Shown: piece after piece, positions 1 to 64,000 of the stretch
Layout of the letters: the number at the start of each line of letters is the position of its first letter
Numbering within the stretch: the stretch's first letter is position 1
Assembly (NCBI GenBank): GCA_045633565.1
Contig: JAZQYO010000024.1
Coordinates: 1,395 to 65,394 of the forward strand
DNA from: Clostridia bacterium
GTDB taxonomy: Bacteria; Bacillota; Clostridia; RUG12999
Reading direction: 5' to 3'
DNA: 64,000 nt
The notes under the pieces: generated by a model
Told to the model about the DNA's origin: nothing
Seen by the model: the letters and a program-made list of their open reading frames with translations, nothing else
Databases searched by the model: none
Position numbers and translations under genes: made by a program

Positions 1-474
1 AATCAAATCCTCTGCCACCTGTGTGATTTCAATTTTTGTTCCTTTGTGTACTACGCTATCCAACGGAGGGTTTACAATATCATACTCGCTTAAAATTATG
101 CCGTTGGCTTCAAGAGCCTTGGACACTGTCTGCGATGCTGCATGAATTACAACCCTCTCATTTCCGAGTGTTACATCAATCGGAAATGCTCTTGCTATAG
201 TAATACTCTGGTTTTCTTTCAAACTCGATGCAAGAGGCGGAGAAACAATGTCGTGTTCTCCGACTGCAATGTTGTTGTGGGCAAGAATCAGACCCACAGT
301 TTTGTCCATAGTTGTAATAACCTTAGGACTTGAACCGTCAATTGTTACCGTGACGGTTTTGATGGATAAAAGCGTAGAGGTGGTCATTACAGTTACGGCA
401 GCAAGCACAAGCAGTATTGCCTGTGACAGTCTTAAGGATAAAATCCCGGAGACCGCTTTTCGCATACCAAACAT
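1..474 (-). CDS. DUF348/G5-repeat domain protein (YabE/RpfB/VanW-like), N-terminal part; gene runs off the window start
   Basis: Hand translation of the minus strand gives MFGMRKAVSGILSLRLSQAILLVLAAVTVMTTSTLLSIKTVTVTIDGSSPKVITTMDKTVGLILAHNNIAVGEHDIVSPPLASSL... It has a signal/TM segment followed by repeated DUF348-type units (VTVxxDG...VG.IL...I.V...D.V.PPL). AAGGAG lies 9 nt upstream of ATG at 474. It is not in the ORF track because it is truncated. Confidence 0.5.
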   Translation of the reverse strand, partial: MFGMRKAVSGILSLRLSQAILLVLAAVTVMTTSTLLSIKTVTVTIDGSSPKVITTMDKTVGLILAHNNIAVGEHDIVSPPLASSLKENQSITIARAFPIDVTLGNERVVIHAASQTVSKALEANGIILSEYDIVNPPLDSVVHKGTKIEITQVAEDLI

Positions 475-853
475 TTTAACACATCTCCTTTCACCGCCGA
501 CTATTCTACTATATTTTTTTTTGTTTGTCAAATTTTCGTTTGATGTATTTCATATTGACAACGGAAAAAAATAAGTGTAAAATAGAATATATTGTGGTTT
601 CATCGGAATAAAATAAAACTGAACCACAGTATCTGCACAAGCGGTTTTTCAATCTCTGTCAATGTCTAATTTGATAGCTTTTGTGCATTTTCTACAATTG
701 GAAATATTTTTCATTTTTGTTTTATAGTAAAATTATATAATATTTGTCCGGCAAATATTCCTGTTTAGTAAAATTGTAGAAAAAAGTTGCTATTTTTTTG
801 CTTTTGTCCGGCAATAATTACAATAAAAAAATGTAAAAAAGAAGGTTTTTTGA

Positions 854-2218
854 ATGAAAAATGCTTTTTTTGATAAAAAGAAATTTCATTTCATAGGTGT
901 TGGTGGTATCAGCATGAGTGGTCTTGCTGAGTTTTTCCTGTCAAAAGGCTATGAAGTTTCCGGTTCGGATATAAATTATTCAGACGTTATTTGTCATTTA
1001 GAGGGATTGGGACTGAAGTTTTTCCAGGGTCACAATTTCGAAAACGTTCACGGGGTGGATGCGGTTATTTTCACTTCTGCGGTTAAGTCTGATAATCCTG
1101 AGCTTGCCGAAGCTTCACGTTTGGGAATTGAAACGGTAAGCCGTGCACAACTGCTCGGCTATATAATGGATAATTATAAAAAATCCATTGCTGTCGCCGG
1201 AACTCATGGCAAAACAACCGTAACCTCTATGATTTCATATATTTTCGAAAAACTCGGCGAAGATCCAACCATACTCGTGGGCGCTCACCTTGATATCATT
1301 GGCGGAAATATAAAAATGGGAAAGGGCGATTACTTTATTGTCGAGGCATGTGAATACTGCCGTAGTTTTCTTAGCTTTTTCCCTCATTCGGCAACCATAT
1401 TAAATGTGGAACCGGACCATCTTGATTATTTTAAAGATGCGAATGATTATCACTGTGCCTATAGCGAATTTCTAAGTAACGTAAATTATAATGGTTTTGT
1501 TGTTGCCTGCTTCGATGACGCTGACCTTATGAAGCTTTGTGAAAACACTCCCCAAAAGCTGGTAACCTACGGACTTTCCGGTGGCGACTTTACGGCTGCT
1601 GATATAACGTCAGATTTATCCGGCACAAACTATGTATTATTATATAAGGAAGAAAAGTTGTGCAATGTGTCACTTTCTCTGCATGGTGCGCACAATATTT
1701 CCAATTCACTGGCAGCTCTCGCAAACGCATATATGTACGGACTTAATATGGACAAAGCTGCAGAAGCTTTGAAAGATTTCAAGGGTGCTTCAAGACGTTT
1801 TGAATTTCGTGGCAAGCTCAGCGGTGCAAATGTTTATGACGATTATGCCCATCATCCTACTGAAATCCGGGCAACTCTTGACACAGCCCGCGAAGCAACA
1901 GAAGGAAAAATCATCTGCATATTCCAGCCACATACCTATTCACGCACATTAACTTTATTTGATGAATTTGTTACTGCTTTTGACAAGGCAGACATTCTAA
2001 TTCTTGCAGATATATATGCAGCACGCGAAAAAGATAACGGAGAGGTTTCTTCCAAAATGCTCGCCGACAAAATTCGTGGGCATTTTCAGGAGTGTATATA
2101 TATAGGTAGCTTTGAAGATATTGCAACAAAAGTTAAGTCTGTTGCCGGTGAAAAAGATACTGTAATTATAATGGGCGCCGGAGATATTGTAAAACTAACC
2201 GACATTTTATTACAATAA
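854..2218 (+). CDS. murC: UDP-N-acetylmuramate--L-alanine ligase
   Basis: 454 aa. N-terminus HFIGVGGISMSGLAEFFLSKGYEVSGSD and the GTHGKTT P-loop are typical of the Mur ligase family and MurC. Confidence 0.95.
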   Translation: MKNAFFDKKKFHFIGVGGISMSGLAEFFLSKGYEVSGSDINYSDVICHLEGLGLKFFQGHNFENVHGVDAVIFTSAVKSDNPELAEASRLGIETVSRAQLLGYIMDNYKKSIAVAGTHGKTTVTSMISYIFEKLGEDPTILVGAHLDIIGGNIKMGKGDYFIVEACEYCRSFLSFFPHSATILNVEPDHLDYFKDANDYHCAYSEFLSNVNYNGFVVACFDDADLMKLCENTPQKLVTYGLSGGDFTAADITSDLSGTNYVLLYKEEKLCNVSLSLHGAHNISNSLAALANAYMYGLNMDKAAEALKDFKGASRRFEFRGKLSGANVYDDYAHHPTEIRATLDTAREATEGKIICIFQPHTYSRTLTLFDEFVTAFDKADILILADIYAAREKDNGEVSSKMLADKIRGHFQECIYIGSFEDIATKVKSVAGEKDTVIIMGAGDIVKLTDILLQ

Positions 2219-2306
2219 TGTTACTTTTGTGTTAAAGCAAAGGAAAGTTTCTTCCTCGTGTCGAATTATAAAGGATATACTATCTTTTTGTCCCTGGAGA
2301 AAACTT

Positions 2307-3785
2307 ATGAAACTACGATTACTAAACTTTCTAATAATTATAATAATCATCCTGAGCGTTTTTAATAGCGTTGTTCTCGCAGACGATATAAAGCTGTTTT
2401 TGGATGGAAACCCTATTTCGTGCGACGTTCCGCCGACTATTATCAACGACCGCACAATGGTACCGGTGCGTGCATTTTTGGAAGCACTTGATGCAAGAGT
2501 TTCCTGGAATGATGAAAAAAAACAGGTAACGGCACGGACCGATGATACAAAAATCATTCTTGTTATAGGTTCAAATGTAGCTTATGTAAATTCAGTTTTA
2601 AAAAGTCTTGACTCACCCCCTGTCATAGTGGACAGCAGAACCTTAGTTCCGGTAAGATTCATTTCCGAATCGCTGGGTTATGAGGTAAGATGGGTGGAAA
2701 AATCCCGTTCAGTTTTTATAAAAACGCCAAAGAATACTGAACCTGAAAAAGATGAGAATACCAATGCAGATACAACTGCTCCTGCAGAAACAAGTATTAC
2801 TTCTATGGTTTATTCGGTTTCCGGAAACAGTTTTGTGATGAAATTCACTTTTTCATCCCCACTTTCGGGTTACAGTCTTTATAATCTTGATAATCCTGTA
2901 CGAACTGTGCTTGAACTTGGCGGAGCATCATATTCCGGCAGTAAAACCATTACGGTTGAAAGTGGCGGTATTAAACAAATCCGCACTGCAAATCACGATA
3001 GTTATTATAAAGTTGTGGCAGACCTTGAAGAGGTTTTGGATAAAAAGTTTACGCTTGCCTCAAACAAGCTTTCAGCAACACTTACACTGACAGCTTCTTC
3101 GGCAATCGACTCGTCTGATATTGAGTCGGACCTGCCTTCCACAAATAAACCTTCGTATGAAGAGGAGAGTATTGAAATTATTTATGATAAATACTGGGAA
3201 GTGACTGACCAATCGATTGTAGTTTTAGATGCCGGCCACGGCGGAACAGATGTGGGCGCAATCGGCTACAATGAGGACGGAGAAAAGGTTTTTTACGAAA
3301 AGGACCTAAACCTTACTGTAACTCTTGAGGTTGCACGTATTTTAAAAGAGCATGGCGTAAATGTTCTGCTTACCCGTTCGGATGACAGTTCACTTGCATT
3401 AAGCCAGAGATATACTTTCTCCAACGCAAACAATGCTCTTTTATTTGTGAGTATACATCATAATTCACATGCAACTTCTACCCCTTCGGGAGCTCTTACT
3501 CTTTTCAGCGAGGACAAAGATGTAAAATACCCCAATCTTAAGTCCTCAGAAAGCATTGCAGAAACAATACAAAAACACCTCACAGAGGCAACCGGACTTT
3601 ATGACGGTGGCACACGTTCAGAGGACGAGCTTGCCGTGCTTCGTGGCACTGAGACTTCTGCTGTACTTATTGAGGTAGCTTTTGTAAGCAATTATGATGA
3701 CCAGGAATTTTTACTTGATGAAGAAAACCTTAACAAAGCAGCTGCAGGAATTGCAGCAGGCATACTTGAGGTTTTAGAGGATTAA
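2307..3785 (+). CDS. N-acetylmuramoyl-L-alanine amidase (Amidase_3) with N-terminal copper-amine-oxidase-like repeats and signal peptide
   Basis: Internal ATG at 2307 is preceded by GGAGAAAA and gives signal peptide MKLRLLNFLIIIIIILSVFNSVVLA. There are two TMVPVRAF/TLVPVRFI CuAO-N-like repeats. The C-terminal VLDAGHGGTDVGA...LFVSIHHNS motif is MurNAc-LAA. The track start at 2229 looks like a 5' over-extension. Confidence 0.8.
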   Translation: MKLRLLNFLIIIIIILSVFNSVVLADDIKLFLDGNPISCDVPPTIINDRTMVPVRAFLEALDARVSWNDEKKQVTARTDDTKIILVIGSNVAYVNSVLKSLDSPPVIVDSRTLVPVRFISESLGYEVRWVEKSRSVFIKTPKNTEPEKDENTNADTTAPAETSITSMVYSVSGNSFVMKFTFSSPLSGYSLYNLDNPVRTVLELGGASYSGSKTITVESGGIKQIRTANHDSYYKVVADLEEVLDKKFTLASNKLSATLTLTASSAIDSSDIESDLPSTNKPSYEEESIEIIYDKYWEVTDQSIVVLDAGHGGTDVGAIGYNEDGEKVFYEKDLNLTVTLEVARILKEHGVNVLLTRSDDSSLALSQRYTFSNANNALLFVSIHHNSHATSTPSGALTLFSEDKDVKYPNLKSSESIAETIQKHLTEATGLYDGGTRSEDELAVLRGTETSAVLIEVAFVSNYDDQEFLLDEENLNKAAAGIAAGILEVLED

Positions 3786-3787
3786 TT

Positions 3788-4270
3788 ATGTTCAACCTTG
3801 TTCTTGTCGAACCGGAAATCCCGCAAAACACCGGAAATATTGCACGTACCTGCAGTGTTACCGGTGCAAATCTTCATATTATTGAACCCATGGGATTTAA
3901 AATTGATGACAAAAAGTTAAAACGTGCCGGTCTTGATTACTGGCATCTGCTGAATATAACATACTATAAAAATCTGGACGATTTTTTTGAAAGAAACAGG
4001 GGCGGAAACTTTTATTTCTGCACCACAAAAGCGCCCTGTTGCTATACAGACCACGAGTATAAGGACGGAGATTTCTTCTTTTTCGGCAAAGAAACTGCCG
4101 GGCTTCCCGAAAGTCTTTTGTCAGCTAATCTTGACCGATGTATCCGCATTCCCATGCGGGAAGAAACCCGTTCACTCAATCTTTCAAACTCTGTTGCAAT
4201 CGTTTTGTACGAGGCTCTTCGCCAGACAGAGTTTGCCTCGCTTAATGAAACTTCTGCATATTTTGATTAG
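3788..4270 (+). CDS. trmL: tRNA (cytidine/uridine-2'-O)-methyltransferase TrmL (SpoU family)
   Basis: 160 aa. MFNLVLVEPEIPQNTGNIARTCSVTGANLHIIEP matches the SPOUT/TrmL N-terminus. Confidence 0.85.
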   Translation: MFNLVLVEPEIPQNTGNIARTCSVTGANLHIIEPMGFKIDDKKLKRAGLDYWHLLNITYYKNLDDFFERNRGGNFYFCTTKAPCCYTDHEYKDGDFFFFGKETAGLPESLLSANLDRCIRIPMREETRSLNLSNSVAIVLYEALRQTEFASLNETSAYFD

Positions 4271-4288
4271 AAACCGGAGAAGGCGAAA

Positions 4289-6223
4289 ATGATAAAGAAT
4301 ATTAAATATCTTGAATATTCTCCCGATATGCCTCAGTCAAAAGAGTTGGCTGAGGCTGCCGGCATTTCTCCGCTTACCGCTGCAGTTGCATTAAACCGTG
4401 GGATAAAATCCAACCAGGAGCTTTCTTCATTTATTAAAAAATCCATCTACTGTCTCCACTCCCCGTATCTTATGAAGGATATGGACAGAGCAGTGGAGAT
4501 TGTTAAAAGTGCCCTCTCCGGTGGTAAAAAAATCACTGTTTACGGGGACTATGACGTAGATGGGATAACTTCTGTGTCGATACTTGTAAAATATCTGTCC
4601 GGACTTGGTGCAGATGTTTCCTTCTACATACCAAGCCGTGAGTCTGAAGGCTATGGATTAAACTGTGAAGCTGTTAAAAAAATCCATAGCATGGGCACAA
4701 ATCTTATAATAACTGTCGACACGGGTATTACTGCGTGTGACGAAGTGGCTCTCGCCAAAGAGCTGGGTATGGAAATTCTTGTAACCGACCATCATCAGTG
4801 CCCTGACATTTTACCCGACTGCGTGGTAATAAACCCGCACAGACCCGATTGTCCCTATCCGTTCAAATCACTTTCGGGCGTTGGCGTTGTGTTTAAACTG
4901 CTCTGTGCCCTTGAAAATGAGATTTCTCTGAAAATTCTTGATATGTTCGGCGATATTATTGCAACAGGCACAATTGCCGATGTGGTGGATTTGGTTGATG
5001 AAAACCGTATTATTGTTGATTTTGGACTTAAAAAACTAATGTCATCTCCAAACAAAGGGCTTGACGCTCTTATTGTGACATCCGGACTTCGCGGACGAAC
5101 GATTGACGCATCTACAATAGGTTTTTCAATCGCTCCACGCATCAACGCTGCCGGAAGAATAGGAAACCCCGAAAAAGCTGTTCAGCTTATATTATCCGAA
5201 AGCCTGTCCGAGTGTATGGAGCTTGCAAAATATCTTGACGAAGAAAACAAGGACCGTCAGCTCCAGGAAGCTGCTATTTTGCGTGATGCCGAGAAGATGG
5301 TTGAAAGTGATGAGTCTTTTAAAGACAAGTCCATTCTTGTTCTTTCAGGATATGGCTGGCATCATGGCATTATAGGTATAGTTGCTTCAAGGATTACTTC
5401 AAAATATTATAAACCGTGTATGCTCATAAGCTGTGACGACGGAATTGGCAAGGGTTCGGGGCGCAGTGTTCCCGGTTTTAACCTTTTTGAAGCAATGAAA
5501 AGCTGTGGCGATGTGTTTGCAAAATACGGCGGTCATGAGCTTGCTGCAGGATTTACTCTGCCACCCGATAATATTGGTGCACTTGATGCCGCACTTAATA
5601 AATATGCTGCAGAAAACATGTCCGATGATGCAAAAACCCCGTCTGTTACTGTAGAATGTGAACTTCCGGTAAAATATATCACCCCGGAAGATATAGATAA
5701 CCTCCGGCTTCTTGAGCCTTTCGGCGTTTCAAATCCCAAGCCATGCTTTATATGCAGTGGCGTCAGGATTTCGGGCAAACGCCTGATGGGTGATAAGGGG
5801 CAGCATATAAAACTAAGCCTCACCAAAGACGGTCAGACTTTTGAAGCGGTAGCTTTCCGCAGACCTGATATAAACGAAAAATTTGCTATAAATGATTATA
5901 TTACGGTTATCGGCACGCTGACAATCAACGAATGGAATAATATTTCCACACCCCAGCTTATAATATCCGATATACTTCCCCCTCCCGAGGAGTTTAAAGA
6001 TGCTCCTGACAGGGACAATTTAAAGGCAGTATACAAATATCTCAAGAGTATGGGCGATAAAGTTTTTGCACAGCTTGATGAAATTTCCGAAGGCGTTTTA
6101 AATGATTTCGGCATCTCCCTTAAAAACAGTGAAATTTTAGATTGTCTTAACTTTTTCAGCCGTACGGGAGTAGCCGGATACACTCTTAAATCTGATGAAA
6201 TTACCATAACTTTTATAAAATAA
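4289..6223 (+). CDS. recJ: single-stranded-DNA-specific exonuclease RecJ
   Basis: 644 aa. DHH motifs (ITVYGDYDVDGITS, DHH) and DHHA1 (GGHELAAG). Confidence 0.95.
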   Translation: MIKNIKYLEYSPDMPQSKELAEAAGISPLTAAVALNRGIKSNQELSSFIKKSIYCLHSPYLMKDMDRAVEIVKSALSGGKKITVYGDYDVDGITSVSILVKYLSGLGADVSFYIPSRESEGYGLNCEAVKKIHSMGTNLIITVDTGITACDEVALAKELGMEILVTDHHQCPDILPDCVVINPHRPDCPYPFKSLSGVGVVFKLLCALENEISLKILDMFGDIIATGTIADVVDLVDENRIIVDFGLKKLMSSPNKGLDALIVTSGLRGRTIDASTIGFSIAPRINAAGRIGNPEKAVQLILSESLSECMELAKYLDEENKDRQLQEAAILRDAEKMVESDESFKDKSILVLSGYGWHHGIIGIVASRITSKYYKPCMLISCDDGIGKGSGRSVPGFNLFEAMKSCGDVFAKYGGHELAAGFTLPPDNIGALDAALNKYAAENMSDDAKTPSVTVECELPVKYITPEDIDNLRLLEPFGVSNPKPCFICSGVRISGKRLMGDKGQHIKLSLTKDGQTFEAVAFRRPDINEKFAINDYITVIGTLTINEWNNISTPQLIISDILPPPEEFKDAPDRDNLKAVYKYLKSMGDKVFAQLDEISEGVLNDFGISLKNSEILDCLNFFSRTGVAGYTLKSDEITITFIK

Positions 6224-6258
6224 AACCATGATAATTCAAACTAAAAGGAGGTGCAGAT

Positions 6259-8427
6259 ATGCTTACTCACCAGGAACTTTATGAAACCTTAATGTCCGAT
6301 ATCCAAAAATCACATTCGGGCGGAAATATTGAAATTGTAACCAAAGCATATAATTTTGCTTTAAAAGCCCACGGCGACCAGAAACGTGTTTCGGGAGAGG
6401 ATTATATTTGTCATCCCCTGCAGGTTGCCATTATAATTTCCAATATGCTGCTTGACTGTGACACGATTGCAGCAGGCATACTGCACGATACTGTGGAGGA
6501 TACCGACGTAACTTTTCACGACCTTGAGCTTCAGTTTGGACAAAATGTTGCCCTTATGGTTGATGGTGTAACAAAACTTGGTAAAATCGCATTTGACACT
6601 CAGGAGGATGCTCAGATTGAGAACCTCCGTAAAATGTTTATGTCCACCGCACGTGACCTTCGTGTTATGCTTATAAAACTTGCAGACAGGCTGCACAACA
6701 TGCGTACAATGGACGTAATGCCTGACTATAAGCGTCGGCAGAAATCCAAAGAGACAATAGAGATATTTGCTCCCATTGCAGAACGTCTGGGTATGTTCAA
6801 AATCAAAGCAGAGCTTGAAAATCTTTCACTTAAATATCTCGACCCGATAGCTTACAACGAAATCACAACTTCTCTTAAAAATAAAATGTCAAGCAACAAC
6901 CATATTGACACAATTACTGCTGTTTTAGAGAAAAAGCTTAAAGAAATAAACATAGAAGGCAGCGTATACGGCAGAATCAAGCACGTTTACAGTATCTTCA
7001 AAAAAACTTATATGCAAGGCAGATTAATTGACGATATTTATGACATTTTTGCTGTTCGTGTAGTTGTTGAAACAATTCCCGAATGTTATGCCGTTTTAGG
7101 CATAATCCACGATTTATACAAACCCATTCCGGGCAGAATAAAAGATTATATTGCTATGCCAAAACCCAACCTGTATCAGTCGCTTCATACAACTGTTATA
7201 GGTGACGGCGGTATCCCTTTTGAAATCCAGATTCGTACAGAAGAAATGCACCGCATTGCAGAATATGGTATCGCGGCACACTGGAAATACAAAGACGGTA
7301 TTCAGCACGATAAGGATGAGTCTAAGTTTACTCACCTGCGTGAAATGCTCGAAATTCAGGGTAGCCTTACCGATAGTGAGGAGTTTATGCAAACCCTCAA
7401 AACGGATATGTTTGCAGACGAAGTTTTTGTTTTCACCCCCAAAGGTGATGTCATTTCTCTGCCAACGGGAAGCTGCCCCATTGACTTTGCCTATGCAATT
7501 CACAGTGCAATCGGTTCAAAAATGACAGGTGCTAAAGTCAACGGCAAGCTTGTACCACTTTATTATCCTTTGAAAAACGGCGACATTGTAAATATTATTA
7601 CATCATCTTCTGTTCACGGCCCAAGCCGTGACTGGCTTAAGATTGTCCGCACATCAAACGCAAGACAGAAAATCAATCAATGGTTCAAACGTGAAAAACG
7701 TGATGAAAACATTGTCCGCGGCAAGGAAATTTTTGAAAAGGAAATTAAAAAATCCGGATTTTCTTATGCACTGATTTATAATGAAGATATAATAAATCAT
7801 GAAATCGAGCGCAATCATTTTTCGTCAATTGACGATTTGTTTGCCGCAATTGGTTACGGCGGAATTCCTGCAACAAGAATAGTTTCTAAGCTGACCATGC
7901 ATTATAAGCAAGAGCTTGCAAAACTGTCACCCGAGGAAAAAATATCTGTTTTCTCTCACAAGACCTCAAGCAACGGCGTTATCGTTACCGGTATTGACAA
8001 CTGCCTGGTGCGTTTGTCACGTTGTTGTAACCCCGTTCCCGGAGACGACATTGTTGGTTATATCACTCGTGGCAGAGGTGTTAGTGTTCACCGCAAAGAC
8101 TGCGTAAATGTAATAAACAATTTCGTCGGCGAAGGAGAAACTGACCGCCTTATTGAAGTCCAATGGGAAGAAAAACAGACTTCCGGCTCATACCTTGCAG
8201 AGCTTATGGTAACCGCCGACGACCGTACAAATCTTTTGGCAGATGTTATGGTTATCATTTCGGAATTCAGAATTCCCACACATTCTTGTAATGCGAGAAT
8301 TACAAAAGATATGGTCGGCATAATTTCTCTGACCGTGGAGGTAACCTCCTCTGCGCAGCTTGACAGTCTTATGAAAAAGCTTATGACTGTCCGCGGAGTA
8401 ATTCAGGTTTCAAGAACAATGCAATAG
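6259..8427 (+). CDS. relA: bifunctional (p)ppGpp synthetase/hydrolase, long RSH
   Basis: 722 aa. HD hydrolase domain (HPLQVA...HDTVED), RelA/SpoT synthetase domain, TGS and ACT C-terminal region. Confidence 0.95.
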   Translation: MLTHQELYETLMSDIQKSHSGGNIEIVTKAYNFALKAHGDQKRVSGEDYICHPLQVAIIISNMLLDCDTIAAGILHDTVEDTDVTFHDLELQFGQNVALMVDGVTKLGKIAFDTQEDAQIENLRKMFMSTARDLRVMLIKLADRLHNMRTMDVMPDYKRRQKSKETIEIFAPIAERLGMFKIKAELENLSLKYLDPIAYNEITTSLKNKMSSNNHIDTITAVLEKKLKEINIEGSVYGRIKHVYSIFKKTYMQGRLIDDIYDIFAVRVVVETIPECYAVLGIIHDLYKPIPGRIKDYIAMPKPNLYQSLHTTVIGDGGIPFEIQIRTEEMHRIAEYGIAAHWKYKDGIQHDKDESKFTHLREMLEIQGSLTDSEEFMQTLKTDMFADEVFVFTPKGDVISLPTGSCPIDFAYAIHSAIGSKMTGAKVNGKLVPLYYPLKNGDIVNIITSSSVHGPSRDWLKIVRTSNARQKINQWFKREKRDENIVRGKEIFEKEIKKSGFSYALIYNEDIINHEIERNHFSSIDDLFAAIGYGGIPATRIVSKLTMHYKQELAKLSPEEKISVFSHKTSSNGVIVTGIDNCLVRLSRCCNPVPGDDIVGYITRGRGVSVHRKDCVNVINNFVGEGETDRLIEVQWEEKQTSGSYLAELMVTADDRTNLLADVMVIISEFRIPTHSCNARITKDMVGIISLTVEVTSSAQLDSLMKKLMTVRGVIQVSRTMQ

Positions 8428-8437
8428 GAGAAAAAAC

Positions 8438-9292
8438 ATGGTATTATTCGGACCTTCCGGCAATTCGGAATCCTTTTATGAACAGGGGTATAAGCATTCG
8501 GTTCAGATGCCCAGCTGGCTTAGAGACATGGGGCTTGATGCTTACGAGTATTCCTGTACAAAAGGTGTAAAACTTAAAAAAGAAACTGCCCTGGAGCTTA
8601 AATCCGAGGCAGAAAAACATAACATTGTTTTAAGTGTTCATTCCCCCTACTATATAAACCTTGCAACAAGCGATGACGAAAAACGTGTAAAAAGCATAAA
8701 ATATATAATTGACACTGCTGCCATTGCGGACGCAATGGGTGCAAACCGGATAGTAGTTCATTCAGGTGCATGTTCGGGAATGGAACGTGAAACGGCACTC
8801 GGGTTTGCCAAAAAAACGCTGACGCTTGCACTCGCTGAACTTGATAGCCTTGGTCTCGGACATGTTCACATCTGTCCCGAAACCATGGGCAAAATCAATC
8901 AGCTCGGCACATTGGATGAGGTTTTAGAGCTTTGTCTTTTAGATGAGCGTCTTATTCCGACAATAGATTTCGGGCATCTTTATGCCCGCACCTTTGGCGG
9001 ACTTGTAACAAAAGCAGATTTTGAGGCAATTTTTGATGCTATCCAAAACAAGCTCGGCTCAGACAGGCTAAAGATTTTTCACAGCCATTTCAGCCGCATT
9101 GAATATACAACCCCGGGCGGTGAAAAACGTCACACAATATTTGATGATACTATGTGGGGGCCGGAATTTGATTTCTGCGGCGAGCTGATTTATAAGAAAA
9201 ATCTTTCTCCCACTATAATCTGCGAGTCTGCAGGAACTATGGCAGAAGATGCCCTTAAAATGAAACAGTATTATAATAAACTCAGAGGTTGA
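8438..9292 (+). CDS. xylose-isomerase-like TIM-barrel protein, endonuclease IV (AP endonuclease family 2)-like
   Basis: 284 aa. VHSPYYINLAT, VHSGA, ETMGK and HxH patterns parallel the Nfo metal-site motifs (VHAPYIINxG, HPGA, ETMAGKG). The match is divergent, so the call is moderate. Confidence 0.55.
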   Translation: MVLFGPSGNSESFYEQGYKHSVQMPSWLRDMGLDAYEYSCTKGVKLKKETALELKSEAEKHNIVLSVHSPYYINLATSDDEKRVKSIKYIIDTAAIADAMGANRIVVHSGACSGMERETALGFAKKTLTLALAELDSLGLGHVHICPETMGKINQLGTLDEVLELCLLDERLIPTIDFGHLYARTFGGLVTKADFEAIFDAIQNKLGSDRLKIFHSHFSRIEYTTPGGEKRHTIFDDTMWGPEFDFCGELIYKKNLSPTIICESAGTMAEDALKMKQYYNKLRG

Positions 9293-9293
9293 T

Positions 9294-10364
9294 ATGTATA
9301 ACTTACGACTTGAAAAATTAAGAAAAGAAATGTCTGCACTGCATCTTGATGCAATGCTTGTGTCCGGCTCAGCTAACGTCCGTTATTTAAGCGGTTTTTC
9401 CGGCTCCGAATCTGACCTTGTTGTAACTTCCGACACTGTTTATCTTCTGTGCGATGCCCGCTACACGCTGCAGGCATCCATTGAATGTCTGCACTGCAAG
9501 GTGTTAGATACTGCCGGCGGCATATATAATCTTTTAAACAGCATAATTGCAGACCACAACATACGTTTTCTCGGCATAGAGGACCGGTCACTAAGTCTTG
9601 CCGCATTCAATGCTATGTCAAAAACAGTTGCCGGAGCAGCGCTTATTCCAGCCGGAGCAGTTGTAACAAATCTCCGCATTTTAAAGGATGAAAAGGAAAT
9701 TACCGCTCTTAAAAAAGCGGCATGGATTGCTGACCGTGCATTTGACCATGTTCTTCCGCTTATAAAGACAGGAGTAAAAGAAATTGAGATTGCAGCAGAA
9801 ATTGAATATTCCATGCGTAAAAACGGTGCTGAAAATATCGCTTTTGACACAATTGTAGCTTCTGGACCAAATGCAGCAAAGCCTCACGGCACTGCTTCAG
9901 AAAAGCCCATCCAACCCGGCGATTTTGTCGTGATGGATTACGGCTGCATAGTTGACGGATACTGCAGTGACATTACACGCACTGTTGCGGTAGGTCCTAT
10001 TACTGAGGCACAAAAAAGCGTTTATAATAGTGTGCTGTATGTTCAGACAAAAATGCTTTCGCTTATTCATTCAGGCATGGCATGCAGCGAGGCTGACGCC
10101 ATAGCAAGAAGGCATTTTTCCCTTTTTGGCTGCGAAAAATATTTCACCCATTCTCTCGGACACGGTGTGGGCATAGACATTCACGAACAGCCAAACCTTT
10201 CCGGGCGGTCTGACAAAATTATTTCAGACAACATGGTCATAACCGTTGAACCGGGACTTTATTTGGACGGAAAATATGGCGTGAGAATTGAAGATACGGT
10301 GGTTATTTCAGGCGGAAAACCATACCGACTTACAAATTCTCCCAAAGAATTAATTATAATTTAG
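9294..10364 (+). CDS. pepP: M24 family Xaa-Pro aminopeptidase
   Basis: 356 aa. HSLGHGVGIDIHEQP and VEPGLY pita-bread metal-binding motifs. Confidence 0.85.
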   Translation: MYNLRLEKLRKEMSALHLDAMLVSGSANVRYLSGFSGSESDLVVTSDTVYLLCDARYTLQASIECLHCKVLDTAGGIYNLLNSIIADHNIRFLGIEDRSLSLAAFNAMSKTVAGAALIPAGAVVTNLRILKDEKEITALKKAAWIADRAFDHVLPLIKTGVKEIEIAAEIEYSMRKNGAENIAFDTIVASGPNAAKPHGTASEKPIQPGDFVVMDYGCIVDGYCSDITRTVAVGPITEAQKSVYNSVLYVQTKMLSLIHSGMACSEADAIARRHFSLFGCEKYFTHSLGHGVGIDIHEQPNLSGRSDKIISDNMVITVEPGLYLDGKYGVRIEDTVVISGGKPYRLTNSPKELIII

Positions 10365-10437
10365 AAAAATGTCTTGAAATTTATAGAATTTTATTGTAAA
10401 ATATATACATAATAATATTTAAAAGGAGAAAATTAAA

Positions 10438-10998
10438 ATGATTTCTGCAGGTGATTTCAGAAACGGCGTAACATTTGAGCTTGACGGCAACGTGTTTCAG
10501 ATTATACATTTCCAGCATGTTAAACCCGGCAAAGGCGCTGCTTTCGTAAGAACAAAAATCAAAAATATTATAACAGGTGCGGTTTTGGAAAGAACATTCA
10601 GCCCTACCGACAAAATGCCCAAAGCACATGTTGAAAGAAAAGATATGGAATATCTTTATAACGACGGTGAGCTTTACTATTTCATGGATACCGAAACATA
10701 CGAACAGCTTCCTTTAGGTACAGACCTTCTTGAAGCAGCTCTTCCCTACCTTAAGGAAAATATGGTTGTTAAAGTACTTTCCTTCAAGGGCAGCGTTTTC
10801 GGTGTAGAACCTCCCAACTTTGTTGAACTTGAAGTAACTGAAACTGAGCCGGGCGTTAAAGGTGACACAGCTACAGGCGCTACAAAACCGGCTATCGTTG
10901 AAACAGGTGCTACTGTTATGGTTCCCCTGTTTGTTAACACTGGTACTGTAATCAGAGTTGATACACGTACCGGTGACTACATGGAAAGAGTTAACTAA
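10438..10998 (+). CDS. efp: elongation factor P
   Basis: 186 aa. [43 protein letters not shown] is canonical EF-P. Confidence 0.97.
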
Positions 10999-11015
10999 GA
11001 AAGGCGGACAGATTT

Positions 11016-11393
11016 ATGTCTTATTTTACAGAAAAGGCTGCGTATCTTAAAGGTCTCGCAGAAGGCCTCGAGATTGACAGTTCCACAAAAGAAGGTAAAC
11101 TTTTACTTGCTATGCTGGAAGTTATCGAAGATATGGCTGATGAGATTGAAATGCTTGATGAAAAGCAGGACGATATGCTCGATTTGATTTCCGATTTAGC
11201 GGATGAAGATTGCGATTGCTGCGATGATGACCTTGATTATTTTGAAATTGAGTGTGAAAAATGCGGAAACGTGATTTGCCTCGATGAAGATATTTTAGTT
11301 TCGGACGAAGATATTGTTTGTCCCGTTTGCGGCGAAGTAATCGAGCTTGAAATTGAAGATTGCGATTGTTGCGATTGCGACGACTGCCATTAA
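11016..11393 (+). CDS. hypothetical very acidic Cys-rich protein (two CxxC pairs flanked by CDCC/CDCCDCDDC clusters)
   Basis: 125 aa. Helical acidic N-half, then CDCCDDD...CEKCGN...CPVCGE...CDCCDCDDCH. RBS present, followed by an intrinsic terminator. Confidence 0.6.
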   Translation: MSYFTEKAAYLKGLAEGLEIDSSTKEGKLLLAMLEVIEDMADEIEMLDEKQDDMLDLISDLADEDCDCCDDDLDYFEIECEKCGNVICLDEDILVSDEDIVCPVCGEVIELEIEDCDCCDCDDCH

Positions 11394-11408
11394 TTTGATT
11401 AATAAGAG

Positions 11409-11440
11409 AAAAGCTGTTGCCTTGGGCAACAGCTTTTTTG
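11409..11440 (+). terminator. rho-independent terminator after the acidic Cys-rich ORF
   Basis: aaagctgttgcc-ttgg-ggcaacagc followed by TTTTTTG. Confidence 0.8.
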
Positions 11441-11472
11441 TTAAATTATTGTTACTGTTTTCCCTGTTTTAT

Positions 11473-11500
11473 TGACTTTAATGTTCCATTGTTGTATAAT
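11473..11500 (+). promoter_or_regulatory. sigma-A type promoter for the clpE-like gene
   Basis: TTGACT, 16–17 nt spacer, TATAAT. No CtsR heptad repeats seen nearby. Confidence 0.5.
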
Positions 11501-11537
11501 TTATCTGTAAAGGTATATATTTTTATGGAGGAAAACA

Positions 11538-13838
11538 ATGTTATGCACAAAGTGCGGGAAAAATCCCGCTGTAATATTTATTAAAAATCAGGCTGCACCT
11601 AACGAGCCCGCTCAGGCACTTTGCTTTAAATGTGCCCGTGAACTTGGCGGTGGTTTTATAGACAGTGCACTTGAAAGTATGGGAATCAACCCCGAGGAGG
11701 CAAACGAGCTTTTGGGAAATGCCGAGCTTAATGAAGCGTTGCAGAATATGTCCCCCGAGGAAATGCAGGCGGCACTATCCGAACTGCCGGACGAGTCTGC
11801 CGGAGCTGATTTGGATGCAAAATCTCCCATGAACATGATGGAAAGCTTTATCAGCAACATGACCAAATTCATGAGCAGCGCACCAAAGCAAAATCCATCT
11901 TCACAGGAAAATGCAAAACCGCAAAAAGCAGAAAACAATCCCAAAAAACGCCGCAAGTTTCTGGAAACCTACGGTCAGGACCTTACCCGCAAGGCAAAAG
12001 ACGGCGAAATTGACCGGGTTATAGGTCGTGACACCGAAATTGCACGTATAGTGCAAATTCTTAACCGACGCAGCAAAAACAACCCTGTTCTTTTAGGCGA
12101 ACCGGGCGTCGGCAAAACTGCAATTGCCGAAGGACTTGCGCTCAGGATTGTAAACAAACAGGTTCCGCCCAAGCTCTTTGGATATTCAGTTTATCTGCTT
12201 GACTTCGCTTCTCTTGTTGCGGGAACACAGTTCCGCGGTCAGTTTGAATCAAGACTGAAAAATCTTATTGAAGAGGTTAAAAAAGAGGGCAATATCATCC
12301 TCGTAATTGACGAAGTTCACAATATAGTAGGTGCAGGTGATGCTGAAGGCGGTGCAATGAACGCCGCAAATATTTTAAAACCGGCACTTGCACGTGGTGA
12401 AATTCAGATTATCGGTGCAACAACTCTTACGGAGTACAGAAAAAAAATCGAAAAGGATTCTGCTCTTGAACGCAGGTTTCAGCCCGTCCTTATCGGAGAA
12501 CCTTCTCCAATGGATACAATCGAAATCATAAAGGGTATAAAGGACTATTACGAATCATACCATAAAGTAAGAATTTCCGAAGAGGTTATAAAAGCAGCCG
12601 TACTGCTTTCCGAACGTTATATTCACGACCGCTTCATGCCCGACAAGGCTATTGACATTATTGACGAGGCATCCTCAAAGGTTAACCTGTCAAACGCTGC
12701 ACTTATTGAACTTGCCGATTTAAAGCTTGAGCTTTCGAAAATTAATTCCGAGCGCGAAAACTGTGACCCGGAAGATTTTCAGAAAATTGCAGATTTAAAA
12801 TCTTCAGAATGCCGCACCCTCGACAGAATAAGAGAAATCGAACTTTCGGATATTTATACTGACGTTACCGTAGAAGACGTTACCGAAGTAGTTCAACTCT
12901 GGACCAATATTCCTGTCAAGGCTCTTACCGAAGTGGACTCCAAAAATCTTATAAATCTTGAAGAGCAGCTTCATCAAAGCGTCATTGGGCAGGACAAAGC
13001 GGTTGATGCAATTGCAAGGGCTGTGCGCAGAAAACGTGCAGGCATAAACAGTAAAAAACGCCCTGTTTCCTTTATATTTGTCGGACCTACCGGTGTTGGT
13101 AAGACGGAACTTGTAAAGACTCTTGCCCGCTGTATGTTTGGTAGCGAGGGTGCTCTTATAAGGCTTGACATGTCAGAGTATATGGAAAAGCACTCGGTTT
13201 CAAAGCTTATAGGCTCGCCACCGGGATATGTGGGTTATGACGAGGCAGGTCAGCTTACCGAAAAAATCCGCAGAAATCCATATTCGGTAATTTTACTTGA
13301 CGAAATTGAAAAAGCACACGCAGATGTCTTCAACATATTCCTTCAGGTTTTAGACGACGGCAGAATAACCGACTCTCAGGGCAGAACGGTAAATTTTGAA
13401 AACACTGTGATAATAATGACTTCAAACGCAGGCAGCGACTTAAAATCGGGCAGCATGGGATTTGAAAGTTATGCAACAGAGGGCAGATATGAAAAAGCTC
13501 TTTCTCAGCTTTTCCGCCCCGAATTTTTAAACCGTGTTGACGAGGTAATAGAATTTGACTATCTCACCCAAGATAACCTTATTAAAATTACCGAGCTTAT
13601 TTTGGGAGAACTTGCAAAAGGCCTTGCAGAAAAAAATATTACAATGACCGTCAGTGATGCGGCGAAAGATTTAATCGTTCAAAAAGGATATGACAAAAAA
13701 TTTGGTGCACGACCGCTAAGACGTGTAATCTTGCGTGAAATTGAAGATGTCATCGCATCCAAGGTAATTTCGGGCGAAATTAAAGAAGGCAGAAATATTT
13801 GCATAGATGCTGCAAATAATAATTTCATAATTCTTTAA
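11538..13838 (+). CDS. clpE: ATP-dependent Clp protease ATP-binding subunit, ClpE type (N-terminal zinc finger, two AAA+ modules)
   Basis: 766 aa. N-terminus [16 protein letters not shown]...[12 protein letters not shown] is a C4 zinc ribbon as in ClpE. Walker A motifs [15 protein letters not shown] and [15 protein letters not shown]. No Clp_N repeats. Confidence 0.85.
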
Positions 13839-13937
13839 GTTTTTTTCATATTGTTTTCATACAGTTTTCAAAAAACTGTATTATAATACAATTAACAAAT
13901 TAAGCAGTAGCTACTGTTTAAGGAAAGGATTGATAAT

Positions 13938-15155
13938 ATGTCAGATTTAAACGATTACAGATGGTATAACGATGATTTTCAGAATAATCAGCAGCCGGTT
14001 GCTTATACTGCTCCGCAGAAGAAAAAACGCTCCCGCAAGGGTTGGTATATTGCCCTTGTTTGTGTAATGGCAGCTATAATGCTTGCAAGCACAACTGTTA
14101 CTGTTTTTGTCCTTGCATCCGGTGACCGTTCGCAAACACACAGCAATTCGCTTTTCCAGGGAGATGTAAATTCTTCCTTTAATTATCAACAGCTTACCGA
14201 CGGTGAGCGCGAGTCCAAAAGCACAGTTGAAATAGCTGCACAGGTTGGACCTTCGGTAGTTGGTATTACCACAAAATATACCTACCGTTCATTCTTTGGT
14301 CAGTCTTATGAACAGTCGGGCAGCGGCAGCGGAATTATTATTTCCGACGACGGATATATCGCAACAAACTTCCATGTAATTGAAAATGCGAATGCAGTTT
14401 CCGTTACTTTAAATACCGGCGAAGAATTCGGGGCAACAGTTGTAGGCTATGATGCAGAAACTGACCTTGCACTTCTTAAAATATCCGCTTCTGGTCTTGC
14501 CGAAGCGACTCTCGGCACTTCTGATGCTCTGCAGGTAGGTGAACTTGCCGTTGCAATCGGCAACCCGCTTGGTCAGGAGCTTGCAGGTACTGTAACTGTT
14601 GGCGTTATAAGTGCAGTTAACCGTTCAATCGCTTCCGATAACGGCAAAACAATGACACTCATTCAAACTGATGCTGCCATCAACCCCGGTAACTCGGGTG
14701 GTGCTCTCGTTAATGCTTATGGCGAAGTAATCGGTATCAACTCCATGAAATTCTCCGGCAGCGGTGTTGAAGGTATTGGTTTTGCAATCCCTATGGACAT
14801 CGCAAAGCCCATCTTAACTGAGCTTATGACAAACGGTTATGTAACCGGTCGTCCGCTTATTGGTATTTCACTCCGTGAAATCACTCCTGAAATTGCGGCA
14901 ATCAACGATATCCCCGCAGGTGTTCAGGTAGCTTATGTTTCCGAAGGCGGTGCAGCTGAAAAAGCAGGCATCAAGCAGGGTGACACAATTGTTTCAGTTG
15001 ACGGAAAACTTGTTGAAACCACAAAAGATGTCAGCGACATCAGAGACCAGCACAAAGCTGGTGACACAATTAAAATTGTTGTAAACCGTGACGGTCAGAC
15101 ACTTTCGTTTGATGTTGTACTCCAGGAAGATACCACTTCAAGAACCTCCAATTAA
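13938..15155 (+). CDS. htrA: HtrA/DegP family serine protease with PDZ domain
   Basis: 405 aa. N-terminal TM segment, trypsin-like catalytic GNSGGALVN, C-terminal PDZ domain. Confidence 0.9.
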   Translation: MSDLNDYRWYNDDFQNNQQPVAYTAPQKKKRSRKGWYIALVCVMAAIMLASTTVTVFVLASGDRSQTHSNSLFQGDVNSSFNYQQLTDGERESKSTVEIAAQVGPSVVGITTKYTYRSFFGQSYEQSGSGSGIIISDDGYIATNFHVIENANAVSVTLNTGEEFGATVVGYDAETDLALLKISASGLAEATLGTSDALQVGELAVAIGNPLGQELAGTVTVGVISAVNRSIASDNGKTMTLIQTDAAINPGNSGGALVNAYGEVIGINSMKFSGSGVEGIGFAIPMDIAKPILTELMTNGYVTGRPLIGISLREITPEIAAINDIPAGVQVAYVSEGGAAEKAGIKQGDTIVSVDGKLVETTKDVSDIRDQHKAGDTIKIVVNRDGQTLSFDVVLQEDTTSRTSN

Positions 15156-15236
15156 TTTATTATAAAGCAATATGTTGCGGCAATTCCTGTTTTTATGGGT
15201 GCCGCAACATGTCTTGCTATTTGAAAGGAAATTACT

Positions 15237-16154
15237 ATGTTTTATACACTTACTGCAAATCCCGCAATTGATATGAATATTTCATCAAACGGACTTATCC
15301 GCAAAGAAGTAAACCGCACCCGTGATGCTGTATATACCCCTAACGGCAAAGGCGTGAACGTTAGCCTTGTACTCCACCACTTTGGCATTCCCTCAACAGT
15401 TTTAGGCTTTTTCGGCGGTTTTTCCGGCGAATACATAGTCACCGAATGTAAAAAAAGAGGTCTTGGCGCAAAACCCGTAATGATAGATGAAATTACACGT
15501 GTAAACGTATTTTTAAATGACGGCGAAGGTGAATTCAAGCTTGTTAACGAAGGACCTGTGATTACACCGGAGCAGGAAGCGGAATTCTTAACTCTGCTCG
15601 AATCTCTTGATGATATGGAATACCTCTGCATCAGCGGAAGTCTGCCCAGAGGAATTTCATCTGAGTTTTATGATAACGTTTTCAAATGCTGTGCCCGAAA
15701 AGGTACAAAAGTTGTACTTGATATCAGCTCGCCGAAATTCAAAGACCTTCTCGCCTACCGCCCTCTTTTAATCAAACCCAACGATGAAGAAATCCGTGAC
15801 ATTTTCGGCATACTTTTAAAAACCGAAGATGATATTAAATCGGCAATTAAAATGCTTCACGAGCTTGGTGCACAGAATGTGCTGCTCACTCTCGGTAACA
15901 AAGGCGGTTACTTCTCTAACGGTGAAAAGGTGTGGTATTGTGGTACATATCCCGTAAAGTTTTTAAGCAGCGTTTGCTGTGGGGACGCCTGCCTTGCAAC
16001 TTTCCTCAGTTTCTGGGCAAATGACCGTTCAAACGTGGTGGAAGCACTGAAAAAATCTGCCGCTGCAGGCTCCAATGTTGCAGAAAGTGCCGGCCTCGGC
16101 GACCTTGCAATGGTGGATGAATATGCTAAACATATTGAAGTAAGAGAAGTTTAA
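15237..16154 (+). CDS. fruK: 1-phosphofructokinase / tagatose-6-phosphate kinase (PfkB family)
   Basis: 305 aa. MFYTLTANPAIDMN...GKGVNVS N-terminus typical of FruK/LacC. PfkB C-terminal GAGD-like motif. Confidence 0.8.
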   Translation: MFYTLTANPAIDMNISSNGLIRKEVNRTRDAVYTPNGKGVNVSLVLHHFGIPSTVLGFFGGFSGEYIVTECKKRGLGAKPVMIDEITRVNVFLNDGEGEFKLVNEGPVITPEQEAEFLTLLESLDDMEYLCISGSLPRGISSEFYDNVFKCCARKGTKVVLDISSPKFKDLLAYRPLLIKPNDEEIRDIFGILLKTEDDIKSAIKMLHELGAQNVLLTLGNKGGYFSNGEKVWYCGTYPVKFLSSVCCGDACLATFLSFWANDRSNVVEALKKSAAAGSNVAESAGLGDLAMVDEYAKHIEVREV

Positions 16155-16177
16155 ATACAGAATGCAAAATTATGGTC

Positions 16178-16210
16178 AAAACCCGAACAAAATTCGTTCG
16201 GGTTTGTTTT
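16178..16210 (+). terminator. rho-independent terminator after fruK
   Basis: aaacccgaac-aaaatt-cgttcgggttt followed by GTTTT. Confidence 0.75.
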
Positions 16211-16213
16211 ATT

Positions 16214-16267
16214 GTCGTAATTTGTCGATAAAAAATTGTTGCAAAATGTAAAATAAAATGTTATAAT
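16214..16267 (+). promoter_or_regulatory. conserved operator-like box plus sigma-A promoter, copy 1 (paralog of 21262..21315)
   Basis: GTCGTAATTTGTCGATAAAAAATTG, then TTGCAA (16239–16244), a 17-nt spacer and TATAAT (16262–16267). It is about 80% identical over roughly 55 nt to the copy at 21262. Confidence 0.6.
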
Positions 16268-16270
16268 AAA

Positions 16271-16483
16271 TTTGCTACAAAAAGTCAATATAGAAGGGAT
16301 TTGATAACACCAAGGGATTGGTATATCCATTTTTAATATTGTATACATTGGTTAGAAACTGCTAAAAACGTAGGCTCCACCGGTGTATGCGATGTGTTTA
16401 ACATATCCTTTCTTCGGACTTTTTGTAGCAAAAAAGGGAGCTATGCGTTTTATGTGCGTCAGCTCCGGCCGACGCACTTTTTT
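16271..16483 (+). promoter_or_regulatory. structured leader / candidate sRNA or attenuator, copy 1
   Basis: The 5' strand UUUGCUACAAAAAG (16271–16284) is perfectly complementary to CUUUUUGUAGCAAA (16419–16432). The helix extends inward (AGAAGGGAU / AUCCUUUCU). It is followed by GGAGCUAUGCGUUUU (16437–16451) and terminator GUGCGUC-N10-GACGCAC-UUUUUU (16454–16483). A 29-codon uORF (MRFMCVSS..., 16443–16532) overlaps the terminator. Confidence 0.45.
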
Positions 16484-16553
16484 AATATTCCGAAAACCGG
16501 AATGTCGAAAATCGCCATTCCCTACAATTTAATTAAATGATTGGAGAAAGATT

Positions 16554-16643
16554 ATGGATAAATATAAAGAAATGTATTATATTTTATTTAATGCTATCAC
16601 CGAGGCAAATAAAATCTTACAGGAGGCTCAAAAGAAAGTCTAA
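16554..16643 (+). CDS. small hypothetical helical protein, 29 aa (paralog of 21545..21667)
   Basis: GGAGAAAG RBS, then ATG. Hand translation gives MDKYKEMYYILFNAITEANKILQEAQKKV. It is below the ORF-track size cut-off. It is followed by a terminator and has a 40-aa paralog with 23 of the first 29 residues identical. Confidence 0.45.
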   Translation: MDKYKEMYYILFNAITEANKILQEAQKKV

Positions 16644-16669
16644 GAAATTTATATTTCAAACAAATAACT

Positions 16670-16696
16670 AAAACCCGACCAATGGTCGGGTTTTTT
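16670..16696. terminator. bidirectional intrinsic terminator (small ORF on plus strand, phosphoribosyltransferase on minus strand)
   Basis: aaaacccgacc-aatg-ggtcgggtttttt. A-tract upstream, T-tract downstream. Confidence 0.75.
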
Positions 16697-16733
16697 CATT
16701 AATTTTTCATTTTGCATTCTACATTCTGCATTA

Positions 16734-17282
16734 TTATTTAACGCTTCCGTCAGCGTTAAATAAGGGCAGGGGTTCAAGCGCAATGATGTCGGGTCTGTCT
16801 ATTGCATCGCCTTCGGCAAGAATTGTCATTTTGCCGGCAGTAATTCCGCCAACCTCTTCCACCAGATATTCAATGGCACGAAGCGATTCGCCTGTGCTTA
16901 TAACATCGTCAACAATCAGCACTTTTTTGCCTTTCATTTTTGCAATTTCATCAGCACCAAGGCAAAGTGTCTGTTCCTTTTCGGTGGAAATGGATTTCAC
17001 CTTGACCGTCACTATATCTTTCATATAAAGCTTGAACGCTTTTCTTGCAACAACATACGGTTTTCCCGACTGGCGCGACATTTCATGAGCAAGCGGAATT
17101 CCCTTTGATTCTGCGGTAATAATAACATCAAAATCAGGTGCTTTTTGGAGCAATAGTCCGGCCGCTTTTTCAGTCAGTTCAACGTCGCCGAAAATAACAA
17201 AACCGGCTATGTATAAATCGTCAGTAACTCTGCAAATGGGCAAATCTCTTTCAAGACCTGCTATCTTCATTCTATGATACAT
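16734..17282 (-). CDS. type I phosphoribosyltransferase family protein (purine/xanthine-adenine PRTase-like)
   Basis: PRPP-binding motif VLIVDDVISTGESL. Start chosen at MYHRMKIAG because AAAGGA lies 9 nt upstream. The track start at 17300 has no RBS. Confidence 0.7.
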   Translation of the reverse strand: MYHRMKIAGLERDLPICRVTDDLYIAGFVIFGDVELTEKAAGLLLQKAPDFDVIITAESKGIPLAHEMSRQSGKPYVVARKAFKLYMKDIVTVKVKSISTEKEQTLCLGADEIAKMKGKKVLIVDDVISTGESLRAIEYLVEEVGGITAGKMTILAEGDAIDRPDIIALEPLPLFNADGSVK

Positions 17283-17414
17283 TTTTATCATTCCTTTCAT
17301 AGTTTCATCTTATCATTTTAGTTCTCAAAAGTCAACATAAATCCGTCATATTTGTGACATAATAAAAAGTAATTTTACTTTTTTTGTTCACAGTAACGAA
17401 ATTACTATATAATA

Positions 17415-17468
17415 TTGACTTATAGGAAAAAAAGTAGTATAATTTACTATGTACGGGCATGTCCGTAC
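17415..17468 (+). promoter_or_regulatory. PFOR promoter (TTGACT-17-TATAAT) followed by 18-bp near-palindrome GTACGGGCATGTCCGTAC at the transcript start
   Basis: -35 at 17415–17420, -10 at 17438–17443, palindrome at 17451–17468. Upstream there are tandem AATT(T)TACT repeats and a TTGTGAC...GTTCACA pair. Confidence 0.5.
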
Positions 17469-17505
17469 ACTAGTATTGTTTTTATTTTATTTTATATTAC
17501 TTTAG

Positions 17506-21054
<3,549 letters not shown>

Positions 21055-21068
21055 TTAAACCATATACA

Positions 21069-21100
21069 AAAACCACGGTGATTTTCACCGTGGTTTTTTA
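21069..21100 (+). terminator. rho-independent terminator after PFOR
   Basis: aaaaaccacggtg-atttt-caccgtggtttttta. Confidence 0.85.
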
Positions 21101-21113
21101 TTTGTGAAACAGT

Positions 21114-21167
21114 CAAGGTTCCGGAGCACCGGCCGTAATCTTTGATTGCGATAGCGGGTCGGGTTCT
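21114..21167 (-). repeat. 53–54 nt intergenic repeat element, copy A (inverted relative to copy B at 35705..35757)
   Basis: The reverse complement reads AGAACCCGACCC-N5-CGCAATCAAAGATT-N12-CCGGAACCTTG. All three blocks (12, 14 and 11 nt) are identical to copy B. Confidence 0.7.
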
Positions 21168-21261
21168 AATTTTATTAATCTGTAGGGGCGCCCGAACCGG
21201 GACGATGAAGGCATCGTCCCCTACAATAATTCTGCATCAATTTCTGTGCGTCCGTTTCAGT

Positions 21262-21315
21262 GTCGTAATTTGTCGACAAAAAATTGTTGCAAAATGTAAA
21301 TTTTGGTGTTATAAT
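21262..21315 (+). promoter_or_regulatory. conserved operator-like box plus sigma-A promoter, copy 2
   Basis: GTCGTAATTTGTCGACAAAAAATTG contains the perfect 12-bp palindrome TTTGTCGACAAA (21268–21279). TTGCAA (21287–21292), 17-nt spacer, TATAAT (21310–21315). Confidence 0.6.
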
Positions 21316-21318
21316 AAT

Positions 21319-21473
21319 CTTGCTAAACAAATTACATATTTCTTTTAGGCATGTGTTTTGCTTATGGCAAAAACGCAAGCTCTATTTACATGCCTTGAAG
21401 AAAGTGTCTGTAATTTGTTTAGCGACTTGGAGCTATGCGTTTTTCGTGCGTAGCCTTGCGCTACGCATTTTTT
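21319..21473 (+). promoter_or_regulatory. structured leader / candidate sRNA or attenuator, copy 2
   Basis: CUUGCUAAACAAAUUAC (21319–21335) pairs with GUAAUUUGUUUAGC (21410–21423), with compensatory changes relative to copy 1. Inner helix AGGCAUGU/ACAUGCCU. GGAGCUAUGCGUUUUU (21429–21444). Terminator UGCGUAGC-CUUGC-GCUACGCA-UUUUUUU (21446–21473). A 34-codon uORF (MRFSCVAL..., 21435–21539) overlaps the terminator and ends inside the RBS of the next ORF. Confidence 0.45.
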
Positions 21474-21544
21474 TATTACCTGATGTGCACTATAAGGTTT
21501 AAAGGCGTAGATGCTCTAAAAATAATATTAAAGGAGTAAAACTT

Positions 21545-21667
21545 ATGGACAAATATCAGGAAATGTATTATGTTTTATTTAATGCAATAACAGAGGCAAC
21601 CAAAATACTGGAAGAAGCACAGAAAAAAGCGGAAGAAATATACATATCGACAAATGAGGAAAACTAA
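21545..21667 (+). CDS. small hypothetical helical protein, 40 aa (paralog of 16554..16643)
   Basis: AAGGAG RBS. Hand translation gives MDKYQEMYYVLFNAITEATKILEEAQKKAEEIYISTNEEN. Followed by a terminator hairpin. Confidence 0.45.
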   Translation: MDKYQEMYYVLFNAITEATKILEEAQKKAEEIYISTNEEN

Positions 21668-21673
21668 AAAATC

Positions 21674-21705
21674 AAGGTGGCTGATGTTAGCCACCTTAAT
21701 TTTGT
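21674..21705. terminator. bidirectional intrinsic terminator
   Basis: aaggtggc-tgatgtta-gccacctt followed by aattttgtttt. It overlaps the stop codon of the minus-strand 58-aa ORF. Confidence 0.7.
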
Positions 21706-21872
21706 TTTCTTACTAAATCGTATTCGTCACCATTCTGCCAGTATGAACAGTCAAAGGAGTTGCCGCTCATAAACCGCATCATTTCATCTTCGTCGAGGTT
21801 GACATTACATATGTAGCAATCCCACTCCTCGTCATATTCATAATGTGCACAGGTTTCACAGTTTTTTGCCAT
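21696..21872 (-). CDS. small Cys-rich protein (CxxC...CxxC...C), 58 aa, last gene of the yraN operon
   Basis: Hand translation gives MAKNCETCAHYEYDEEWDCYICNVNLDEDEMMRFMSGNSFDCSYWQNGDEYDLVRKQN. AGGTGA RBS 4 nt upstream, overlapping the yraN stop. Not in the ORF track because it is under 60 aa. Confidence 0.55.
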   Translation of the reverse strand: MAKNCETCAHYEYDEEWDCYICNVNLDEDEMMRFMSGNSFDCSYWQNGDEYDLVRKQN

Positions 21873-21880
21873 AAAATCAC

Positions 21881-22258
21881 CTAAAACGCATTCTTTATAT
21901 GTCTTATCTCTGGTTTCTTCTCCCCCAAGACTTCCACTACATCGAATCTTGCGTTGCCTTTATATTTATTTCTCATAATATAAAGCTGTGCGGTTTTGCG
22001 AAGTCTTTCACGTTTGGTGGCTGTAACAAACTCTTCCGGCCTGCCAAAGTGGGCAGATTTTCGTTGTTTCACCTCGGTAAAAACAAGCACGTCTTTGTCA
22101 TAGCTTATTATATCAATCTCGCCGCATTTCTCGTGATAGTTTCTGTCCACTATTTTATGACCATGCCACCGCAGATATCGGGCAGCTTGTCTTTCGCCCC
22201 GGTTGAGACCTTTTTTCCCAAATATAAGTTTTAAAAAATTATTCATTATACTGCTCAA
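21881..22258 (-). CDS. yraN: YraN family (UPF0102) endonuclease
   Basis: 125 aa. GERQAARYLRWHGHKIVDRNYHEKCGEIDIISYDKDVLVFTEVKQR matches the YraN signature. Confidence 0.85.
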   Translation of the reverse strand: MSSIMNNFLKLIFGKKGLNRGERQAARYLRWHGHKIVDRNYHEKCGEIDIISYDKDVLVFTEVKQRKSAHFGRPEEFVTATKRERLRKTAQLYIMRNKYKGNARFDVVEVLGEKKPEIRHIKNAF

Positions 22259-22454
22259 TCATATCGCTGTATTTTGCCTGATAACCGCCACTTGAAATAT
22301 CCACATAGTAAGACACAATCAAAACAAGCAGTGATACAACACCGCAGATTATCCAAAGTTTTGTATTAATTCGACGGTTGAAGATTGAAGCTATCAGCAT
22401 AATAACGCAAAAAACAAAAAACAAAAACGCCAGTGTTCCAAGTGCTTTGAACAT
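22239..22454 (-). CDS. small integral membrane protein, hypothetical
   Basis: 71 aa with two predicted TM helices. Overlaps the yraN start, consistent with an operon. Confidence 0.4.
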   Translation of the reverse strand: MFKALGTLAFLFFVFCVIMLIASIFNRRINTKLWIICGVVSLLVLIVSYYVDISSGGYQAKYSDMIEQYNE

Positions 22455-22599
22455 CTTTTACGCCTCCTTTTATAGAATTATTATACTATTTTGGTTTTCT
22501 GATGTCAATAGACTACTTTTTTGGTAAAAAGTATTGATTTTTCTGCCATTTTATTATACAATATATGGTGTAAAAATTTTTCCTTCAGGAGTGATATAT

Positions 22600-23244
22600 A
22601 TGGATAAAGAAAAAGTAATTACCAGAATCACTGACGTCGGCGTTGTAGCCGTTGTCCGTGCAGAAAACAGCGAAAAAGCAATGAGAATTGTTGACGCTTG
22701 TATTGAAGGCGGAATTCCTGCAATTGAACTTACCTTCACAGTTCCCAAAGCACATAAGGTTATTGAGGACCTGGCAGCAAAATACTCCAGCGACGAAATT
22801 ATCCTTGGTGCAGGAACAGTTATGGACAGCGAAACAGCAAGAATTGCTATGCTTTCGGGTGCCGAATATATCGTAAGTCCTTATTTTGACCTCGAAACAG
22901 TTAAAACCTGTAACAGATATCGTGTTCCCTGCATGCCCGGTGCTATGACAATCAAAGAAGTGGTTGCAGCTATGGAAGCAGGTGCGGATATTGTTAAAAT
23001 TTTCCCCGGCGACCTTTTCGGTCCCAAAATCATCAAGGACATCAAAGGTCCTATTCCCTACGCTAAAATGATGCCAACAGGCGGTGTTGACGTTGACAAC
23101 GTTGACCAGTGGATTAAAGCAGGTGCAGTAGCCGTAGGTGCGGGCAGTTCTTTAACAGCAGGTGCTAAAACCGGTGACTATAAAGCAGTTGCAGAAACAG
23201 CTAAAAAATTCGTTGAAGCGGTTAAAGCAGCAAGAGGCAAGTAA
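22600..23244 (+). CDS. eda: 2-dehydro-3-deoxyphosphogluconate (KDPG) / 4-hydroxy-2-oxoglutarate aldolase
   Basis: Start moved to the ATG after the AGGAGTGA RBS, giving MDKEKVITRITDVGVVAVVRAE. Eda family. Confidence 0.9.
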   Translation: MDKEKVITRITDVGVVAVVRAENSEKAMRIVDACIEGGIPAIELTFTVPKAHKVIEDLAAKYSSDEIILGAGTVMDSETARIAMLSGAEYIVSPYFDLETVKTCNRYRVPCMPGAMTIKEVVAAMEAGADIVKIFPGDLFGPKIIKDIKGPIPYAKMMPTGGVDVDNVDQWIKAGAVAVGAGSSLTAGAKTGDYKAVAETAKKFVEAVKAARGK

Positions 23245-23263
23245 TAGAAAGGAAATAATTATT

Positions 23264-24289
23264 ATGAAAAAAGCAGTTACTTTCGGCGAAATAATGTTAA
23301 GACTTCAGACTCCTACATATCAGAGGTTCCTTCAGGCTCAGACCTTGGAATCAACTTTTGGCGGTGGTGAAGCCAACGTTGCAGTATCTCTTGCTAACTA
23401 CGGCATAGATGCAGCCTTTGTTACAAAGCTCCCCTCAAACCCCATTGGTGACTGGTGTGTTGCAGAAATTCGCAAACACGGCGTTGATACATCAAAAATT
23501 ACTCGTGGTGGCGAAAGAGTTGGTATCTATTTTGTAGAAAAAGGTGCTTCTCAGAGAGCATCCAACGTTGTATATGACAGAGCTCATTCTTCCATCGCAA
23601 CAGCAGAAAGTAAAGACTTTGACTGGGATGCAATTTTTGAAGGTGTGGAATGGTTCCATTTCACAGGTATCACTCCCGCTATTTCGGACGCCGCTGCCGA
23701 AGTTTGTCTTGAGGCTCTTAAAAAAGCCAAAGAACACGGCGTTACAGTAAGCTGTGACCTTAACTTCAGAAAAAAACTCTGGACAAGCGAAAAAGCTTGC
23801 AAGGTTATGTCCGGTCTTATGCCTTATGTTGACGTTGCTATCGCTAACGAAGAAGACGCAGAAAAAGTATTCGGTATCAAAGCCGCTGCAACAGATGTTA
23901 ACTCAGGTGAAATCAACCACGACGGTTATAAAGATGTTGCAAAGCAGCTAGCTGACAAATTCGGCTTTAAATATGTTGCAATAACTCTCCGCGAAAGCCA
24001 CAGCGCATCCGCTAACGGCTGGTCCGCTATGCTTTACGACGGCAAAGAATACTATTTCTCTAAAAAATATGAAATTACACATATTGTTGACCGTGTAGGC
24101 GGTGGTGACTCCTTTGGTGGCGGTCTTATCTACTCACTTATGAATGGATACAGCCCCGACGATGCGATAAATTTCGCAGTTGCAGCATCCTGTCTGAAAC
24201 ACTCAATTGAAGGCGACTTTAACCTCGTTAGTGTTAAAGAAGTTGAAACCCTCATGAAAGGCGACGGCTCGGGCCGCGTTCAGAGATAA
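23264..24289 (+). CDS. kdgK: 2-dehydro-3-deoxygluconokinase (PfkB family)
   Basis: Start at MKKAVTFGEIMLRL. GGGDSFGGGL C-terminal PfkB motif. Adjacent to eda. Confidence 0.85.
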   Translation: MKKAVTFGEIMLRLQTPTYQRFLQAQTLESTFGGGEANVAVSLANYGIDAAFVTKLPSNPIGDWCVAEIRKHGVDTSKITRGGERVGIYFVEKGASQRASNVVYDRAHSSIATAESKDFDWDAIFEGVEWFHFTGITPAISDAAAEVCLEALKKAKEHGVTVSCDLNFRKKLWTSEKACKVMSGLMPYVDVAIANEEDAEKVFGIKAAATDVNSGEINHDGYKDVAKQLADKFGFKYVAITLRESHSASANGWSAMLYDGKEYYFSKKYEITHIVDRVGGGDSFGGGLIYSLMNGYSPDDAINFAVAASCLKHSIEGDFNLVSVKEVETLMKGDGSGRVQR

Positions 24290-24367
24290 CTAAAAACTAA
24301 AATTTGCTTGGGCGCTGTATCACCAAAAAATATTTCTGATACAGCCCCTTGTTTTTGGTGACCCGAT

Positions 24368-26539
24368 ATGAATACTTTTGAAGGAATTATTACCGAGATT
24401 ATCTATAATAATGACGATAACGGTTATGCTGTCTGTGAGTTTTTATCCGGTGACGAAAGCTTCACCATAACCGGTTGTCTGCCGCTTGTGTCGGTTGGCG
24501 ACAAGCTGAGGCTCACAGGCGACTTTGTTATTCATATGGAATATGGCGAGCAGCTCAGCGTTAAATACTTTGAAAAGCTTGTTCCCGAAGGCAGCGAGGA
24601 AATATTCATTTATCTTGCTTCGGGCGCAATTTCGGGTGTAAAAGAAGCCATTGCCAAAAGAATAATAGACCGTTTTGGCGACGACAGCTTGGATATAATT
24701 CGCGACTTTCCCGAAAAGCTTGTACAAATCAAGGGAATATCCGAAGAAAAAGCTATAAGTATTCATAACCAATACATTGAGCAGATTGGTGTCCAGCAGA
24801 TTATTTCTTTTTTAGGTCAGTATGGGATAAATACTTCCCTTGCCTTTAAAGTATATAACCACTTTGGTTCAAGGTCGGTTGACAGTGTTAAACTTAACCC
24901 CTACTGTGTATGTGAAATTCCGAGCATCGGCTTTGCTACAGCAGACAGGATTGCTCATCTGTTGGGGTTTGCCTCAAACTCCCCCGAAAGAACCGGCGCG
25001 GCAATTTTACACATTCTTTCCGATGCAGTTTCCCGTGGGCACACATTTCTGCCCGACGACATTTTAACCGAAGGCGTTATCAGCCTTATCGGCACAGACA
25101 GTGAAACTGTTTCTCAGCAGATTACAAGGCTTCTGCTTGAGAAAAAACTAAAGCGCCGGGATACCACCGGCTCACAGCCGGCGATTTATCTTCCGGCAAT
25201 GTTCACAGCAGAAACAGGCTGCGCAAAAATTCTGCTTTCTCTTGCGGAATCCTCCGCTAAAAAGATACCTTTTTCCGAAAAGGATATAGGTAGCGACATT
25301 ACTCTCGCCCCCGAACAGCTTGATGGGGTGAAATCTGCCCTTGAAAACCGCATAACGGTTATAACGGGTGGACCGGGCACAGGCAAAACGACTGTGCTCA
25401 ACAGCATAATTTCAATTTTGAAAAATCAGAGTCTTGAGATTGCACTTTGTGCCCCAACCGGCAGGGCTGCCAAACGCATGAGTCAGCTTTGTGGTGAAGA
25501 AGCAAAAACAATTCACCGTCTTCTTGAAATGTCATATTCGGATGACGAATCCCGCATGACATTCGGTAAAAATGAGTATAACCCCATCCAAGCCGATGTT
25601 TTAATAGTTGACGAGATGTCTATGGTGGACATTCTACTCATGTACCACCTTCTCAAGGCGCTTCCCGATAAATGCAGAATAATCCTTGTGGGCGACAGTG
25701 ACCAGCTTCCTTCAGTTGGGGCAGGAAACGTCCTCAGAGATATTCTCTCAGGCGGTAAAATAAACTCTGTCCGCCTTACTAAAATTTTCCGTCAGAAAAC
25801 AGAAAGTATGATAACCGAAAATGCCCACCGCATAAATTCCGGGAAAACTCCCGTATGCAACGGCGAGGGCACCGACTTCTTTTTTCTGCCTCGTCCGAGC
25901 TTAACTGACGGCACAAAAGAAATTGTCCGACTTTGTCTTACAAGGCTTCCGGGCTATCTTTCTCTTGACCCAATGGAATGTGTGCAGGTGCTTTGTCCTT
26001 CAAGGAAAGGCCCTATGGGCAGTGAAAATTTAAATAATATCCTCCAGGCAGCATTCAATCCCCCGTCGCCCGGCAAAAAAGAGCTTAACCGAAAGGGATT
26101 TGTGCTCCGTGAGGGGGATAAAATAATGCAAATTCGCAATAATTATGATATGCAGTGGTATATAGGCAACCAGCCCGGTAGCGGAATTTTTAACGGTGAC
26201 CTTGGTATAATAGAAGAAATCGATAAAAAAACCGGGACTGTTACCATTATTTTTGACGGTGAGAAAACAGTTGAATATCCGGTAGAATACCTTGACGATA
26301 TTGAGCTTTCTTATGCAATAACCGTTCACAAAAGTCAGGGCAGCGAATTTAACGCAGTGGTTATTCCTATGTATCAGTGTCATAAAAACCTCATGACAAG
26401 AAATCTGTTTTACACCGCCGTCACAAGAGCAAAAAAACTTGTTGCTCTTGTCGGCAGAGAAGATGTAACCGAGTTTATGACGGCGAACAACTTCGAAGAT
26501 TTACGCTACAGCGGACTTGCTGAATTACTGAAGGATTAA
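24368..26539 (+). CDS. recD2: ATP-dependent RecD-like DNA helicase (RecD2, SF1B)
   Basis: 723 aa. OB/HhH N-terminal region, Walker A GGPGTGKTT and SF1 helicase motifs. Confidence 0.9.
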   Translation: MNTFEGIITEIIYNNDDNGYAVCEFLSGDESFTITGCLPLVSVGDKLRLTGDFVIHMEYGEQLSVKYFEKLVPEGSEEIFIYLASGAISGVKEAIAKRIIDRFGDDSLDIIRDFPEKLVQIKGISEEKAISIHNQYIEQIGVQQIISFLGQYGINTSLAFKVYNHFGSRSVDSVKLNPYCVCEIPSIGFATADRIAHLLGFASNSPERTGAAILHILSDAVSRGHTFLPDDILTEGVISLIGTDSETVSQQITRLLLEKKLKRRDTTGSQPAIYLPAMFTAETGCAKILLSLAESSAKKIPFSEKDIGSDITLAPEQLDGVKSALENRITVITGGPGTGKTTVLNSIISILKNQSLEIALCAPTGRAAKRMSQLCGEEAKTIHRLLEMSYSDDESRMTFGKNEYNPIQADVLIVDEMSMVDILLMYHLLKALPDKCRIILVGDSDQLPSVGAGNVLRDILSGGKINSVRLTKIFRQKTESMITENAHRINSGKTPVCNGEGTDFFFLPRPSLTDGTKEIVRLCLTRLPGYLSLDPMECVQVLCPSRKGPMGSENLNNILQAAFNPPSPGKKELNRKGFVLREGDKIMQIRNNYDMQWYIGNQPGSGIFNGDLGIIEEIDKKTGTVTIIFDGEKTVEYPVEYLDDIELSYAITVHKSQGSEFNAVVIPMYQCHKNLMTRNLFYTAVTRAKKLVALVGREDVTEFMTANNFEDLRYSGLAELLKD

Positions 26540-26543
26540 TTTA

Positions 26544-27248
26544 ATGAAGCTTTTTAAAATGTTTTTTGATATGTTTTTCCCGCCCAAATGCATTTATTGC
26601 GGCGAGTTTTTAAGGCTTGGTGACCGGCCTCTCATCTGCAGAAGATGCAAAGACCTTATACCGCAAGCCTCAATTCGTTGCGCTAAATGTGGTGGTGTAA
26701 TAACATATAATGGTGGAAAACCCGAATGTCTTTCATGTAGAGCTGCCGGCAGATATTTTGACGGAGTTTTTGCTTCGGCAATGTATGTGGGTAATGTGCG
26801 TTTGGCAATTTTAAAATATAAATTTGGCGCACAGGTTTATATGGCAAAACCGCTTGTATATTTCACTGCCGATGGTATAAAGAAGCTGGGCGTTAAGGCA
26901 GACGTTGTTTTAAACGTACCGCCTGACCCCAAAAGGCAGACCAAGCGCGGGTTTGATTCAACCGGTCAGCTTGCAAAACTTATTGCCTCAGAAATTAAGG
27001 CACCCTATAAATCAGGTTGGCTCAAGAAAATCAAAAGCACTCCTCCGCAAAGCAAACTCACAAAAGCGGAACGGCTTAAGAATATTAAAGGTGCATTTGC
27101 AGTTACTCCCCGCGCCAATGTTAAAGGGCTTAATGTACTTTTAGTGGATGATGTTTTCACAACCGGCGCAACAACCTCGGAGATTGCAAAAATTTTAAAG
27201 AAAAAGGGCGCAAAATATGTTTTTGTTGCCACACTCGCAAAAAGATGA
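26544..27248 (+). CDS. comFC: ComF family protein (ComFC-like, PRTase domain with N-terminal zinc finger)
   Basis: 234 aa. CIYCG...CRRCK plus C-terminal VLLVDDVFTTGAT. Confidence 0.85.
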   Translation: MKLFKMFFDMFFPPKCIYCGEFLRLGDRPLICRRCKDLIPQASIRCAKCGGVITYNGGKPECLSCRAAGRYFDGVFASAMYVGNVRLAILKYKFGAQVYMAKPLVYFTADGIKKLGVKADVVLNVPPDPKRQTKRGFDSTGQLAKLIASEIKAPYKSGWLKKIKSTPPQSKLTKAERLKNIKGAFAVTPRANVKGLNVLLVDDVFTTGATTSEIAKILKKKGAKYVFVATLAKR

Positions 27249-27266
27249 CTAAAGGGAGTTGATTAT

Positions 27267-27695
27267 GTGCTTTTTATTGCACATTCCCCTGCGGATACCG
27301 AAAAAATCGCCGCAGATTTTAAGAAAGAGCTAAAGATGGGAGATATAGTTTGTCTGCACGGCGATATAGGTGTCGGCAAGACTGTTTTTACAAGAGGTCT
27401 TTCCGGCTCGGACGCTGTATGTAGCCCCACTTTCTCCATTATGAATATATACAAAGGCACCCCGCCCGTTTACCATTTTGACCTCTACCGCTTATCCACC
27501 GAGGATGAGCTTTATGAAGCAGGTCTTATGGAGTATATAGAGTCGGGCGATGGGATAAGCATCATAGAATGGCCGGACATTCTTCCCCGTGACCTTGATG
27601 CTGACATTTACCATGTTTATATAACAAAAAAACTTGAAAATCATGATAACTACCGTGAAATTGAGGTGAAAAAGCATGAAAATCCTTGCGATTGA
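27267..27695 (+). CDS. tsaE: tRNA threonylcarbamoyladenosine biosynthesis ATPase TsaE
   Basis: 142 aa. GDIVCLHGDIGVGKTVFTRGL. Confidence 0.9.
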   Translation: MLFIAHSPADTEKIAADFKKELKMGDIVCLHGDIGVGKTVFTRGLSGSDAVCSPTFSIMNIYKGTPPVYHFDLYRLSTEDELYEAGLMEYIESGDGISIIEWPDILPRDLDADIYHVYITKKLENHDNYREIEVKKHENPCD

Positions 27696-28365
27696 CACCT
27701 GCCTTTCGGCCGCATCTGTTGCAGTTGTGTCGGAAGATAAGGTTTTTGGTCTTTTTTACATAGATAACAAGCTTACACATTCGGTCAAGCTTATACCTCT
27801 GATAAACTCAGTCTTGTCCGAGCTTGATATGACAATGGATGACATAGATGCCATAGCCTGCACTAACGGTCCCGGTTCTTTTACCGGAATTAGAATCGGT
27901 ATGGCAACAGCCAAAGGACTTGCGATGCCATGCTCCAAACCCATTGTGACAGTTTCATCTCTTGCGGCAGCAGCATATAATTTCTCCTGCCAACCTCTTC
28001 CGGTTATTTCTATGACCGATGCAAGAAACTCGCAAGTGTTTTACGGCAAATATCAGTTTACCGAAAATGGATTTAATGAGCTTACTTCTCCAAGTGCCGC
28101 AGAGGTGTCGGAAATTTCCGCGAGCATAAATTCCCCTGCGATTATATGTGGTGACGGTGCCGCAAAATACCGTGAGATTTTCAAACAGAACCCGAACATT
28201 ATATTTGCTCCCCCGCACCAGAATATGCCAAATGCGGCGACAGTTGCGGCAGCAGCTTTTGATGAAATAAATAAAAACGGATTCCCGCCGGCAGAAAAAA
28301 TTGATGCTCTTTATGTCAGAAAATCAAGTGCTGAGCAGGAAAAAGAAAGGAAGAATGAAAAATGA
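27676..28365 (+). CDS. tsaB: tRNA threonylcarbamoyladenosine biosynthesis protein TsaB
   Basis: 229 aa. MKILAIDTCLSAASVAVV. Overlaps tsaE by 20 nt. Confidence 0.9.
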   Translation: MKILAIDTCLSAASVAVVSEDKVFGLFYIDNKLTHSVKLIPLINSVLSELDMTMDDIDAIACTNGPGSFTGIRIGMATAKGLAMPCSKPIVTVSSLAAAAYNFSCQPLPVISMTDARNSQVFYGKYQFTENGFNELTSPSAAEVSEISASINSPAIICGDGAAKYREIFKQNPNIIFAPPHQNMPNAATVAAAAFDEINKNGFPPAEKIDALYVRKSSAEQEKERKNEK

Positions 28366-28802
28366 TAGCTATAGGATGTGACCACGGAGCTTTTGCTCTT
28401 AAAAATGCAGTTAAAAAATATCTTGAAGACAGAGGTCTTGAGGTTAAAGACTTTGGAATTTACGAGGAAAAAAGAGTTGATTACCCCGACATTGCAGAAG
28501 TTGTATGCAAATCTATTGTTTCGGGCGAATGTGAAAAAGGTATTCTCCTTTGCGGAACAGGTATAGGAATCAGCATTGCTGCAAATAAAATAAAAGGCAT
28601 CAGAGCTGCAGTATGTAACGAAGTTTATTGTGCAAAAATGGCAAAATGTCACAACAACGCCAATGTAATTACCATGGGTGGCAGAGTTGTGGGCGAAGAT
28701 GTTGCACTTGAAATCGTGTCTGCATGGCTTGACTCAGAATTTATGGGCGAAAGACATCAGCAGAGAATTGACAAAATAACAAATCTTGAAAAAGGTGAGT
28801 AA
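28362..28802 (+). CDS. rpiB: ribose-5-phosphate isomerase B
   Basis: 146 aa. MIAIGCDHGAFALKN...GTGIGISIAANK. Confidence 0.9.
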   Translation: MIAIGCDHGAFALKNAVKKYLEDRGLEVKDFGIYEEKRVDYPDIAEVVCKSIVSGECEKGILLCGTGIGISIAANKIKGIRAAVCNEVYCAKMAKCHNNANVITMGGRVVGEDVALEIVSAWLDSEFMGERHQQRIDKITNLEKGE

Positions 28803-28807
28803 TTACA

Positions 28808-30787
28808 ATGGCTAAAACAACTCAAAACTACGGAAACGACAGTATCACTGCCTTAAAAGGCCCTGATAAGGTACGACTTCGTCCTGCTGTAATATTCGGT
28901 GCAAGCAGCCTTGAGGGCTGTCAGCATGCCATGTTTGAAATACTTTCAAACTCCATTGACGAAGCAAGAGAAGGCTACGGCAATGTGATTACTGTTACCC
29001 GCTTTTTAGACAACTCCATTGAGGTTGCTGACTGCGGACGTGGTATTCCGCTTGATTTTAACGAGAAAGAGCAGCGCTATAACTGGGAACTTGTTTTCTG
29101 CGAGCTTTATGCGGGCGGTAAATATAACACCATTCAGGGTGAAAACTACGGTTACAGTTTAGGCACAAACGGTCTGGGCAGCTGTGCTACACAGTTTGCT
29201 TCGGAATATATGGACGTTGAAGTTATCCGTGACGGGTTTAAATATAACCTCCATTTTGAAAAAGGTTATAACATCGGCGGACTTATAAAAGAGGAAATCC
29301 GCTCTAAAAAATCCGGCTCTACAATTAAGTGGAAGCCTGACCTTGACGTGTTTACTGAAATTGACATTCCCCTTGAGTTTTATCAGGATGTTTTGAAAAG
29401 ACAGGCTATTGTTAACGCCGGTCTTAAACTTGTTTTGAAAAATGAAACCCCGTCGGGTATGGAAACATTTGAGTATCTTTATCCCGAAGGCATAACCGAC
29501 TATATCACCGAAATCAGCGGTGAAAACGGACTTACCTCAACTTACGAAATTTCGGGTGAAGGCGTCGGCCGTGACCGTCCCGACAAGGACGATTATAAAG
29601 TGAAATTTAACGTTTCATTCTGCTTTAACAATCATTCAAGAGCTTTAGAATACTACCATAACTCAAGCTTTCTCGAAGAGGGCGGTTCTCCTGACAGGGC
29701 AGTTAAAAACGCCTTTGTTTATGCGCTTGACAAGTATCTTGCCTCAAACGGAAAATATACCAAAAATGAAGCAAAAATTACTTTTCAGGACATTCAGGAC
29801 AGCCTTGTTTTGGTAACAAACTCATTCTCTACTCATACAGACTACAAAAACCAGACAAAAAAGGCTATAGACAACAAGTTTATTCAGGATTTTATGACAG
29901 AAACTCTCCGTCACAATCTTGAGATTTACTTTATTGAAAACAAGGTTGATGCGGAAAAAATTGCGGCTCAGGTGCTGGTTAACAAACGAAGCCGTGAGTC
30001 TGCCGAAAAGACAAGGCTGAGCGTTAAGAAAAAACTTTCGGGCACTATTGACATCAATAACCGGGTTGAAAAATTTGTTGACTGCCGTACCAAGGATTTA
30101 AGTCGCCGTGAGATTTACATTGTCGAGGGTGATTCGGCGCTTGGTTCCTGCAAGCAGAGCCGTGACGCAGAGTTTCAGGCACTTATGCCTATAAGAGGTA
30201 AAATCCTCAACTGTTTGAAGGCGGACTACAACAAGATTTTCAAAAGCGAAATCATCACCGACCTTATAAAAGTTCTGGGCTGCGGTGTTGAAATCAACTC
30301 CAAACACAACAAGGATATTTCCACTTTTGATATAAACAACTTCCGTTGGAACAAGCTTATAATCTGTACCGACGCGGACGTGGACGGCTTCCAGATAAGA
30401 ACTCTGGTGCTTTCCATGCTTTATGCCCTTGTTCCTACTCTCATTGAACTTGGATATGTTTATATTGTGGAATCTCCGCTTTTTGAAATAACCTGTAAGG
30501 ACAAAACATATTTTGCCTACACCGAACGTGATAAGGCTGAAATTGTGTCAAAACTTACCGGTAAATATACCATTCAGCGTTCAAAAGGTCTTGGCGAAAA
30601 CGAGCCTGAAATGATGTGGGAAACCACCATGAATCCTGAAACAAGGCGTCTTATTCAGGTAACGCTTGACGATGCGGAACGTGTTGCCACCATGTTTGAC
30701 GTACTTTTAGGCGACAATCTTCCCGCAAGAAAAGATTATATTGCTCAGCATGGCAGCAAATACCTCGACATGCTTGATTTAGCTTAG
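28808..30787 (+). CDS. parE: type IIA topoisomerase B subunit (topoisomerase IV ParE-like / GyrB paralog)
   Basis: 659 aa. GHKL ATPase N-terminus, TOPRIM EIYIVEGDSA. Short length without the GyrB insert favours ParE. Confidence 0.8.
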   Translation: MAKTTQNYGNDSITALKGPDKVRLRPAVIFGASSLEGCQHAMFEILSNSIDEAREGYGNVITVTRFLDNSIEVADCGRGIPLDFNEKEQRYNWELVFCELYAGGKYNTIQGENYGYSLGTNGLGSCATQFASEYMDVEVIRDGFKYNLHFEKGYNIGGLIKEEIRSKKSGSTIKWKPDLDVFTEIDIPLEFYQDVLKRQAIVNAGLKLVLKNETPSGMETFEYLYPEGITDYITEISGENGLTSTYEISGEGVGRDRPDKDDYKVKFNVSFCFNNHSRALEYYHNSSFLEEGGSPDRAVKNAFVYALDKYLASNGKYTKNEAKITFQDIQDSLVLVTNSFSTHTDYKNQTKKAIDNKFIQDFMTETLRHNLEIYFIENKVDAEKIAAQVLVNKRSRESAEKTRLSVKKKLSGTIDINNRVEKFVDCRTKDLSRREIYIVEGDSALGSCKQSRDAEFQALMPIRGKILNCLKADYNKIFKSEIITDLIKVLGCGVEINSKHNKDISTFDINNFRWNKLIICTDADVDGFQIRTLVLSMLYALVPTLIELGYVYIVESPLFEITCKDKTYFAYTERDKAEIVSKLTGKYTIQRSKGLGENEPEMMWETTMNPETRRLIQVTLDDAERVATMFDVLLGDNLPARKDYIAQHGSKYLDMLDLA

Positions 30788-30804
30788 AAAAGGAGGGCAT
30801 TTGA

Positions 30805-32994
30805 TTGACTAATATATCTCAGGAATTTATTTCCGACACTCTTGAAAAAAACTATATGCCCTACGCAATGAGCGTTATTATTTCCCGTGCAATCCCCGAG
30901 ATTGACGGATTTAAACCCTCCCACAGAAAGCTCCTTTACACAATGTACAAAATGGGGCTACTTAGCGGCAATAGAACAAAGTCCGCTAATATAGTGGGTT
31001 CTACAATGAAATTAAACCCTCATGGTGACGCCGCAATTTACGAAACAATGGTGAGACTTACAAGAGGTAATGAAGCTCTGCTTCATCCGCTTGTGGACTC
31101 AAAAGGTAACTTTGGTAAGCATTATTCGAGAAATATGTCCTATGCGGCTTCAAGATATACCGAGGCAAAGCTGGATAATATTTCCCAGGAAATTTTTAAA
31201 GATATTAACAAAAACGTTGTAGATTTTACAGACAACTACGACGGCACTATGAAAGAGCCTGTGCTTCTCCCCACCACATTCCCCAATATTTTAGTTAACC
31301 CCAACCAGGGTATTGCGGTTGGTATGGCGAGTAACATCTGCAGCTTTAATCTGCGTGAAATAAACTCGGCCACAATTGCATTTTTAAAAAATGAAAAATG
31401 CGATATTTCAGAGCATGTCACAGCTCCCGATTTTCCGACAGGCGGCTCAATCGTTTATGATAAAGCGCAGATGGATGCTATACTCGAGACGGGCAGAGGC
31501 TCATTTAAAATTCGTGCAAAATACCGTTTTGACAAACAAAACTCCTGTATTGAAATTTATGAAATCCCTTACACTACCTGTATTGAAGCCATTATTGACA
31601 AAATTGTCGAATGTGTAAAGGCAGGAAAGCTTAAAGAAATTTCCGACATCCGTGACGAATCGGACAAGTCAGGTCTTAAAATCACAATTGATATTAAAAA
31701 GTCCTGTGACCCCGACCAGCTTATGAGCCGTCTTTACAAAATGACTCCGCTTCAGGATTCTTTCGGCTGTAACTTTAACGTACTTTTAAATGGTATGCCT
31801 TATGTTTTAGGTGTAAAGGACATAATTAAAAACTGGTGTAACTTCCGTATAGAATGTGTGTCCCGCTGCCTTAAGTTTGACATTAAGGAAAAAAGTGACA
31901 AACTTCATCTTCTTGAAGGTCTTAAGAAAATTCTTCTTGACATTGACAAGGCAATTGCAATCATTCGTGGCACCGAAGAAGATGCTATGGTTGTTCCCCG
32001 TCTTATGGAGGGTTTTGGTATTGACGAAATCCAGGCGGAATATGTCGCAAACATCAAGCTGCGCAATCTCAATAAAGAGTATATTTTAAAAGGACTCGGC
32101 GATGTTGACCGCCTTAAAGATGAAATTGCCCAGATGCAGGATATTCTTGAAAATGAAAAGAAAATCAAGAAAATCATTATTAAAGAGCTTGAGGACATTT
32201 CTAAAAAATATGGTGTCGACAGGAAAAGTGATGTTATTTATGAAGACGACCTTCCCCAAGCGGCAGAAACTGTTCAGATTGATGATTACAACCTTAAGGT
32301 TTTCTTAACCCGTGACGGATATTTCAAGAAAATTTCGCTTATTTCGCTTCGTGGTGCAGATGTACAGAAGCTTAAGCCTGAAGACGAAATTATCTCCGAA
32401 ATCGAAACCACCAACAGTAAGGATATTTTATTCTTTACTGACAAATGTGATGTTTATAAAGCGCATCTTTATGATTTGCCGGATGGTTGCAAGGCAAGTA
32501 TGATGGGCGAATATCTGCCCAACCTACTTAGCATGTCAGAGGGCGAACAGGTACTCTTTATGGCTGTCACCTCCGATTACACCGGATTTTTACTCTTTGC
32601 ATTTGAAAACGGCAAGGTTGCCAAGGTTGATATGAAAAGCTACGAAACCAAGACCAACCGTAAAAAGCTCACTGCGGCTTTTTATGCAAAATCGCCGGCT
32701 GTGGGTATGCTTCACCTCGCTGAAGATACAGATTTCATTTTAGAAAGTAAGGGTGGCAGATATCTGGCTGTTAATTCGTCCAACATCATGCTTAAATCCA
32801 AGCGTGACACCCAGGGCGTTCAGGTTTACCTTTCCAAGCGCGACAAGCTTGTAAAGAAAATTATGACTGTTTCCCAATCGGGGCTTGAAAATATTAAACC
32901 CTATTACTCTTCAAGTATTCCTTCCTCCGGCAGGTCGCTGAAGGATGATGATAAGCCGTTTGTGCAGATAGGACTGTTTGGTAATGACGATTAA
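30805..32994 (+). CDS. parC: type IIA topoisomerase A subunit (topoisomerase IV ParC-like)
   Basis: 729 aa. MSVIISRAIPEIDGFKPSHRKLLYTMY with active-site Tyr region. Shortened C-terminal domain typical of ParC. Confidence 0.8.
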   Translation: MTNISQEFISDTLEKNYMPYAMSVIISRAIPEIDGFKPSHRKLLYTMYKMGLLSGNRTKSANIVGSTMKLNPHGDAAIYETMVRLTRGNEALLHPLVDSKGNFGKHYSRNMSYAASRYTEAKLDNISQEIFKDINKNVVDFTDNYDGTMKEPVLLPTTFPNILVNPNQGIAVGMASNICSFNLREINSATIAFLKNEKCDISEHVTAPDFPTGGSIVYDKAQMDAILETGRGSFKIRAKYRFDKQNSCIEIYEIPYTTCIEAIIDKIVECVKAGKLKEISDIRDESDKSGLKITIDIKKSCDPDQLMSRLYKMTPLQDSFGCNFNVLLNGMPYVLGVKDIIKNWCNFRIECVSRCLKFDIKEKSDKLHLLEGLKKILLDIDKAIAIIRGTEEDAMVVPRLMEGFGIDEIQAEYVANIKLRNLNKEYILKGLGDVDRLKDEIAQMQDILENEKKIKKIIIKELEDISKKYGVDRKSDVIYEDDLPQAAETVQIDDYNLKVFLTRDGYFKKISLISLRGADVQKLKPEDEIISEIETTNSKDILFFTDKCDVYKAHLYDLPDGCKASMMGEYLPNLLSMSEGEQVLFMAVTSDYTGFLLFAFENGKVAKVDMKSYETKTNRKKLTAAFYAKSPAVGMLHLAEDTDFILESKGGRYLAVNSSNIMLKSKRDTQGVQVYLSKRDKLVKKIMTVSQSGLENIKPYYSSSIPSSGRSLKDDDKPFVQIGLFGNDD

Positions 32995-33835
32995 TTTAAC
33001 TGATATAACCTATATTCGGGGGCTGATGAAAAGCTTTGACAAAAACTTTTCAAAGTCTCTCGGGCAGAATTTCCTCATAAACAGCGGCGTGCTTGATGAA
33101 ATTGTGTCTGCTGCCGGAATTGATAATGACAGCTATGTGCTTGAAATCGGTCCGGGAATTGGAACTCTTACCCGTGTTCTCTCTGACCACGCAAAAAAAG
33201 TGGTAAGCGTGGAAATTGATGACAAGCTTATTCCGGTGCTTAATTACACATTATCTGATAAAGACAATGTAACTGTCATAAACAGTGATATTTTAAAGAC
33301 AGATATCCCGGCACTTATAGCAGAGCATTTTGAGGGTAAAAAGGTAAAACTTGTGGCAAATCTGCCCTACTATATCACAACCCCCATAATTCTCGAGCTT
33401 ATAAAACACCGTGATTGCTTTTCATCTCTTACCGTAATGGTACAAAAAGAGGTTGCTGAAAGAATGGCGGCAAAAGAGGGCAGCCGCGATTTTGGCTCAC
33501 TTTCCGTTCATGTTCAGTATTATACCTCGCCGGAGATAAAATTTATTGTCCCTCCGGACGATTTTGTGCCCGCACCAAAGGTTTCCTCGGCAGTAATCCG
33601 GCTTGATATTTTAGATGAGCCGTCAGTTACGCCAAAAGACGAAAAAGTCTTTTTCCGTGTTGTCCGTGGCGCATTTGCACTTCGCCGCAAAACACTCGTC
33701 AACAGCCTTGCCTCTGCGAGTTTTGCAAAAGAAAAAACTCTTGCGGCACTATCTGAAATGGGTATTGATGCAAATATCCGGGGTGAAAAATTGTCCCTCA
33801 CGCAGTTTGCACAGTTGTCTGACCTTTTAATGTAA
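32978..33835 (+). CDS. rsmA: 16S rRNA (adenine1518/1519-N6)-dimethyltransferase
   Basis: 285 aa. SLGQNFLINSGVLDEIV and LEIGPGIGTLT SAM motif. Confidence 0.9.
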   Translation: MVMTINLTDITYIRGLMKSFDKNFSKSLGQNFLINSGVLDEIVSAAGIDNDSYVLEIGPGIGTLTRVLSDHAKKVVSVEIDDKLIPVLNYTLSDKDNVTVINSDILKTDIPALIAEHFEGKKVKLVANLPYYITTPIILELIKHRDCFSSLTVMVQKEVAERMAAKEGSRDFGSLSVHVQYYTSPEIKFIVPPDDFVPAPKVSSAVIRLDILDEPSVTPKDEKVFFRVVRGAFALRRKTLVNSLASASFAKEKTLAALSEMGIDANIRGEKLSLTQFAQLSDLLM

Positions 33836-33851
33836 AATTTTTCCTAAAACT

Positions 33852-33894
33852 ATTGCAATTTTGTTGTACTTTGTGGTATAATATAGATTGCAAT
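33852..33894 (+). promoter_or_regulatory. pck promoter (TTGCAA-17-TATAAT) bracketed by two ATTGCAAT palindromic octamers
   Basis: ATTGCAAT at 33852–33859 (containing the -35) and at 33887–33894 (+5 to +12). -10 at 33877–33882. Confidence 0.4.
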
Positions 33895-33932
33895 ATTTTT
33901 TTGTTCAAAATCAGTAAAGGAGATATAGAATT

Positions 33933-35705
33933 ATGACTAACAACAAAAAAGTCATCACATGGCTTGAAGAAATGAAAGCCCTGACAAAACCTGACAGTGT
34001 CGTTTGGATTGACGGCTCAGAAGAGCAGCTGGAAGCACTCCGTGCTGAATCCGTTGCAACAGGCGAAATGATTAAGCTTAACCAGGAAAAACTCCCCGGC
34101 TGCTACTTCCACAGAACAGCGGTTAACGACGTTGCCCGTGTTGAAGACAGAACTTTCATCTGCACAACAAAAAAAGAAGATGCAGGCCCCAATAACAACT
34201 GGATGGCACCTGCTGAAATGTACGACAAATTAAAGAAACTTTATGACGGCTCAATGAAGGGCAGAACAATGTATGTTATTCCCTATTCAATGGGTCCTGT
34301 CGGCTCACCTTTCTCAAAAATTGGTATTGAGCTTACAGACAGCATCTACGTTGTTTTAAACATGGCTATCATGACAAGAATCGGTACTCCTGTTATGGAA
34401 GCTCTTGGCGAAGATGGTGATTTCGTTAAATGTCTCCACTCCAAAAAAGACGTTAATCCCGACGAAAGATATATCGTTCACTTCCCCGAAGATAACGCAA
34501 TCTGGTCCATCAACTCCGCTTACGGCGGTAACGTTCTTTTAGGCAAAAAATGTTTCGCTCTCAGAATTGCTTCCTATCTTGGTAAACAGGAAGGCTGGAT
34601 GGCAGAACACATGCTCATCTTAGGACTTGAAAATCCTCAGGGCGAAGTTAAATACATCGCAGCTGCTTTCCCGAGTGCCTGCGGTAAAACAAACCTCGCT
34701 ATGCTTATCCCGCCTGAAATCCTCAAAGGTTACAAGGTTTGGACAGTTGGTGACGATATTGCATGGCTGAGAATTAACCCCAAAGACGGCAGACTTTATG
34801 CTATCAACCCCGAAGCAGGCTTCTTTGGCGTTGCTCCCGGTACAAATGCAAAAACCAACTTCAATGCCCTTGAATCAACAAAGAAAAACACAATTTTCAC
34901 AAACGTTGCTATCAACAATGATGATATGACAGTTTGGTGGGAGGGTCTTGATAAGAATCCTCCGGAAAATGCAACCGAGTGGACAGGTAAACAGGTTAAC
35001 GGTAAAGAATTTGTGGCTGAAGGTGGCAAACTTGCTAACCCCAACTCCAGATTTACTGCTCCTGCTATCAACTGCCCATGCATTTCTCCCGAATTTGAAA
35101 ATCCTCAGGGCGTGCCCATTTCTGCAATCGTATTCGGCGGCAGACGTGCTAAAACAGCTCCGCTGGTATACCAGGCAAGAGACTGGGAACACGGCGTTTT
35201 CGTTGGTGCTACAATGGCATCTGAAACAACAGCTGCTGCTGCAGGTGCAGTAGGCGTTGTAAGACGTGACCCTATGGCTATGAAACCCTTCGTTGGTTAT
35301 AACATGGCTGACTATTTTGGTCACTGGTTTGAAATGGGCAAGAAAATGGATGCAGATAAAGCTCCTAAAATCTTCCACGTTAACTGGTTCAGACGTGACG
35401 ATGACGACAACTTCCTCTGGCCCGGTTTTGGCGACAATATGCGTGTTCTCAACTGGATTATTGACAGATGTGAAGGCAAAGTTGACGCAAAAGAAACAGC
35501 TATCGGCTATGTTCCCAACAAGGAAGACTTAAACCTTGAAGGTCTTGACATTTCTGACGAAGTTATCGACGAACTTTTAAGCGTTAAGAAAGAATACTGG
35601 GTTGACGATATCGCTAACCAGAAAGAATTCTTCGCTCAGTTTGGCGACAGACTCCCGAAAGAAATCACTTCTCAGCTGGAAAAACTTGAAAACAGCATGA
35701 AGTAA
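33933..35705 (+). CDS. pck: phosphoenolpyruvate carboxykinase (GTP)
   Basis: 590 aa. Length and motifs of GTP-type PEPCK (kinase-1a CGKTN, FGGRR, NWFRRD). Confidence 0.92.
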   Translation: MTNNKKVITWLEEMKALTKPDSVVWIDGSEEQLEALRAESVATGEMIKLNQEKLPGCYFHRTAVNDVARVEDRTFICTTKKEDAGPNNNWMAPAEMYDKLKKLYDGSMKGRTMYVIPYSMGPVGSPFSKIGIELTDSIYVVLNMAIMTRIGTPVMEALGEDGDFVKCLHSKKDVNPDERYIVHFPEDNAIWSINSAYGGNVLLGKKCFALRIASYLGKQEGWMAEHMLILGLENPQGEVKYIAAAFPSACGKTNLAMLIPPEILKGYKVWTVGDDIAWLRINPKDGRLYAINPEAGFFGVAPGTNAKTNFNALESTKKNTIFTNVAINNDDMTVWWEGLDKNPPENATEWTGKQVNGKEFVAEGGKLANPNSRFTAPAINCPCISPEFENPQGVPISAIVFGGRRAKTAPLVYQARDWEHGVFVGATMASETTAAAAGAVGVVRRDPMAMKPFVGYNMADYFGHWFEMGKKMDADKAPKIFHVNWFRRDDDDNFLWPGFGDNMRVLNWIIDRCEGKVDAKETAIGYVPNKEDLNLEGLDISDEVIDELLSVKKEYWVDDIANQKEFFAQFGDRLPKEITSQLEKLENSMK

Positions 35706-35757
35706 GAACCCGACCCATTAACGCAATCAAAGATTGCTATGGGACCCCGGAACCTTG
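35705..35757 (+). repeat. 53-nt intergenic repeat element, copy B (starts on the last base of the pck stop codon)
   Basis: AGAACCCGACCC-ATTAA-CGCAATCAAAGATT-GCTATGGGACC-CCGGAACCTTG. The internal GCAATC-AAA-GATTGC hairpin is conserved in copy A as a G-U variant. Confidence 0.7.
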
Positions 35758-35785
35758 CTTGCTGACGCAAGAAGAAAAAAATTTA

Positions 35786-35826
35786 AAAGGATGAAGATGA
35801 CACTGTCAGCTTCATCCTTTTTCTTC
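35786..35826 (+). terminator. rho-independent terminator after pck and repeat B
   Basis: aaaaggatgaag-atgacactgtcagc-ttcatcctttttcttc. Confidence 0.8.
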
Positions 35827-35904
35827 TATTGACTTGCTTTAATTTTTGATATATAATTGAAATCGGAGTAATGTATACTTTATATATAAACGGAGGGACA
35901 AAAA

Positions 35905-36954
35905 ATGTCACTTTTCTCAGGGGCAACTCTTCTTATTACCGGAGGAACCGGTTCATTCGGAAATGCAGTACTTGAAAGATTTTTAAAAACAGATATAGGC
36001 GAAATCCGCATTTTCTCAAGAGATGAGAAAAAGCAGGATGATATGCGCCATGAGTTTCAGGTTAAGATGCCCCAGGTGGCTGATAAAATTAAGTTTTTCA
36101 TTGGCGACGTCCGTGACCTTGCAAGTGTTAAAAACGCAATGCACGGCGTAGATTACATATTCCATGCCGCTGCTTTAAAGCAGGTTCCTTCCTGTGAATT
36201 TTTCCCCATTGAAGCTGTAAAAACCAACGTTTTTGGAACAGAAAACGTACTGACTGCAGCTATTGAAGAAGGTGTAAAAACAGTAATCTGCCTTTCGACA
36301 GACAAGGCTGCTTATCCTGTAAATGCAATGGGTACAAGCAAAGCTATGATGGAAAAGGTCACAGTTGCAAAATCCCGTACAGTAAGTCCCGATAAAACTA
36401 AAATTTGTTGTACCCGCTACGGCAATGTAATGTGCAGCCGTGGCAGTGTTATCCCCCTTTGGATTGACCAGATAAAAAGCGGCAAACCCATTACCATTAC
36501 AGACCCCAATATGACAAGGTTTATTATGTCTCTTGACCAGGCAGTTGACCTTGTGCTTTTTGCTTTTGAAAATGGCATAAGTGGCGACGTGCTTGTTCAG
36601 AAAGCACCCGCTTGCACAATCGGCGTTCTTGCTCAGGCCGTTAAAGAGCTTTTCTGCTCTGAGCAGGAAATAAAAATTATTGGTATTCGTCACGGCGAAA
36701 AACTGTATGAAACGCTACTTACAAACGAAGAATGTGCCTGTGCAGTCGATATGGGTGAATTTTATCGTGTTCCCTGCGACAAGCGTGACCTGAACTATGA
36801 CAAATATTATAACGAAGGAAATGTTGAACGCAACCCTCTGACAGAGTTTAATTCAACAAATACGACGCTTTTAACTGTCGAGGAGGTTAAGGAAAAACTC
36901 CTTGCTCTTGATTATATACAAAATGAACTTAAGGCTTTTAAAGAATCCCGCTGA
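35905..36954 (+). CDS. fnlA: UDP-N-acetylglucosamine 4,6-dehydratase/5-epimerase (FnlA/CapE-type, CapD family)
   Basis: 349 aa. LLITGGTGSFGNAV Rossmann motif. Roughly 345-aa soluble CapE/FnlA-like architecture. Confidence 0.8.
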   Translation: MSLFSGATLLITGGTGSFGNAVLERFLKTDIGEIRIFSRDEKKQDDMRHEFQVKMPQVADKIKFFIGDVRDLASVKNAMHGVDYIFHAAALKQVPSCEFFPIEAVKTNVFGTENVLTAAIEEGVKTVICLSTDKAAYPVNAMGTSKAMMEKVTVAKSRTVSPDKTKICCTRYGNVMCSRGSVIPLWIDQIKSGKPITITDPNMTRFIMSLDQAVDLVLFAFENGISGDVLVQKAPACTIGVLAQAVKELFCSEQEIKIIGIRHGEKLYETLLTNEECACAVDMGEFYRVPCDKRDLNYDKYYNEGNVERNPLTEFNSTNTTLLTVEEVKEKLLALDYIQNELKAFKESR

Positions 36955-36966
36955 CGAGGTGAGATT

Positions 36967-38166
36967 ATGAAAATTCTTATTACCGGTTCTGACGGATTTG
37001 TAGGGAAAAATCTGTCCGCTGCTCTTGAGAATATAAAAAGCGGCAAAAACAGATGCCACCCACAACTTAACATTGAAGAAATATACTTATACGATATCGG
37101 CTCCTCGGAGGAGGAGCTTGATTTTGCTTGCAAAAATGCAGACTTTGTTTTCAATCTTGCCGGCGTTAACAGACCCCAATCACAGCAAGAGTTTATGCAG
37201 GGCAATTTTGGATTTGCCTCTATCCTGCTTGAAACCTTGAAAAAGCATAACAACGCCTGTCCCGTAATGCTGTCCAGCTCCATTCAGGCAACACTTATTG
37301 GAAGATATGCTGATGGCGAGTATGGAAAAAGCAAAAAAGCCGGCGAAGACCTGTTCTTCAAATATGCGGAGGAAACAGGTGCAAAAGTGCTTGTTTACCG
37401 TTTCCCAAACCTGTTTGGTAAATGGTGTCGTCCCAATTACAATTCAGTTGTAGCCACCTTCTGTCATAACATTGCAACAGGCCTCCCAATTCAGATTAAC
37501 GACAGGGCAACCCGCCTTGAGCTTTTATACATAGACGACCTGATAGACGAAATGATTTGCGCCCTTAAAGGAAGCGAGCATCGCTGCGAATTTGACGGTG
37601 TAAATACTGTTTTAACAGACTCCGGCAAATTCTGCGTGGCTCCTGTTACTCACCATGTAACCTTAGGCGAAATGGCCCATTTGCTCGAAACTTTTGCAAA
37701 TCAGCCAGAATCACTTATTATGCCGGAAATTCCGGACGGAAGCTTTGCTAAAAAGCTTTATTCCACCTATCTTTCCTACCTACCGGCAGAAAAGGTCTGT
37801 TTCCCGCTTAAAATGAACACTGACGACCGTGGAAGCTTTACCGAGCTTTTAAAAACCGAAAAATGCGGTCAGTTCAGCGTAAACATTTCAAAACCGGGCA
37901 TCACAAAAGGTCAGCATTGGCATGACACCAAATGGGAATTTTTCATTGTCGTATCCGGTCATGGACTTATCCGTCAACGAAAAATCGGCAGCAATGAAAT
38001 AATAGAATTTGAAGTAACCGGCGACGAGATAAAAGCAGTTCATATGCTGCCGGGGTACACCCATAACATTATAAATCTGTCGGACAGTGAAAATCTTGTG
38101 ACTGTTATGTGGGCTAACGAAAATTTTGACCCAAATCACCCCGACACTTACTTTGAAAAGGTATAA
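36967..38166 (+). CDS. fnlB: CapF/FnlB-like bifunctional SDR reductase with C-terminal cupin (UDP-2-acetamido-2,6-dideoxy-hexulose reductase/epimerase)
   Basis: 399 aa. MKILITGSDGFVGKNL SDR N-terminus plus a C-terminal cupin-like domain. The two-domain architecture matches CapF. Confidence 0.65.
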   Translation: MKILITGSDGFVGKNLSAALENIKSGKNRCHPQLNIEEIYLYDIGSSEEELDFACKNADFVFNLAGVNRPQSQQEFMQGNFGFASILLETLKKHNNACPVMLSSSIQATLIGRYADGEYGKSKKAGEDLFFKYAEETGAKVLVYRFPNLFGKWCRPNYNSVVATFCHNIATGLPIQINDRATRLELLYIDDLIDEMICALKGSEHRCEFDGVNTVLTDSGKFCVAPVTHHVTLGEMAHLLETFANQPESLIMPEIPDGSFAKKLYSTYLSYLPAEKVCFPLKMNTDDRGSFTELLKTEKCGQFSVNISKPGITKGQHWHDTKWEFFIVVSGHGLIRQRKIGSNEIIEFEVTGDEIKAVHMLPGYTHNIINLSDSENLVTVMWANENFDPNHPDTYFEKV

Positions 38167-38169
38167 AAT

Positions 38170-39018
38170 ATGAAAACAGGATTAATACTCGAAGGCGGTG
38201 CAATGCGTGGACTTTTCACCGCTGGCGTTATGGATGTTTTAATGGAAAATGGCATCACTTTTGACGGACTTATCGGCGTATCTGCCGGGGCAGCTTTTGG
38301 TTGCAATTACAAGTCCGGACAGATTGGCAGAGTGCTCCGGTACAACACCAAATATTGTAAAGACCCTCGTTACTGCAGCTTCAGTTCGCTTATCAAAACA
38401 GGACACCTTTTCGGCAAAGACTTTTGTTACCGTCAGCTTCCCGAAGAGCTTGACATCTTTGACAGTAAAGCTTTTGAAGAAAATCCAATGGAATTTTATG
38501 TGGTTTGCACAGACGTAATGACCGGCAAACCCGTTTATAAAAGAGTTGACCGAGTGGATAAGAACTGCTATGAGTGGTTTTGTGCGTCAGCTTCAATGCC
38601 TCTTGTTTCCCGTATTACAGAAATTGACGGGTTTATGCTATTAGATGGTGGAATTTCAGATTCAGTGCCGCTGAAGTTTTTTGAAAGTATTGGATATGAC
38701 AGAAATATTGTTGTGCTTACACAGCCACTTGGATATGAGAAAAAGAAGAACAATCTTCTTCCCATCATAAAACTTATTATGAGAAAATATCCCAAAATGG
38801 TGGACGCAATGGCACACCGTCACCAGATGTATAACAGCACCACAGAATATATCGTCCAAAAAGAAAAGCTGGGTGAAATAATAGTCATTCGTCCACCCGA
38901 GGCACTTCCCGTAGGCAGAATTGAAAAAGACCCCGAAAAGCTTTGTGAGGCTTATGACCTCGGCAGAGCAGAAGCAGAAAAAAATATTGATAAAATTAAA
39001 GAGTTTTTAACAAAGTAA
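38170..39018 (+). CDS. patatin-like phospholipase
   Basis: 282 aa. LEGGAMRGLFTAGVMD oxyanion motif and GVSAG nucleophile motif. Confidence 0.85.
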   Translation: MKTGLILEGGAMRGLFTAGVMDVLMENGITFDGLIGVSAGAAFGCNYKSGQIGRVLRYNTKYCKDPRYCSFSSLIKTGHLFGKDFCYRQLPEELDIFDSKAFEENPMEFYVVCTDVMTGKPVYKRVDRVDKNCYEWFCASASMPLVSRITEIDGFMLLDGGISDSVPLKFFESIGYDRNIVVLTQPLGYEKKKNNLLPIIKLIMRKYPKMVDAMAHRHQMYNSTTEYIVQKEKLGEIIVIRPPEALPVGRIEKDPEKLCEAYDLGRAEAEKNIDKIKEFLTK

Positions 39019-39042
39019 GAGCCGCCCGATGGGCGGCTCTTT
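39017..39042. terminator. bidirectional intrinsic terminator
   Basis: aagagccgccc-gat-gggcggctcttt. Confidence 0.7.
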
Positions 39043-39047
39043 GGGTT

Positions 39048-39914
39048 TTATATAAGTTCACGCTCTATGAGGTCTATTGTTATTCCTACATTAAGATTCA
39101 TTGCGTCAATGGGGTAAATTTCTTTTATATATCCGTGGTAGAATTTATCCTTAATAGCCTGACGTATTTCTCCTTTATCATTGCCGCCCTTCAGCATTTT
39201 TACAATCATATCCGCTGTTGCGACAGCACTTTCTTTTGCCTTTTTAAGGTAAAGCTCTGCTTGTTCTTTGCCTATCAAACCATAGTGAGGCACTAAAACG
39301 TTTTCTATATCAAGTGCCGACACTCTGTCTATAGAATCAAGCGACATCTGATAACCTACAAGATAGGACGGGAAAACATCATCCTTCCCGTTATAAACTC
39401 CGATAGATTCACACCCTAATAGCAGTTTATGCTGTTGGCAGTAAAAGCCCACCGAGCATTTTGTATGCCCGGGCAGACTTAAGGCGATAAATTCCATGTC
39501 ACCGGCTTTAATTTTGTCCCCGTCTGCTACCGGAATGTCAACCTTTAAATTGTCAATCAAATCCTCATATTCTTCTATACCGCAGGTTTTTGCAAACTTT
39601 CCGTCAAGCTCGCGCATAACAGCTTTTGCAGTAGGTTTGGCAAAAATTTTCGCCGCATACTCTCCTGCTACCACTTTGGCATCCGGCCAGTATTTCAGCG
39701 CATACACAGAACCAAACGCATGGTCATAATGTGAGTGGGTAAGAAAAATATAATCAAGTTTTCTGTCACCCAACTCTTTTTTACTTTTATCTGCAACCTT
39801 ATATCCTGTAAATCCAAATCCCGAATCATAAAGTATGGCGGTTTTGCCGTCATCAATCAAAAATCCGCTGTCGCCCGGATGTTCACGAACACTTGTTATT
39901 TTAATCTCATTCAT
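39048..39914 (-). CDS. MBL-fold metallo-hydrolase
   Basis: 288 aa. IFLTHSHYDHAFGS (HxHxDH) motif. Confidence 0.8.
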   Translation of the reverse strand: MNEIKITSVREHPGDSGFLIDDGKTAILYDSGFGFTGYKVADKSKKELGDRKLDYIFLTHSHYDHAFGSVYALKYWPDAKVVAGEYAAKIFAKPTAKAVMRELDGKFAKTCGIEEYEDLIDNLKVDIPVADGDKIKAGDMEFIALSLPGHTKCSVGFYCQQHKLLLGCESIGVYNGKDDVFPSYLVGYQMSLDSIDRVSALDIENVLVPHYGLIGKEQAELYLKKAKESAVATADMIVKMLKGGNDKGEIRQAIKDKFYHGYIKEIYPIDAMNLNVGITIDLIERELI

Positions 39915-39916
39915 TG

Positions 39917-40216
39917 TTAATCCTCCACATCAAAACATGCTCTCGTCTGGGTAAATGGCCTTACTTTTGTATCGGCAACTTTTACGTGTTCGGGATGCAC
40001 CGAATAGCCTTTAAGTGCTTCCTCCGATTCAAAAACAGACCAGAGCATCACATCCACATTTGAGGATTCTAAGTTTTCTGTATAAACCTTTATTTCAAGT
40101 AGGCCCGGAATTTTGCCCGAAAGGCTCTCAAGCCCCTCTTTAATACCCTTTTTCACATCCGTATTGTTATATTCCTCTTTTAATTTCCAGAGAATAATAT
40201 GTCTTACCATAACCAT
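39917..40216 (-). CDS. Dabb family stress-responsive alpha/beta-barrel protein
   Basis: 99 aa. MVMVRHIILWKLKEE...LWSVFESEEALKGYSVHPEHV. Confidence 0.75.
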   Translation of the reverse strand: MVMVRHIILWKLKEEYNNTDVKKGIKEGLESLSGKIPGLLEIKVYTENLESSNVDVMLWSVFESEEALKGYSVHPEHVKVADTKVRPFTQTRACFDVED

Positions 40217-40434
40217 CTTCCTTTCTGTGTACCCTAATCAATTGTAGAATCAGTAAGCGATTTAAATTCTTAATTCATTGAGTGAATCTACCAATGTTTA
40301 TATATATTATACAATAATTCTCCCCTATTTGTAAACAACCAAATATCTAAAGTTAGAAAATCGAATTTTATTCGTTGTACAATCTGTTGAAATGTTGTAG
40401 AAATTTGTATATAATATACTTTGAGGTGATTAAA

Positions 40435-41403
40435 TTGAATCACAAAATAATTGCCCGACTGTCGCATGTGTCACCATCAACGGTCTCGAAGGCTCTTTCA
40501 GGAAGCTCCGAAGTAAGCCCCGAAACTGCTGAAAAAATTCGTCAGATAGCGATTGATGTCGGATATTTCAAGGAAAAAAACAAACGCAAGCGCAACTACT
40601 CGCATAATCGCCAGCTGCTGATTGCGTTAATCGTGCCCGAGGTTATGGGGTTTCACTACTCCTCAATAATAACATATATAAAAAACGAGGTTGAGGCAAA
40701 AGGCGGTAATATCGCCATTTATGTATCTGATTTCAGCAACGAAAAGGCAAACAACCTTCTTAAGTCGGTTATTATGCACAGCGGTGCCGACGGTGTAATA
40801 ATGTTCGCCCTGCCAAGCCACGAAATAAATCCTAACATCCCTATTATTACCATTGGCTCATCGTGCAAGGAATACGACTCCATTAAGTGTGATATGAACC
40901 GGATAATAAATGATTCCGTAGAGTATCTATATGGACTCGGACATAAAAAAATAGGGTTTGTTGGTGAATACAACACCATTTCTGCCACAGAGTCATTCAA
41001 ACACATAACAAACTGCCCTGATGATTTTGTATATATCGTCAACGGCAGGTTTGAGACTATAGGTATTCAGGCGGCGGAAAGAATAATACTGCAAAAAAAT
41101 CGCCCTACAGCACTTATTTGTGCTTATGACGAAATTGCAATATCTCTCATACATCAGCTTAATAAGAACTCTGTACGCGTGCCTGACGATATTTCGGTTA
41201 TGGGCATCAACAACATTTCTTCATCTGCTTATGCACAGATTCCGCTGACAACCGTTGACACTTTTTCTTCAGAACAGTATAAAATAGCTATAGACATTCT
41301 TTTTGATAAGATAATCAATGAAACGCAAATCGTCAAGCACATGACCATTGAGCATAAGTTGATTGAAAGAGAAACAACAAAGAAAAAGGAGACAAACAAG
41401 TGA
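40435..41403 (+). CDS. LacI family transcriptional regulator
   Basis: Start set at TTG 40435 after the GAGGTG RBS. The track ATG at 40375 sits inside a TTGTATATAAT promoter-like sequence. HTH region NHKIIARLSHVSPSTVSKALSG plus a periplasmic-binding-like sugar domain. Confidence 0.75.
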   Translation: MNHKIIARLSHVSPSTVSKALSGSSEVSPETAEKIRQIAIDVGYFKEKNKRKRNYSHNRQLLIALIVPEVMGFHYSSIITYIKNEVEAKGGNIAIYVSDFSNEKANNLLKSVIMHSGADGVIMFALPSHEINPNIPIITIGSSCKEYDSIKCDMNRIINDSVEYLYGLGHKKIGFVGEYNTISATESFKHITNCPDDFVYIVNGRFETIGIQAAERIILQKNRPTALICAYDEIAISLIHQLNKNSVRVPDDISVMGINNISSSAYAQIPLTTVDTFSSEQYKIAIDILFDKIINETQIVKHMTIEHKLIERETTKKKETNK

Positions 41404-42659
41404 CAAAGGATATCTATAAAACAAGCCGCATTTGTTATATAATTGAAGAAACCACAGCATATCTCATCACCTTCCTTATAACAGGTGCATATCTTGCAAA
41501 GCTCACGCTTTCGCTGGGATTTTCTGACAGTCTTACCGCACTGCTCGGCTCTTTTGTAAATTTGGGCTGTGTTTTTCAGTTGTTTGCAATCGCTATATTT
41601 AGGCGCGGTAGCGCAAAAAGAAAGCTGACAATTCTCTACACAATTAATGAATTACTTTTTGCACTTTTGTATTTAGTACCGTTTCTTAACATAAACTCAT
41701 CTGTAAAAACGGCTCTGTTTATAGCTTTTCTGCTTGGCGGGTACTTTATTTTCAACACCGTATCCTCACCCAAAACAAATATGTTCATGGCTCTTATTCC
41801 AGACAATCGCCGTGGCACATTCACCGCGTATAAGGAAGCAATCTCACTCGTGAGCGGTGTTGCATTCAGATTTTCTATGGGGCTTTTAATTGATTATTTT
41901 AATTCCAGAGGGAATATGATTGCAGCGTTTATTACCTGCGGTGTAACTATTGTGGCACTTATGATTATGCATACACTGTCGCTTATTTTCGCCAAAGAAA
42001 AAGACCTTGGGCAGGTTGACAGCGGCTCCGTACTTAATGGTATAAAGGAAGTCATTTTTGACAAAAGGATTGCACCTATACTCATTATCAGCATAATGTG
42101 GACCACCTGCAACGCTATCTGCACACCATTTTTGGGTACATATCAGGTAAAAGAACTTGGCTTCAGCATGACATATGTAGCAGTTCTTTCGGCAATTAAT
42201 GCCGGTGTGCGAATTATCGCATCAGTCTTCCTCGGTCGCTATGCCGATAAAAATTCCTTTGCAAAAATGCTTAAAATATGCTATGGACTGGTTGCGTTAA
42301 GCTTTGTTGCAATAACCTTTACCACCCCTGCCAACGGATATCTGACATATATGATTTATGAGATATTTATGGCAGCGGCTATGGGCGGAATAAACAGTGC
42401 AGAAATAAACCTCATATTTGACTACGCAATTCCCGAAAAGAGGAAAAACGCTCTGTCTGTAAAATATGCTTTTTGTGGTGTGTGCGGATTTTTTGCAACT
42501 CTTGCGGTGACACCTCTTGTAAACTATATACAGCGTTCAGGTAACAGAATTTTCGGTGTTCCTATATACGCACAACAAATACTTTCACTTGTATCACTTA
42601 CTCTAAGCATTGTTTTAATACTATTCATAGACAAAGTAGTTATCAGGAAGAACAAATAA
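41400..42659 (+). CDS. MFS transporter
   Basis: 419 aa, about 12 predicted TM helices. GTG start overlaps the LacI stop. AAGGAG RBS. Confidence 0.8.
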   Translation: MTKDIYKTSRICYIIEETTAYLITFLITGAYLAKLTLSLGFSDSLTALLGSFVNLGCVFQLFAIAIFRRGSAKRKLTILYTINELLFALLYLVPFLNINSSVKTALFIAFLLGGYFIFNTVSSPKTNMFMALIPDNRRGTFTAYKEAISLVSGVAFRFSMGLLIDYFNSRGNMIAAFITCGVTIVALMIMHTLSLIFAKEKDLGQVDSGSVLNGIKEVIFDKRIAPILIISIMWTTCNAICTPFLGTYQVKELGFSMTYVAVLSAINAGVRIIASVFLGRYADKNSFAKMLKICYGLVALSFVAITFTTPANGYLTYMIYEIFMAAAMGGINSAEINLIFDYAIPEKRKNALSVKYAFCGVCGFFATLAVTPLVNYIQRSGNRIFGVPIYAQQILSLVSLTLSIVLILFIDKVVIRKNK

Positions 42660-42780
42660 AAATACTTCGATTATATTTTCTCAATGCATTAGGAGCAAAA
42701 AACAATAATATGCTAACTCTACATACGGTCTGCCATACAAAAGCAAAAAAATCAACCGCTTTGAGCGGTTGATTTTTTTA

Positions 42781-43803
42781 TTATTTATCAAGTAAATTAC
42801 GGGGGTTAATTTTTGTCATAAGTTCAATGTCGCCCGATGAAATTCCAAAATCTTCCATCATGGGAACAATATTGCTTATAATGTGGTCATATCCCCATCC
42901 GCCGTAACGGTGAAGCATACCTTTAAGACAAATGTCATTTGAGAGAAGAATCTGTTTTGCATAGCCTTTATCGCAAAGCATTTTCAGGAATTTAACACGT
43001 TCTACGTCTGATGCAAATGAGCCGAGCAGGAAGTTGCTTCTTCTCTGGTCACAGTAGAATTCTTTACCAAAATCGTCAAACTCAACATTGGCACCTTTTT
43101 TAAGAATTTCCATTATGTATTCTTCGCAAAGGCGTACATCAACGTGGTCTAAAACTATTTTCTCGGGCGCTGCACCCATGCTCATTGCAATTTCAAGTGC
43201 GTTAAGACCCTCATTTGTCCACAGACTGCAGTGAACCTGCATACCTGCACCTGTTTCCTTCTGTGCTCTTGCCGCTGCACGAAGACTCTTTTTCTGGAAA
43301 TCGTCCATAACGTCGCCTGTTCCGATTTCACCTATAATTCCTGCTTTTACATCTGTGTCCCATATTCCGACAGTTAAATCCTTCATGATTTCTTCATAGA
43401 GTTCATCTTCCGTCATTGCTATATCCTCAGGACTACCGCCTAAATATCTTCCGCAACCGCAAACCATTTTAACGCCTGTCTGCTCAGAAATATATTTATA
43501 TCTTTCGGGGCGACGACCCTTTCCGCAGTTTAAGTCAACATACATGTCCCCGCCTGCTTCTTTGAACTTTTTAATTTCAAATATTGTGTCTTCCTCGTTA
43601 TCCATAAATCCGTTATCAAGGATTGCATACGGATTAAGACGAATAAGACCGTGATTTTCAAGTGAAAGCGGCTCATAGTATGAAGGGTCTCCCGTAGGCT
43701 TTAAAAATCTCCTCATATCAAAAATTACATGCTCGTGTGGAAGAATATGTCCTACTGTTTCCGCTTTAACATCGCCAAGTACCGTTGTAATCATTACTAT
43801 CAT
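42781..43803 (-). CDS. phosphotriesterase-family (PTE/PHP, amidohydrolase superfamily) protein, likely lactonase-type hydrolase
   Basis: 340 aa. N-terminal GHILPHEHV binuclear metal-site motif and later HVD... motifs of the PTE fold. Confidence 0.8.
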   Translation of the reverse strand: MIVMITTVLGDVKAETVGHILPHEHVIFDMRRFLKPTGDPSYYEPLSLENHGLIRLNPYAILDNGFMDNEEDTIFEIKKFKEAGGDMYVDLNCGKGRRPERYKYISEQTGVKMVCGCGRYLGGSPEDIAMTEDELYEEIMKDLTVGIWDTDVKAGIIGEIGTGDVMDDFQKKSLRAAARAQKETGAGMQVHCSLWTNEGLNALEIAMSMGAAPEKIVLDHVDVRLCEEYIMEILKKGANVEFDDFGKEFYCDQRRSNFLLGSFASDVERVKFLKMLCDKGYAKQILLSNDICLKGMLHRYGGWGYDHIISNIVPMMEDFGISSGDIELMTKINPRNLLDK

Positions 43804-43916
43804 CCCTTCTTTTTTTCTTCATAATAACACACGGCCCTATTAAATTAAATTGCATTTTGTATTTTTGAGCTTGCATTTTTTCTTTTAAATATGTTATAAT
43901 GTATTCGGTGATTAAT

Positions 43917-44765
43917 ATGAATATTATATCTGTCTCAGAAAACAATCCCTGTTTTTATGTCAAAAGATTTGATGAAATAAAAAAGGACAGTGCATTTTAC
44001 TGTCACGATACTTTTTTAATATGCTACTGTCAACGTGGTAATTTTACACATTATCTTGAAAAATCGTCTGCAACACTTTATCACGGGGATATACTTATTC
44101 TCCCGCCCAACACTCTGCATAAGTTTCAGATAAACACTCCTCAGACAGTGATTTACACCATGAGTTTTCCTTACGATTATATCACTTCAGCTTGCTCGGA
44201 AAACAGTTTTATTAAGTCTCTTGAGAGTGGTGACAATATACACGCAAAGCTGGTGCTTCCTCCTGAGGAAATTGTTTTGTTTGAATGTCTTTTAGACCGC
44301 ATTGCAGATGAATGGGAATTCCGTAATCCGTGTTATGAGGAAATTATCAAACATGCTTTATCGGTCATTATAACAATTCTGTCAAGGGTTTGCAGATTAA
44401 ACTCCCGTGATACTCTGTCGCAGACCTATCAGAAAGGTCAGCTTTTAAAGCATTGCGTTTCCTATATAGATGCACACTGCACAAAAGATATTTCACTGGA
44501 TGAGATAACCCGTATGTCAAGTATGTCCAGGGCTGTTTTCTGCTCTCTTTTCAAAAAAGAAACGGGCCTGTCTTTTAAAGCATACCTCAACAGAAAACGC
44601 ATTCAAAAGGCGATGGCACTTATAAAAAGCGGAGAAAAAATTACAACTGTGGCAACCCTCTGTGGATATCGCGAGTTCAGCACTTTTTACCGCAACTTTA
44701 TAAAATACACATCAACCACCCCTGTTAAGTATCAGAATATATCAAACAAAAAAAACCTTGTCTGA
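43917..44765 (+). CDS. AraC family transcriptional regulator (N-terminal cupin, C-terminal HTH)
   Basis: C-terminal dual HTH (ITTVATLCGYREFSTFYRNFIKYT). Start at the second ATG because the track ATG overlaps a TATAAT. Confidence 0.75.
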   Translation: MNIISVSENNPCFYVKRFDEIKKDSAFYCHDTFLICYCQRGNFTHYLEKSSATLYHGDILILPPNTLHKFQINTPQTVIYTMSFPYDYITSACSENSFIKSLESGDNIHAKLVLPPEEIVLFECLLDRIADEWEFRNPCYEEIIKHALSVIITILSRVCRLNSRDTLSQTYQKGQLLKHCVSYIDAHCTKDISLDEITRMSSMSRAVFCSLFKKETGLSFKAYLNRKRIQKAMALIKSGEKITTVATLCGYREFSTFYRNFIKYTSTTPVKYQNISNKKNLV

Positions 44766-44779
44766 GACAAGGTTTTTTT

Positions 44780-46558
44780 CTAACTCTGTAATTGTTTAAG
44801 CTCATAAAATTCGCCTTTTTTTGCCATTAGCTCATCGTACGTTCCTATTTCCGTTATTCTGCCGCCGTTTACAACTGCAATGCGGTCCGCATTTTTAATG
44901 GTTGACAGTCTGTGAGCAACAAGGAAAGTAGTACATTTTTTCATCATATTGTCCACTGCTTTCTGAACCTTTTTTTCAGAAGCAGAGTCAAGTGCAGAGG
45001 TTGCTTCGTCAAAAATGATAATTTTCGGGTTTCTTAAAATCGCTCTTGCTATAGATATTCTCTGACGCTGACCACCCGACAATTTGCCGCCGTGTTCCCC
45101 AAGCTGGGTGTGCATTCCCATTGGTAAATTTTCCACAAGCTCGTCAAGTCCGACCGCTTTTAAAACCTCTCCCACCTGCTCGTCACTGACATTGTCAAGC
45201 CCGTAGGTAATATTGTCCTTAACAGTTCCCGAAAATAAAATTGTATTCTGAGGAACAACTGCAATCTGACTTCTGTATTCGGTCATATCAAGATTTATCA
45301 TATTCACTCTGTCAATAAGAATCTGACCCTCTTGCGGTCTGTCAAAGCCTATCATCAGATTTAAAATAGTAGATTTGCCTGCGCCCGAACCACCGACAAA
45401 AGCTATACTTTCCCCGGGTGCAACTTCTATATTAAAATTATTTAATATCCATCTGTCACCATCTGCATATTTATACCGGACATCACGGAAGCTTACTCCG
45501 CCTTTCATATCCTTTAGCGGAATAATTGCATTGTCCGTTTCGATATTTTCTTCGTTTAAAATTTCGCTGATTGAGTTGATTGATTCGGCACCCTTGGTAA
45601 GCTGAGGATAAAGATTTAAAAGGGTGTTAACCGCCGTTACAATTTGTCCGAAATATGTCTGATAAAGCACCACTTCACCAACTGAAATTTTTCCATTATA
45701 AGCCATAATTCCTGTAAATGTCAGGCAGGCAAGTCTGGAAAGCTCCATTAAAACCCAACTGCTCGCCAAAAAGAAATTGTTTGTCTTGTCAAGATTATAC
45801 CCGGTGTCCATAACATTGCCCAAACGGCGGTCCATGTGATTAACTTCCCGTCTTTGAAGTCCATGTGCCCGGGTTACCGGTATAAGCTCAAGCATTTCTG
45901 AAACATCAGACTGTGTTTCTTCCATCTCTGTCCTGAATTTCGAGTTTCTCCTTTTTACACCGCTGCCAAGAACTCTGAGTAGCAAAATCTCCATAGGTAT
46001 TATTAAAATGAAAAACACCATAACCACAGGGCTGTTTCTTAACGTCATTGTTATCGTAACTGCAAGGGTTGCGGTAATCCCGAAAAGATTCCTAAAAAGT
46101 GCCGCAAGCATTGTTTCGACATTCTCGCAGTCACGCATGATTTTGGACTGCAGCTTGCCCGAGCTGATATTTTTATGAAACATTATGGAAAGCTGCTGCA
46201 GTTTTTCAACAATGCTTCTTCTCAGGCTGTACTCAATATTTCTTGTAAGTCTGTCATACACTTTGGAAACTGCAAATGTTGAAAAAGAGTTCTGCGCTAT
46301 ACATACAAAAGCTATGGTTGCACAAAGCAGAATATATGAAAGCGTTCTATTCTTATATGTAACAGCATTAATAATTTCGGTAGTCACAATCGGGATAACC
46401 CATACAGGAAGATTCTGGGCAATGAGAAAGAATGCACTTTTTACAAGTGTCCATCCCTCTCCCTTGTAAAAACCAAGCATTATTTTAAATGGATGTCCTT
46501 TGTTTTCGGTAAAGTTTTTCACACAATCATTAGCCATTTTGTTGCTTCGTTTTATCAT
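44780..46558 (-). CDS. ABC transporter permease/ATP-binding protein (type I exporter, MsbA-like)
   Basis: 592 aa. 6-TM N-terminal domain, Walker A GGSGAGKST, signature LSGGQRQR, Walker B IIIFDEATSALD. Confidence 0.9.
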   Translation of the reverse strand: MIKRSNKMANDCVKNFTENKGHPFKIMLGFYKGEGWTLVKSAFFLIAQNLPVWVIPIVTTEIINAVTYKNRTLSYILLCATIAFVCIAQNSFSTFAVSKVYDRLTRNIEYSLRRSIVEKLQQLSIMFHKNISSGKLQSKIMRDCENVETMLAALFRNLFGITATLAVTITMTLRNSPVVMVFFILIIPMEILLLRVLGSGVKRRNSKFRTEMEETQSDVSEMLELIPVTRAHGLQRREVNHMDRRLGNVMDTGYNLDKTNNFFLASSWVLMELSRLACLTFTGIMAYNGKISVGEVVLYQTYFGQIVTAVNTLLNLYPQLTKGAESINSISEILNEENIETDNAIIPLKDMKGGVSFRDVRYKYADGDRWILNNFNIEVAPGESIAFVGGSGAGKSTILNLMIGFDRPQEGQILIDRVNMINLDMTEYRSQIAVVPQNTILFSGTVKDNITYGLDNVSDEQVGEVLKAVGLDELVENLPMGMHTQLGEHGGKLSGGQRQRISIARAILRNPKIIIFDEATSALDSASEKKVQKAVDNMMKKCTTFLVAHRLSTIKNADRIAVVNGGRITEIGTYDELMAKKGEFYELKQLQS

Positions 46559-46652
46559 AACAACACACCCTCCACATCAGAAAAATTTCCTTGTGTAACA
46601 CCCATTATAACCAATTAAACCAATTTGTCAAGATATATTTTAAAAAAATAAA

Positions 46653-46674
46653 AAGACTTGTCAAAACAAGTCTT
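46653..46674 (-). terminator. palindrome AAGACTTGT-CAAA-ACAAGTCTT; reads as an intrinsic terminator on the minus strand (T-tract follows), just upstream of the ABC-exporter promoter
   Basis: 9-bp arms. On the minus strand it is followed by TTTTTATTTTTTT, then TTGACA-16-TATAAT for the exporter gene. Confidence 0.5.
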
Positions 46675-46702
46675 GGCTACATAACAAATGCAAAGTATTT
46701 TA

Positions 46703-46884
46703 GTGAAATATCTCACTCCGTTCGATATGAAATAATTTACTCTGTAAATTGTGAAATAGAAACCTTAAGGTTTCTGTGAAATAAAATAAATCCTTTATCA
46801 CACGCCGCAAGGCGTATTTCATATTGCGAAGCAATATTTCATACACGAAGTGTATTTCACAAATCCTGAAAGGATTTATTTCAT
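46703..46884. repeat. symmetric array of eight RTGAAATA boxes (4 direct and 4 inverted) interleaved with short GNRA/GAA-loop hairpins
   Basis: GTGAAATA or ATGAAATA at 46703, 46727, 46751 and 46776 (24-24-25 nt phasing). TATTTCAT or TATTTCAC at about 46815, 46835, 46853 and 46877. Spacers form mini-hairpins: ATTTAC-TCT-GTAAAT, GAAACC-TTAA-GGTTTC, CGCC-GCAA-GGCG, TTGC-GAA-GCAA, CAC-GAA-GTG, AAATCC-TGAAA-GGATTT. Confidence 0.6.
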
Positions 46885-46900
46885 TGAAAAAACGACTTGT

Positions 46901-46939
46901 CAAAAGATGTGCTTTCTTCTTTGGCTGCCGGACTAGGAT
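46901..46939. repeat. 39-bp direct repeat copy 1: 3' 18 nt of tRNA-Gln plus 21 nt of its downstream terminator (att-like scar)
   Basis: CAAAAGATGTGCTTTCTTCTTTGGCTGCCGGACTAGGAT is identical to 47079..47117. The last 18 nt are the reverse complement of the tRNA-Gln 3' end ATCCTAGTCCGGCAGCCA. Confidence 0.75.
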
Positions 46940-47036
46940 ACCTCCGCTACGCGTCATGCATCCTCGCGGTAAACCGCTCGGACTTCGAAACTAAAAACAG
47001 TCCACAGGACTGTTTTTTTAACGTTTCTCACCCTCT

Positions 47037-47063
47037 CAGGGTTCGAATCCTGCCCGCACCCAC
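47037..47063 (+). pseudogene. orphan tRNA 3' fragment (T-arm plus acceptor 3' strand), plus strand
   Basis: TCAGGGTTCGAATCCTGCCCGCACCCA has a GGTTCGAATCC T-loop and a CCA-like end, but no matching 5' half upstream. A terminator hairpin (46994–47019) sits instead. Confidence 0.35.
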
Positions 47064-47078
47064 AACAAAAAAGCACAT

Positions 47079-47117
47079 CAAAAGATGTGCTTTCTTCTTT
47101 GGCTGCCGGACTAGGAT
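47079..47117. repeat. 39-bp direct repeat copy 2 (genuine tRNA-Gln 3' end plus its terminator half)
   Basis: See copy 1. Includes the terminator AAGCACATC-TTTT-GATGTGCTT for the minus-strand tRNA operon. Confidence 0.75.
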
Positions 47118-47173
47118 TCGAACCCAGACAAACAGAGTCAGAGTCTGTCGTGCTACCCTTACACAATCCGGCA
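47100..47173 (-). tRNA. tRNA-Gln (anticodon CUG)
   Basis: Reverse complement TGCCGGATTGTGTAAGGGTAGCACGACAGACTCTGACTCTGTTTGTCTGGGTTCGAATCCTAGTCCGGCAGCCA. Acceptor U1-A72, anticodon loop CUCUGAC, T-loop GGTTCGAATCC, encoded CCA. Confidence 0.9.
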
Positions 47174-47179
47174 ATATAT

Positions 47180-47271
47180 TGGAGGAGAGGAAGGGATTCG
47201 AACCCTCGATACGCTATTAACGTATACAGCATTTCCAATGCTGCGCCTTCAACCAACTCAACCACCTCTCC
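47180..47271 (-). tRNA. tRNA-Ser (anticodon GGA)
   Basis: Reverse complement GGAGAGGTGGTTGAGTTGGTTGAAGGCGCAGCATTGGAAATGCTGTATACGTTAATAGCGTATCGAGGGTTCGAATCCCTTCCTCTCCTCCA. 7-bp acceptor stem, long variable arm, anticodon loop UUGGAAA. Confidence 0.9.
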
Positions 47272-47532
47272 ATGAAAAGCTGAGTCATAAGCTGACAACA
47301 AAAGATATTATACCATGATTCTTCCCATTTGTCAATAATGAAATACATATTTTTTTAAAATTAATTTTTTGAAATTTTTAAAAATAAATCTTGCATTTTT
47401 TATTAACTTAGTGTATAATATATATCGTATGATTTATAATGGAATGATATGTTGTGAAAGTCTGCATATTCAGATAGAAAATTATTTAGTCAGTTTAATC
47501 CCGTGCAGACAAAGAAAGGTTTGGACTTAAAA

Positions 47533-48732
47533 ATGTATATTTCAGAAAAAGCAAAAAGGGTGAAACCATCCTCCACTCTTGCTATCACTTCAAAATTCAA
47601 GGCAATGAAAGCCGAAGGTATTGACGCAGTAGGTTTCGGTGCCGGCGAGCCGGATTTTGATACTCCGGAAGAAATTAAAAACGCCTGCAAAGACGCTTTA
47701 ACCCGCGGGGTTACCAAATACACTCCCGCTTCCGGTACTGCCGAACTTAAAATGGCAATATGCAGAAAGCTTCTTCGTGATAATGGGCTGAATTATCAGC
47801 CGGCAGATATTGTTATTTCCAACGGCGCAAAGCATTCTCTTACCAATATATTTATGGCAATCTGCAATCCGGGAGATGAAGTTATTATTCCTGCTCCCTT
47901 TTGGGTAAGTTACCCGGAAATGGTTGCAATGGCAGATGGCAAAAGCATTATTTTAAATACAACAGAGGAAAATGAATTTAAAATTTCAGCTGCGGATTTT
48001 GAAGCAGCAATCACTCCTAAAACCCGTGCAATTATTATAAACAGCCCTTCCAACCCAACAGGTTCGGTTTATACAGAGGAAGAATTGCAAAAAATTGCAG
48101 ATGTTGCTGTTAAACATGATATTTATGTTATTTCCGATGAGGTTTATGAGCATCTGATTTACGACGATGCAAATCACGTGAGCATTGCCTCTTTGGGCGA
48201 GGATATTAAAAAACTTACAATTGTCGTAAACGCAATGTCTAAAACTTATGCTATGACAGGCTGGAGAATTGGTTATACCGCATGTGAAAAAGAGCTTGCA
48301 ACAGCAATGGCTAACATTCAGTCACACGCTACGTCAAACCCCAACTCTTTTGCTCAGGCGGCATCCTGCGTGGCTTTGGACGGCTCTCTCGACTGTGTTA
48401 AAATGATGAAGGCAGAGTTTAAAAAACGCAGAGATTATATGTATAAAAGAATCAATGAGATAGCCGGTGTTTCCTGCATTATGCCAAAAGGCGCCTTCTA
48501 TATGATGATGAATATTGAGCAGATTATCGGTCATACCATGTACGGCAAAATGATAAATGGCAGTGACGACTTTGCTGACCTTTTCCTTGAAAAAGCGCTC
48601 GTTGCAGTTGTTCCCTGTAGTGGTTTTGGTGCCGATAGCTATTTGAGATGGTCCTATGCAACATCTATGGAATCCATAGAAAAAGGCTTGGACAGACTTG
48701 AAAAGTTTATAAGAGACGGGCTGGATAAGTAA
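47533..48732 (+). CDS. aspB: aspartate aminotransferase (class I aminotransferase)
   Basis: Start at MYISEKAKRVKPSSTLAITSKFKAMKAEG (typical AspAT N-terminus) rather than the track ATG 30 nt upstream. PLP-lysine motif SKTYAMTGWRIGY. Confidence 0.85.
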   Translation: MYISEKAKRVKPSSTLAITSKFKAMKAEGIDAVGFGAGEPDFDTPEEIKNACKDALTRGVTKYTPASGTAELKMAICRKLLRDNGLNYQPADIVISNGAKHSLTNIFMAICNPGDEVIIPAPFWVSYPEMVAMADGKSIILNTTEENEFKISAADFEAAITPKTRAIIINSPSNPTGSVYTEEELQKIADVAVKHDIYVISDEVYEHLIYDDANHVSIASLGEDIKKLTIVVNAMSKTYAMTGWRIGYTACEKELATAMANIQSHATSNPNSFAQAASCVALDGSLDCVKMMKAEFKKRRDYMYKRINEIAGVSCIMPKGAFYMMMNIEQIIGHTMYGKMINGSDDFADLFLEKALVAVVPCSGFGADSYLRWSYATSMESIEKGLDRLEKFIRDGLDK

Positions 48733-48872
48733 AATCCGTCCTGTTTCGGAGATAAATTATCCAATTTGCAAGAAAACGTTTTTCATCTTGCAAATGCACA
48801 AATTTTGTTGCTTAAAATATTATTATAAAAAAGTCAGCAGTTATAGCTGCAAATAAATTACAAAGGCAGGAA

Positions 48873-49649
48873 TTGAAAATGGCAAATTTTGATTTTTTTA
48901 AACTTCCCTTTTTTAGTAGACCCTATAACGTAGCCACCACTATAAACAAAAAGTTTTTGAAAAACGTTTCAATACTGGTCCTTGCGCTTTTATCGGCATG
49001 TTTTTCACTTCTTTGTGTGGCATTTATATTTTTTGCAGGACTTAACAAGTTTGTAGCTCAGATTTTAATTGAGCATCCGGACATACGCAATCTTTTCATA
49101 TCGATTATTCACACATTTGCATCACTTTTCGGAATACTTTACGCTTCATTTTATATTGACAAGAAAAGATATGATGGTAAGATTGTTTCACCCGCAATTT
49201 TCACGGTACTTATTTTCACCATAAATCTGTTCCTTGCGTGGAGATGTTATTTTTTAAACGACCTTGACATTTTGGTCTACATAGTTTCAACTGACGGTAT
49301 AATGCTTTCCATCTTTTTACTGTTTTTGGCAATTCTTCAGTATGATGTTGTAAGCAAAAAAACGTCTCACAGACACATGTCCAGCTCAACAATAAGGGTA
49401 CTTTCTATTATATCCGCAGCATTGTTTGCGTTTTCACTTTTTACATATTACGACTATTTCTCAAGTTTTCTCACAATTATCGCACATACCTCTCTCAGTA
49501 CTTTCCAGACAGACGCACTTGTGCTCTTCTTGTTTATGCTTTCAGAAATTGTTCTTATAATAACAATTGTACTGATGTTCACACTTGAGAGAAGACTTAA
49601 TATTATGCTTAAAGATTTCACAGAAAGAGTGAGAAACAGAAAACATTAA
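48873..49649 (+). CDS. hypothetical polytopic membrane protein
   Basis: 258 aa, 6 or more hydrophobic helices, no recognisable motif. Own terminator downstream (49658–49686). Confidence 0.5.
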   Translation: MKMANFDFFKLPFFSRPYNVATTINKKFLKNVSILVLALLSACFSLLCVAFIFFAGLNKFVAQILIEHPDIRNLFISIIHTFASLFGILYASFYIDKKRYDGKIVSPAIFTVLIFTINLFLAWRCYFLNDLDILVYIVSTDGIMLSIFLLFLAILQYDVVSKKTSHRHMSSSTIRVLSIISAALFAFSLFTYYDYFSSFLTIIAHTSLSTFQTDALVLFLFMLSEIVLIITIVLMFTLERRLNIMLKDFTERVRNRKH

Positions 49650-49798
49650 AAATCCTAAAGCTCCGTTTAGACGGAGCTTTTTTATTGATTAGACCATTTC
49701 TGAAAAGCGAATGAAAAAACCGTGAAAATTGTTGAACAGTTATCCCGCTTATGGTATAATTGCACTTAAGAAAAACAAAAAAAGGTGATTAGATTATA

Positions 49799-50482
49799 AT
49801 GAACAAACCAACTAAATTTGCAGAAGGATTATTTGCTCACGCAATTGCAAATGCTGATGTCCGTGAGCAGCTGGACTCTCTTTCAGCACCATATAAAAAA
49901 CTCATGGCATACTATCGCTGTGCCATGATGGAGATTTCCACCAAGTTCAATGTTTTAAACGAGGCACTATCACTTCAGTATGACAGAAATCCTATCGAAT
50001 CAATCAAAACCCGTATTAAATCCATTGAAAGTATTATGGACAAGCTTTCACGGAAAGGTCTCCCCATATCACTTGAAAGTATTGAGCAAAACATTCATGA
50101 CGTTGCGGGCATAAGAGTTATATGTTCTTTTCCGTCGGACATTTATATGCTTGCCGACAGTCTTTTAAACCAGGACGACGTTATTCTTATCGAAACAAAG
50201 GATTATATCAAAAATCCTAAATCCAATGGCTACCGCAGTCTCCATCTTATTGTAGGTATTCCGATTTTTTTGCACGACCACAAAAAAATTATGAATGTTG
50301 AAATTCAGCTCCGCACCATTTCAATGGACTGGTGGGCAAGTCTGGAGCACAAAATCAGATATAAGAAGGACATAGAAAATCCCAAAGAGTTTGAAGAGCA
50401 GCTCTACACCTGTGCTCAGGTGGGGGCAAACCTTGACAATCAGATGGAAAACCTCTATAAAAAAGTTAACGGTATCACATAA
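49799..50482 (+). CDS. relQ: small alarmone synthetase (RelA/SpoT-domain GTP pyrophosphokinase, RelQ/RelP type)
   Basis: 227 aa. GIRVICSFPSDIY...YRSLHLIV...IQLRTISMDWWASLEHKIRYK synthetase-domain motifs. No HD domain. Confidence 0.85.
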   Translation: MNKPTKFAEGLFAHAIANADVREQLDSLSAPYKKLMAYYRCAMMEISTKFNVLNEALSLQYDRNPIESIKTRIKSIESIMDKLSRKGLPISLESIEQNIHDVAGIRVICSFPSDIYMLADSLLNQDDVILIETKDYIKNPKSNGYRSLHLIVGIPIFLHDHKKIMNVEIQLRTISMDWWASLEHKIRYKKDIENPKEFEEQLYTCAQVGANLDNQMENLYKKVNGIT

Positions 50483-50515
50483 CTGTGATACCGCATTTTT
50501 ATTTTATAAATGAAT

Positions 50516-51358
50516 TTAAGCTTCGTTTTCGCTTCCACACATTTTGATTTTGTCCTTGCAAAGTGCAATTACTCTTTCTCTTGCCTCTCCCATAAACTTT
50601 TTAGGGTCTATAACTGAGTCGTCTTTTAAAACATCACGAACGCCTGCAGTTGCTGCAGCTCTGAGCTCTGTCGCAAAGTTAACCTTGCTCATTCCAAGAG
50701 AAATTGCTTTTTTAACAGATTCCTCAGGCACGCCTGAGCCACCGTGAAGTACAAGCGGAGCAGAAACTGTTTTGCCGATTTCTTCAATACGGTCAAAATC
50801 AAGTTTGGGTTCGCCTTTATAAAAGCCGTGAGCTGTGCCGATTGCAATAGCTAAAATGTCAACACCGGTTTTTTCCACAAATTCTTTTGCTTCGTTAACA
50901 TCTGTATATATGGATTCTTTGGATTCAACGTTATCTTCTTTACCCCCGATTGCACCAAGCTCAGCCTCAACTGTTATACCCATGGGTCTTGCAGTTTCAA
51001 CAACCTGCTTTGTAAGGCGGATATTTTCCTCAAAGCTAAGTTTTGAACCATCAAACATAACAGAAGAATATCCTGCTTTAATAGCAGTCATTACAGCATT
51101 AAAATCGGTGCAGTGGTCAAGATGGAGCGCCACCGGAACCTTTGCTTTATCAGCAAATGTTTTTACCATTGCATAAGCTGCTTCGGGAGTCAGATATTTA
51201 ACAGTGGGCATGGTTGTCTGAATCATAACGGGAGAATTCATTTCCTCTGCCGCTGCAACAATAGCCTGAACCATTTCAAGGTTTTCTGCGTTGAATGCAG
51301 GAACCGCATAATGCCCTTCCTGTGCCTTTTTAATCATGTCAATACTTGATACGTACAT
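50516..51358 (-). CDS. fba: class II fructose-/tagatose-bisphosphate aldolase
   Basis: 280 aa. MYVSSIDMIKKAQEGHYAVPAFNAENLEMVQA and LHLDHC Zn-site motif. Confidence 0.9.
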   Translation of the reverse strand: MYVSSIDMIKKAQEGHYAVPAFNAENLEMVQAIVAAAEEMNSPVMIQTTMPTVKYLTPEAAYAMVKTFADKAKVPVALHLDHCTDFNAVMTAIKAGYSSVMFDGSKLSFEENIRLTKQVVETARPMGITVEAELGAIGGKEDNVESKESIYTDVNEAKEFVEKTGVDILAIAIGTAHGFYKGEPKLDFDRIEEIGKTVSAPLVLHGGSGVPEESVKKAISLGMSKVNFATELRAAATAGVRDVLKDDSVIDPKKFMGEARERVIALCKDKIKMCGSENEA

Positions 51359-51450
51359 TGTCCATTACCTCTTTTACATTATTATATGGAAACATTATAC
51401 TATATTTTGACCGCTCCGTCAAGAAAAAAAGACGCCTGACGACGTCTTTT

Positions 51451-51816
51451 TCATCTTTTTTCAATAAATTCTTTTAACTTTTCAAATGTCTGCTGACTGA
51501 TATCATGCTCTATTTTACAGCTGTCTTCATAGGCGGTCTGCTCGTCCACGCCAATTAAAATAAGCGCCCGTGCAATAAGGTCGTGACGTTCATAAATGCG
51601 CTCAGCAATTTCCATACCCTTGTCTGTAAGAGAAATACCACCATCAGCATCTGTGACAATATATCCCTCTTCACGGAAATTTTTCATTGCAACAGACACG
51701 CTCGGTTTGGTAAATCCAAGCTCTGTTGCAACATCAATGCTGCGAACGTGACCGTTTTTCTTTTTCAGCATTAAAATTGTTTCAAGATAATTTTCTGCCG
51801 ATTCTTTTATTTTCAT
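51451..51816 (-). CDS. DtxR/MntR family metal-dependent transcriptional repressor
   Basis: 121 aa. ESAENYLETIL HTH region characteristic of DtxR/IdeR/MntR. Lies divergent to feoAB. Confidence 0.85.
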   Translation of the reverse strand: MKIKESAENYLETILMLKKKNGHVRSIDVATELGFTKPSVSVAMKNFREEGYIVTDADGGISLTDKGMEIAERIYERHDLIARALILIGVDEQTAYEDSCKIEHDISQQTFEKLKEFIEKR

Positions 51817-51926
51817 ATCGGAAAACCTCGAATTTTGTATTATGAGATTATTGTACCATAAAAAACCCGTTTAGTCAATCACCCCACATACTGGTCAATT
51901 TTACCTGAAATTTTTTCCAAAAACTC

Positions 51927-51980
51927 TTGACAAATTCGGTTAGTTATGCTAAACTAACTTAAGAGTTAGACATATCTAAC
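51927..51980 (+). promoter_or_regulatory. feoA promoter (TTGACA-17-TAAACT) overlapped and followed by two DtxR-type TTAG...CTAA near-palindromes
   Basis: Box 1 TTAGTTATGCTAAACTAA (about 51940–51957) covers the -10. Box 2 TTAGACATATCTAA (about 51966–51979) lies in the 5'UTR. Both resemble the IdeR/DtxR consensus TTAGGTTAGCCTAACCTAA. Confidence 0.45.
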
Positions 51981-52003
51981 CACAAGGAGTGAAATTTTAA
52001 ATT

Positions 52004-52216
52004 ATGAACCTGACTCAAGCTATTCCTGAACAGGAGTACATAATTAAAAATATACAGACAGACGACGAAGAGCTTGATGCTTTTTTGTTTTCGCTCGGCT
52101 GCTACAGCGGTGAAAAAATCACTGTTATCTCTCACCTTAAGGGTGGCTGCATAGTTTCTATAAAGGATGGCAGGTATAATATAGATACTCAGCTTGCAGA
52201 AGCTATTATAATTTAG
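52004..52216 (+). CDS. feoA: ferrous iron transport protein A
   Basis: 70 aa SH3-like FeoA domain. Confidence 0.85.
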   Translation: MNLTQAIPEQEYIIKNIQTDDEELDAFLFSLGCYSGEKITVISHLKGGCIVSIKDGRYNIDTQLAEAIII

Positions 52217-52316
52217 GGATTGACTCTTCAATCCCATTTAATTTGAATTTAAGTTAGTTACGGCTAACTTTAGATTAATAAACCTTACACGCTACATATC
52301 TAAGGAGGAATACATA

Positions 52317-54320
52317 ATGAGAATTGCTTTGGCGGGCAATCCCAACAGCGGTAAAACCACAATGTACAACGCCCTGACAGGACGCAACGAGAAGGTTGGT
52401 AACTGGGCAGGTGTTACTGTTGACAAAAGAGAAAGTGCTATAAAAAAAACCTATACCGACGGCAAGGAATTAATTGCCGTTGACCTTCCGGGTGCATATT
52501 CAATGTCTCCCTTTACTTCCGAAGAAAGTATTACAAGCGTATACGTTAAAAACGAAAAACCCGACGTAATAATAAATATTGTTGATGCCACCAATCTCAG
52601 CCGAAGCCTGTTTTTTACAACACAACTTTTAGAGCTTGGTATTCCAGTTGTTGTTGCACTTAACAAAAGCGATATCAACGATAAGAAAGAAACAAAAATT
52701 GATGCTGAAAATCTTTCTAAACTTCTTGGCTGTCCTGTTGTTGAAACCGTTTCCACATCGGACAAAGGTCTGAAAGCGGTTATGAAAGCGGTCGGGGAAG
52801 TAATCGGCAAACCTCAGTCATCACCCTACACTCAGGGAGAAATTGACTTGACAGACAAGCAAATTGTTGAAGCTGCCGACAGAAAGCGTTTTACATTTGT
52901 TAACAAAATTGTTGATACAGTAGAAACACGTAAAGTTCTTACAAATAAAAAGAACGCACAGGATAAAATTGATGCGGTTCTCACAAACAAATGGATAGGT
53001 CTTCCCATCTTCGCAATTGTTATGTGGTTTGTATTCTGGGTTTCCCAGGCGTGGCTGGGTCCCTGGCTTGCTGACGCAGTTTTATGCCCTATCATTGATG
53101 GTTTCGGTGAACTTGTTGCAGGCTGGATGGAGGGCACCGCTCCTATTCTTCAGACCATTGTTGTTGATGGTATTATCGGCGGCGTAAGCGCAGTGCTTGG
53201 TTTCCTGCCGCTTGTAATGGTAATGTATTTCCTTATCGCTTTACTTGAAGATTGCGGCTATATGGCTCGTGCAACGGTTGTCCTTGACCCCATTTTCAAA
53301 AAAGTTGGTTTGTCAGGCAAATCGGTAATTCCTTTCGTTATCGGTACAGGCTGTGCAATCCCCGGTATTATGGCTTGCCGTACAATCCGTAACGAACGTG
53401 AGCGCAGAGCTACAGCAATGCTTACACCTTTTATGCCCTGCGGCGCAAAGCTTCCTGTTATTGCACTCTTTGCAGGCGCATTCTTTGGTGACAATGCCTG
53501 GGTTGGTACATCAATGTATTTTGTAGGCATTATCCTGATTTTCTTAGGTGCTCTGCTTGTCAACAAAATTGCAGGTCACAAAAACAGAAAATCCTTCTTC
53601 ATCATCGAGCTGCCTGAATATAAAGTTCCCAGTCTCTTAAGAGCTGTTAAATCAATGTGCAGCCGTGGTTGGGCTTACATAGTAAAAGCAGGTACAATTA
53701 TTCTTGTATGTAACGCAGCGGTTACAATTATGCAAGGTTATGGTTGGAATTTCATGCCTACCGAAGAACCCAACACTTCCATCCTTGCTTCAATTGCTAA
53801 TCCTATCGCAATCCTTCTTATTCCCCTCGGATTTGGTACATGGCAGATGGCGGCAGCAGCTGTTACAGGCTTTATCGCAAAGGAAAACGTTGTTGGCACA
53901 CTCGCATCAGTTTATGCAATCTCCAACTTCATTGACGTTGAAGAACTCGCTATGGTTGAAGGAAGTGCAACAGGCGTAGTTGATGCTTTCGGCATCAGCG
54001 CAGTTGCGGCACTTGCATGCCTTATGTTCAACCTGTTCACTCCTCCCTGCTTTGCTGCAATCGGTGCTATGAACTCTGAAATCAAGAGCAGAAAATGGAT
54101 GCTTGGCGGTATCTGCCTCCAGCTTGGAACAGGTTATGTGGTAGCTTATCTTGTATATCAGATAGGTACATTAATTACCGAAGGCACAGTTGGCTCGGGC
54201 TTCGTTCCCGGGTTAATCGCAGTTGTTGCCATGGCAGCAATTGTTATTTATCTTATCAATAAAGCCAACAAAGGACTTAAATCTGAATATGCTTTAAATT
54301 CCAAAAAAGCTGAAATGTAA
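52317..54320 (+). CDS. feoB: ferrous iron transport protein B
   Basis: 667 aa. N-terminal G-domain MRIALAGNPNSGKTTMYNALTG plus gate motifs and a polytopic permease. Confidence 0.95.
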   Translation: MRIALAGNPNSGKTTMYNALTGRNEKVGNWAGVTVDKRESAIKKTYTDGKELIAVDLPGAYSMSPFTSEESITSVYVKNEKPDVIINIVDATNLSRSLFFTTQLLELGIPVVVALNKSDINDKKETKIDAENLSKLLGCPVVETVSTSDKGLKAVMKAVGEVIGKPQSSPYTQGEIDLTDKQIVEAADRKRFTFVNKIVDTVETRKVLTNKKNAQDKIDAVLTNKWIGLPIFAIVMWFVFWVSQAWLGPWLADAVLCPIIDGFGELVAGWMEGTAPILQTIVVDGIIGGVSAVLGFLPLVMVMYFLIALLEDCGYMARATVVLDPIFKKVGLSGKSVIPFVIGTGCAIPGIMACRTIRNERERRATAMLTPFMPCGAKLPVIALFAGAFFGDNAWVGTSMYFVGIILIFLGALLVNKIAGHKNRKSFFIIELPEYKVPSLLRAVKSMCSRGWAYIVKAGTIILVCNAAVTIMQGYGWNFMPTEEPNTSILASIANPIAILLIPLGFGTWQMAAAAVTGFIAKENVVGTLASVYAISNFIDVEELAMVEGSATGVVDAFGISAVAALACLMFNLFTPPCFAAIGAMNSEIKSRKWMLGGICLQLGTGYVVAYLVYQIGTLITEGTVGSGFVPGLIAVVAMAAIVIYLINKANKGLKSEYALNSKKAEM

Positions 54321-54332
54321 AAGGTGATAAAT

Positions 54333-54491
54333 TTGAAAAACATAATTGTCATAGCCATAATAATAGTCATTTTAGGTCTGGCTATCGGCTATATTATAAA
54401 AGCAAAAAAAAGCGGCGCACGATGCATTGGCTGTCCGTCGGGCGGAAAATGCTCCTGCGGATGCTCTGATTGCAAAAATGAAAAACAATAG
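54333..54491 (+). CDS. FeoB-associated Cys-rich membrane mini-protein
   Basis: AAGGTGA RBS, then TTG. Hand translation gives LKNIIVIAIIIVILGLAIGYIIKAKKSGARCIGCPSGGKCSCGCSDCKNEKQ: one TM helix plus a C-terminal Cys cluster. Below the ORF-track cut-off. Confidence 0.55.
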   Translation: MKNIIVIAIIIVILGLAIGYIIKAKKSGARCIGCPSGGKCSCGCSDCKNEKQ

Positions 54492-54649
54492 TTTTTACGG
54501 AGATGTTCAAATGAACATCTCTTTTTTACATAAATTATTAAGCTTTGATGAAACTAATATGAAAGACGAATGAAACTTTCTCAAAAACATTTACAAATTA
54601 TGTTAATTATGTTAGAATTATACTATTATAATTTAATGGAGGGTCCAAG

Positions 54650-57262
54650 TTGACATTTTACAACCAGTCAAGAGAAGACGTACTTAAAGCACTCGGTGTA
54701 AATTCCAAAACAGGTCTTTGTGCCGTGCAAGCAGAAAAACTCTTAAAAACACACGGTGAAAACCGACTTAAAGAAAAGAAAAAGAAAACAAATCTCCAGA
54801 GATTCTTTGACCAGTTCAAGGACGTTATGATACTGATACTTATTGCAGCTGCAATTGTATCTTTTGTTATCGCCTGCGTTGAAAGAAATCCCAAAGAGTT
54901 TTTTGAACCTGCACTTATTCTTTTAATTGTAGTACTGAATGCGCTTATGGGAGTTATGCAGGAAAGCAAGGCTGAAAAGGCACTTGATGCACTTAAAAAT
55001 ATGTCTGCACCTCACGCCAAGGTTCTGCGTGATGGCGTTCAGACCATTATTGATGCATCTGCCCTTGTCCCCGGCGATATTATCCTGCTTGAGGCAGGTG
55101 ACTTTATACCTGCTGACGCAAGACTTTTAACATCAGCAAGTCTTAAAAGTGAGGAATCGGCACTGACAGGCGAATCTGTTCCGTCTGAAAAAGATGCAGA
55201 TGCAGAAATTTCTGAAAATGCTCCTTTGGGTGACCGCAGCAACATGATTTTCTCCGGTTGCTCAGTTTCTTACGGAAGTGCAACTGCAGTTGTAACTGCT
55301 ACCGGCATGGATACTGAAATGGGTAAAATCGCAAACCTTTTGGACAGCGAATCGGACAGTCAGACACCTCTGCAACAAAAGCTTTCTCAGCTTGGTAAAT
55401 ATCTTGGCATAGTTGCTCTTGCCGCATGTGGCGTGATTTTTGCCATCGGCATATTAAACAATATTCACGTTATGGAAATATTTATGACCTCCGTTTCCCT
55501 TGCGGTATCTGCAATCCCCGAAGGTCTACCTGCCATTGTAACAATTGTGCTTTCCATCGGCGTTCAGCGTATGGTTAAGAAAAACGCCCTCATCCGCAGG
55601 CTTCCCGCAGTTGAAACTTTAGGCAGTGCATCAATAATCTGTTCTGACAAAACGGGCACTCTCACCCAGAACAGAATGACACTTGTAAAAGCATACTGCG
55701 ATAGCAATGAAATTGAAGATATCACCGACTCCTGCTCTGACGGAGTGAAAAATCTTTTAATGCTTGGTAGTCTTTGCTCAAATGGGTCGGTAAATTTTGA
55801 GGCAGAAAAAGAGGAACATATCGGCGACCCGACAGAAACCTCAATTATAGTCGCTGCACACAAAAACGGCATGGAAAAAGATGAGTTAAACCATAGCTAT
55901 CCCCGTCTTGCAGAGCTGCCCTTTGACTCGGACAGAAAACTGATGTCCACAATCAATAACATAAACGGCAAAACTGTAGTAATTGTAAAAGGTGCATTTG
56001 ATATGCTGTCCCAGCGATGCATAAAGGGTGATCTTGAAAAAGCAAAGGAAGTAACCGAGCAGATGAGCGAAAATGCTCTTCGTGTTCTTGGTATTGCTTA
56101 TAAAGAAATTGACACAGTTCCCGAAAATCTTACATGCGAAAAAATTGAAAACGGGCTTACATTCCTCGGGCTTGTCGGAATGATTGACCCGCCAAGACCC
56201 GAAGCAAAAGAGGCTGTTAAAATTTGTCGCAGAGCAGGTATAAAACCTGTTATGATTACCGGTGACCACGTCGTTACCGCTTCGGCAATTGCCCAGGAGC
56301 TTGGAATACTGCAGGATGGTGACATGGCAATAACAGGCACACAGCTTGACGCCATGACCGATTCTGAGCTTGACGGCATAGTTGAAAAAATTTCCGTTTA
56401 TGCACGTGTATCTCCCGAAAACAAAATCCGCATAGTAAAAGCATGGCAGAGAAAAGGTCAGGTAGTTTCCATGACCGGTGACGGAGTTAACGATGCTCCT
56501 GCTCTTAAGGCTGCCGATATAGGTTGTGCAATGGGCATAACAGGCACCGATGTAGCAAAAGGTGCTGCCGACATTACTTTAACCGACGACAACTTTGCCA
56601 CAATTGTCGATGCTGTCCGTGAGGGCAGAGGAATTTACGATAACATAAAAAAAGTTGTTGGCTTCCTTCTTGGTACAAACATTGGTGAAGTAATTACAGT
56701 ATTTGTTGCAATGCTGCTCTGGCACAAAACTCCGCTTTTATCCATGCAGCTTCTCTGGATTAACCTTGTAACCGACTCACTTCCGGCAATTGCACTTGGC
56801 ATGGAGCCGGTTGAAAAAGATGTGATGGACAGAAAACCCAAATCCAAAACAGAAGGCATTTTTGCAGGCGGGCTTGGCATACGTGTTGTCCTTTTAGGAC
56901 TTATGTTCGCAATCCTTTCGTTAATTGGTTTTTATCTTGGCGAAAATATTACGGGAAAACTCCAGGGTGGACAGACAATGGCTTTTACCGTTCTTGCACT
57001 TTCACAGGTTATTCAATCCTTTAACATGAGGTCGGATAAATCAATTTTTAAAATCGGTGTGTTTACAAACTCAAAGCTTAACTGGGCAGCTCTTGCCTCA
57101 CTTGTTTTGGTTTTAATTGTTTTATTCACTCCGGTCAGAATTGCTTTCGGTCTTATGATATTACCGGCAAAGCTTTATCTTGCCGCATTTGGACTTATTC
57201 TTGTTCCAACTGTTTTAATGGAGCTTTCCAAACTTTTAGGACTTATCAAACACCGTAACTAA
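54650..57262 (+). CDS. P-type ATPase, Ca2+-transporting (type IIA/IIB)
   Basis: 870 aa. DKTGTLT phosphorylation site, TGDGVNDAPAL hinge, PEGL motif, 10 TM. TTG start after GGAGGG. Confidence 0.9.
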   Translation: MTFYNQSREDVLKALGVNSKTGLCAVQAEKLLKTHGENRLKEKKKKTNLQRFFDQFKDVMILILIAAAIVSFVIACVERNPKEFFEPALILLIVVLNALMGVMQESKAEKALDALKNMSAPHAKVLRDGVQTIIDASALVPGDIILLEAGDFIPADARLLTSASLKSEESALTGESVPSEKDADAEISENAPLGDRSNMIFSGCSVSYGSATAVVTATGMDTEMGKIANLLDSESDSQTPLQQKLSQLGKYLGIVALAACGVIFAIGILNNIHVMEIFMTSVSLAVSAIPEGLPAIVTIVLSIGVQRMVKKNALIRRLPAVETLGSASIICSDKTGTLTQNRMTLVKAYCDSNEIEDITDSCSDGVKNLLMLGSLCSNGSVNFEAEKEEHIGDPTETSIIVAAHKNGMEKDELNHSYPRLAELPFDSDRKLMSTINNINGKTVVIVKGAFDMLSQRCIKGDLEKAKEVTEQMSENALRVLGIAYKEIDTVPENLTCEKIENGLTFLGLVGMIDPPRPEAKEAVKICRRAGIKPVMITGDHVVTASAIAQELGILQDGDMAITGTQLDAMTDSELDGIVEKISVYARVSPENKIRIVKAWQRKGQVVSMTGDGVNDAPALKAADIGCAMGITGTDVAKGAADITLTDDNFATIVDAVREGRGIYDNIKKVVGFLLGTNIGEVITVFVAMLLWHKTPLLSMQLLWINLVTDSLPAIALGMEPVEKDVMDRKPKSKTEGIFAGGLGIRVVLLGLMFAILSLIGFYLGENITGKLQGGQTMAFTVLALSQVIQSFNMRSDKSIFKIGVFTNSKLNWAALASLVLVLIVLFTPVRIAFGLMILPAKLYLAAFGLILVPTVLMELSKLLGLIKHRN

Positions 57263-57287
57263 CTTATCTGCCAAGGAGAAATATTCC

Positions 57288-58814
57288 ATGAACAAAAAAT
57301 GGTTTCGCTCACTTTTTCGACAACGGATGCTTATCGCTTTTCTGCTTATTGTGCAGTTTATCTTTATGGTTTATCTTCTGCACAGCAGCAGCGTGGCTTC
57401 AGATATTACAGCCGGTGTGCTGAAATTTATAAGCGTCGTGGTATCTCTTTATATTTTTTCACGCAAGGATAAAGGTGCGTATAAACTGACATGGGTATTT
57501 ATAATTCTCCTTTTTCCCCTTTTTGGCGGACTGTTTTACCTGATGTTCACCTTTCAGTCAAGCTTCCGTGCTTCTGCAAAAAAGGTGGATGCAGTATCAA
57601 AAAGGACTTCCACATACTTCAATCTGCCGGGCACCGACCTGGGCAGTGCCGCAGACCTTCTCCCCCAGGCATCAACCTCGCTTGACTATATGCAAAACTT
57701 TGCCGGTTTCCCCGTCTACTCAGCCGGCAAAACTGACTATCTTTCCCCCGGGGAAAAGATGTTTGACCGGCTTTTATCAGAGCTTGAAAAAGCAGAAAAA
57801 TATATCTTCCTTGAATATTTTATTATTCAGGAAGGCAAAATGTGGAATGCCATACTTGATGTCTTAAAAAGAAAAGTCGCATCGGGCGTTAAGGTGCGAC
57901 TCATTTATGACGATATGGGGTGCTTTTTCCTGCTTCCCAAAAATTATGCAAAATATCTTGAAGGTTTAGGCATTGAGTGTGTGGTTTTCAACCCTTTCCG
58001 TCCGCTTCTCTCCGTTATCCAGAACAACCGTGACCACAGAAAAATTGCAGTAATTGACGGCAAGGTAGCATTTACCGGCGGAATAAACCTTGCTGATGAA
58101 TACATTAACGCCTATGAAAAGCACGGTCACTGGAAAGATTGCGGCATTATGCTGACAGGCAAAGCCGCATGGGGACTTACAGTTATATTCCTGCAGATGT
58201 GGGAGCTTTGCACCAAAAAAGCAGAGGATTACTCCCTTTACTATCCGGACAAAACTATAGCTCCCGAAACGGGCTTTATCATCCCCTACTCAGACAGTCC
58301 GCTTGACAATGAAAATGTAGGTGAGCACGTTTATCTTAAGATGATAACAGGGGCAAAAAAATATGTGTATATCAACACCCCTTATCTTATAATTGACAGC
58401 AGCACCGTGTCTGCACTGACACTTGCAGCAAAAAGCGGTGTGGATGTGCGGATTGTAACCCCTCACAAATGGGACAAGCGTATTGTTCACATGACCACCC
58501 GGTCCTATTACCGTGAGCTTATAGATGCAGGGGTTAAAATTTACGAATATTCCGGCGGGTTTATTCACTCCAAAACCTTTGTTTCGGATGATTATGCCGC
58601 AACCGTGGGAACGGCAAATCTTGATTTCCGCAGCCTGTATCTTCAGTTTGAATGTGGTGTTTTGATGTATAATACATCTGCGGTAATGGAGATTAAAGAG
58701 GACTTTCTCAAAACTCTCGAAATCTGCCAGCCCATCACAAAAGAAGATTGCCGCTGCAATATGATAACCCGCTTTTCCCAGGATATATTAAGGCTTATAG
58801 CCCCGCTTATGTAA
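57288..58814 (+). CDS. cls: cardiolipin synthase
   Basis: 508 aa. Two N-terminal TM helices and two PLD HKD motifs (HRKIAVIDG and HSKTFVSDD). Confidence 0.9.
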   Translation: MNKKWFRSLFRQRMLIAFLLIVQFIFMVYLLHSSSVASDITAGVLKFISVVVSLYIFSRKDKGAYKLTWVFIILLFPLFGGLFYLMFTFQSSFRASAKKVDAVSKRTSTYFNLPGTDLGSAADLLPQASTSLDYMQNFAGFPVYSAGKTDYLSPGEKMFDRLLSELEKAEKYIFLEYFIIQEGKMWNAILDVLKRKVASGVKVRLIYDDMGCFFLLPKNYAKYLEGLGIECVVFNPFRPLLSVIQNNRDHRKIAVIDGKVAFTGGINLADEYINAYEKHGHWKDCGIMLTGKAAWGLTVIFLQMWELCTKKAEDYSLYYPDKTIAPETGFIIPYSDSPLDNENVGEHVYLKMITGAKKYVYINTPYLIIDSSTVSALTLAAKSGVDVRIVTPHKWDKRIVHMTTRSYYRELIDAGVKIYEYSGGFIHSKTFVSDDYAATVGTANLDFRSLYLQFECGVLMYNTSAVMEIKEDFLKTLEICQPITKEDCRCNMITRFSQDILRLIAPLM

Positions 58815-58958
58815 ACAATTAAAAGGCTGAACGAAATGAATCGTTCAGCCTTTTGTTGTAGGGACCGGCGTCCTCGACGGTCCGTTTCGAGGTGATAGGA
58901 TTATCCTATTTTTGGGAGAAATGCCATACATCTTCCCTGCTTGTTACAGTAGCGAACA

Positions 58959-59717
58959 TTATTTTTTAGACAATCTTGCATCTGCAATTCCGACAACAGA
59001 AGAATCATTAGAATCCCTATATAGATTAGGAATTTCAACATGTATTTTTAAAATCTTATAGTTTGATACATTAATATCAAATTTGGTCGCTTTTGTTCCA
59101 AAGCTTATAATGGGAGAAGTATAAATAAGCTGACCATCTCCGTAAATCTTAGCAATTATACTTTGGTCATCTTTATGGTCACATAAAGAAATCAAATTTC
59201 CAGAAAATGTTTTGTAGTTGTTGTTTAATAAGTATTCTACCGTTTGATAAGAGCGTATACTTCCGTCATTGTTTTCTTCATACTCACCAGTTCTAAGCAC
59301 AAATTGGAGTCCTCTGTCATATTTTATTCCGCTGCTATCCATAGTTCCTTCTGGAATAGAACGTAATGTGCTATTTGACGCAGTCGTCTTATAATCGACA
59401 TATCCCATTTGATCTAACCAATCATAATTCTTACTACCCAAGGTCACCGTGCTTGTCTGTGCTTCCCAATCAACATCCTTATCAAATGCATTTGCAATTG
59501 CTCTTACAGGCAGATATGTAGTGCCATTATAGATAAATGGCTCGACCTCATTTCCGTTTGCATCAGTTGGTTGATACTCTTTACCATCAATCAAAATTTT
59601 AATGTTATTATAAATAACATCAATTGTTTCTGATACTTGTTTGCCAAACACCATACCGCCTGTCAATGTTGTGCCAATCAGCACACCTGCAATCAATCCT
59701 TGTAATCTTTTTTTCAT
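58959..59717 (-). CDS. secreted protein with copper-amine-oxidase-like N-terminal domain and uncharacterised C-terminal domain
   Basis: Start at MKKRLQGLIAGVLIGTTLTGGMVFG (GGAGGT RBS 8 nt upstream). TYLPVRAIANAF CuAO-N-like motif. The track start is 45 nt further upstream. Confidence 0.6.
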   Translation of the reverse strand: MKKRLQGLIAGVLIGTTLTGGMVFGKQVSETIDVIYNNIKILIDGKEYQPTDANGNEVEPFIYNGTTYLPVRAIANAFDKDVDWEAQTSTVTLGSKNYDWLDQMGYVDYKTTASNSTLRSIPEGTMDSSGIKYDRGLQFVLRTGEYEENNDGSIRSYQTVEYLLNNNYKTFSGNLISLCDHKDDQSIIAKIYGDGQLIYTSPIISFGTKATKFDINVSNYKILKIHVEIPNLYRDSNDSSVVGIADARLSKK

Positions 59718-59838
59718 TTTTATATACCTCCTAATACGCCAAAAAGGCTTTTTATAGCCCATATTGTATCATATATAGCCTACCTTGTCAATACTAATAG
59801 ACTATAATTAGTCTATAAAATCATAAGAGGTAATGATT

Positions 59839-60081
59839 ATGGATACTTATACAACAGTTAAAAACAGGATTCTATATTTATGCCATGAAAAAAGAATTAC
59901 AATAAACAAACTTGCCACCGAATCAGGTGTTGCTCCGTCAACAATTAAAAATATTTTATATGGAAAAAGTAAAAACCCGGGTATTGTTACTTTAAAAATG
60001 CTTTGCGACGGAATGGGAATATCGTTATTAGAATTTTTCAATACCGATGAATTCAAAAATCTCGAACAGGAAATACAATAG
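59839..60081 (+). CDS. XRE family HTH transcriptional regulator
   Basis: HTH INKLATESGVAPSTIKNILYG. Start at the second ATG, which has better AAGAGG spacing. Confidence 0.7.
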   Translation: MDTYTTVKNRILYLCHEKRITINKLATESGVAPSTIKNILYGKSKNPGIVTLKMLCDGMGISLLEFFNTDEFKNLEQEIQ

Positions 60082-60096
60082 ATTATATACCAAAGC

Positions 60097-60126
60097 AAAA
60101 GGCATCGCCAAGCGATGCCTTTTTTA
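60097..60126. terminator. bidirectional intrinsic terminator between the XRE gene and capA-like gene
   Basis: aaaaggcatcgc-caag-gcgatgcctttttt. Overlaps the CapA-family stop codon. Confidence 0.8.
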
Positions 60127-61263
60127 TTTTTTGTATTCCTCCGGCAAAAACTCCGGTGGAATTGTGTCATACACATACTGATAAAGAGTATCATAATTAA
60201 ATCTGTTACCGAAAAATGTTTGTACGGCATGTCTTTCGGCAAGGTTTGGTGTATAATCTTTCAAATAGTAAACTGTGTTGCTCATGAGGTTTTTATTATA
60301 GTGGAACACTGTCGGCTCAAACACAATATTTTCAAGTTGTGGTTTTCCGTCGTCCACCTGAACAATATCAAAGCCAATCATACCACCCACCATATTATAC
60401 TGATAAGCCTGCTCTGCGGCAAAGTTGCCGAGTGAGTAAACGCAAAGGGTTTTATTGCCTCCCGCACCCGTCAGCCACTCTATGGGCTGAATAACGTGCG
60501 GATGATGGCCGATGATTGCGTCCGCACCGGCATCCGCTATAAGCTGTGCAACTCTCTTTTGCTCATCAGAATACATCATCTGGTCTTCGTTCCCCCAGTG
60601 GATGGACACCATGATAAAATCAGAAACTGCTTTTGCTGCTTCAATCTGACTTTTTATAACCTCATCCTCTATGTATGGGATAACAAGGGGCGATGCAGGA
60701 TTTTTTGTAATCCCGTTTGTGCCATAGGTGTAAGATAAAAAGGCAATTTTTATGCCCTTTTTGTCCATAACCCTTATATTATTATAATCATCCTCGTTTT
60801 CATATCCGCCAATCATAAGAACATTCTGATTTTTCCAGAACTTTATAGTCTCCGCAAGTCCGTCTGAGCCCTTGTCGAGCATGTGATTGTTTGCAATTCC
60901 AACAACATCAAAGCCAAGTTCAACAAGGTCATATCCCAAATCCTGCGGACTGTTAAAGCAGGGATAAAAGCTTATTTCATACTCTTCGCCGCACATGAGC
61001 GTTTCCTGATTGATAAATGCAATGTCCGCATCAGCAATCCGAGGTTCAACATTTTCAAACATGGGTTTGAAGTTGTACTGTCTGTCGCCCTCTACCGCAT
61101 CATACTGGGCATCACGGATGTTACCGATATATATAATATTGTCACCGCATCCAACAAAGCTTACCCTTTCGGTTTTCGGTTCTGCCACAACCGGTGCGAC
61201 TTCCCTTTCACCGCAGGATGTGAGCATTAGTGCAATAACAGCTATTAAAAGAATCTTCTTCAT
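60124..61263 (-). CDS. CapA family (poly-gamma-glutamate synthesis / calcineurin-like metallophosphatase) lipoprotein
   Basis: 379 aa. Lipobox MLTSCG, metallophosphoesterase motifs (GHHPHV, GNHM-like). Confidence 0.8.
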   Translation of the reverse strand: MKKILLIAVIALMLTSCGEREVAPVVAEPKTERVSFVGCGDNIIYIGNIRDAQYDAVEGDRQYNFKPMFENVEPRIADADIAFINQETLMCGEEYEISFYPCFNSPQDLGYDLVELGFDVVGIANNHMLDKGSDGLAETIKFWKNQNVLMIGGYENEDDYNNIRVMDKKGIKIAFLSYTYGTNGITKNPASPLVIPYIEDEVIKSQIEAAKAVSDFIMVSIHWGNEDQMMYSDEQKRVAQLIADAGADAIIGHHPHVIQPIEWLTGAGGNKTLCVYSLGNFAAEQAYQYNMVGGMIGFDIVQVDDGKPQLENIVFEPTVFHYNKNLMSNTVYYLKDYTPNLAERHAVQTFFGNRFNYDTLYQYVYDTIPPEFLPEEYKK

Positions 61264-61324
61264 ATTTTCACCCTCTTTACCCTCATTTTATAATTAGGTT
61301 ACAGAAAAGATGCACCTTGTTTTT

Positions 61325-61547
61325 AATGAATAATTAATAATGAATTATGAATAATTGTGGTTGAAAATCACAAAGTGATTTTCTTTTTATTTAATTCAAA
61401 TGCGGAGCATTTGTTCCTTAATTCTTCATTATTCATTTTTCACTATTCATTGAGTTCATTTTGATGAACTCATTTTATCACATTTTATTAAATATATCAA
61501 CTTTTTTATATAAACCCATTGACTTTAGCGCTTTAAAGTGTTATACT
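61325..61547. promoter_or_regulatory. repeat-rich divergent control region upstream of yerC-hisZGD
   Basis: ATGAAT direct repeats at about 61326, 61340 and 61347. 9-bp-arm palindrome GAAAATCAC-AAA-GTGATTTTC (about 61363–61383). ATTCAT inverted repeats at about 61425–61450. 8-bp-arm palindrome GAGTTCAT-TTTG-ATGAACTC (about 61452–61471). Promoter TTGACT-17-TATACT (61519–61547). Confidence 0.45.
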
Positions 61548-61580
61548 GTTAAAGTATTAAAGTGAAATGGAGTAAAAGGT

Positions 61581-61865
61581 ATGATATTTCAGACTAAAGA
61601 AACAAACGAATTGTTCGGCGCCATCCTTTCAATCGAAGGTCTTGATGAGTGCGGTAAATTTTTCGAGGATATCTGTACTGTTAAAGAGTTGCAGGACCTG
61701 TCCCAGAGATTTCAGGTGGCTAAGCTTTTAAAACTTGGCAAAAGCTATCAGGAAATTTCAAAAGAAACGGGAGCGAGTACTGCAACAATCAGCAGAGTTA
61801 ACCGTGCGCTTGTTTACGGTAGCGGTGGCTATAAATCGGTTCTTGGCAGGCTGGAGGACAAATAA
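61581..61865 (+). CDS. yerC: YerC/YecD family TrpR-like DNA-binding protein
   Basis: 94 aa. ELQDLSQRFQVAKLL..G.SYQEISKETGASTATISRVNRAL matches the YerC/YecD (Trp-repressor fold) signature. Confidence 0.75.
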   Translation: MIFQTKETNELFGAILSIEGLDECGKFFEDICTVKELQDLSQRFQVAKLLKLGKSYQEISKETGASTATISRVNRALVYGSGGYKSVLGRLEDK

Positions 61866-62966
61866 ATGAATACTGAGCTTTTTAAAAATGACGAAAAGGC
61901 TGTTTTTCAGCTTAGAAGTCTATACCGGAAATACGGTTACACTCAATATAAAATGAGTAAGTTTGAGGAGTATGATTTATATGTTCGTAACAAGGATTTT
62001 CTTGTTTCGGACAACGTAATCACCTTCACAGACACCAATGGTAAACTTATGGCTTTAAAGCCGGATGTTACTCTTTCAATTATAAAAAATACTGAGGATG
62101 TTCCCGGAACAGTTAATAAAGTGTATTATAACGAAAACGTTTACAGGGTTTCGGGAGGTACTCAGGCATTTAAAGAGATTATGCAGACAGGTCTTGAGTG
62201 CATCGGCGATATTGACGATTACTGCATTTGCGAGGTTTTAACTCTTGCTGCCGAAAGTCTTAAAAATATTTCGGAAGATTTTGTTCTTGATATTTCTCAC
62301 CTTGGAGTTTTATCCTCGGTGATAGATTCACTCGGAGTTTCATCAGACGCTGCGAAAAAACTCACTCAGGCAGTGGGTGAAAAAAACATCCATGCAATCG
62401 GCGCAATTTGCGATGCAGAAGGAGTAAATTCCGATACTTTGAAAAAGCTTGTGTCTACCTATGGCACTCTTGAAAAGGTTGCTCCCGTGCTTGATGAGCT
62501 TTCCTGCACCAGGGAGACAGACCGACTTAAAAATATTGTTTCGGTGCTTGAACAAAACGGATTTAAAGGCAAAGTCCGGATTGACTTTTCTGTTATAAAC
62601 GACATGGGTTATTATAACGGTTTTGTGTTCAAAGGCTTTATTAACGGCGTTGCTTCGGGTATCCTGTCGGGCGGTCAGTATGACAAGCTGATGCGCAAAA
62701 TGGGCAGAAAATCAGGTGCTATCGGTTTCGCAGTATATCTTGACCTTTTGGAAAGACTTTCGCCGGCTTCAAAGGATTTTGATGTGGATATCGTGATGCT
62801 TTATGACGAAAGTCTTGGTATAGATACTGTAAAAAAATCCATAAACGCTTTAACTTCTGAAGGATATACCGTTATGGCACAAAAACAGATTCCCGCAAAA
62901 ATAAGGTACAGAAAACTTGTTAAAATAACAGAGGAAGGGGTTGAAACGCTTGAAAACAATGCTTAA
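61866..62966 (+). CDS. hisZ: ATP phosphoribosyltransferase regulatory subunit
   Basis: 366 aa. Class II aaRS-like HisZ. Start abuts the yerC stop. Confidence 0.9.
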   Translation: MNTELFKNDEKAVFQLRSLYRKYGYTQYKMSKFEEYDLYVRNKDFLVSDNVITFTDTNGKLMALKPDVTLSIIKNTEDVPGTVNKVYYNENVYRVSGGTQAFKEIMQTGLECIGDIDDYCICEVLTLAAESLKNISEDFVLDISHLGVLSSVIDSLGVSSDAAKKLTQAVGEKNIHAIGAICDAEGVNSDTLKKLVSTYGTLEKVAPVLDELSCTRETDRLKNIVSVLEQNGFKGKVRIDFSVINDMGYYNGFVFKGFINGVASGILSGGQYDKLMRKMGRKSGAIGFAVYLDLLERLSPASKDFDVDIVMLYDESLGIDTVKKSINALTSEGYTVMAQKQIPAKIRYRKLVKITEEGVETLENNA

Positions 62967-63579
62967 TGTTGCCCTTCCCAAAGGCAGGCTGGGCGAAAAG
63001 GTTTATTCAATGTTTGAGAGTGCAGGCTTTGAGTGCCCCTCCATTTTGGAAAAAGGCAGAAAGCTTATATTTGAAAACGAGCAAAAAGGTGTTCGCTATT
63101 TCTGGGTTAAACCCTCCGACGTTGCAATTTACGTTGAAAGAGGTGCTGCCGATATTGGCGTTGCCGGCAAAGATATTCTTCTTGAATATTCTCCCGACGT
63201 CTACGAGCTTTTAGACCTTAATATCGGCAAATGCTCTATGGCTGTTGCCGCAAAAAAGGATTTCCGTGACGACCCGTCAAAAACACTGCGTGTTGCCACA
63301 AAATTTTCAAACATTGCAAGAAACTACTATGAATCTTTAGGCAGAGATATTGATATAATTCACCTTAACGGCTCGATTGAAATTGCGCCTATTTTGGGGC
63401 TTTCCGACGTCATTGTGGATATTGTAGAAACAGGTACGACGTTGAAGGAAAACGATTTGGAAGTGGTGGAAACCATTTTCCCTATCAGCGCAAGATTGAT
63501 TGCCAATAAAGCGAGCTTTAAATTCAAGACGGCAGAAATTGAAGATTTGGCGAAAAAGGTCAAGGATTTGATTGGCTAA
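62959..63579 (+). CDS. hisG: ATP phosphoribosyltransferase, short form
   Basis: MLNVALPKGRLGEKV start at ATG 62959, overlapping the hisZ end by 8 nt. The track begins at an upstream TTG. Confidence 0.9.
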   Translation: MLNVALPKGRLGEKVYSMFESAGFECPSILEKGRKLIFENEQKGVRYFWVKPSDVAIYVERGAADIGVAGKDILLEYSPDVYELLDLNIGKCSMAVAAKKDFRDDPSKTLRVATKFSNIARNYYESLGRDIDIIHLNGSIEIAPILGLSDVIVDIVETGTTLKENDLEVVETIFPISARLIANKASFKFKTAEIEDLAKKVKDLIG

Positions 63580-63594
63580 TATAGGTGAGAGAAT

Positions 63595-64000
63595 ATGATT
63601 AAGATATATAAATGCGGCGAAGTGTCGCCCGAAGAAATTTTCGCAAGAGTCAACCCCACGACAAACGTGGAGGGTGTTGTTGCGGAAATTATTGCCAACG
63701 TAATCCAAAACAAAGACGCCGCTTTAAAAGCGTACGCCGAGAAATTTGACGGCGTGCAGTTGGATTGTTTGGAAGTAAGCCAAACAGAAATTGACGAAGC
63801 CTATGCAAAGGCGGATAAAGCATTTGTTGCCGTAGTGGAAGAAGCGGCGAAAAATATTCGTGAATTCCACTCTAAACAAGTCCGCGAAGGTTTTACTTTA
63901 CAGCAGGAAAACGGCGTTGTAATCGGTCAAAAAGTAACGCCTATCGAAAAGGTAGGGTTGTACGTTCCCGGTGGTACGGCGGCATATCCTTCAACGGTGC
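63595..64000 (+). CDS. hisD: histidinol dehydrogenase (5' part; continues beyond the window)
   Basis: Hand translation gives MIKIYKCGEVSPEEIFARVNPTTNVEGVVAEIIANVIQNKDAALKAYAEKFDGVQLD... This is the HisD N-terminus. RBS AGGTGAGAGAAT, then ATG. Confidence 0.85.
   Translation, partial: MIKIYKCGEVSPEEIFARVNPTTNVEGVVAEIIANVIQNKDAALKAYAEKFDGVQLDCLEVSQTEIDEAYAKADKAFVAVVEEAAKNIREFHSKQVREGFTLQQENGVVIGQKVTPIEKVGLYVPGGTAAYPSTV

Follow-up and report, generated by a model that had tools for sequence, protein, structure and literature searches.

A promoter-proximal hairpin leader of micro-protein genes in uncultured gut and rumen Clostridia: a candidate three-helix transcription attenuator

A pair of long complementary arms is followed by an intrinsic terminator at positions 16271 to 16483 of the window (the whole 64,000-nucleotide stretch that was analysed), which raises the question of what kind of RNA is encoded there. 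The sequence-only reading had offered either a terminated RNA of about 210 nt or a cis-acting attenuator, a frame that proved right and can now be sharpened to an attenuator architecture of three helices. The module is present twice in the window, at 16213-16694 and 21261-21697 of the + strand, and each copy has the same order of parts: two Spo0A-box-like repeats, a sigma-A-type promoter, a long hairpin, the segment GGAGCUAUGCGUUUU (D), an intrinsic terminator and a micro-ORF. Our main reading, held with a probability of about 0.5, is that in each copy a promoter-proximal leader attenuates transcription of the micro-protein gene.

As two sequences are insufficient for an analysis of covariation, 19 homologous copies were gathered from gut and rumen Clostridia contigs, the useful loci being found via exact-protein look-ups. 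These 19 are non-independent, several being near-duplicates or variants of a single locus and all coming from one clade of uncultured Clostridia. The order of promoter, hairpin, D, terminator, SD and micro-ORF is kept in all of them, at differing intergenic sites. Protein-pattern scans gave at least eight loci in genome contigs and at least six in metagenome contigs, most of which are distant relatives that lack the leader. Viral contigs, scanned with the promoter and box pattern, gave no match, so that there is no sign of a phage-borne module. A separate palindromic element (TGTAGGG...CCCTACAAT) accompanies the module, and locus L001 carries an insertion of ~290 nt between 20-nt inverted repeats.

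The upstream parts of the two copies are the following.

16213..16229, + strand: copy 1, tandem Spo0A-box-like repeats TGTCGTA-ATT-TGTCGAT, 10 bp from start to start and ~9 nt upstream of the -35
16239..16267, + strand: copy 1, promoter TTGCAA-17-TATAAT with an extended -10 (TGn); 10/12 matches plus TG in the promoter scan
21261..21277, + strand: copy 2, tandem Spo0A-box-like repeats TGTCGTA-ATT-TGTCGAC, by sequence match
21287..21315, + strand: copy 2, promoter TTGCAA-17-TATAAT with TGn, from the promoter scan

The repeats of copy 1 and copy 2 differ by one base, and tandem boxes of the form TGTCGnn-N3-TG(T/A)CGAn occur in 17 of the 19 copies. The 0A box has the consensus TGNCGAA/TGTCGAA, of which G2, C4 and G5 are the contacted bases (PMC7643835, PMC3485338), and the repeats near the -35 agree with it at these three positions as a match of sequence. 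Spo0A may control the module promoter, and the tandem 0A-like boxes would put the system in the sporulation-entry programme. The promoter is conserved across loci, including its spacer, and the sole antisense promoter-like site of copy 1 is weak (9/12 in the promoter scan). As the -10 hexamer of copy 1 ends at 16267, its predicted transcription start most likely lies near 16273-16275, and the first 2-3 bases of the 14-bp arm that had been placed at the 5' end of the transcript may precede it. The conserved covarying outer helix P1 begins at U16273 (UGC.../...GCA in nearly all loci).

The hairpin that follows is built from these parts.

16271..16286, + strand: copy 1, P1 5' arm (A), TTTGCTACAAAAAGTC
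16292..16300, + strand: copy 1, P2 5' arm, AGAAGGGAT
16314..16336, + strand: copy 1, P2a small hairpin (GGG-N9-YCC) and AUUUUUAA at a three-way junction, in long forms only
16336..16351, + strand: copy 1, P3 5' arm
16380..16395, + strand: copy 1, P3 3' arm
16405..16413, + strand: copy 1, P2 3' arm, ATCCTTTCT
16417..16432, + strand: copy 1, P1 3' arm (C), GACTTTTTGTAGCAAA
21319..21336, + strand: copy 2, P1 5' arm, CTTGCTAAACAAATTACA
21339..21355, + strand: copy 2, P2 and P3 5' arms, short form without three-way junction
21356..21383, + strand: copy 2, apical hairpin UUUUGC/GCAAAA, overlapping segment B
21387..21403, + strand: copy 2, P3 and P2 3' arms
21409..21425, + strand: copy 2, P1 3' arm, TGTAATTTGTTTAGCGA

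The arms and their inward extension are as first described in both copies: TTTGCTACAAAAAGTC is fully complementary to GACTTTTTGTAGCAAA in copy 1, and in copy 2 CTTGCTAAACAAATTACA pairs with TGTAATTTGTTTAGCGA and, further inward, AGGCATGTG with TACATGCCT. The minimum free energies, -81.4 kcal/mol for copy 1 (z = -8.2) and -58.4 kcal/mol for copy 2 (z = -7.4), lie far beyond chance, since none of 200 shuffles folded as well as the native hairpin. The claim that the arms covary was borne out in the 19 copies, where P1 is 97.8% paired and 11 of its 14 pairs are changed on both sides; the register of its 3' block was picked by best complementarity, which favours pairing, and a cross-locus control still gives 14/14 pairs when both arms come from one locus, and 10.4 on average when they come from different loci. 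Covariation was evaluated on block alignments, a plain MAFFT alignment of the full-length RNAs not being structurally meaningful. The native hairpins reach -37.2 kcal per 100 nt, while chimeras joining halves of different loci reach only -21.3, which means that the two halves of the hairpin co-evolve. Judged by these comparisons, P1 is a selected RNA helix.

That P1 begins 0-2 nt from the predicted transcription start in all loci, and is a perfect duplex of 15-20 bp, would also suit a simple 5'-terminal stabiliser or an RNase III processing hairpin that does no switching. Stem-loops at the 5' end are known to stabilise transcripts in Bacillota, as in the aprE- and ermC-type leaders of B. subtilis. 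A length of 100-165 nt is not needed for such a role, however, and it would leave unexplained the covarying contact of B with D, the complementarity of D to the terminator and the strong terminator before the ORF, all described below, so that we consider this explanation quite improbable.

Hairpin length is variable, at 105-165 nt, as is stability (-57 to -92 kcal/mol), and long and short forms can be distinguished. The long forms have in common the three-way junction with the nucleotides CAAGGG-N9-YCC-AUUUUUAA, and this P2a/AUUUUUAA junction is conserved in W1, L015, L019, L022, L027, L028, L033, L037, L039 and L001. The short forms (copy 2, L029, L032, L034, L036 and L003) lack it and keep P1, B, D and the terminator. 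The interior thus does differ between the two copies of the window, as had been observed, but it is not simply non-conserved, because an apical segment is common to long and short forms. Outside B, D and the base of P1, the RNA is mostly a plain Watson-Crick helix of variable length.

This architecture bears on the idea of a metabolite or second-messenger riboswitch, in which P1 would enclose an aptamer and the ligand would reposition B relative to D. A P1-closed multi-helix domain that is followed by a terminator platform, together with the conserved junction nucleotides of the long forms, is what one would look for, and the C. difficile small-protein genes behind c-di-GMP-I riboswitches provide an organisational precedent (bioRxiv 10.64898/2026.06.10.731418). 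Yet the three-way junction and P2a are missing from the short forms, so that there is no invariant aptamer core; only the P1 base, B and D are common to all copies, and the predominance of variable-length helix argues in the same direction. No Rfam riboswitch model was matched either, even at E <= 10. With Rfam 15 at gathering thresholds, the whole window gave only Gut-1 and two tRNAs, all of them elsewhere, and scans of copies 1 and 2 and of four further loci at E <= 10 yielded nothing beyond terminator-like leaders and precursor hairpins of plant miRNAs, all below threshold. The leader RNA is outside the known Rfam families, in line with the earlier statement that no riboswitch class could be named. 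Nothing points to a small-molecule ligand, which speaks against the "riboswitch-like" part of the first description if the word is taken strictly, and a riboswitch appears decidedly improbable to us. Among other known RNAs, a retron ncRNA (no RT gene), 6S RNA (no fixed length with a central bubble) and an HDV-like ribozyme (topology or size not matching) were considered and rejected.

The decisive elements are the apical segment, B, and the segment D behind the hairpin.

16364..16378, + strand: copy 1, segment B, apical, AAAAACGUAGGCUCC, complementary to D (RNAduplex -18.7 kcal/mol)
16437..16451, + strand: copy 1, segment D, GGAGCUAUGCGUUUU, pairing with B or alternatively with E
21369-21383, + strand: copy 2, segment B, AAAAACGCAAGCUCU (B:D -20.3 kcal/mol)
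21429..21443, + strand: copy 2, segment D, GGAGCUAUGCGUUUU

The sequence GGAGCTATGCGTTTT (16437-16451 and 21429-21443) had been described as invariant before the terminator, and it is indeed the same in both copies. The picture of a free-standing conserved box did not survive the wider comparison: by complementarity, GGAGCUAUGCGUUUU is a pairing partner, either of B or of the terminator segment E, and D is invariant because it pairs with the conserved tip segment B, whose consensus is AAAAACGYAGGCUCY. Across the 19 copies the 14 bp of B:D are 95% paired, and 7 of the 14 pairs are changed on both sides. Since sequence alone served to anchor the blocks of B and D, this covariation test is not biased towards pairing. 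The B:D duplexes range from -15 to -24 kcal/mol per locus, and B binds the D of its own locus better than that of other loci (-16.98 vs -13.38 kcal/mol), a difference reached in 0 of 20,000 permutations. When P1 and B:D are taken together, 96.4% of cells are paired against 81.6% in shuffles, and the observed values were reached by none of 500 shuffles; sliding the 3' partner by 1-3 columns reduces pairing to 38-48% of cells.

In the same two helices G·U pairs outnumber A·C by 34 to 1, and the whole hairpins contain 104 G·U pairs against five A·C 1x1 mismatches, from which it follows that selection acts on the + strand RNA and not on a DNA palindrome. A dsDNA palindrome would give equal numbers, and this asymmetry is the main difficulty for a DNA-level feature such as a palindromic insertion (MITE), an invertible segment or a recombination site. 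A dispersed, multicopy unit would be expected of such a feature, and the accompanying palindromic element and the inverted-repeat insertion of L001 would fit it as well. The interior is, however, palindromic throughout, so that there is no non-palindromic segment to invert and an inversion would alter almost nothing; the interleaved B:D helix and its coupling to the terminator have no DNA-level rationale, and no recombinase is conserved beside the copies. An inverton or MITE was rejected on these grounds, and any DNA-level explanation seems extremely improbable. An integron attC site, which would require DNA-level symmetry that is lacking here, was also rejected.

Directly behind D lies the intrinsic terminator.

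16454..16483, + strand: copy 1, intrinsic terminator, with E (5' arm and loop) at 16454-16466, F (3' arm) at 16471-16477 and the U tract at 16478-16483
21446..21474, + strand: copy 2, intrinsic terminator, with E at 21446-21458, F at 21459-21467 and the U tract at 21468-21474

Its stem E:F is 96.3% paired and covarying in the 19 copies, a value matched by none of 500 shuffles, and a terminator hairpin with a U tract thus stands between promoter and ORF, as in an attenuator. D is also complementary to E, which comprises the terminator's 5' arm and its loop. If the tail is folded without F, most loci are predicted to form a D:E hairpin of -8 to -14 kcal/mol, compared with -13 to -17 when the terminator forms. 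Pairing of D with E amounts to 87% in register and to at most 57% after sliding, with compatible changes; its covariation is not significant, the observed percentage being attained in 39 of 500 shuffles. The altered D of L001 (GGGACC) is matched both by its B (GGUUCC) and by its terminator loop (GGUUUUCC). A pairing of D with the 3' arm F as antiterminator was rejected, since the changes of D in L003 and L015 are unmatched in F. The copies thus display the helices P1, B:D and E:F, co-evolving hairpin halves, a possible D:E helix and a conserved order of parts. B:D, D:E and E:F would be three mutually exclusive helices in the layout of a transcription attenuator, in which B:D, whether in cis or between molecules, would be the upstream helix that sequesters the antiterminator strand.

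The terminator is followed by the micro-ORF and the end of the unit.

16554..16643, + strand: copy 1, micro-ORF of 29 codons, with a premature TAA at the conserved Glu30
16670..16694, + strand: copy 1, unit-ending hairpin, scanned only as a - strand terminator (16694..16670) and conserved in L033
21545..21667, + strand: copy 2, micro-ORF of 40 aa, MDKYQEMYYVLFNAITEATKILEEAQKKAEEIYISTNEEN
21674..21697, + strand: copy 2, terminator after the micro-ORF, from the terminator scan

A + strand T run follows the copy 1 hairpin at 16670..16694, which suggests a further role in ending the transcript of the micro-ORF. In the syntenic orthologue L033 the ORF is intact, at 36 aa, and the homologues of the micro-protein form 57 clusters with lengths of 36-40 aa. 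The micro-ORFs of the two copies show many synonymous differences, and the micro-protein MDKYQEMYYVLFNAITEATKILEEAQKKAEEIYISTNEEN is hydrophilic, amphipathic and helical. The micro-protein, an alignment of it and longer relatives were searched against Pfam, NCBIfam, PHROGs and PDB sequences, and nothing emerged but weak noise and helical proteins designed de novo. A type I toxin-antitoxin system was rejected, the peptide being hydrophilic and amphipathic and no antisense gene being evident. Some loci leave no room for a promoter of the micro-ORF itself, and in L015 only ~30 nt separate the terminator from the SD and start codon, so that this ORF would have to be read through from the upstream promoter. 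Other expression signals were considered and rejected: a leader peptide in the 5' half of the hairpin (no conserved ORF, and no AUG there in copy 1), a short ORF from an AUG within D (SD spacing too short, and the AUG missing in L024) and an internal second promoter (none conserved).

The attenuation that we favour would proceed as follows. Transcription would begin at the sigma-A-type promoter, at about the first base of P1, and the first 105-165 nt would fold into the rigid, imperfect hairpin P1-P2-P3, which includes the three-way junction in the long forms and carries B at its tip. D could then bind either B (14-16 bp, about -19 kcal/mol) or E (-8 to -14 kcal/mol). If D is captured by B, E would stay free and the terminator would form, releasing an RNA of ~210 nt (copy 1) or ~155 nt (copy 2), whereas with D out of reach of B, a D:E hairpin would form first, pre-empt the terminator and let the polymerase read into the micro-ORF. 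We infer the switching logic, the read-through, the Spo0A control and the signal. The access of B to D might be set by the hairpin folding back on a hinge, by a hairpin-binding factor, or by the B of an already terminated RNA that pairs in trans with a nascent D.

The geometry of the B:D contact deserves attention. About half of B and about half of D are unpaired in the nested ensemble and hence available for a non-nested contact, but D begins 1-8 nt after P1, and a stack of 30-50 bp carries B at its far end. In the folding models, an intramolecular B:D looks impossible in the long forms as long as the hairpin is intact, and in the short forms it would be possible only if the hairpin folds in half at a hinge of 5-8 nt; the hairpin itself is predicted to be far too stable (-57 to -92 kcal/mol) to be an equilibrium alternative to B:D. 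It is conceivable, though we would call it unlikely, that the covarying B:D helix is intermolecular and that the rigid hairpin of variable length is a strut that presents B to the D of a second molecule. This could take the form of an antiparallel RNA homodimer with two 14-bp bridges, or of a terminated RNA that captures the D of nascent transcripts from its own family. The latter would amount to a sense-strand, self-encoded "countertranscript" and to product feedback on a Spo0A-timed micro-protein family. An intermolecular B:D would account for the free length of the hairpin (105-165 nt), for B being always apical and for D being always 1-8 nt from the base.

A further possibility is a stand-alone sRNA gene, the terminated RNA of ~155-210 nt acting in trans via B or D and the micro-ORF being either an occasional passenger of read-through or a gene in its own right. 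A very stable structured RNA lies between a strong promoter and a strong terminator that has a tract of 6-7 U, the copies are dispersed, several per genome, each self-contained between unrelated housekeeping genes, and the half-unpaired B and D would be at hand for a target. In copy 1 the leader is intact although the micro-ORF is truncated, which hints that the RNA may have its own role. Against this, a micro-ORF follows the RNA in 19/19 copies (truncated in the first tandem copy of L003), and a pattern search of the window and of the 10-kb flanks of three other loci revealed no orphan RNA copy without it. B and D, moreover, covary within each locus, which is unexpected if each had an external target, and the match of D to the 5' arm of the terminator is sensible for an expression platform and not for a seed region. 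We therefore regard an sRNA gene as a doubtful explanation, one that overlaps with attenuation in so far as an attenuator may itself yield an sRNA when transcription terminates.

If the attenuation model holds, uncultured Clostridia of gut and rumen possess a structured regulatory RNA family without prior description, and coupled to it a micro-protein family that is likewise undescribed, is highly conserved and has several copies per genome. An anti-antiterminator on the tip of a long hairpin would be unusual for an attenuator, and the decision would be made by three-dimensional reach or by an intermolecular RNA-RNA contact and not by a neighbouring competing helix. The module would also offer a handle on micro-proteins that annotation pipelines overlook.

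With the attenuators of the trp, riboswitch and T-box types, the leader shares the series of segments B, D, E and F, which would form three exclusive helices, the last being a terminator with a U tract, and their position between a promoter and a downstream ORF that, as predicted here, has no promoter of its own. In contrast to these classical systems, B is not adjacent to D and lies instead at the tip of a long, rigid and variable hairpin, where access is geometrically restricted, and there is no leader peptide, no tRNA-binding element, no conserved aptamer core and no Rfam match.

The rep genes of the plasmids pT181 and pIP501/pAMbeta1 are controlled by countertranscript-driven attenuation, in which a preemptor blocks the terminator and an RNA loop on a stem captures the preemptor. 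D would likewise act as a "preemptor" that pairs with the 5' arm of the terminator, and a complementary loop on a stable stem would capture it so that the terminator forms. A feedback of the terminated RNA on nascent transcripts would be shared only if B acts in trans, which is hypothetical. The complementary segment B is, however, part of the sense strand and of the same transcript and not of an antisense gene, and the loci are chromosomal and multicopy and encode a micro-protein instead of a replication initiator.

In C. difficile, 5-7 paralogous small-protein genes each follow a c-di-GMP-I riboswitch with premature termination, and the CD1980.2 family, a membrane-associated protein of 58 aa, promotes sporulation (bioRxiv 10.64898/2026.06.10.731418). 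Both systems have near-identical small proteins in multiple copies, belong to spore-forming Clostridia, place a structured leader and its terminator before each gene and possibly share a link to sporulation, here through the 0A-like boxes. They differ in that the present leader, without an Rfam match, is not a c-di-GMP riboswitch, and in that its protein is hydrophilic, helical and 36-40 aa long, with no detected family similarity.

Finally, in the OLE dimer and in the ROOL and GOLLD cages, covarying pairs that had been taken as "tertiary" turned out to be intermolecular (PMC12286853). B:D resembles these as a covarying helix that is hard to fit inside one folded molecule, whereas the present RNA is much smaller (105-215 nt), has a simple hairpin as its body, to which a terminator and an ORF are coupled, and its oligomerisation is purely hypothetical.

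Two copies of the module lie on the + strand of the window, 5 kb apart (copy 1 at 16213-16694, copy 2 at 21261-21697), with a phosphoribosyltransferase gene (-) and a pyruvate:ferredoxin oxidoreductase gene between them. About 55 nt of the promoter block are identical between them, and both present the same order of elements.

Elements of each module copy, all on the + strand, 5' to 3'
First element: 7-bp repeats TGTCGTA / TGTCGA(T/C), 10 bp apart
After the repeats: promoter TTGCAA-17-TGnTATAAT (promoter scan)
Onset 4-6 nt past the -10: long hairpin
After the hairpin: 15-mer GGAGCTATGCGTTTT (segment D), the same sequence in copies 1 and 2
After D: intrinsic terminator
After the terminator: 70-nt spacer, then Shine-Dalgarno sequence (SD) and micro-ORF
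After the micro-ORF: second terminator hairpin

Relatives were gathered by exact-protein look-ups and by scans of two contig collections. Homologues of the 40-aa copy 2 product fall into 57 clusters (36-40 aa) from metagenomes and MAGs, all of them unannotated. The analysis covered 19 module copies, of which about 14 are clearly distinct, several are near-duplicates and all come from one clade. The contigs derive from ruminant and human gut samples, with named MAGs called 'Clostridia bacterium' and 'Oscillospiraceae bacterium'. Among the matches listed, the module recurs at many unrelated intergenic sites, for example after spoIIIAH, adjoining ack-pta, valS, metK and pyrBI, and between rplM and an oxaloacetate decarboxylase gene; in the gene tables from the look-ups the next gene downstream is convergent, with one exception. 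Copy 1 has its syntenic orthologue in the homologous locus L033, where the order is ClpB, HtrA, module, PRTase(-), PFOR. In an Oscillospiraceae MAG (L003, 2488-2653 and 2801-2970) the leader stands in tandem duplicate with a truncated micro-ORF after the first copy, and the duplicates show compensatory differences in the basal hairpin helix, P1 (AAAGUUU/AAACUUU vs AAAUCU/AGAUUU).

A further companion of the module, found at varying positions, is the palindrome TGTAGGG(G)...(C)CCCTACAAT, either whole or as the 3' half alone. Both occurrences of CCCTACAAT in the 64-kb window are beside a module, and the element may be REP/MITE-like or a trace of module spread. Its remnant in copy 1 includes a perfect 0A box (Spo0A-binding consensus), TGTCGAA, at 16505-16511.

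Positions of the palindromic element
Window 21181-21228: copy 2, upstream of the promoter
Window 16498-16528: remnant in copy 1, between terminator and SD
L019, L022, L027: between terminator and SD
L028, L037: upstream of the boxes

Elsewhere in the window (46811-46886 (-), 47100-47271 (-)), the minus strand encodes a tRNA-Ser / tRNA-Gln pair and, ~215 nt further downstream, a Gut-1 RNA (RF01706, 72 bits).

The sequence-only reading had proposed a selected, covarying RNA helix, and the strings it quoted are all found where it placed them. The predicted hairpins (-81.4 kcal/mol in copy 1, -58.4 kcal/mol in copy 2) are well beyond chance, dinucleotide shuffling giving z = -8.2 and -7.4. The quoted arm had also been taken as the 5' end of the transcript; as the -10 ends at 16267, however, transcription probably begins at ~16273-16275, and the conserved portion of P1 begins at U16273 (UGC.../...GCA). 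Separate RNAfold predictions give a common plan in every locus: P1, a perfect duplex of 12-20 bp, a hinge formed by a 5-8-nt internal loop or bulge, and beyond it further helices, an apical hairpin and then a conserved segment, B. A three-way junction, with AUUUUUAA and the small hairpin GGG-N9-YCC, marks the long forms (~165 nt; copy 1 plus ten more) and is lacking from the short forms (~105 nt; copy 2 plus six more).

Covariation bears out the proposed helix, as P1 is 97.8% paired in block alignment A4 of the copies, with 11/14 pairs changed on both sides. The whole structure tested in A4 is 96.4% paired, compared with 81.6% in shuffles (0/500) and 38-48% with slid partners. Within loci, P1 complementarity is 14/14 in 14/16 loci against a cross-locus mean of 10.4, the register of the 3' block having been picked by complementarity, and native 5' and 3' hairpin halves reach -37.2 kcal per 100 nt against -21.3 for between-locus chimeras. 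G·U exceeds A·C mismatches by 34:1 in P1 and the B:D helix and by 104:5 over whole hairpins; this asymmetry places selection on the + strand transcript and rules out an inverton, a MITE or a DNA-level palindrome as the explanation.

Segment D had been described as invariant, which holds for copies 1 and 2, but variants occur in other loci and D is in addition the covarying partner of B. D (GGAGCUAUGCGUUUU) is the reverse complement of B (AAAAACGUAGGCUCC in copy 1, 16364-16378, +), the helix comprising 6 bp, a one-base bulge and 8 bp. For every one of the 16 copies then available, the duplex is predicted at -15 to -24 kcal/mol, and in A4, with B and D anchored by sequence alone, 7/14 pairs are changed on both sides and 95% of cells are paired. 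Covariants are GACUCC/GGAGUC (L019), ACUCU/GGAGU with AAAAAU/AUUUUU (L003), GGUUCC/GGGACC (L001), AGCUCU/AGAGCU (L034) and CACA/UGUG (L029). B pairs better with D of its own locus (-16.98 kcal/mol) than with that of other loci (-13.38 kcal/mol), a difference reached in 0/20,000 permutations. As judged from these comparisons, the invariance of D is explained by its pairing with B. The segment order is A (P1 5' arm), B, C (P1 3' arm), D, so that B:D cannot be nested with P1; in the nested ensemble B and D are each about half unpaired. A natural polymorphism of D is seen at one locus in different samples (L039/L040/L042 vs L041), where GGAGCU in three contigs leaves a C·A mismatch with B (GACUCC) and GGAGUU in the fourth regains a U-A pair.

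The terminator, formed by E (5' arm and loop) and F (3' arm), is covarying and 96.3% paired, which 0/500 shuffles reach. When F was omitted from the fold to mimic the moment preceding its transcription, D folded onto E; the copy 1 helix, GGAGCUAUGCG with UGCGU-C-AGCUCC, comes to -14.1 kcal/mol. D:E is predicted at -8 to -14 kcal/mol in most loci and the terminators at -13 to -17 kcal/mol. D:E is 87% paired against at most 57% when slid (alignment A5), its changes being mostly one-sided and its covariation not significant, and we regard it as a plausible alternative helix on these predictions. D:E pairing would account for the near-copy of B's GGCUCC in the terminator loop. L001 has a changed D, GGGACC, and there both B (GGUUCC) and the terminator loop (GGUUUUCC) carry a match to it.

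In the L001 MAG, an insertion of ~290 nt (2650-2935) parts D from the terminator; it bears its own terminator-like hairpin, and its ends form a 20-nt inverted repeat (GCGGCGGTTAATCTTAGGGA / TCCCTAAGACTAACCGCCGT) that would rejoin D and terminator in the RNA. A third GCUC(C/U) box occurs between terminator and SD, either right behind the terminator's U tract or 15-25 nt ahead of the SD (AUGCUCU at 21511-21517 in the window; L015, L028, L033, L029, L032, L034, L036). Its possible partners are D and the SD (GGAG), a hint of an extra layer of control at translation.

B:D, D:E and E:F are mutually exclusive helices in series and thus follow the logic of a transcription attenuator. We put at about one half the probability that the module is a promoter-proximal transcription attenuator for the micro-protein gene. 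With D held by B, the terminator would form and an RNA of ~155-210 nt would be released; with D out of reach of B, D:E would form first and pre-empt the terminator, and the micro-ORF would be transcribed. In L015 the terminator is only ~30 nt from the start codon, so that the micro-ORF presumably depends on read-through. In predicted folds a stack of 30-50 base pairs carries B at its tip, and D lies only 1-8 nt past P1. Most short forms have two arms of similar length (~16 and 16 bp) around the 5-8-nt hinge, where a fold-back could carry B to D; for the long forms, no such arrangement was found with the helices kept intact. Alternatively, a factor might bend or open the hairpin, or B of a finished RNA might capture D on a nascent transcript in trans, or RNA homodimers might form. 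Covarying pairs that proved intermolecular are on record (PMC12286853), and we consider it unlikely that the B:D helix is one of them.

The micro-protein of the proposed attenuator is hydrophilic and amphipathic with 36-40 aa, of which M1, Y8, L11, I15, A18, L22 and Q26 are invariant and FNAITE and KK-EE nearly so; it has no match in Pfam, NCBIfam, PHROGs or PDB. The micro-ORFs of copies 1 and 2 differ mostly at synonymous sites and are therefore under protein-level selection. Copy 2 is intact, whereas copy 1 (16554-16643) has 29 codons and a premature TAA at conserved Glu30, past which the homologous frame (EIYIS) resumes; its RNA leader is intact despite the cut. The L033 orthologue (10001-10111) is intact with the conserved Glu at this site. 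More distant relatives of 50-65 aa (L002, L004-L007, L010-L013) carry an insertion between two conserved helices and lack a structured leader. Next to them in L002 and L004-L007 is an apparent divergent XRE-type HTH gene, identified by eye from the sequence; this arrangement suggests that the ancestral micro-protein may have acted with or against a regulator.

In 17/19 copies the -35 is preceded, at constant spacing, by tandem boxes TGTCGnn-N3-TG(T/A)CGAn; the L003 lineage is without them. They fit the Spo0A box (TGNCGAA/TGTCGAA) at its contacted positions G2, C4 and G5 (PMC7643835, PMC3485338). Since SASP and spoIIIAH are among the neighbouring genes, the host lineage probably forms spores, and we infer that the promoter may be controlled by Spo0A~P.

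The view that the leader is not a known riboswitch class was upheld, as both copies and four other loci belong to no Rfam family at gathering and E-value thresholds and the module copies share no aptamer core, the defining feature of a riboswitch. The defining features of T-box, 6S RNA, type I toxin-antitoxin system and inverton are likewise missing, and a search of published full text found nothing resembling the module. A C. difficile small-protein family behind c-di-GMP-I riboswitches has a similar organisation, but differs in both RNA and protein. The proposed working architecture of the leader is like that of terminator / antiterminator / anti-antiterminator attenuators, and possibly like that of countertranscript-driven attenuation, where, in the pT181/pIP501 type, antisense RNAs capture a segment of the nascent transcript.

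Follow-up and report, generated by a model that had tools for sequence, protein, structure and literature searches.

Small hairpin-forming repeats with direct GAACC tags at gene ends in gut Clostridia: a probable REP/MITE-like mobile family

Background

Three short sequence blocks occur twice in the 64-kb stretch of clostridial DNA analysed here (the window), once behind the gene for PFOR and once, in the opposite orientation, behind the gene for PEPCK. What kind of element places the same blocks next to two central-carbon genes, and does it connect their expression? A sequence-only reading of the window had proposed an element of about 53 nt that, if transcribed in both 3' UTRs, would make the two RNAs complementary over the conserved blocks. 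As a fallback, it had suggested a small REP/MITE-like intergenic repeat family. Here, we describe the anatomy of the two copies, the family to which they belong, its distribution and genomic position, and the explanations that can be offered for it.

Two copies of one element in the window

The PFOR open reading frame (17518-21054, plus strand) and the PEPCK open reading frame (33933-35705, plus strand), whose Pfam content was confirmed via homologues, each have one site matching the gapped pattern AGAACCCGACCC-N-CGCAATCAAAGATT-N-CCGGAACCTTG behind them. These sites, at 21114-21167 (minus strand) and 35705-35757 (plus strand), are the only exact matches in the window, and none was found in 100 shuffles of the window, the chance expectation being none; the three exact common blocks are therefore real. 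With a covariance model of 84 family members, the PFOR-side copy (copy A) scored 62 bits and the PEPCK-side copy (copy B) 68 bits. The next-best site in the 64 kb scored 11.5 bits, and the scan revealed no third copy in the window.

The length of about 53 nt originally given to the element proved too short. Copy B extends over approximately 35703-35773 and copy A over approximately 21098-21169, and in both a further small hairpin and an (A)ATAA at the end lie beyond the 53-nt stretch. The linkers between the blocks, which had been regarded as unrelated, are actually the two halves of a covarying stem, designated P1 (CCCAT/ATGGG in copy B and a degenerate CCCGC/GCCGG in copy A).

Copy B is intact (35706..35773, with the TAA from about 35703; plus strand; 68 bits, E = 6e-17). 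The TAA at 35703..35705 (plus strand) is both the stop codon of PEPCK, at the end of ORF 33933-35705, and the 5' junction of the copy, where AGTAA is directly followed by GAACC. On the plus strand, the copy then consists of the first tag GAACCCGA (35706-13), P1 (35714-18 paired with 35739-43), which encloses the hairpin P1a, GCAATC-AAA-GATTGC (35723-37), the second tag CCCCGGAACCTTG (35745-57) and the P2 hairpin CTTGC-TGAC-GCAAG (35758-71), after which comes a terminal AA. Its RNA folds with -20.6 kcal/mol (z = -4.2 versus shuffled sequences). The intrinsic terminator of PEPCK, GGATGAAG...CTTCATCC then TTTTT (35789..35822, plus strand), lies outside the repeat, and its sequence shows no kinship to the terminators of PEPCK orthologues; copy B and the terminator together (35700-35830) fold with -44.1 kcal/mol (z = -7.3).

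Copy A (21098..21169, minus strand; 62 bits; the covariance model marks six of its stem positions as non-pairs) is decayed. Its junction TAA is changed to TTA (21169-21167), the GATTGC arm, which is near-invariant elsewhere in the family, is changed to GATTAC, P1 has a degenerate 3' arm, P2 is broken (ACTGTTTCACAAATAA), and the copy folds no better than shuffled sequence (z = -0.1). The hairpin GUAAUC-UUU-GAUUGC, noticed previously on the plus strand, is present, and its G-U wobble results from the G>A change in the near-invariant arm, one of several decay mutations. An intrinsic terminator of PFOR is predicted at 21068..21098 (plus strand; terminator scan, 14 pairs then a T-run), and its A-tract, in the minus-strand reading, runs into the 3' AATAAAAAA of copy A. 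Since copy A is downstream of this predicted terminator, it is not part of the PFOR 3' UTR. Copy B is an intact passenger in the PEPCK 3' UTR; copy A is dead and not included in the PFOR transcript.

Several other features were observed in the window. Copy A is adjoined by a GTAG-tagged palindrome, GTAGGGGCGCCCGAACCGGGACGATGAAGGCATCGTCCCCTAC (21182-21224, plus strand), a separate REP-like repeat that occurs once in the window; in the orthologous PFOR locus L122 (approximately 5083-5140), a related TGTAGGGGGACGGATGCC... repeat is located behind the PFOR terminator. A good promoter-like site, TTGCAA-17-TATAAT with TG (21287-21315, plus strand), and a terminator-like hairpin (21446-21468) could together delimit a short transcript or leader, about 150 nt in length, downstream of which is a 40-aa ORF (21545-21667, plus strand). 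Finally, a Gut-1 RNA (Rfam RF01706, 72 bits versus a threshold of 50; 46811-46886, minus strand) is located just downstream of two minus-strand tRNA genes (47103-47173 and 47183-47271).

Conserved tags and covarying hairpins

The full unit is about 67-72 nt long and has the layout TAA-GAACC(C/U)(G/C)A-(hairpin P1/P1a)-(G/A)GAACCTTG-(hairpin P2)-(A)TAA, with the first junction between TAA and GAACC; sizes in the family range from about 39 to 75 nt. Aligned copies give a unit of about 67 nt, aATAA followed by GAACCCGA-CCCGAT-AA-CGCAATC-AAA-GATTGCG-GTCGGG-TACCCCGGAACC-TTGTTGT-ATTC-ACAATAA, in which the 3' arm of P2 terminates in (A)ATAA. The arms of P1 change in concert (CCCGAT/GTCGGG, CCCGCC/GGCGGG and CCCAT/ATGGG). 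In 84 distinct copies, a sample biased by its own search pattern, stem P1 was 94% paired, with compensatory changes at two positions.

Because of this bias, metagenomes were scanned with the flanks alone fixed (TAAGRACCTSAC...GAGAACCTTG). This tags-only search yielded 95 further stretches, a divergent subfamily in which the inner sequence is nearly free yet always forms a hairpin (e.g., CGATGC-TTT-GCATCG, CGGAAGC-AAA-GCTTCCG and GCGGCAAC-AA-GTTGCCGC). In an alignment of 75 divergent copies, which was fitted to the model structure and whose covariation figures should be read accordingly, all 17 of the 17 pairs of P1, P1a and P2 were changed on both sides, two-sided changes occupied 311 cells versus 78 in shuffles, and 90.5% of cells were paired versus 63.9% after shuffling and 36-48% when partner columns were slid.

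Sequence conservation is limited to the two direct GAACC tags flanking the main hairpin, i.e., TAAGAACC on one side and (G/A)GAACCTTG on the other, and to the (A)ATAA junctions. Minimal units of 38-39 nt retain just tags, hairpin and junctions, e.g., TAAGAACCTCAC-TTTTC-AGTGAGAACCTTG-GCCTACGGC. At the other extreme, an extra insert of about 57 nt in the second hairpin lengthens the array period in two loci (L146, 468-887, period 122; L151, 5162-5326, period 111).

Distribution of the family

A scan of genome collections with the pattern ACCCGACCC-N(3-9)-GCAATCAAAGATT identified the family in at least 115 genomic stretches, nearly all of them from gut or rumen Clostridia MAGs. Hosts among the matches listed include Acutalibacteraceae, Oscillospiraceae, Ruminococcus, Christensenellales-like organisms and Ornithomonoglobus, and one genome (JAZUMO) contains at least 14 copies. 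The complete genome CP091729.1 also has the family. Many copies are at contig ends (among the matches listed). Conservation of the tags extends from ruminant-gut sequences to ribosomal-protein operons of further metagenomes, one of which (L138) has a groundwater-like contig name.

The family occurs in one cultured genome, that of Acetoanaerobium noterae, at three places. The A. noterae "plasmid" pTPELB2 looks like a chromosome, as it is 2.63 Mb long and has just four annotated features. In locus L125 (NZ_CP154629.1, 2424148-2432221), an intact copy at the TAA of ORF 3137-4006 is followed by a degenerate second copy. Among 2.9 million viral contigs there was no match, nor was there a phage record, and the sole match in the plasmid collection was this 2.63-Mb, chromosome-sized record filed as a plasmid. 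Thus, no vector for horizontal spread was seen in these collections.

Neither the window copies nor 12 further loci matched Rfam 15 at gathering thresholds, and permissive scans of two copies gave only sub-threshold matches, in the neighbouring terminator hairpins. The motif was not found in the literature searched by topic and by motif strings. The family is apparently undescribed and unannotated.

Location at stop codons and terminators

Copies of the element occupy a characteristic position. All copies listed are intergenic or at stop codons, and AATAA directly precedes GAACC in 95 of the 126 copies listed. In 46 of 107 copies listed, the TAA of the element terminates an open frame of 80 codons or more, compared with 4 and 3 for the other frames. 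The genes that end in this way (encoding HU, FtsZ, ProRS, thioredoxin, DHFR, RF2, Pol I, RmlC, RuvC and a 2-hydroxyacid dehydrogenase) are functionally unrelated housekeeping genes. In PEPCK orthologues that lack the element, the protein has the same last residue (..K, then stop) and an unchanged C-terminus, which places the insertion exactly 3' of the native stop codon.

In the main family (copies listed), the upstream neighbour is co-oriented with the element in 87 cases versus 17. On the downstream side, convergent genes account for 74 cases versus 28, often at a distance of just 30-50 nt. A strong downstream fold (45-nt segment, -10 kcal/mol or lower) begins within about 10 nt in 78 of 99 copies versus 11-18 of 99 in controls, and the usual order is element, hairpin, convergent gene. 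The rule that the 3' end of the element points toward a terminator hairpin fits both window copies, as copy B is placed between the PEPCK stop codon and its terminator, and copy A, in the opposite orientation, beyond the PFOR terminator. The inverted arrangement of the two copies, which had been taken as a regulatory sign, instead reflects this family rule, since the hairpin may be approached from either side. Between co-oriented genes, sense and antisense copies occur at 18:11 in the main family (copies listed) and at 20:11 in the divergent set, and some copies are located between divergent genes; the element is thus no obligate sense RNA.

Minimal units of 38-39 nt are found in ribosomal-protein operons, in sense orientation and in tandem groups of two or three (L141, 6538-6662; L138, 4338-4432; L174; L214). 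They occupy the L5-S14 and L16-L29 intergenic spacers, and the first TAA is the stop codon of the upstream gene.

A different arrangement was observed at seven loci (L011, 1581-1775; L131; L167; L180; L188; L202; L205), where the element is on the opposite strand between the AAGGAG Shine-Dalgarno sequence and the ATG of AbrB/SpoVT-like ORFs (MKATGIVRRI...) that are short or truncated (site GGTTCTTATATATGAAAGC). Stem changes between these loci are compensatory, and a GAGG provided by the complement of the element is positioned 9 nt upstream of the ATG. The ORF in L011 is interrupted after 11 codons by a second copy in inverted orientation.

Evidence for mobility

Copies resemble each other more closely within genomes (mean identity 95.5%) than between genomes (86.7%; copies listed), and the 14 copies in the JAZUMO MAG have a mean identity of 98.7%. 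In addition, head-to-tail arrays of 2-5 units combine differing stems or subfamilies (L012, L132, L213). The dissimilarity of units within an array indicates that arrays grow by insertion beside an existing copy and not by simple duplication.

Comparison of orthologous sites also points to gain and loss. The PEPCK site is filled in the window and in L117 (94% amino acid identity) and empty in L118, L120 and L121. Two loci have partial sites: in L116 (97% amino acid identity), exactly GAACC...GGAACC is missing and a P2-like hairpin is kept, and in L119 (91%), TAAGAACCC is fused to a different P2-type end, implying an independent insertion. The PFOR site is empty in L122, which has a PFOR orthologue with 95% identity. 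In L123, an unrelated intact copy abuts the TAA of a convergent ABC gene.

On this evidence, we consider it probable, at roughly 0.6, that both window sites are copies of a small, non-autonomous, hairpin-forming, REP/MITE-like family of mobile repeats that is spread in gut Clostridia and other bacteria. The fallback of the sequence-only reading essentially matches the data and was right in spirit. That reading had named dozens of scattered copies with target-site duplications, a plain MITE, as refuting its leading idea; the scattered copies are present in dozens, whereas classical duplications are not.

How might such a repeat move? Single-strand mobilisation by an HUH-type enzyme has been proposed for REPs and is known for IS200/IS605 elements. 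Given the size of 39-75 nt and the conserved folded shape, mobilisation of this type in trans would be the most economical mechanism. The substrate may be a folded single strand, copied or moved by a trans-acting enzyme that would recognise the GAACC tags on either side of the hairpin, much as HUH/Y1 nucleases do (e.g., RAYT or the TnpA of IS200/IS605). Insertion would occur after AATAA in an A-rich tract before a hairpin. The AATAA at the element's own end would recreate the target, so that arrays could grow. Once inserted, the element would usually be co-transcribed within a 3' UTR, where its stable hairpin, 8-11 nt past the stop codon, is probably merely a passive structure, as in REPs, although it could shield the 3' end of the mRNA or affect ribosomes at the stop codon.

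The sequences surrounding the element were also searched for a partner. ORF clustering in the 115 + 95 loci revealed no recurrent transposase or nuclease ORF near approximately 210 copies; only generic ABC ATPase and AraC families were recovered, plus one recurring locus with MazF-like and large serine-recombinase genes (L126, L128, L134 (named human gut), L140, L144, L173, L197). The latter locus itself looks like a mobile element and contains one repeat copy followed by an inverted partial tag, GGCGTGAGGTTCTCAT. A search for an autonomous version, with split ends flanking a gene, returned only chance matches in coding regions. Inspection of the consensus revealed no terminal inverted repeats, as the end GAACCCGACC... 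is not the inverted counterpart of ...TTCACAATAA. No variable target-site duplication, which would have pointed to SINE-like reverse transcription or a DDE transposase, was found at the junctions; the constant AATAA alone is present at both, and longer matches derive from tandem copies. Filled and empty PEPCK sites are compatible both with no duplication and with a duplicated AATAA.

Alternative explanations

We regard it as unlikely that the element is a host-beneficial, cis-acting RNA motif of 3' UTRs and intercistronic spacers, whose multiple copies reflect recruitment of a useful module and not selfish spread. According to this explanation, a conserved internal loop (AAC/AAC) would arise from the two GAACC tags within a variable helix. 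An RNA-binding protein or an RNase would read this loop, and the motif would control the stability of mRNA 3' ends, intercistronic processing or stop-codon events. The combination of conserved unpaired nucleotides and covarying helices is indeed a structured-RNA signature, but no Rfam 15 family matches it. The co-orientation of 87 of 104 upstream neighbours (main family, copies listed) suggests that most copies are transcribed in sense, and the minimal units lie in sense directly after the L5 and L16 stop codons in ribosomal-protein operons. On the other hand, about one-third of the copies between co-oriented genes are antisense or, as copy A, beyond a terminator, and the target genes have no common function.

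The folding properties of the two strands give an ambiguous strand assignment. In the variable helices, when read on the TAAGAACC strand, G-T wobbles outnumber A-C oppositions by 44 to 19 (both sets), which favours this strand as RNA, whereas the tags and the overall energy favour the complement. The complementary strand folds better in 125 of 130 distinct copies, by 3.3-3.6 kcal/mol, because GGUU/GGUU wobbles between the tags are possible on that strand only.

Patterns of conservation likewise have two sides. The PEPCK copies in the window and in L117 are identical at 66 of 68 positions (97%), whereas identity is 66.7% at fourfold sites, taken as neutral, and the adjacent terminators show no relation; the tags do not vary between very different samples, and the AbrB/SpoVT-adjacent copy is kept in all seven loci with compensatory stem changes. 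Judged from these sequences, the 97% identity of the PEPCK copies and the conservation of the tags across samples resemble the outcome of purifying selection on a functional RNA more than they do neutral junk, and if the repeat is mobile, recurrent insertion or gene conversion must be invoked to account for them. Nevertheless, copies within a genome are near-identical even in their loops, which argues for recent copying and not for independent maintenance, and the element is lost in close relatives while the gene is unaltered.

Still less probable, in our view, is that the REP/MITE-like family consists specifically of miniature IS200/IS605 derivatives (PATEs), moved as single-stranded DNA by cut-and-paste through a Y1 TnpA, with the TTGTT arm of P2 guiding recognition of the AATAA target and the right end. 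Such an origin would agree with the fixed junction pentamer, the lack of variable duplication and the presence of subterminal hairpins, despite the dissimilarity of the two hairpins. Either AATAA is a possible partner for TTGTT, and the helix formed by CUUGUU with the 5' flank is paired to 95.6%. Coordinated changes of flank (ATTAA), guide (TTGAT) and right end (ATTAA) were observed in L009, and AATAG occupies both junctions in L094, but the flank-guide rule is broken in L008, L013 and L083. Self-targeting would also account for the head-to-tail arrays. IS200/IS605 elements insert strand-specifically at replication forks. The orientation of the present repeats is unbiased relative to local GC skew, a proxy calculated on 5-8-kb stretches: skew on the element strand is positive for 45 copies and negative for 51, and the ratio is 26 to 26 at |skew| >0.05. 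Moreover, neither a Y1 transposase gene nor a full-length IS with such ends was found near the approximately 210 copies.

The original proposal, that the PFOR-side and PEPCK-side copies act as 3' UTRs which pair via the conserved blocks and co-regulate the two central-carbon genes, started from reverse-complementary copies beside two genes on the same coding strand, and it is hardly tenable given that copy A is degenerate and beyond the PFOR terminator, that hundreds of family copies adjoin unrelated genes, and that close relatives carry either copy alone or neither.

Implications

The element explains the recurrent conserved blocks at gene 3' ends in gut Clostridia MAGs, and it also adds to assembly breaks, with many copies at contig ends. 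In hundreds of genes of little-studied gut bacteria, its frequent position on the stop codon and before the terminator could have consequences for mRNA stability or termination. The covariance model can be used for annotating the family.

More tentatively, the GAACC-hairpin-GAACC-TTG-hairpin-TAA unit may represent an undescribed and widespread class of structured elements, either a new substrate for single-strand transposition or copying, directed to AATAA/stop-codon sites by TTGTT pairing, or a protein-read cis-RNA module at stop-terminator and intercistronic junctions. If so, the invariance of the tags would reflect a conserved partner, and a protein that recognises them, if found, would define a new mobilisation system or a new RNA-protein module.

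Comparison with known elements

A number of known element types were considered and rejected. Type III toxin-antitoxin RNA repeats do not fit, as the present copies are mostly single, arrays follow unrelated genes (L5/S14) and there is no common downstream ORF. The integron attC cores RYYYAAC/GTTRRRY were seen on neither consensus strand on inspection, and the host genes are core housekeeping genes. A CRISPR array, suggested by a 67-nt spacing of matches, was dismissed because copies abut without spacers, and a group IIC intron remnant gave no fit on inspection. An 8-mer match of the complement to the 3' region of 16S rRNA is expected by chance.

Small non-coding stem-loop insertion sequences have been described in several genera, including EFAR in Enterococcus, the pneumococcal RUP and BOX, Correia/NEMIS in Neisseria and SMAG in Stenotrophomonas. 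Like the present family, they are located near ORF stops and terminators, are co-transcribed with the upstream gene and are strain-polymorphic. These elements are 100-170 bp long and each is restricted to a genus, and most have terminal inverted repeats and short duplications (TA etc.) that tie them to a known IS family. Judged by these descriptions, the present family is set apart by its size of 39-75 nt, the lack of terminal inverted repeats and its occurrence across orders. The lack of terminal inverted repeats and of variable target-site duplication also means that it is not a classical MITE.

PATEs share with the family the absence of inverted terminal repeats, the subterminal hairpins, a fixed 4-5-nt left junction without variable duplication, and possible guide-like pairing to the cleavage sites. 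The present family differs in having no replication-strand bias (by the GC-skew proxy), in its dissimilar hairpins and in that no cognate TnpA/TnpB element was found.

The similarity to REP, BIME and REPIN sequences is extensive. These are short imperfect palindromes with many extragenic copies, covarying stems and a conserved short single-stranded tag, and the present element, a covariation-backed hairpin with at least 14 copies in one genome, is likewise a short extragenic multi-copy palindrome. REPs are also co-transcribed in 3' UTRs and are presumed to move as single strands via a trans-acting HUH enzyme (RAYT, TnpA-REP). REPs also resemble the present family in that they are often just a few bases away from stop codons and may themselves supply one, and GTAG REP termini often provide the stop codon of flanking ORFs (PMC3733652). 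However, the tag of the present family is GAACC and not GTAG/CGTC, the tetranucleotide being absent from the palindrome end, so it is not a classical REP, and this tag is present twice, as a direct repeat around the hairpin. The family further differs in its second hairpin, in the AATAA at both junctions, in arrays that are head-to-tail (direct) and not inverted doublets, in that no RAYT gene was found in the 115 + 95 loci, and in tags conserved over far more distant organisms than those of a typical REP family. As it lacks the REP tag, the hallmarks of a MITE and the replication-strand preference of IS200/IS605, the element belongs to the small palindromic repeat kind under no named family, and its anatomy of two direct GAACC tags, a freely covarying hairpin and AATAA at both junctions distinguishes it from REPs, MITEs and IS200/IS605 miniatures.

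Follow-up and report, generated by a model that had tools for sequence, protein, structure and literature searches.

A gene-less Gut-1 dyad behind a tRNA operon in a gut Clostridia genome, and indications that the element may act as DNA

The dyad at 46701-46886 of the 64,000-nucleotide stretch analysed here (the window) is a solo, gene-less copy of Gut-1, a non-coding module of about 185 bp that is interspersed in the genomes of gut Clostridia. We tentatively favour the reading that it is a relic of a module which acts at the level of DNA and is bound by protein. One arm of the dyad (arm 1) matched the Rfam model Gut-1 (RF01706), whose gathering cut-off is 50 bits, with 72 bits (E 1e-14). Both the alignment to the model and folding revealed the arrangement typical of the motif, three hairpins of variable sequence joined by GUGAAAU. 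The other arm (arm 2) scored 36.7 bits, under the cut-off. Homologous arms at 20 other loci reached 54-82 bits, and arm 2 of relatives reached 50-53 bits in three loci.

Gut-1 was found in gut-associated uncultivated bacteria and judged certainly an RNA, based on covariation; the published model is a single arm of 77 nt that is treated as an sRNA, which is also its type in Rfam (Weinberg et al. 2010, PMC2864571). The inverted second arm is undescribed in the searchable open-access literature, though it is visible in the flanks of the original alignment. The linkage to terminators and tRNAs, the strand bias of the loops and the neighbouring gene are likewise undescribed there, and our search of open-access literature found no paper on Gut-1 function. 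As the window comes from a ruminant-gut MAG lineage, Gut-1 is not confined to the human gut.

The window copy and its setting

The initial annotation had described eight phased RTGAAATA boxes, four direct and then four inverted, and their positions proved exact. The boxes lie on the plus strand at 46703, 46727, 46751 and 46776 (spacing 24, 24 and 25) and on the minus strand at 46815-46822, 46835-46842, 46853-46860 and 46877-46884 (spacing 20, 18 and 24). RTGAAATA occurs 22 times in the 64-kb window against 8.65 ± 2.9 expected, and eight of these occurrences fall inside 182 bp. A degenerate fifth box is present on the minus strand. The features of the locus are as follows.

46922-46939, minus strand: displaced 3′ end of tRNA-Gln (...CCA), identified by a 40-nt exact repeat
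46887-46915, minus strand: chimeric remnant of the upstream terminator T1, identified by direct repeats D1 and D3
46811-46886, minus strand: arm 1, the canonical Gut-1 motif (Rfam RF01706, 72 bits), with boxes ATGAAAT, GTGAAAT, ATGAAAT and ATGAAAT and, between them, hairpins AAATCCTTTCAGGATTT, ACACTTCGTGT and ATTGCTTCGCAAT
46869-46885: outer copy of the inverted repeat bracketing arm 1, spanning box 0 and the 5′ half of hairpin 1
46795-46815, minus strand: fourth hairpin ACGCCTTGCGGCGT (46802-46815), then box GTGATAA (46795-46801), from sequence and fold
46780-46796: central copy of the inverted repeat (I8) bracketing arm 1, pairing with 46869-46885 over 17 nt (94% complementary)
46701-46787, plus strand: arm 2, the inverted Gut-1-like array, with four RTGAAATA boxes and hairpins of 16-18 nt
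46680-46702, minus strand: putative decayed remnant of the module promoter, TAAAAT, 17-nt spacer, TAG, from comparison with at least 11 distinct complete modules
46643-46679, minus strand: TAGCCA, then an intrinsic terminator (AAGACTTGTTTTGACAAGTCTT plus T run), from a terminator scan

Each spacer between boxes is a palindrome of its own, and the boxes alone are common to both arms. A perfect hairpin had been reported between every pair of boxes. This description holds for six of the seven spacers, which form clean hairpins as does the central GCCGCAAGGC, and fails for the first left-arm spacer (46711-46726), which pairs poorly. Each arm folds better than its own shuffles, with z-scores from -3.5 to -4.9. 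On the minus (tRNA-sense) strand, the boxes of arm 2 read ATTTCAC. The central repeat at 46780-46796 offers an alternative pairing to hairpin 1, and in relatives the 11-nt ends that bracket arm 1 (GAAAT+X and X′+ATTTC) covary in at least seven sequence classes while their spacing stays at about 90 nt. Relatives also share a GC-rich hairpin followed by GTGAG or GTGAT, as at 46795-46815. The whole element is dyadic out to terminal inverted repeats, TTTTCAA...TTGAAAA, of the kind found in MITEs.

Pairing between arm 1 and arm 2 was seen nowhere beyond the boxes, and one relative (L135) carries GTGAAAT in one arm and ATATCAT in the other. Loop-loop kissing between the arms was rejected too, as the loops are non-complementary within elements (e.g. 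the window copy and L190). The two arms differ systematically, which pure two-fold DNA symmetry leaves unexplained. Two further candidates were discarded: the boxes as promoter hexamers for an sRNA, for which we did not find a -10 partner, and mimicry of a CRISPR repeat (type I-C tail GUGGAUUGAAAU), which we dropped because the hairpin sequences are all different.

The placement of the dyad beside a tRNA-Gln att scar and upstream of an ABC-exporter promoter had been described correctly. tRNA-Gln and tRNA-Ser lie at 47100-47271 (minus strand), an exact 40-nt repeat (46900-46939 and 47078-47117) marks the scar, and the sigma-70 promoter of the exporter (46631-46604, minus strand) matches at 12 of 12 positions. 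The absence of an obvious cognate gene next door was borne out as well, with no mobile-element or DNA-binding partner gene nearby. The T1-plus-dyad module starts directly after the displaced tRNA-Gln CCA. In the T1 remnant, the element accounts for the 3′ half (GACAAGTCG plus T run), and the 5′ half (AAAGCACATC) is a copy of sequence from the terminator of tRNA-Gln. T1 is conserved from locus to locus, and an intact version, AGACTTGTCAGTTGACAAGTCTTTTTTT, stands ahead of the closest-related dyad (L253).

At the other end, complete copies hold TTGAAA, 17 nt and TATAAT where the window has 46680-46702, and this segment is probably homologous to the module promoter; its -10 remnant, TAGCCA, continues into 46674-46679. 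The segment 46643-46679 closes the unit and looks like the beginning of another module that is truncated. The same junction, tagCCA(G) plus terminator, also occurs ahead of secondary dyads in L196 and L269.

Relatives, complete modules and the neighbouring gene

We compared the window copy with about 150 relatives, among them gut Clostridia MAGs. The element is widespread, whereas the initial annotation had named a pattern that occurs only here as an outcome against its proposal. There are 79 array clusters, which include 37 convergent dyads (23 strict and 14 loose) and no divergent one. In gut Clostridia MAGs, the dyads lie nearly always directly downstream of a terminator. A tRNA gene is found within 250 nt of one third of the array clusters, and 14 isotypes are represented. 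BLAST with the element gave no plasmid match; among phages it returned one unverified faecal scaffold, which carries the same dyad together with a PF05635 gene. Our first viral pattern scan yielded mostly chance or tandem-repeat matches, and only those in L011, L028, L050 and L098 are real.

Complete copies have a fixed order: the end of a tRNA or other gene, the conserved bidirectional terminator T1, arm 1, arm 2, a promoter and genes. Arm 1 has four to five GTGAAAT boxes with short palindromes, and in arm 2 the boxes are inverted and the palindromes longer. The promoter is of sigma-70 type and its -35 abuts the last box (offset 0 in at least 11 distinct complete modules). It is followed by a four-helix-bundle Avd-like gene (PF05635/TIGR02436) and then by a variable second gene. 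A Gut-1 array lies at most 150 nt upstream of 48 of the 57 PF05635-subfamily loci with enough upstream sequence. These arrays follow many different tRNAs, and the link is also seen in genome MAGs and in MT835590, the relative closest to the window copy by BLAST. In the genome sample, the PF05635/TIGR02436 gene accompanies about 6 of roughly 45 dyads, which indicates that most copies function, if at all, without the gene in cis. The window copy lacks the PF05635 gene and its promoter is decayed. With promoter and genes gone, the dyad is probably an inert relic; at most it would be bound in trans and act as a structural spacer that separates the tRNA operon from the ABC-exporter promoter. The earlier suggestion of a multi-site element that is a relic or is bound by a trans-acting factor is the one towards which the comparison leans, with the addition that complete copies abut a promoter and a conserved small gene.

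Two other proposals for the boxes did not hold up. Neither a Rep nor a Par gene accompanies the element in the window or among the commonest Pfam families of the relatives' neighbours, and with no plasmid match this speaks against iterons or a partition system. Arm-type sites of a tyrosine integrase (with Xis), the dyad being the arm region of a tRNA-integrated island, would fit the position of the dyad, which in the window and at other loci directly adjoins tRNA 3′ ends and displaced pieces of them. The arm sites of lambda attP are indeed short repeats in both orientations over about 200 bp, beside a tRNA attachment site in the likeness drawn here. However, integrases make up 2 of the 93 ORFs within 5 kb downstream of 31 dyads, i.e. 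they occur at 2 of 31 dyads, and neither integrases nor transposases are enriched among the neighbouring ORFs (109 + 93, judged by the 25 commonest Pfam families listed). Homologous modules follow at least 14 tRNA isotypes, a spread that does not suit a tRNA-specific integrase and its arm sites. The two arms are not divided between attL and attR but remain side by side, and arm sites need no covarying hairpins between them and do not explain those seen here. We therefore regard the integrase explanation as very unlikely.

A genome can hold several copies, some of them in tandem. In the MAG JAZTZP01, five arrays are spread over four contigs and their arms are near-identical; L165 and L196 hold two dyads each and L240 four arms. 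Direct dyad pairs flank genes in L165 and L196, dyads stand in tandem in L269, and L188 forms an assembly cycle. Tandem copies differ between strains, and L269 and L268 differ. Many copies are located at true contig ends. In a related species (L130), the tRNAs and the scar are kept and the dyad is absent, the homology breaking just after CCA. When synteny was followed via the ABC exporter, the dyad was kept in same-strain contigs only; contigs at 80-84% identity have other gene neighbours, and the tRNA pair is kept in L130 only.

Several copies per genome, together with presence or absence between relatives, are a behaviour of MITE type. The element could thus be a generic intergenic repeat, REP/BIME- or MITE-like and with no dedicated partner protein, that spreads selfishly or by recombination, persists in safe sites behind terminators and serves at most as a back-up bidirectional terminator, insulator or supercoil sink. 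Its intergenic, terminator-proximal placement, the near-identical arms in JAZTZP01, the contig-end copies, the strain differences in tandem copies and the empty orthologous site in L130 all agree with this. So do the outward TTGAAA hexamers at the outer ends, as in many insertion-sequence and MITE ends, and the ATTTCAC direction, which would put AUUU after each hairpin and make it resemble a weak terminator. On the other hand, hairpin sequences vary inside each array, and compensatory changes have preserved their pairing across long divergence, which points to selection on structure rather than recent copying. None of L165a/b, L196a/b and the window copy showed a consistent target-site duplication at its ends. 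Y1_Tnp is not among the 25 commonest Pfam families listed for the 109 + 93 neighbouring ORFs, and other transposases are not prominent there. The tight link to a PF05635 subfamily and the exact tRNA CCA boundary would also be unexpected for a generic repeat, and we consider this explanation improbable.

Loop polarity and the DNA and RNA readings

The initial annotation had noticed GAA and GCAA loops, and these turned out to be the strongest strand signal in the comparison. In the right arm of the window, the plus-strand loops are GAA, GAA, GAA and GCAA. Whole-dyad alignment with MAFFT misaligns arm 1, and hairpins and end repeats were therefore counted directly by scripts; arm 2 is the best-aligned part of the alignment (A1, 31 dyads). 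Stems of at least 4 bp were formed by 81.5% of 216 distinct spacers in relatives compared with 18% of shuffles, and covariation across relatives shows that the palindromes are maintained by compensatory change. On the tRNA-sense strand, T..C loops account for 51 of 66 hairpins in arm 1, where the G..A class is absent among the six commonest listed, and G..A loops account for 72 of 110 hairpins in arm 2. The strand bias is thus mirrored between the arms: in both, it is the ATTTCAC strand that bears the GNA or GNNA loops closed by C-G. The closing pair is C-G in 192 of 227 hairpins, and 131 have triloops. About 19 of 44 G..A tetraloops are non-GNRA, a share expected for DNA and not for RNA.

Mini-hairpins of the type d(cGNAg) and d(cGNNAg) are much more stable than their RNA counterparts and are found at the DNA sites of primase and of N4 RNA polymerase (PMC13037366). 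The mirror-image GNA/GNNA polarity of the loops would, judged from sequence, be the signature of such stable DNA mini-hairpins and not of RNA. Two other comparisons carried no strand signal: G.T and A.C wobble pairs in stems number 15 and 23, and nearest-neighbour DNA folding energies of the two strands are not discriminating (-17.2 and -17.3).

The alternative of a structured non-coding RNA had been raised before; a curated database does file the element in this way, as Rfam Gut-1, and our comparison leans to a DNA element. As an RNA, Gut-1 would be a structured sRNA or 3′-trailer RNA made from the GUGAAAU strand. Its hairpins with 3-nt GAA linkers would make the 3′ ends of transcripts more stable, or else bind an RNA-binding protein or titrate it as a sponge; where transcription runs the other way, the second arm would supply this RNA. 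The covariance-model match of arm 1 and the verdict of its discoverers count in favour. The Rfam model lengthens every stem with A-U and U.G pairs that are possible on the GUGAAAU strand only, and with RNA parameters this strand folds better than the other (-27.1 vs -21.9 kcal/mol). Orientation agrees as well. The arms face the followed tRNA in 25 of 26 cases, single arms are co-oriented with the upstream gene in 33 cases vs 16, and in the phage L098 the arrays lie in sense orientation within a late operon. Some single arms are located 17-35 nt past a stop codon without an intervening terminator, and these copies are probably transcribed.

The context of tRNA-linked copies argues against an RNA. 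The dyad fills the gap between a terminator whose T run touches box 0, as in the main family, and a promoter that starts at the last box, and no promoter was found ahead of it in these copies. A dyad in such a gap is therefore probably not transcribed. In the window, transcription from the tRNA promoter would have to pass three terminator-like hairpins before it reached the dyad. The loops argue in the same direction: on the GUGAAAU strand, 134 of 227 are C-G-closed UNC or UNNC loops vs four of the G..A class, and it is the complementary strand that has the classic DNA mini-hairpin loops. We know of no RNA stability rationale for C-G-closed UNC or UNNC loops. Moreover, the mirror-image polarity of the two arms is not explicable by one RNA, and the stem wobble pairs lack the strand bias that would be in its favour. 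Taken together, we regard an RNA function as unlikely and infer from the compared sequences that Gut-1 may well work as DNA.

In our preferred reading, a protein-bound DNA module, the palindromes would extrude where the DNA is supercoiled or becomes single-stranded for a time. They would form stable GNA or GNNA mini-hairpins closed by C-G and so present the heptamers to an oligomeric protein. The likeliest candidate for this protein is the four-helix-bundle protein encoded next to the array in complete copies. It might control the abutting promoter, mark the site of module duplication or insertion behind tRNA genes, or do both.

Known systems and implications

Four known systems invite comparison. 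The REP/BIME and REPIN elements of Proteobacteria are also intergenic palindromes present in many copies, and each hairpin is accompanied by a short conserved tag that is single-stranded. They lie behind genes and terminators, are grouped in inverted orientation and probably act in single-stranded form. However, REP has one hairpin sequence per genome, a GTAG tag and a RAYT transposase, while Gut-1 hairpins differ within and between arrays, so that they are not near-identical, and the tag is a heptamer.

Integron attC sites, e.g. the Vibrio cholerae repeats, are imperfect dyads of 60-180 bp in which structure is conserved rather than sequence. They function strand-specifically as folded DNA, as Gut-1 presumably would, flank gene cassettes and can occur in tandem. 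The inverted 7-nt core sites at their ends are GTTRRRY and RYYYAAC, and GTGAAAT and ATTTCAC match this consensus at six of seven positions. In attC, the halves pair into one long hairpin and a GTT/AAC triplet and IntI are required. In Gut-1, by contrast, the triplet is GTG/CAC, and integrases lie near only 2 of 31 dyads.

The heptad operators and centromeres of Firmicute plasmids (omega repressor, 5′-WATCACW-3′) and box A of P1 parS (ATTTCAC) share with Gut-1 a unit of 7 bp that has TCAC at its core and is arrayed, direct and inverted, ahead of promoters; the GUGAUAU variant of Gut-1 reads ATATCAC. Those heptads adjoin one another in duplex DNA and are recognised by RHH or HTH proteins, whereas Gut-1 heptamers are 11-18 nt apart with hairpins between them and no RHH or HTH protein linked.

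Finally, the target of diversity-generating retroelements (DGRs) includes a DNA hairpin with variable stem sequence whose loop is 5′-GRNA on one of the strands (PMC3240598). Avd, a protein that DGRs encode, is similar to PF05635 proteins (PMC10053308). Gut-1 differs by arrays of seven to eight hairpins with heptamer linkers instead of one hairpin, and by dominant triloops. Of the DGR genes, the Avd-like one alone is shared; no reverse transcriptase family is among the 25 commonest Pfam families of neighbouring ORFs.

A more far-reaching version of the DNA reading, which we consider quite improbable, is a cassette system of gut Clostridia in which Gut-1 dyads are recombination and expression sites anchored at tRNA CCA ends. 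A pentamer of the Avd-like four-helix-bundle protein would read arrays of extruded DNA mini-hairpins, and cassettes made up of the PF05635 gene and the variable gene would undergo gain, loss and duplication between the dyads. Such a system would be integron-like in function but mechanistically unrelated and without a linked integrase, and the window copy would be an empty landing pad.

For the annotation of the window the upshot is modest: what separates the tRNA operon from the exporter gene is a probable relic without genes. Gut-1, however, has been in Rfam since 2010 without function, host or context, and the window sets one copy in an assembled genome context. This provides new handles on the motif: the 185-bp dyad architecture, the fixed position behind terminators and tRNA genes, the mirror-image loop polarity typical of DNA mini-hairpins and a candidate partner gene. 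The gene belongs to PF05635/TIGR02436, the '23S rRNA intervening sequence / Avd-like' family, which is as enigmatic as Gut-1. Should the DNA reading be correct, a motif catalogued as RNA would need to be reclassified, and a widespread orphan protein family would gain a function.

A Gut-1 dyad behind a tRNA operon

A re-check of the sequence showed that the positions of the eight RTGAAATA boxes in the initial annotation were exact. The dyad also lies where it had been placed, between the tRNA operon terminator and the ABC exporter promoter in the minus-strand layout. RTGAAATA matches 22 times in the window against 8.65 expected, with eight matches inside 182 bp.

Features of the dyad and its surroundings, the flanking features in minus-strand order
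46703, 46727, 46751, 46776, plus strand: RTGAAATA boxes (pattern match)
46815-46822, 46835-46842, 46853-46860, 46877-46884, minus strand: RTGAAATA boxes (pattern match)
46795-46801, minus strand: degenerate fifth minus-strand box, GTGATAA (sequence)
47335-47307, minus strand: tRNA operon promoter, upstream of tRNA-Ser and tRNA-Gln
47271-47100, minus strand: tRNA-Ser, then tRNA-Gln
47093-47070, minus strand: terminator after tRNA-Gln
after the 47093-47070 terminator, minus strand: scar, 138 bp
46939-46922, minus strand: displaced tRNA-Gln 3' end
46915-46887, minus strand: chimeric terminator (T1), directly before the dyad
46674-46653, minus strand: terminator 3' of the dyad
46631-46604, minus strand: promoter (12/12) preceding the ABC exporter gene

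A hairpin had been proposed between every pair of boxes. Clean palindromes are found in six of the seven inter-box spacers and in the central GCCGCAAGGC, whereas one left-arm spacer pairs poorly. Both dyad arms fold better than their own shuffles (z -3.5 to -4.9). The surrounding genes are ordinary chromosomal genes, the window matches the ruminant-gut MAG GCA_017537325.1, and relatives of its ABC exporter are labelled Ruminococcaceae.

Rfam identified 46811-46886 on the minus strand (arm 1) as Gut-1 (RF01706), with 72 bits versus a cut-off of 50, and 46701-46787 on the plus strand (arm 2) as a weaker, inverted Gut-1 copy with 36.7 bits against the same cut-off. The 2010 description of Gut-1 drew on 43 human-gut metagenome sequences and rated the motif 'certainly RNA, not cis-regulatory', giving it neither an organism nor a function (PMC2864571). 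No later work on it was found in the searchable open-access literature. In the flanks of the original alignment, forward boxes followed by inverted boxes are already visible, though without comment there, and one copy directly follows a tRNA and a terminator.

Distribution and genomic position of the dyads

The pattern is not confined to this locus: true box-plus-hairpin arrays were found at 73 among the at least 120 loci listed when a single genome from each species was scanned for it. Among the matches listed, the carriers are nearly all Clostridia, Oscillospiraceae, Ruminococcaceae, Acutalibacteraceae or Christensenellaceae gut MAGs from ruminants, humans, horse and chicken, with a few copies from Akkermansia. 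These relatives are MAG or metagenome contigs found by patterns demanding exact GTGAAAT boxes, so box conservation and family breadth are biased, and copies per genome are lower bounds.

Among the 79 array clusters in the matches listed, 23 form strict and 14 looser convergent dyads, and none is divergent. When 20 loci were re-scanned with Rfam, arm 1 was above the cut-off in all, at 54-82 bits and on the same strand as the tRNA or gene preceding it, and arm 2 in three, on the opposite strand. In tRNA sense, the conserved order runs from the gene or tRNA end through T1 with its T run, CAACGAAAT (box 0), hairpin 1, three repeats of GTGAAAT plus hairpin, GTGAG and X'ATTTC to four ATTTCAC boxes with three hairpins of ~18 nt between them.

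A tRNA lies within 250 nt of 26 of the 79 clusters (14 isotypes), and the element is 3' of the tRNA 3' end in 25 of these 26, again among the matches listed; by our rough estimate, this placement is tens of times above random. T1 starts one base past the tRNA CCA and, since it is conserved across loci (A run, ...TTGTC-loop-GACAA..., T run), belongs to the element. A single arm more often than not points away from an upstream gene of its own orientation (33 vs 16). Many array copies are located at true contig ends. A single MAG carries five arrays with near-identical arms, and loci L165 and L196 each carry two near-identical terminator-plus-dyad units flanking genes. The A-B-A-B tandem of contig L269 is absent from L268, a contig of the same species. 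A generic REP/MITE-like repeat would be one reading of Gut-1, which we consider improbable and rank below a DNA-level element.

Several loci depart from the common layout. In some human-gut samples, L269 and L277 (2442-3248) hold a tandem of three and a half dyads in which two types alternate, and same-species contigs are 98-100% identical up to the tandem dyads and then lack them. L188, an assembly cycle with one dyad (JAZSRT010000110.1, a k141 contig of 3884 nt), closes by an exact 141-nt terminal overlap into 3743 bp that include three genes besides its long-centre dyad; this represents a circular molecule or else a unit with identical dyads on both sides. The viral contig L098 has two single GTGATAT arrays in gene-sense orientation (3804-3890 and 4303-4377), flanking a small Prp-like peptidase gene between phage portal and internal-virion-protein genes, and shares with the bacterial L188 copy the extension GTTTCGGGACCTGCGGTCGGCATTATA after the last hairpin. 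In L204 (1-737) the dyad closes an rRNA operon (23S, 5S, tRNA-Asn, tRNA-Glu, terminator, dyad). The dyad centre of L232 (1700-2170) measures 490 bp and is filled by ~21-nt tandem copies (ttatcgctactttcttctgcg...). In L140 (3580-3700, minus strand), an array of another type, built of CATCAT boxes and GNRA or GNA hairpins, immediately precedes a GTGAAAT array, which reverses the usual dyad order. Several solo dyads are followed by a decayed motif resembling a tRNA T-arm (GAGTTCGAAWYC ... AAAATATCTTTTT), just 3' of arm 2 in L174, L247, L246, L162 and L269.

Hairpin covariation and loop polarity

Stems of at least 4 bp occur in 81.5% of 216 distinct spacers versus 18% of shuffles, and stems of at least 5 bp in 65% versus 5%. 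Between the window and its nearest relatives, stems differ by double substitutions (ACAC/GTGT, GCAC/GTGC and GCCC/GGGC among the examples). Selection acts on the hairpins. Covariation also links the two 11-nt ends of arm 1 (GAAAT+X and X'+ATTTC), with at least seven classes and a constant spacing of ~90 nt; a closing stem and terminal inverted repeats would both be compatible with this.

Loop polarity gives the clearest new signal. Of 227 hairpins read on the GTGAAAT strand, 134 have loops with T first and C last (T..C) and just 4 have G..A loops; a C-G pair closes 192 of them, and triloops account for 131. Read on the tRNA-sense strand, T..C loops make up 51 of 66 hairpins in arm 1 and G..A loops 72 of 110 in arm 2. 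Therefore c-GNA-g or c-GNNA-g loops lie on the ATTTCAC strand of each arm, with two-fold symmetry. For such 'mini-hairpin DNA' motifs, the DNA form is far more stable than the RNA form; SSB binds them poorly, and they occur at primase sites and at promoters of the N4 polymerase (PMC13037366). Close to half of the G..A tetraloops are non-GNRA, which points to DNA rather than RNA. The A-U and U.G stem extension of the Rfam model, confined to the GUGAAAU strand, and the better RNA folding of that strand pull the other way. Stem wobble counts were neutral as to strand, and the DNA parameters of the folding tool did not separate the strands.

Because the tRNA-linked dyads lie between terminator and promoter and the loop polarity is two-fold, we tentatively favor a DNA-level element that a protein may recognise, at somewhat under even probability. 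That Gut-1 is an sRNA seems unlikely to us, and ranks below this reading. The boxes may resemble omega heptads, P1 box A and the attC core consensus. As arm sites of an integrase, ranked lower than the DNA-level element, they are very improbable: integrases are rare near dyads (2 of 93 ORFs).

A linked gene module and the solo copy in the window

PF05635 ('23S rRNA intervening sequence protein', TIGR02436 four-helix bundle) is conspicuous among array-flanking genes. In four MAGs, close homologues (76-90% identical) lie ~50 nt 3' of the dyad, three of them at different tRNA loci, and MT835590, the only phage-database match to the window element, also has a PF05635 gene 3' of its dyad. In the reverse test, metagenomes were scanned with the dyad-linked subfamily and loci with at least 330 nt upstream were counted; a Gut-1 array ended at most 150 nt from the PF05635 start codon in 48 of 57, behind tRNAs for Asp, Gly, Arg, Tyr, Trp, Pro, Ser, Leu, Ala, Glu and others. 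Most complete modules have a sigma-70-type promoter at offset 0 past the last box (TTGAAA, TTCACA or similar, 17 nt, TATAAT; score 9-11 of 12), followed by a conserved ribosome-binding site, GAAAGGCGGTG. An ATGA overlap of stop and start codons joins the PF05635 gene to a variable second gene, as seen in L254-L333, for example from L265 1839, L254 1207 and L268 1845 onward. By eye, second genes include those for MazG-like pyrophosphatases, an ASCH-like protein, a P-loop kinase-like protein and unknowns, a cassette-like arrangement with the first gene conserved and the second variable. PF05635 proteins resemble Avd, the DGR accessory protein (PMC10053308), and their nearest solved relative is 2RLD, an entry with five chains. 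DGR targets include a DNA hairpin with free stem sequence and a 5'-GRNA loop (PMC3240598).

The related genome L130, whose exporter is 84% identical to that of the window, retains tRNA-Ser, tRNA-Gln and the scar at ~88% identity, and the scar is old because it is conserved there. The dyad is absent from L130 at the equivalent locus: homology stops just past the displaced CCA, at the very point from which T1 and the dyad extend in the window. At the scar, an exact 40-nt repeat (46900-46939 and 47078-47117), made up of the tRNA-Gln 3' end and half of a terminator, flanks a 138-bp remnant (46940-47077) with an inverted tRNA 3' fragment (47039-47064, plus strand) and a bidirectional terminator (~46994-47020). 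L130 also has a PF05635 gene (5061-5426) directly 3' of its ABC exporter gene with no Gut-1 array alongside; it matches the dyad-linked group more weakly (profile E 5e-39).

No PF05635 gene was found in the 64-kb window. Where complete copies have TTGAAA, 17 nt and TATAAT, the sequence 3' of the window dyad reads TAAAAT, 17 nt, TAGCCA, and a terminator comes next. T1 is chimeric: as the 40-nt repeat formed, half of the tRNA-Gln terminator took the place of its 5' half. Because of the differing promoter sequence, the terminator next to it, the lack of a PF05635 gene and the chimeric T1, we read the window dyad, on its sequence, as a solo, gene-less Gut-1 copy. At 46643-46679 on the minus strand, TAGCCA is followed by a terminator with the ACAAGTC stem arm also present in the chimeric T1; this resembles the beginning of another, truncated module. 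Secondary dyads in L196 (~4975) and L269 (~2395) also come after such a 'tagCCA(G) plus terminator' junction.

In the mechanism we propose, the hairpins would be extruded as DNA and bound by a protein, for which the PF05635 product is the candidate, and this binding would control the promoter or the insertion of the module. The copy in the window is probably inert.

Follow-up and report, generated by a model that had tools for sequence, protein, structure and literature searches.

The 3′ end of the tRNA-Gln(CTG) gene described here is present twice in direct orientation, and this duplication is probably of the attL/attR type, left when a mobile element integrated site-specifically at that end of the gene. 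In the window, the whole 64-kb stretch of DNA that was analyzed, the two copies are identical over 40 nt at a start-to-start spacing of 178 (Table 1). One copy belongs to the intact gene, and the other is an orphan followed by a hairpin and a cassette that contains the Gut-1 RNA motif. As a scar, the repeat is a known and ordinary kind of feature; its added value lies in the genomic context that it gives to Gut-1. We describe here the extent of the repeat, its occurrence in conspecific assemblies and relatives, the use of the same tRNA end by integrases elsewhere, and the prophage junctions that point to which copy was displaced.

Table 1. Parts of the tRNA-Gln locus, ordered from the promoter of the tRNA unit to the far edge of the variable segment.
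Feature	Position	Strand	Details
Promoter of tRNA-Ser/tRNA-Gln unit	47307..47335	-	TTGACA, 17-nt spacer, TATAAT, TG extension; 12/12 consensus match
tRNA-Ser(GGA)	47180..47271	-	ARAGORN; Rfam 51.7 bits
tRNA-Gln(CTG), intact, CCA encoded; proposed integration target, 3′ end = putative attL-side core	47100..47173	-	ARAGORN; Rfam 56.9 bits
Repeat copy 2	47078..47117	.	tRNA-Gln last 18 nt + T1 5′ arm and loop
T1, intact intrinsic terminator of tRNA-Gln	47064..47099	-	stem 47070-47093; -18.3 kcal/mol, z -6.0
Inverted, diverged copy of last ~29 nt of tRNA-Gln (T-stem to CCA), abuts T1	47036..47062	+	25/29 matched; 0/3000 shuffles as good; inverted repeat I15
Bidirectional terminator-like hairpin inside putative remnant	46993..47019	.	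-13.0 kcal/mol, z -4.8
Distal part of putative remnant, possible former arm next to core	46940..46992	-	fold alone not significant, z -0.5
Repeat copy 1 (orphan)	46900..46939	.	46922-46939 = 18-nt tRNA-Gln 3′ end; 46900-46921 = copy of T1 5′ arm + loop
Broken chimeric hairpin	46887..46921	-	-5.6 kcal/mol, z -0.8
Gut-1 RNA motif RF01706	46811..46886	-	72 bits vs gathering score 50, full-length match
Second half of Gut-1 cassette, Gut-1-like modules on opposite strand	46698..46810	+	36.7 bits at 46701-46787
T2, host terminator, far edge of variable segment	46653..46674	-	-9.6 kcal/mol, z -4.5; homology with sister contig L102 stops exactly here

Extent and content of the repeat

The preliminary description of this locus reported a 39-bp direct duplication of the tRNA-Gln 3′ end, and this was borne out: the 39-mer has two exact copies in the window (46901-46939 and 47079-47117), the full identity reaches 40 nt, and 100 dinucleotide shuffles yielded 0 matches to the 39-mer. 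A third copy was not found in the 64-kb window, even with up to 3 mismatches allowed. The right copy had been taken for the authentic last 18 nt of tRNA-Gln followed by half of its terminator, and ARAGORN, Rfam, and folding all agree with that assignment, the copy being composed of these 18 nt and 22 nt of T1. The tRNA part, ATCCTAGTCCGGCAGCCA, comprises the last 2 nt of the T-loop, the 3′ strand of the T-stem, the 3′ strand of the acceptor stem, the discriminator, and the encoded CCA. Its start at the end of the T-loop is a canonical crossover sublocation, and its end is the encoded CCA. The orphan fragment (46939->46922) lies on the same strand as tRNA-Gln, in direct orientation, and is an exact match. 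The junction sequence in the window on the putative attL side is GGTTCGAATCCTAGTCCGGCAGCCA followed by AAGAAGAAAGCAC, and another junction reads GCGTAGCGGAGGT followed by ATCCTAG.

The 138-139 bp between the repeat copies consist of the 3′ arm of T1, the inverted copy of the tRNA end, the bidirectional hairpin, and a further ~50 nt, with no gene. T1 stands between an A-run and a T-run and thus is bidirectional. A terminator hairpin had been recognized in this segment before and is confirmed, while what was then called a second tRNA 3′ fragment proves to be the inverted, diverged copy of tRNA-Gln's own 3′ end. Several other candidates for the parts of the segment were considered and set aside. 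A small protein encoded in the spacer was rejected, as the differences between the window and the related locus L085 are non-synonymous throughout and compensatory in stems, which marks the sequence as non-coding. The inverted copy as an att half-site of a serine integrase is unsupported, with a span of 93 bp and a central terminator, as compared with an attP of about 47 bp in that phage family. An invertible switch bounded by the two tRNA-end copies was rejected because the inverted repeats are too imperfect (about 13/18), and a retroelement primer-binding site, for which the 18-nt complement of the tRNA end on the plus strand might have served, was dropped for want of any support nearby.

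On the far side of the orphan, the 22 nt shared with T1 run into a chimeric hairpin, in which the 5′ arm of T1 and the loop TTTTGA are joined to a 3′ arm resembling both T2 and the hairpins that precede Gut-1 elsewhere. The resemblance to T2 is also seen as repeat D4, where 46889-46910 and 46650-46671 agree at 19/22 positions. Intact hairpins stand at the same position at two other loci, with folding energies of -14.6 (L117) and -18.8 kcal/mol (L125), versus the broken hairpin of the window. The 22-nt extension destroys the pre-Gut-1 hairpin in the window, unlike at L117 and L125.

The locus in conspecific assemblies and relatives

The same layout is found in three independent conspecific assemblies (ENA ERZ28653778, ENA ERZ27256879, and NCBI GCA_017537325.1), and hence in 4/4 assemblies when the window is included. 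In the three other assemblies the repeat copies differ at 2/40 positions, with one private substitution in each copy, along with a 1-nt indel in T1. The substitution in the orphan is a private G>T at 46936. Over 1.2 kb the window differs from its conspecifics in three places, and each of them falls in 46936-47091. Such drift of the orphan, with substitutions in both the orphan and T1, is as expected for a relic.

Relatives were reached through homologues in 90% protein clusters. Among GTDB representative genomes, the flanking aminotransferase had a best match of 66% identity with no tRNAs nearby, and the species is not among the representatives. The tRNA-Ser/tRNA-Gln pair upstream of the aminotransferase gene is kept in L085, L088/L089, and L094, and one further contig (L086) breaks off precisely at the CCA of tRNA-Gln, which may point to polymorphism beginning there. 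The region downstream of tRNA-Gln is different in every relative examined (window, L085, L088, L094, L102). Homology with L088 and L094 ceases no more than 5 nt from the CCA end, and both have a different sequence right after the CCA, without the insert and also without Gut-1. T1 is present in L085, with other terminators instead in L088 and L094. In L088/L089, where the terminator is different, a pseudogene of the PF00589 C-terminal region (E = 1e-11) lies ~170 nt downstream of the orthologous tRNA-Gln. On the opposite side, L102, whose ABC transporter is 95% identical, shares sequence with the window only as far as the right edge of T2; in the L102 region, T2 ends a transporter-like gene that is EamA/DMT-like by eye. 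Because homology with L102 ends at T2 and L088 and L094 diverge after the CCA, the variable segment spans 46675-47099, between T2 and the CCA end of tRNA-Gln.

The closest comparison is with L085, in which the aminotransferase is 86% identical and the aligned stretch, 46944-47600 of the window, has an overall identity of about 80%. T1 and the 138-bp segment in full are present in L085, without the orphan and without Gut-1, and its homology to the window begins at 46944, no more than 4 nt away from the inner edge of the orphan. Two hairpins of the segment carry compensatory changes between the two sequences: the stem of the hairpin at 46993-47019 reads CAGTCC/GGACTG versus CAGTTC/GAACTG, and a small hairpin at 46961-46982, in the distal part, has one compensatory change. 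The inverted tRNA-end copy, by contrast, has freely diverged. A decayed orphan in L085 was sought and not accepted, as the local alignment is marginal (p about 0.03-0.04).

Comparison with relatives thus shows a region downstream of this tRNA-Gln that varies by lineage and carries an integrase pseudogene in one of them, and no larger intact insertion was found. An intact element at this tRNA-Gln was not found in the relatives or conspecific assemblies examined. An empty site, in which tRNA-Gln would be followed directly by the hairpin and Gut-1, was not found in the relatives examined, and all of the conspecific assemblies are occupied.

Integrases at this tRNA end

The same tRNA end is used as a core by integrase-bearing elements elsewhere. 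Six IMG/VR viral contigs carry TGGCTGCCGGACTAGGAT(TCGAA...) without a complete tRNA, and in 4/6 the fragment has a PF00589 tyrosine integrase gene 23-115 nt away. These represent unremarkable int-attP modules directed at a tRNA-Gln that has this 3′ end. The modules in IMG/VR contigs L095, L096, L099, and L100 have as an orphan core the identical 18 nt (up to 29 nt) of the tRNA-Gln 3′ end that is duplicated in the window. They differ from the window in that the phage core adjoins the PF00589 gene, the identity stops at the CCA, and Gut-1 is absent, while the window is without an integrase. Indeed, Gut-1, sought as the mark of an intact cognate phage, was found on 0/6 contigs with the 18-mer.

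No integrase gene or fragment was found between the repeats or in the 64-kb window (tblastn with four tyrosine integrases, the L088 remnant, and a serine integrase). The preliminary description had read the repeat as the signature of a tyrosine integrase. The att-type duplication itself finds support, by way of comparison, in its extent from T-loop to CCA, the viral cores, the L088 pseudogene, and the host-side cassette described below. Because there is no integrase between the repeats or in the window, the recombinase type, tyrosine, is inferred.

The Gut-1 cassette and prophage junctions

Gut-1 begins 14 nt beyond the orphan copy, 35 nt past the orphan's CCA, where Rfam places it; it was absent from the preliminary description. 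Weinberg et al. 2010 described Gut-1 as a candidate noncoding RNA and listed it only from human-gut environmental sequence (PMC2864571). The window match covers the full model and shows the repeated UGAAAU-plus-hairpin modules of RF01706. It differs from the published motif in that here Gut-1 forms one half of a two-stranded cassette of ~190 nt, follows a tRNA 3′ end at a distance of 33-40 nt (at five loci), and is found in assembled MAGs and viral contigs, as compared with the environmental sequence of Weinberg et al. 2010 (PMC2864571). The cassette of the window (46698-46886) is identical to that of L117 at 173/188 positions and 87% identical to that of L132. Gut-1 reaches the Rfam gathering score on viral contigs L117, L125, L132, L133, L136, and L202 and on GenBank MT835590, the last being the sole match to the cassette in a blastn search of a phage collection.

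The loci that allow a comparison come from other organisms and concern other tRNAs, so that the argument is one by analogy. At five loci (the window, L117, L125, L202/L204, and L203), Gut-1 is preceded, at a distance of 33-40 nt, by a tRNA 3′ end or fragment that terminates in CCA, and between the CCA and Gut-1 stands an element made up of an A-run, a hairpin, and a T-run; this hairpin is terminator-like in L117 and L125. No conserved promoter for Gut-1 was seen across the loci compared. Following the cassette, phage lysis genes are found in L125, and a small HTH gene and then bacterial genes in L204.

At three of the four other loci (L204, L117, and L203), the cassette is the host-side flank of a prophage junction. 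One phage is present in both contigs L204 and L205, its tyrosine integrase (PF00589, 103.6 bits) being 100% identical between them; the two contigs are identical as far as the CCA of a ~32-nt tRNA fragment, past which they are unrelated. The L204 flank is composed of a hairpin, Gut-1 (75.6 bits), a gene for a 61-aa HTH protein, an ACT-like gene, and the start of addB (N-terminus, E = 2e-17); this flank is bacterial chromosome. Likewise, L137 (= L117) and L138 carry the same serine-integrase phage and are identical as far as ...TCCACCA at the 3′ end of the integrase gene, becoming unrelated beyond; the flank in L117 runs on to an 18-nt tRNA-end fragment, a hairpin, and Gut-1. In L203, the serine-integrase gene ends in ...CACCACCA, with a hairpin and a Gut-1-like cassette immediately after it. 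As the phages end at the core and the paired contigs are unrelated beyond it (L204/L205, L137/L138), the unit of tRNA 3′ end, hairpin, and Gut-1 is the displaced host side of prophage junctions (attR). The opposite assignment, with the cassette as a phage-borne P′ arm of attP, is rejected by the same two pairs, in which the phages end at the core, and by addB, which follows in L204. A P′ arm is possible for L125 only, where phage lysis genes follow.

The Gut-1 cassette is the main evidence for which copy was displaced. Because the same hairpin and cassette flank the host side of three prophage junctions, the orphan of the window (46922-46939) together with its cassette would be, by analogy, the end that tRNA-Gln originally had, displaced along with the flank that once lay downstream. 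An independent locus repeats the layout of the window on a different gene: in L125, on tRNA-Leu(GAG), a promoter and the intact tRNA are followed by a terminator, a partial tRNA-end copy in inverted orientation, hairpins, the orphan, an intact hairpin, and Gut-1, in that order. The L125 orphan is an exact 21-nt repeat, from T-loop to CCA, 163 nt downstream, and the inverted copy at the analogous place has a p of about 7e-4.

Proposed origin of the repeat

In the model that we favor, the element carried its own tRNA end (T-loop to CCA) and terminator. Strand exchange in the T-loop region would have joined the 5′ part of the host gene to the 3′ part of the element (47100-47117 and T1) and so restored an intact tRNA-Gln, while the original host 3′ end would have been pushed downstream, surviving as the 18-nt orphan still joined to the former tRNA-downstream sequence, that is, the hairpin and the Gut-1 cassette. 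The cassette, in turn, may derive from an element integrated earlier, of which it would be the tRNA-proximal end; the arrangement would then be one of tandem accretion. Alternatively, the cassette may be plain host DNA. The element would then have lost its integrase and all other genes, shrinking to the CIME-like 138-bp remnant, which cannot move on its own. The empty site that the model predicts is tRNA-Gln...CCA followed by AAAAAACGACTTGTC...GACAAGTCGTTTTTTCAATGAAAT. The preliminary description had offered an excised or decayed element, or tandem accretion; decay and accretion are reasonable, whereas excision is impossible because precise excision leaves no duplicate.

Besides the lack of an integrase in the window and of an empty site or intact element in the relatives, further observations sit less easily with this model. 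First, the repeat extends 22 nt past the CCA, which is unexplained by integration alone, and ends in the loop TCAAAA that T1 shares with T2. An extension of this kind into a lineage-specific terminator looks more like illegitimate recombination or gene conversion than the product of an integrase, and it is assumed in the model that the extra identity arose later, by gene conversion or loop-to-loop illegitimate recombination. Second, L085, with the remnant but without the orphan, is not predicted by the simple model, and an extra event must be assumed.

Alternative explanations

The three short inserts in the window, L125, and L117 are unrelated in sequence and yet built alike, down to a cognate tRNA-end copy that stands inverted beside the terminator, which is unpredicted by random decay. 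Such a shared design would be compatible with a miniature element devoid of genes, or with a functional module. Under the former, the ~140-nt segment would be a natural miniature integrative element of fixed design (core, terminator, inverted core copy, hairpin, short arm), mobilized in trans by phage or ICE integrases and retargeted among tRNAs (Gln, Leu, and a third). The Gut-1 cassette would then be a second small module residing 33-40 nt downstream of tRNA 3′ ends, either a tRNA-linked RNA or the end of an unrecognized family of small integrative elements. We consider a miniature element of this kind a possibility worth keeping in mind, albeit an unlikely one.

The boundaries of the repeat bear on a second explanation, in which no mobile element took part and the repeat arose by local copying independent of any recombinase, through a 178-bp tandem duplication and deletion, template switching at the terminator hairpins, or gene conversion. 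The outer boundary in the T1 loop, the identity reaching beyond the tRNA, and the junction itself, a clean chimera of a T2-like arm, the shared loop, and a T1 arm, are what such copying could produce, and the lack of an integrase in the window and the conservation of the inter-copy segment in L085 are also consistent with it. However, local copying leaves the T-loop position of the inner boundary unexplained, as well as the match between the position of the orphan and the displaced cores of prophage junctions, and it does not account for L125, where an exact T-loop-to-CCA repeat on another tRNA ends exactly at the CCA. It also needs at least two events. For these reasons we hold it to be decidedly unlikely as the origin of the whole repeat, though it may still explain the 22-nt extension alone.

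The fixed order of parts raises the further question of whether the arrangement is selected rather than a relic, with the tRNA-end fragment, the inverted copy, and the hairpins acting at the level of RNA or DNA, either as binding sites or as processing or termination signals by which the 5′ end of Gut-1 or its expression would be determined. The same order at three different tRNAs with unrelated spacers, the steady distance between CCA and Gut-1 at five loci, the compensatory changes in two hairpins, and the presence of the arrangement in all four conspecific assemblies would fit a functional module. Yet the hairpin before Gut-1 is broken in the window (z -0.8), conspecific strains have substitutions in the orphan and in T1, the inverted copy has diverged freely between the window and L085, and no promoter is conserved. 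Moreover, the parts are separable, as L085 keeps the spacer without the orphan and Gut-1, while in L203 and L204 the core-hairpin-Gut-1 unit stands alone, with no spacer module. Selection for such a module thus seems very unlikely to us. Finally, a collapsed or chimeric assembly join at the tRNA, suggested by the several short-read contigs of relatives that break inside or beside these tRNAs, can be dismissed, given the same arrangement with copy-specific SNPs in three independent assemblies from different samples and pipelines.

Relation to known integrative elements

Integration at the 3′ end of tRNA-Gln, the origin that we favor, places the locus beside two known kinds of element. Islands and prophages integrated in tRNA genes are recognized, by the principle that PMC4383910 states with reference to Williams 2002, from an intact tDNA and a displaced cognate 3′ fragment. 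In the Islander database, 3760/3919 islands have a 3′ tDNA fragment, and 1836 have an attP site in the T-stem region (PMC4383910); given these figures, a repeat that runs from the T-loop through the CCA is what is expected for a displaced tDNA fragment. The window resembles these islands in having an intact tRNA and an exact direct 3′ fragment from T-stem/loop to 3′ end, in a core common to integrase-bearing viral contigs, and in a regenerated gene with its own terminator. In contrast to them, the 'island' of the window is 138 bp long and without an integrase, and so fails the integrase and length filters of Islander; in addition, the identity continues 22 nt past the tRNA, and a sister species has the insert without the fragment.

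A CIME, in the account that PMC5704250 gives citing Pavlovic 2004 and Bellanger 2011, is an integrase-less cis-mobilizable element that keeps attL and attR, and accretion is the arrival of a second module at the distal att copy. The loss of integration and transfer genes with retention of attL and attR is what is found here, as the copies match at 40/40 positions and the segment between them has no gene. Like a CIME, the window has an integrase-less segment with putative attL and attR at the 3′ end of its target gene, in tandem with a Gut-1 cassette that begins at the distal att copy. Known CIMEs differ in being kilobases long and derived from ICEs or IMEs in streptococci, as compared with the 138 bp of the putative one described here. 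Outside L085, no homologue of this 138-bp segment was found, two metagenome pattern scans and one viral scan having yielded no match.

Biological significance

The scar identifies tRNA-Gln as a site where mobile DNA has landed, and perhaps still lands, in a Clostridia lineage that is uncultured and represented solely by MAGs. The preliminary description regarded the site as probably still a functional attB hotspot, and that it serves as one today is plausible. For Gut-1, an orphan motif described in 2010 without genomic context, there is now a reproducible one: a two-stranded cassette that lies after a tRNA 3′ end, in a segment displaced by prophages. The loci and their neighbors are now available for work on the function of Gut-1, together with a set of look-alike mini-inserts for work on mobilization in trans.

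Variation at the tRNA-Gln 3′ end

Across 1.2 kb, the window and three conspecific assemblies differ at only three places (46936, 47066/47067, and 47091), all of which fall in or between the two copies of the tRNA-Gln 3′-end duplication. In a sister species, position 1 of a 50-kb metagenome scaffold (L086) is the exact CCA end of tRNA-Gln, a break that suggests strain-level variation beginning at exactly that point. A C-terminal tyrosine-integrase pseudogene (...HELRHTCG...LGHSSIDVTTKLYVHE...) adjoins the orthologous tRNA-Gln in a contig from a Monoglobales MAG (L088, about 5100-5282) and also in L089; within 5.4 kb the tRNA end is not duplicated. The window organism belongs to an uncultured Clostridia lineage, known here from MAGs only (e.g., GCA_017537325.1); the genome collection contains no closely related species representative, and an 85%-identical homologue of the aminotransferase carries the label Monoglobales.

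The window at 46961-46982 and the sister-species sequence L085 (about 5425-5445) share a small hairpin whose 2x2 internal loop has tandem G·A on the minus strand; its pairing is preserved between them by a compensatory change from G-C to A-T. Also on the minus strand of L085 (about 5345-5400), an extended -10 promoter-like sequence, TGATATAAT, faces the thioredoxin gene's bidirectional terminator, so that the sister species could make a small RNA of ~90 nt from it. In the window, the ABC-transporter gene is preceded by two near-consensus promoters (12/12 and 11/12; 46604-46664, minus strand), the second having its -35 element inside the 3′ arm of the host terminator T2.

Architecture and neighbours of the Gut-1 cassette

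What Rfam models as Gut-1 is just one half of a conserved cassette that spans ~190-210 nt. The cassette begins with four UGAAAU-plus-hairpin modules on one strand and continues with three or four more on the opposite strand. One contig, L132, carries two cassettes in tandem with a period of 213 nt.

Positions of Gut-1 cassettes and of example serine-integrase crossover sites
Feature	Sequence	Position
Gut-1 cassette	window	46698-46886
Gut-1 cassette	L117	6873-7060
Gut-1 cassettes (tandem)	L132	530-1027
Gut-1 cassette	L202	321-499
Gut-1 cassette	L125	6560-6740
Serine-integrase crossover	L140	about 4250-4330
Serine-integrase crossover	L137 vs L138	5489

In GenBank record MT835590 (2554-2898), a promoter comes after the cassette, together with a gene whose product matches the PF05635 "23S rRNA-intervening sequence" four-helix-bundle (86 bits); by eye, L132 (about 1-520) has the same promoter and PF05635-type gene neighbourhood, while L202 and L204 carry a Cro/CI-type HTH gene in place of the PF05635 gene. 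The "Bacteriophage sp." label of MT835590 is doubtful because its remaining neighbours look bacterial, for example a 539-aa ORF that by eye resembles a sugar kinase.

Serine integrases with an internal crossover site

In a family of large serine integrases on gut viral contigs (L137-L200), the crossover site lies within the 3′ end of the integrase gene itself. This site is a conserved ...GCTCCACCA, a mimic of a tRNA 3′ end, and sites of the L140 type contain the dyad GTTCGGAT...ATCCGAAC. Because crossover takes place inside the 3′ end of the gene, integration alters the C-terminus of the serine integrase itself.
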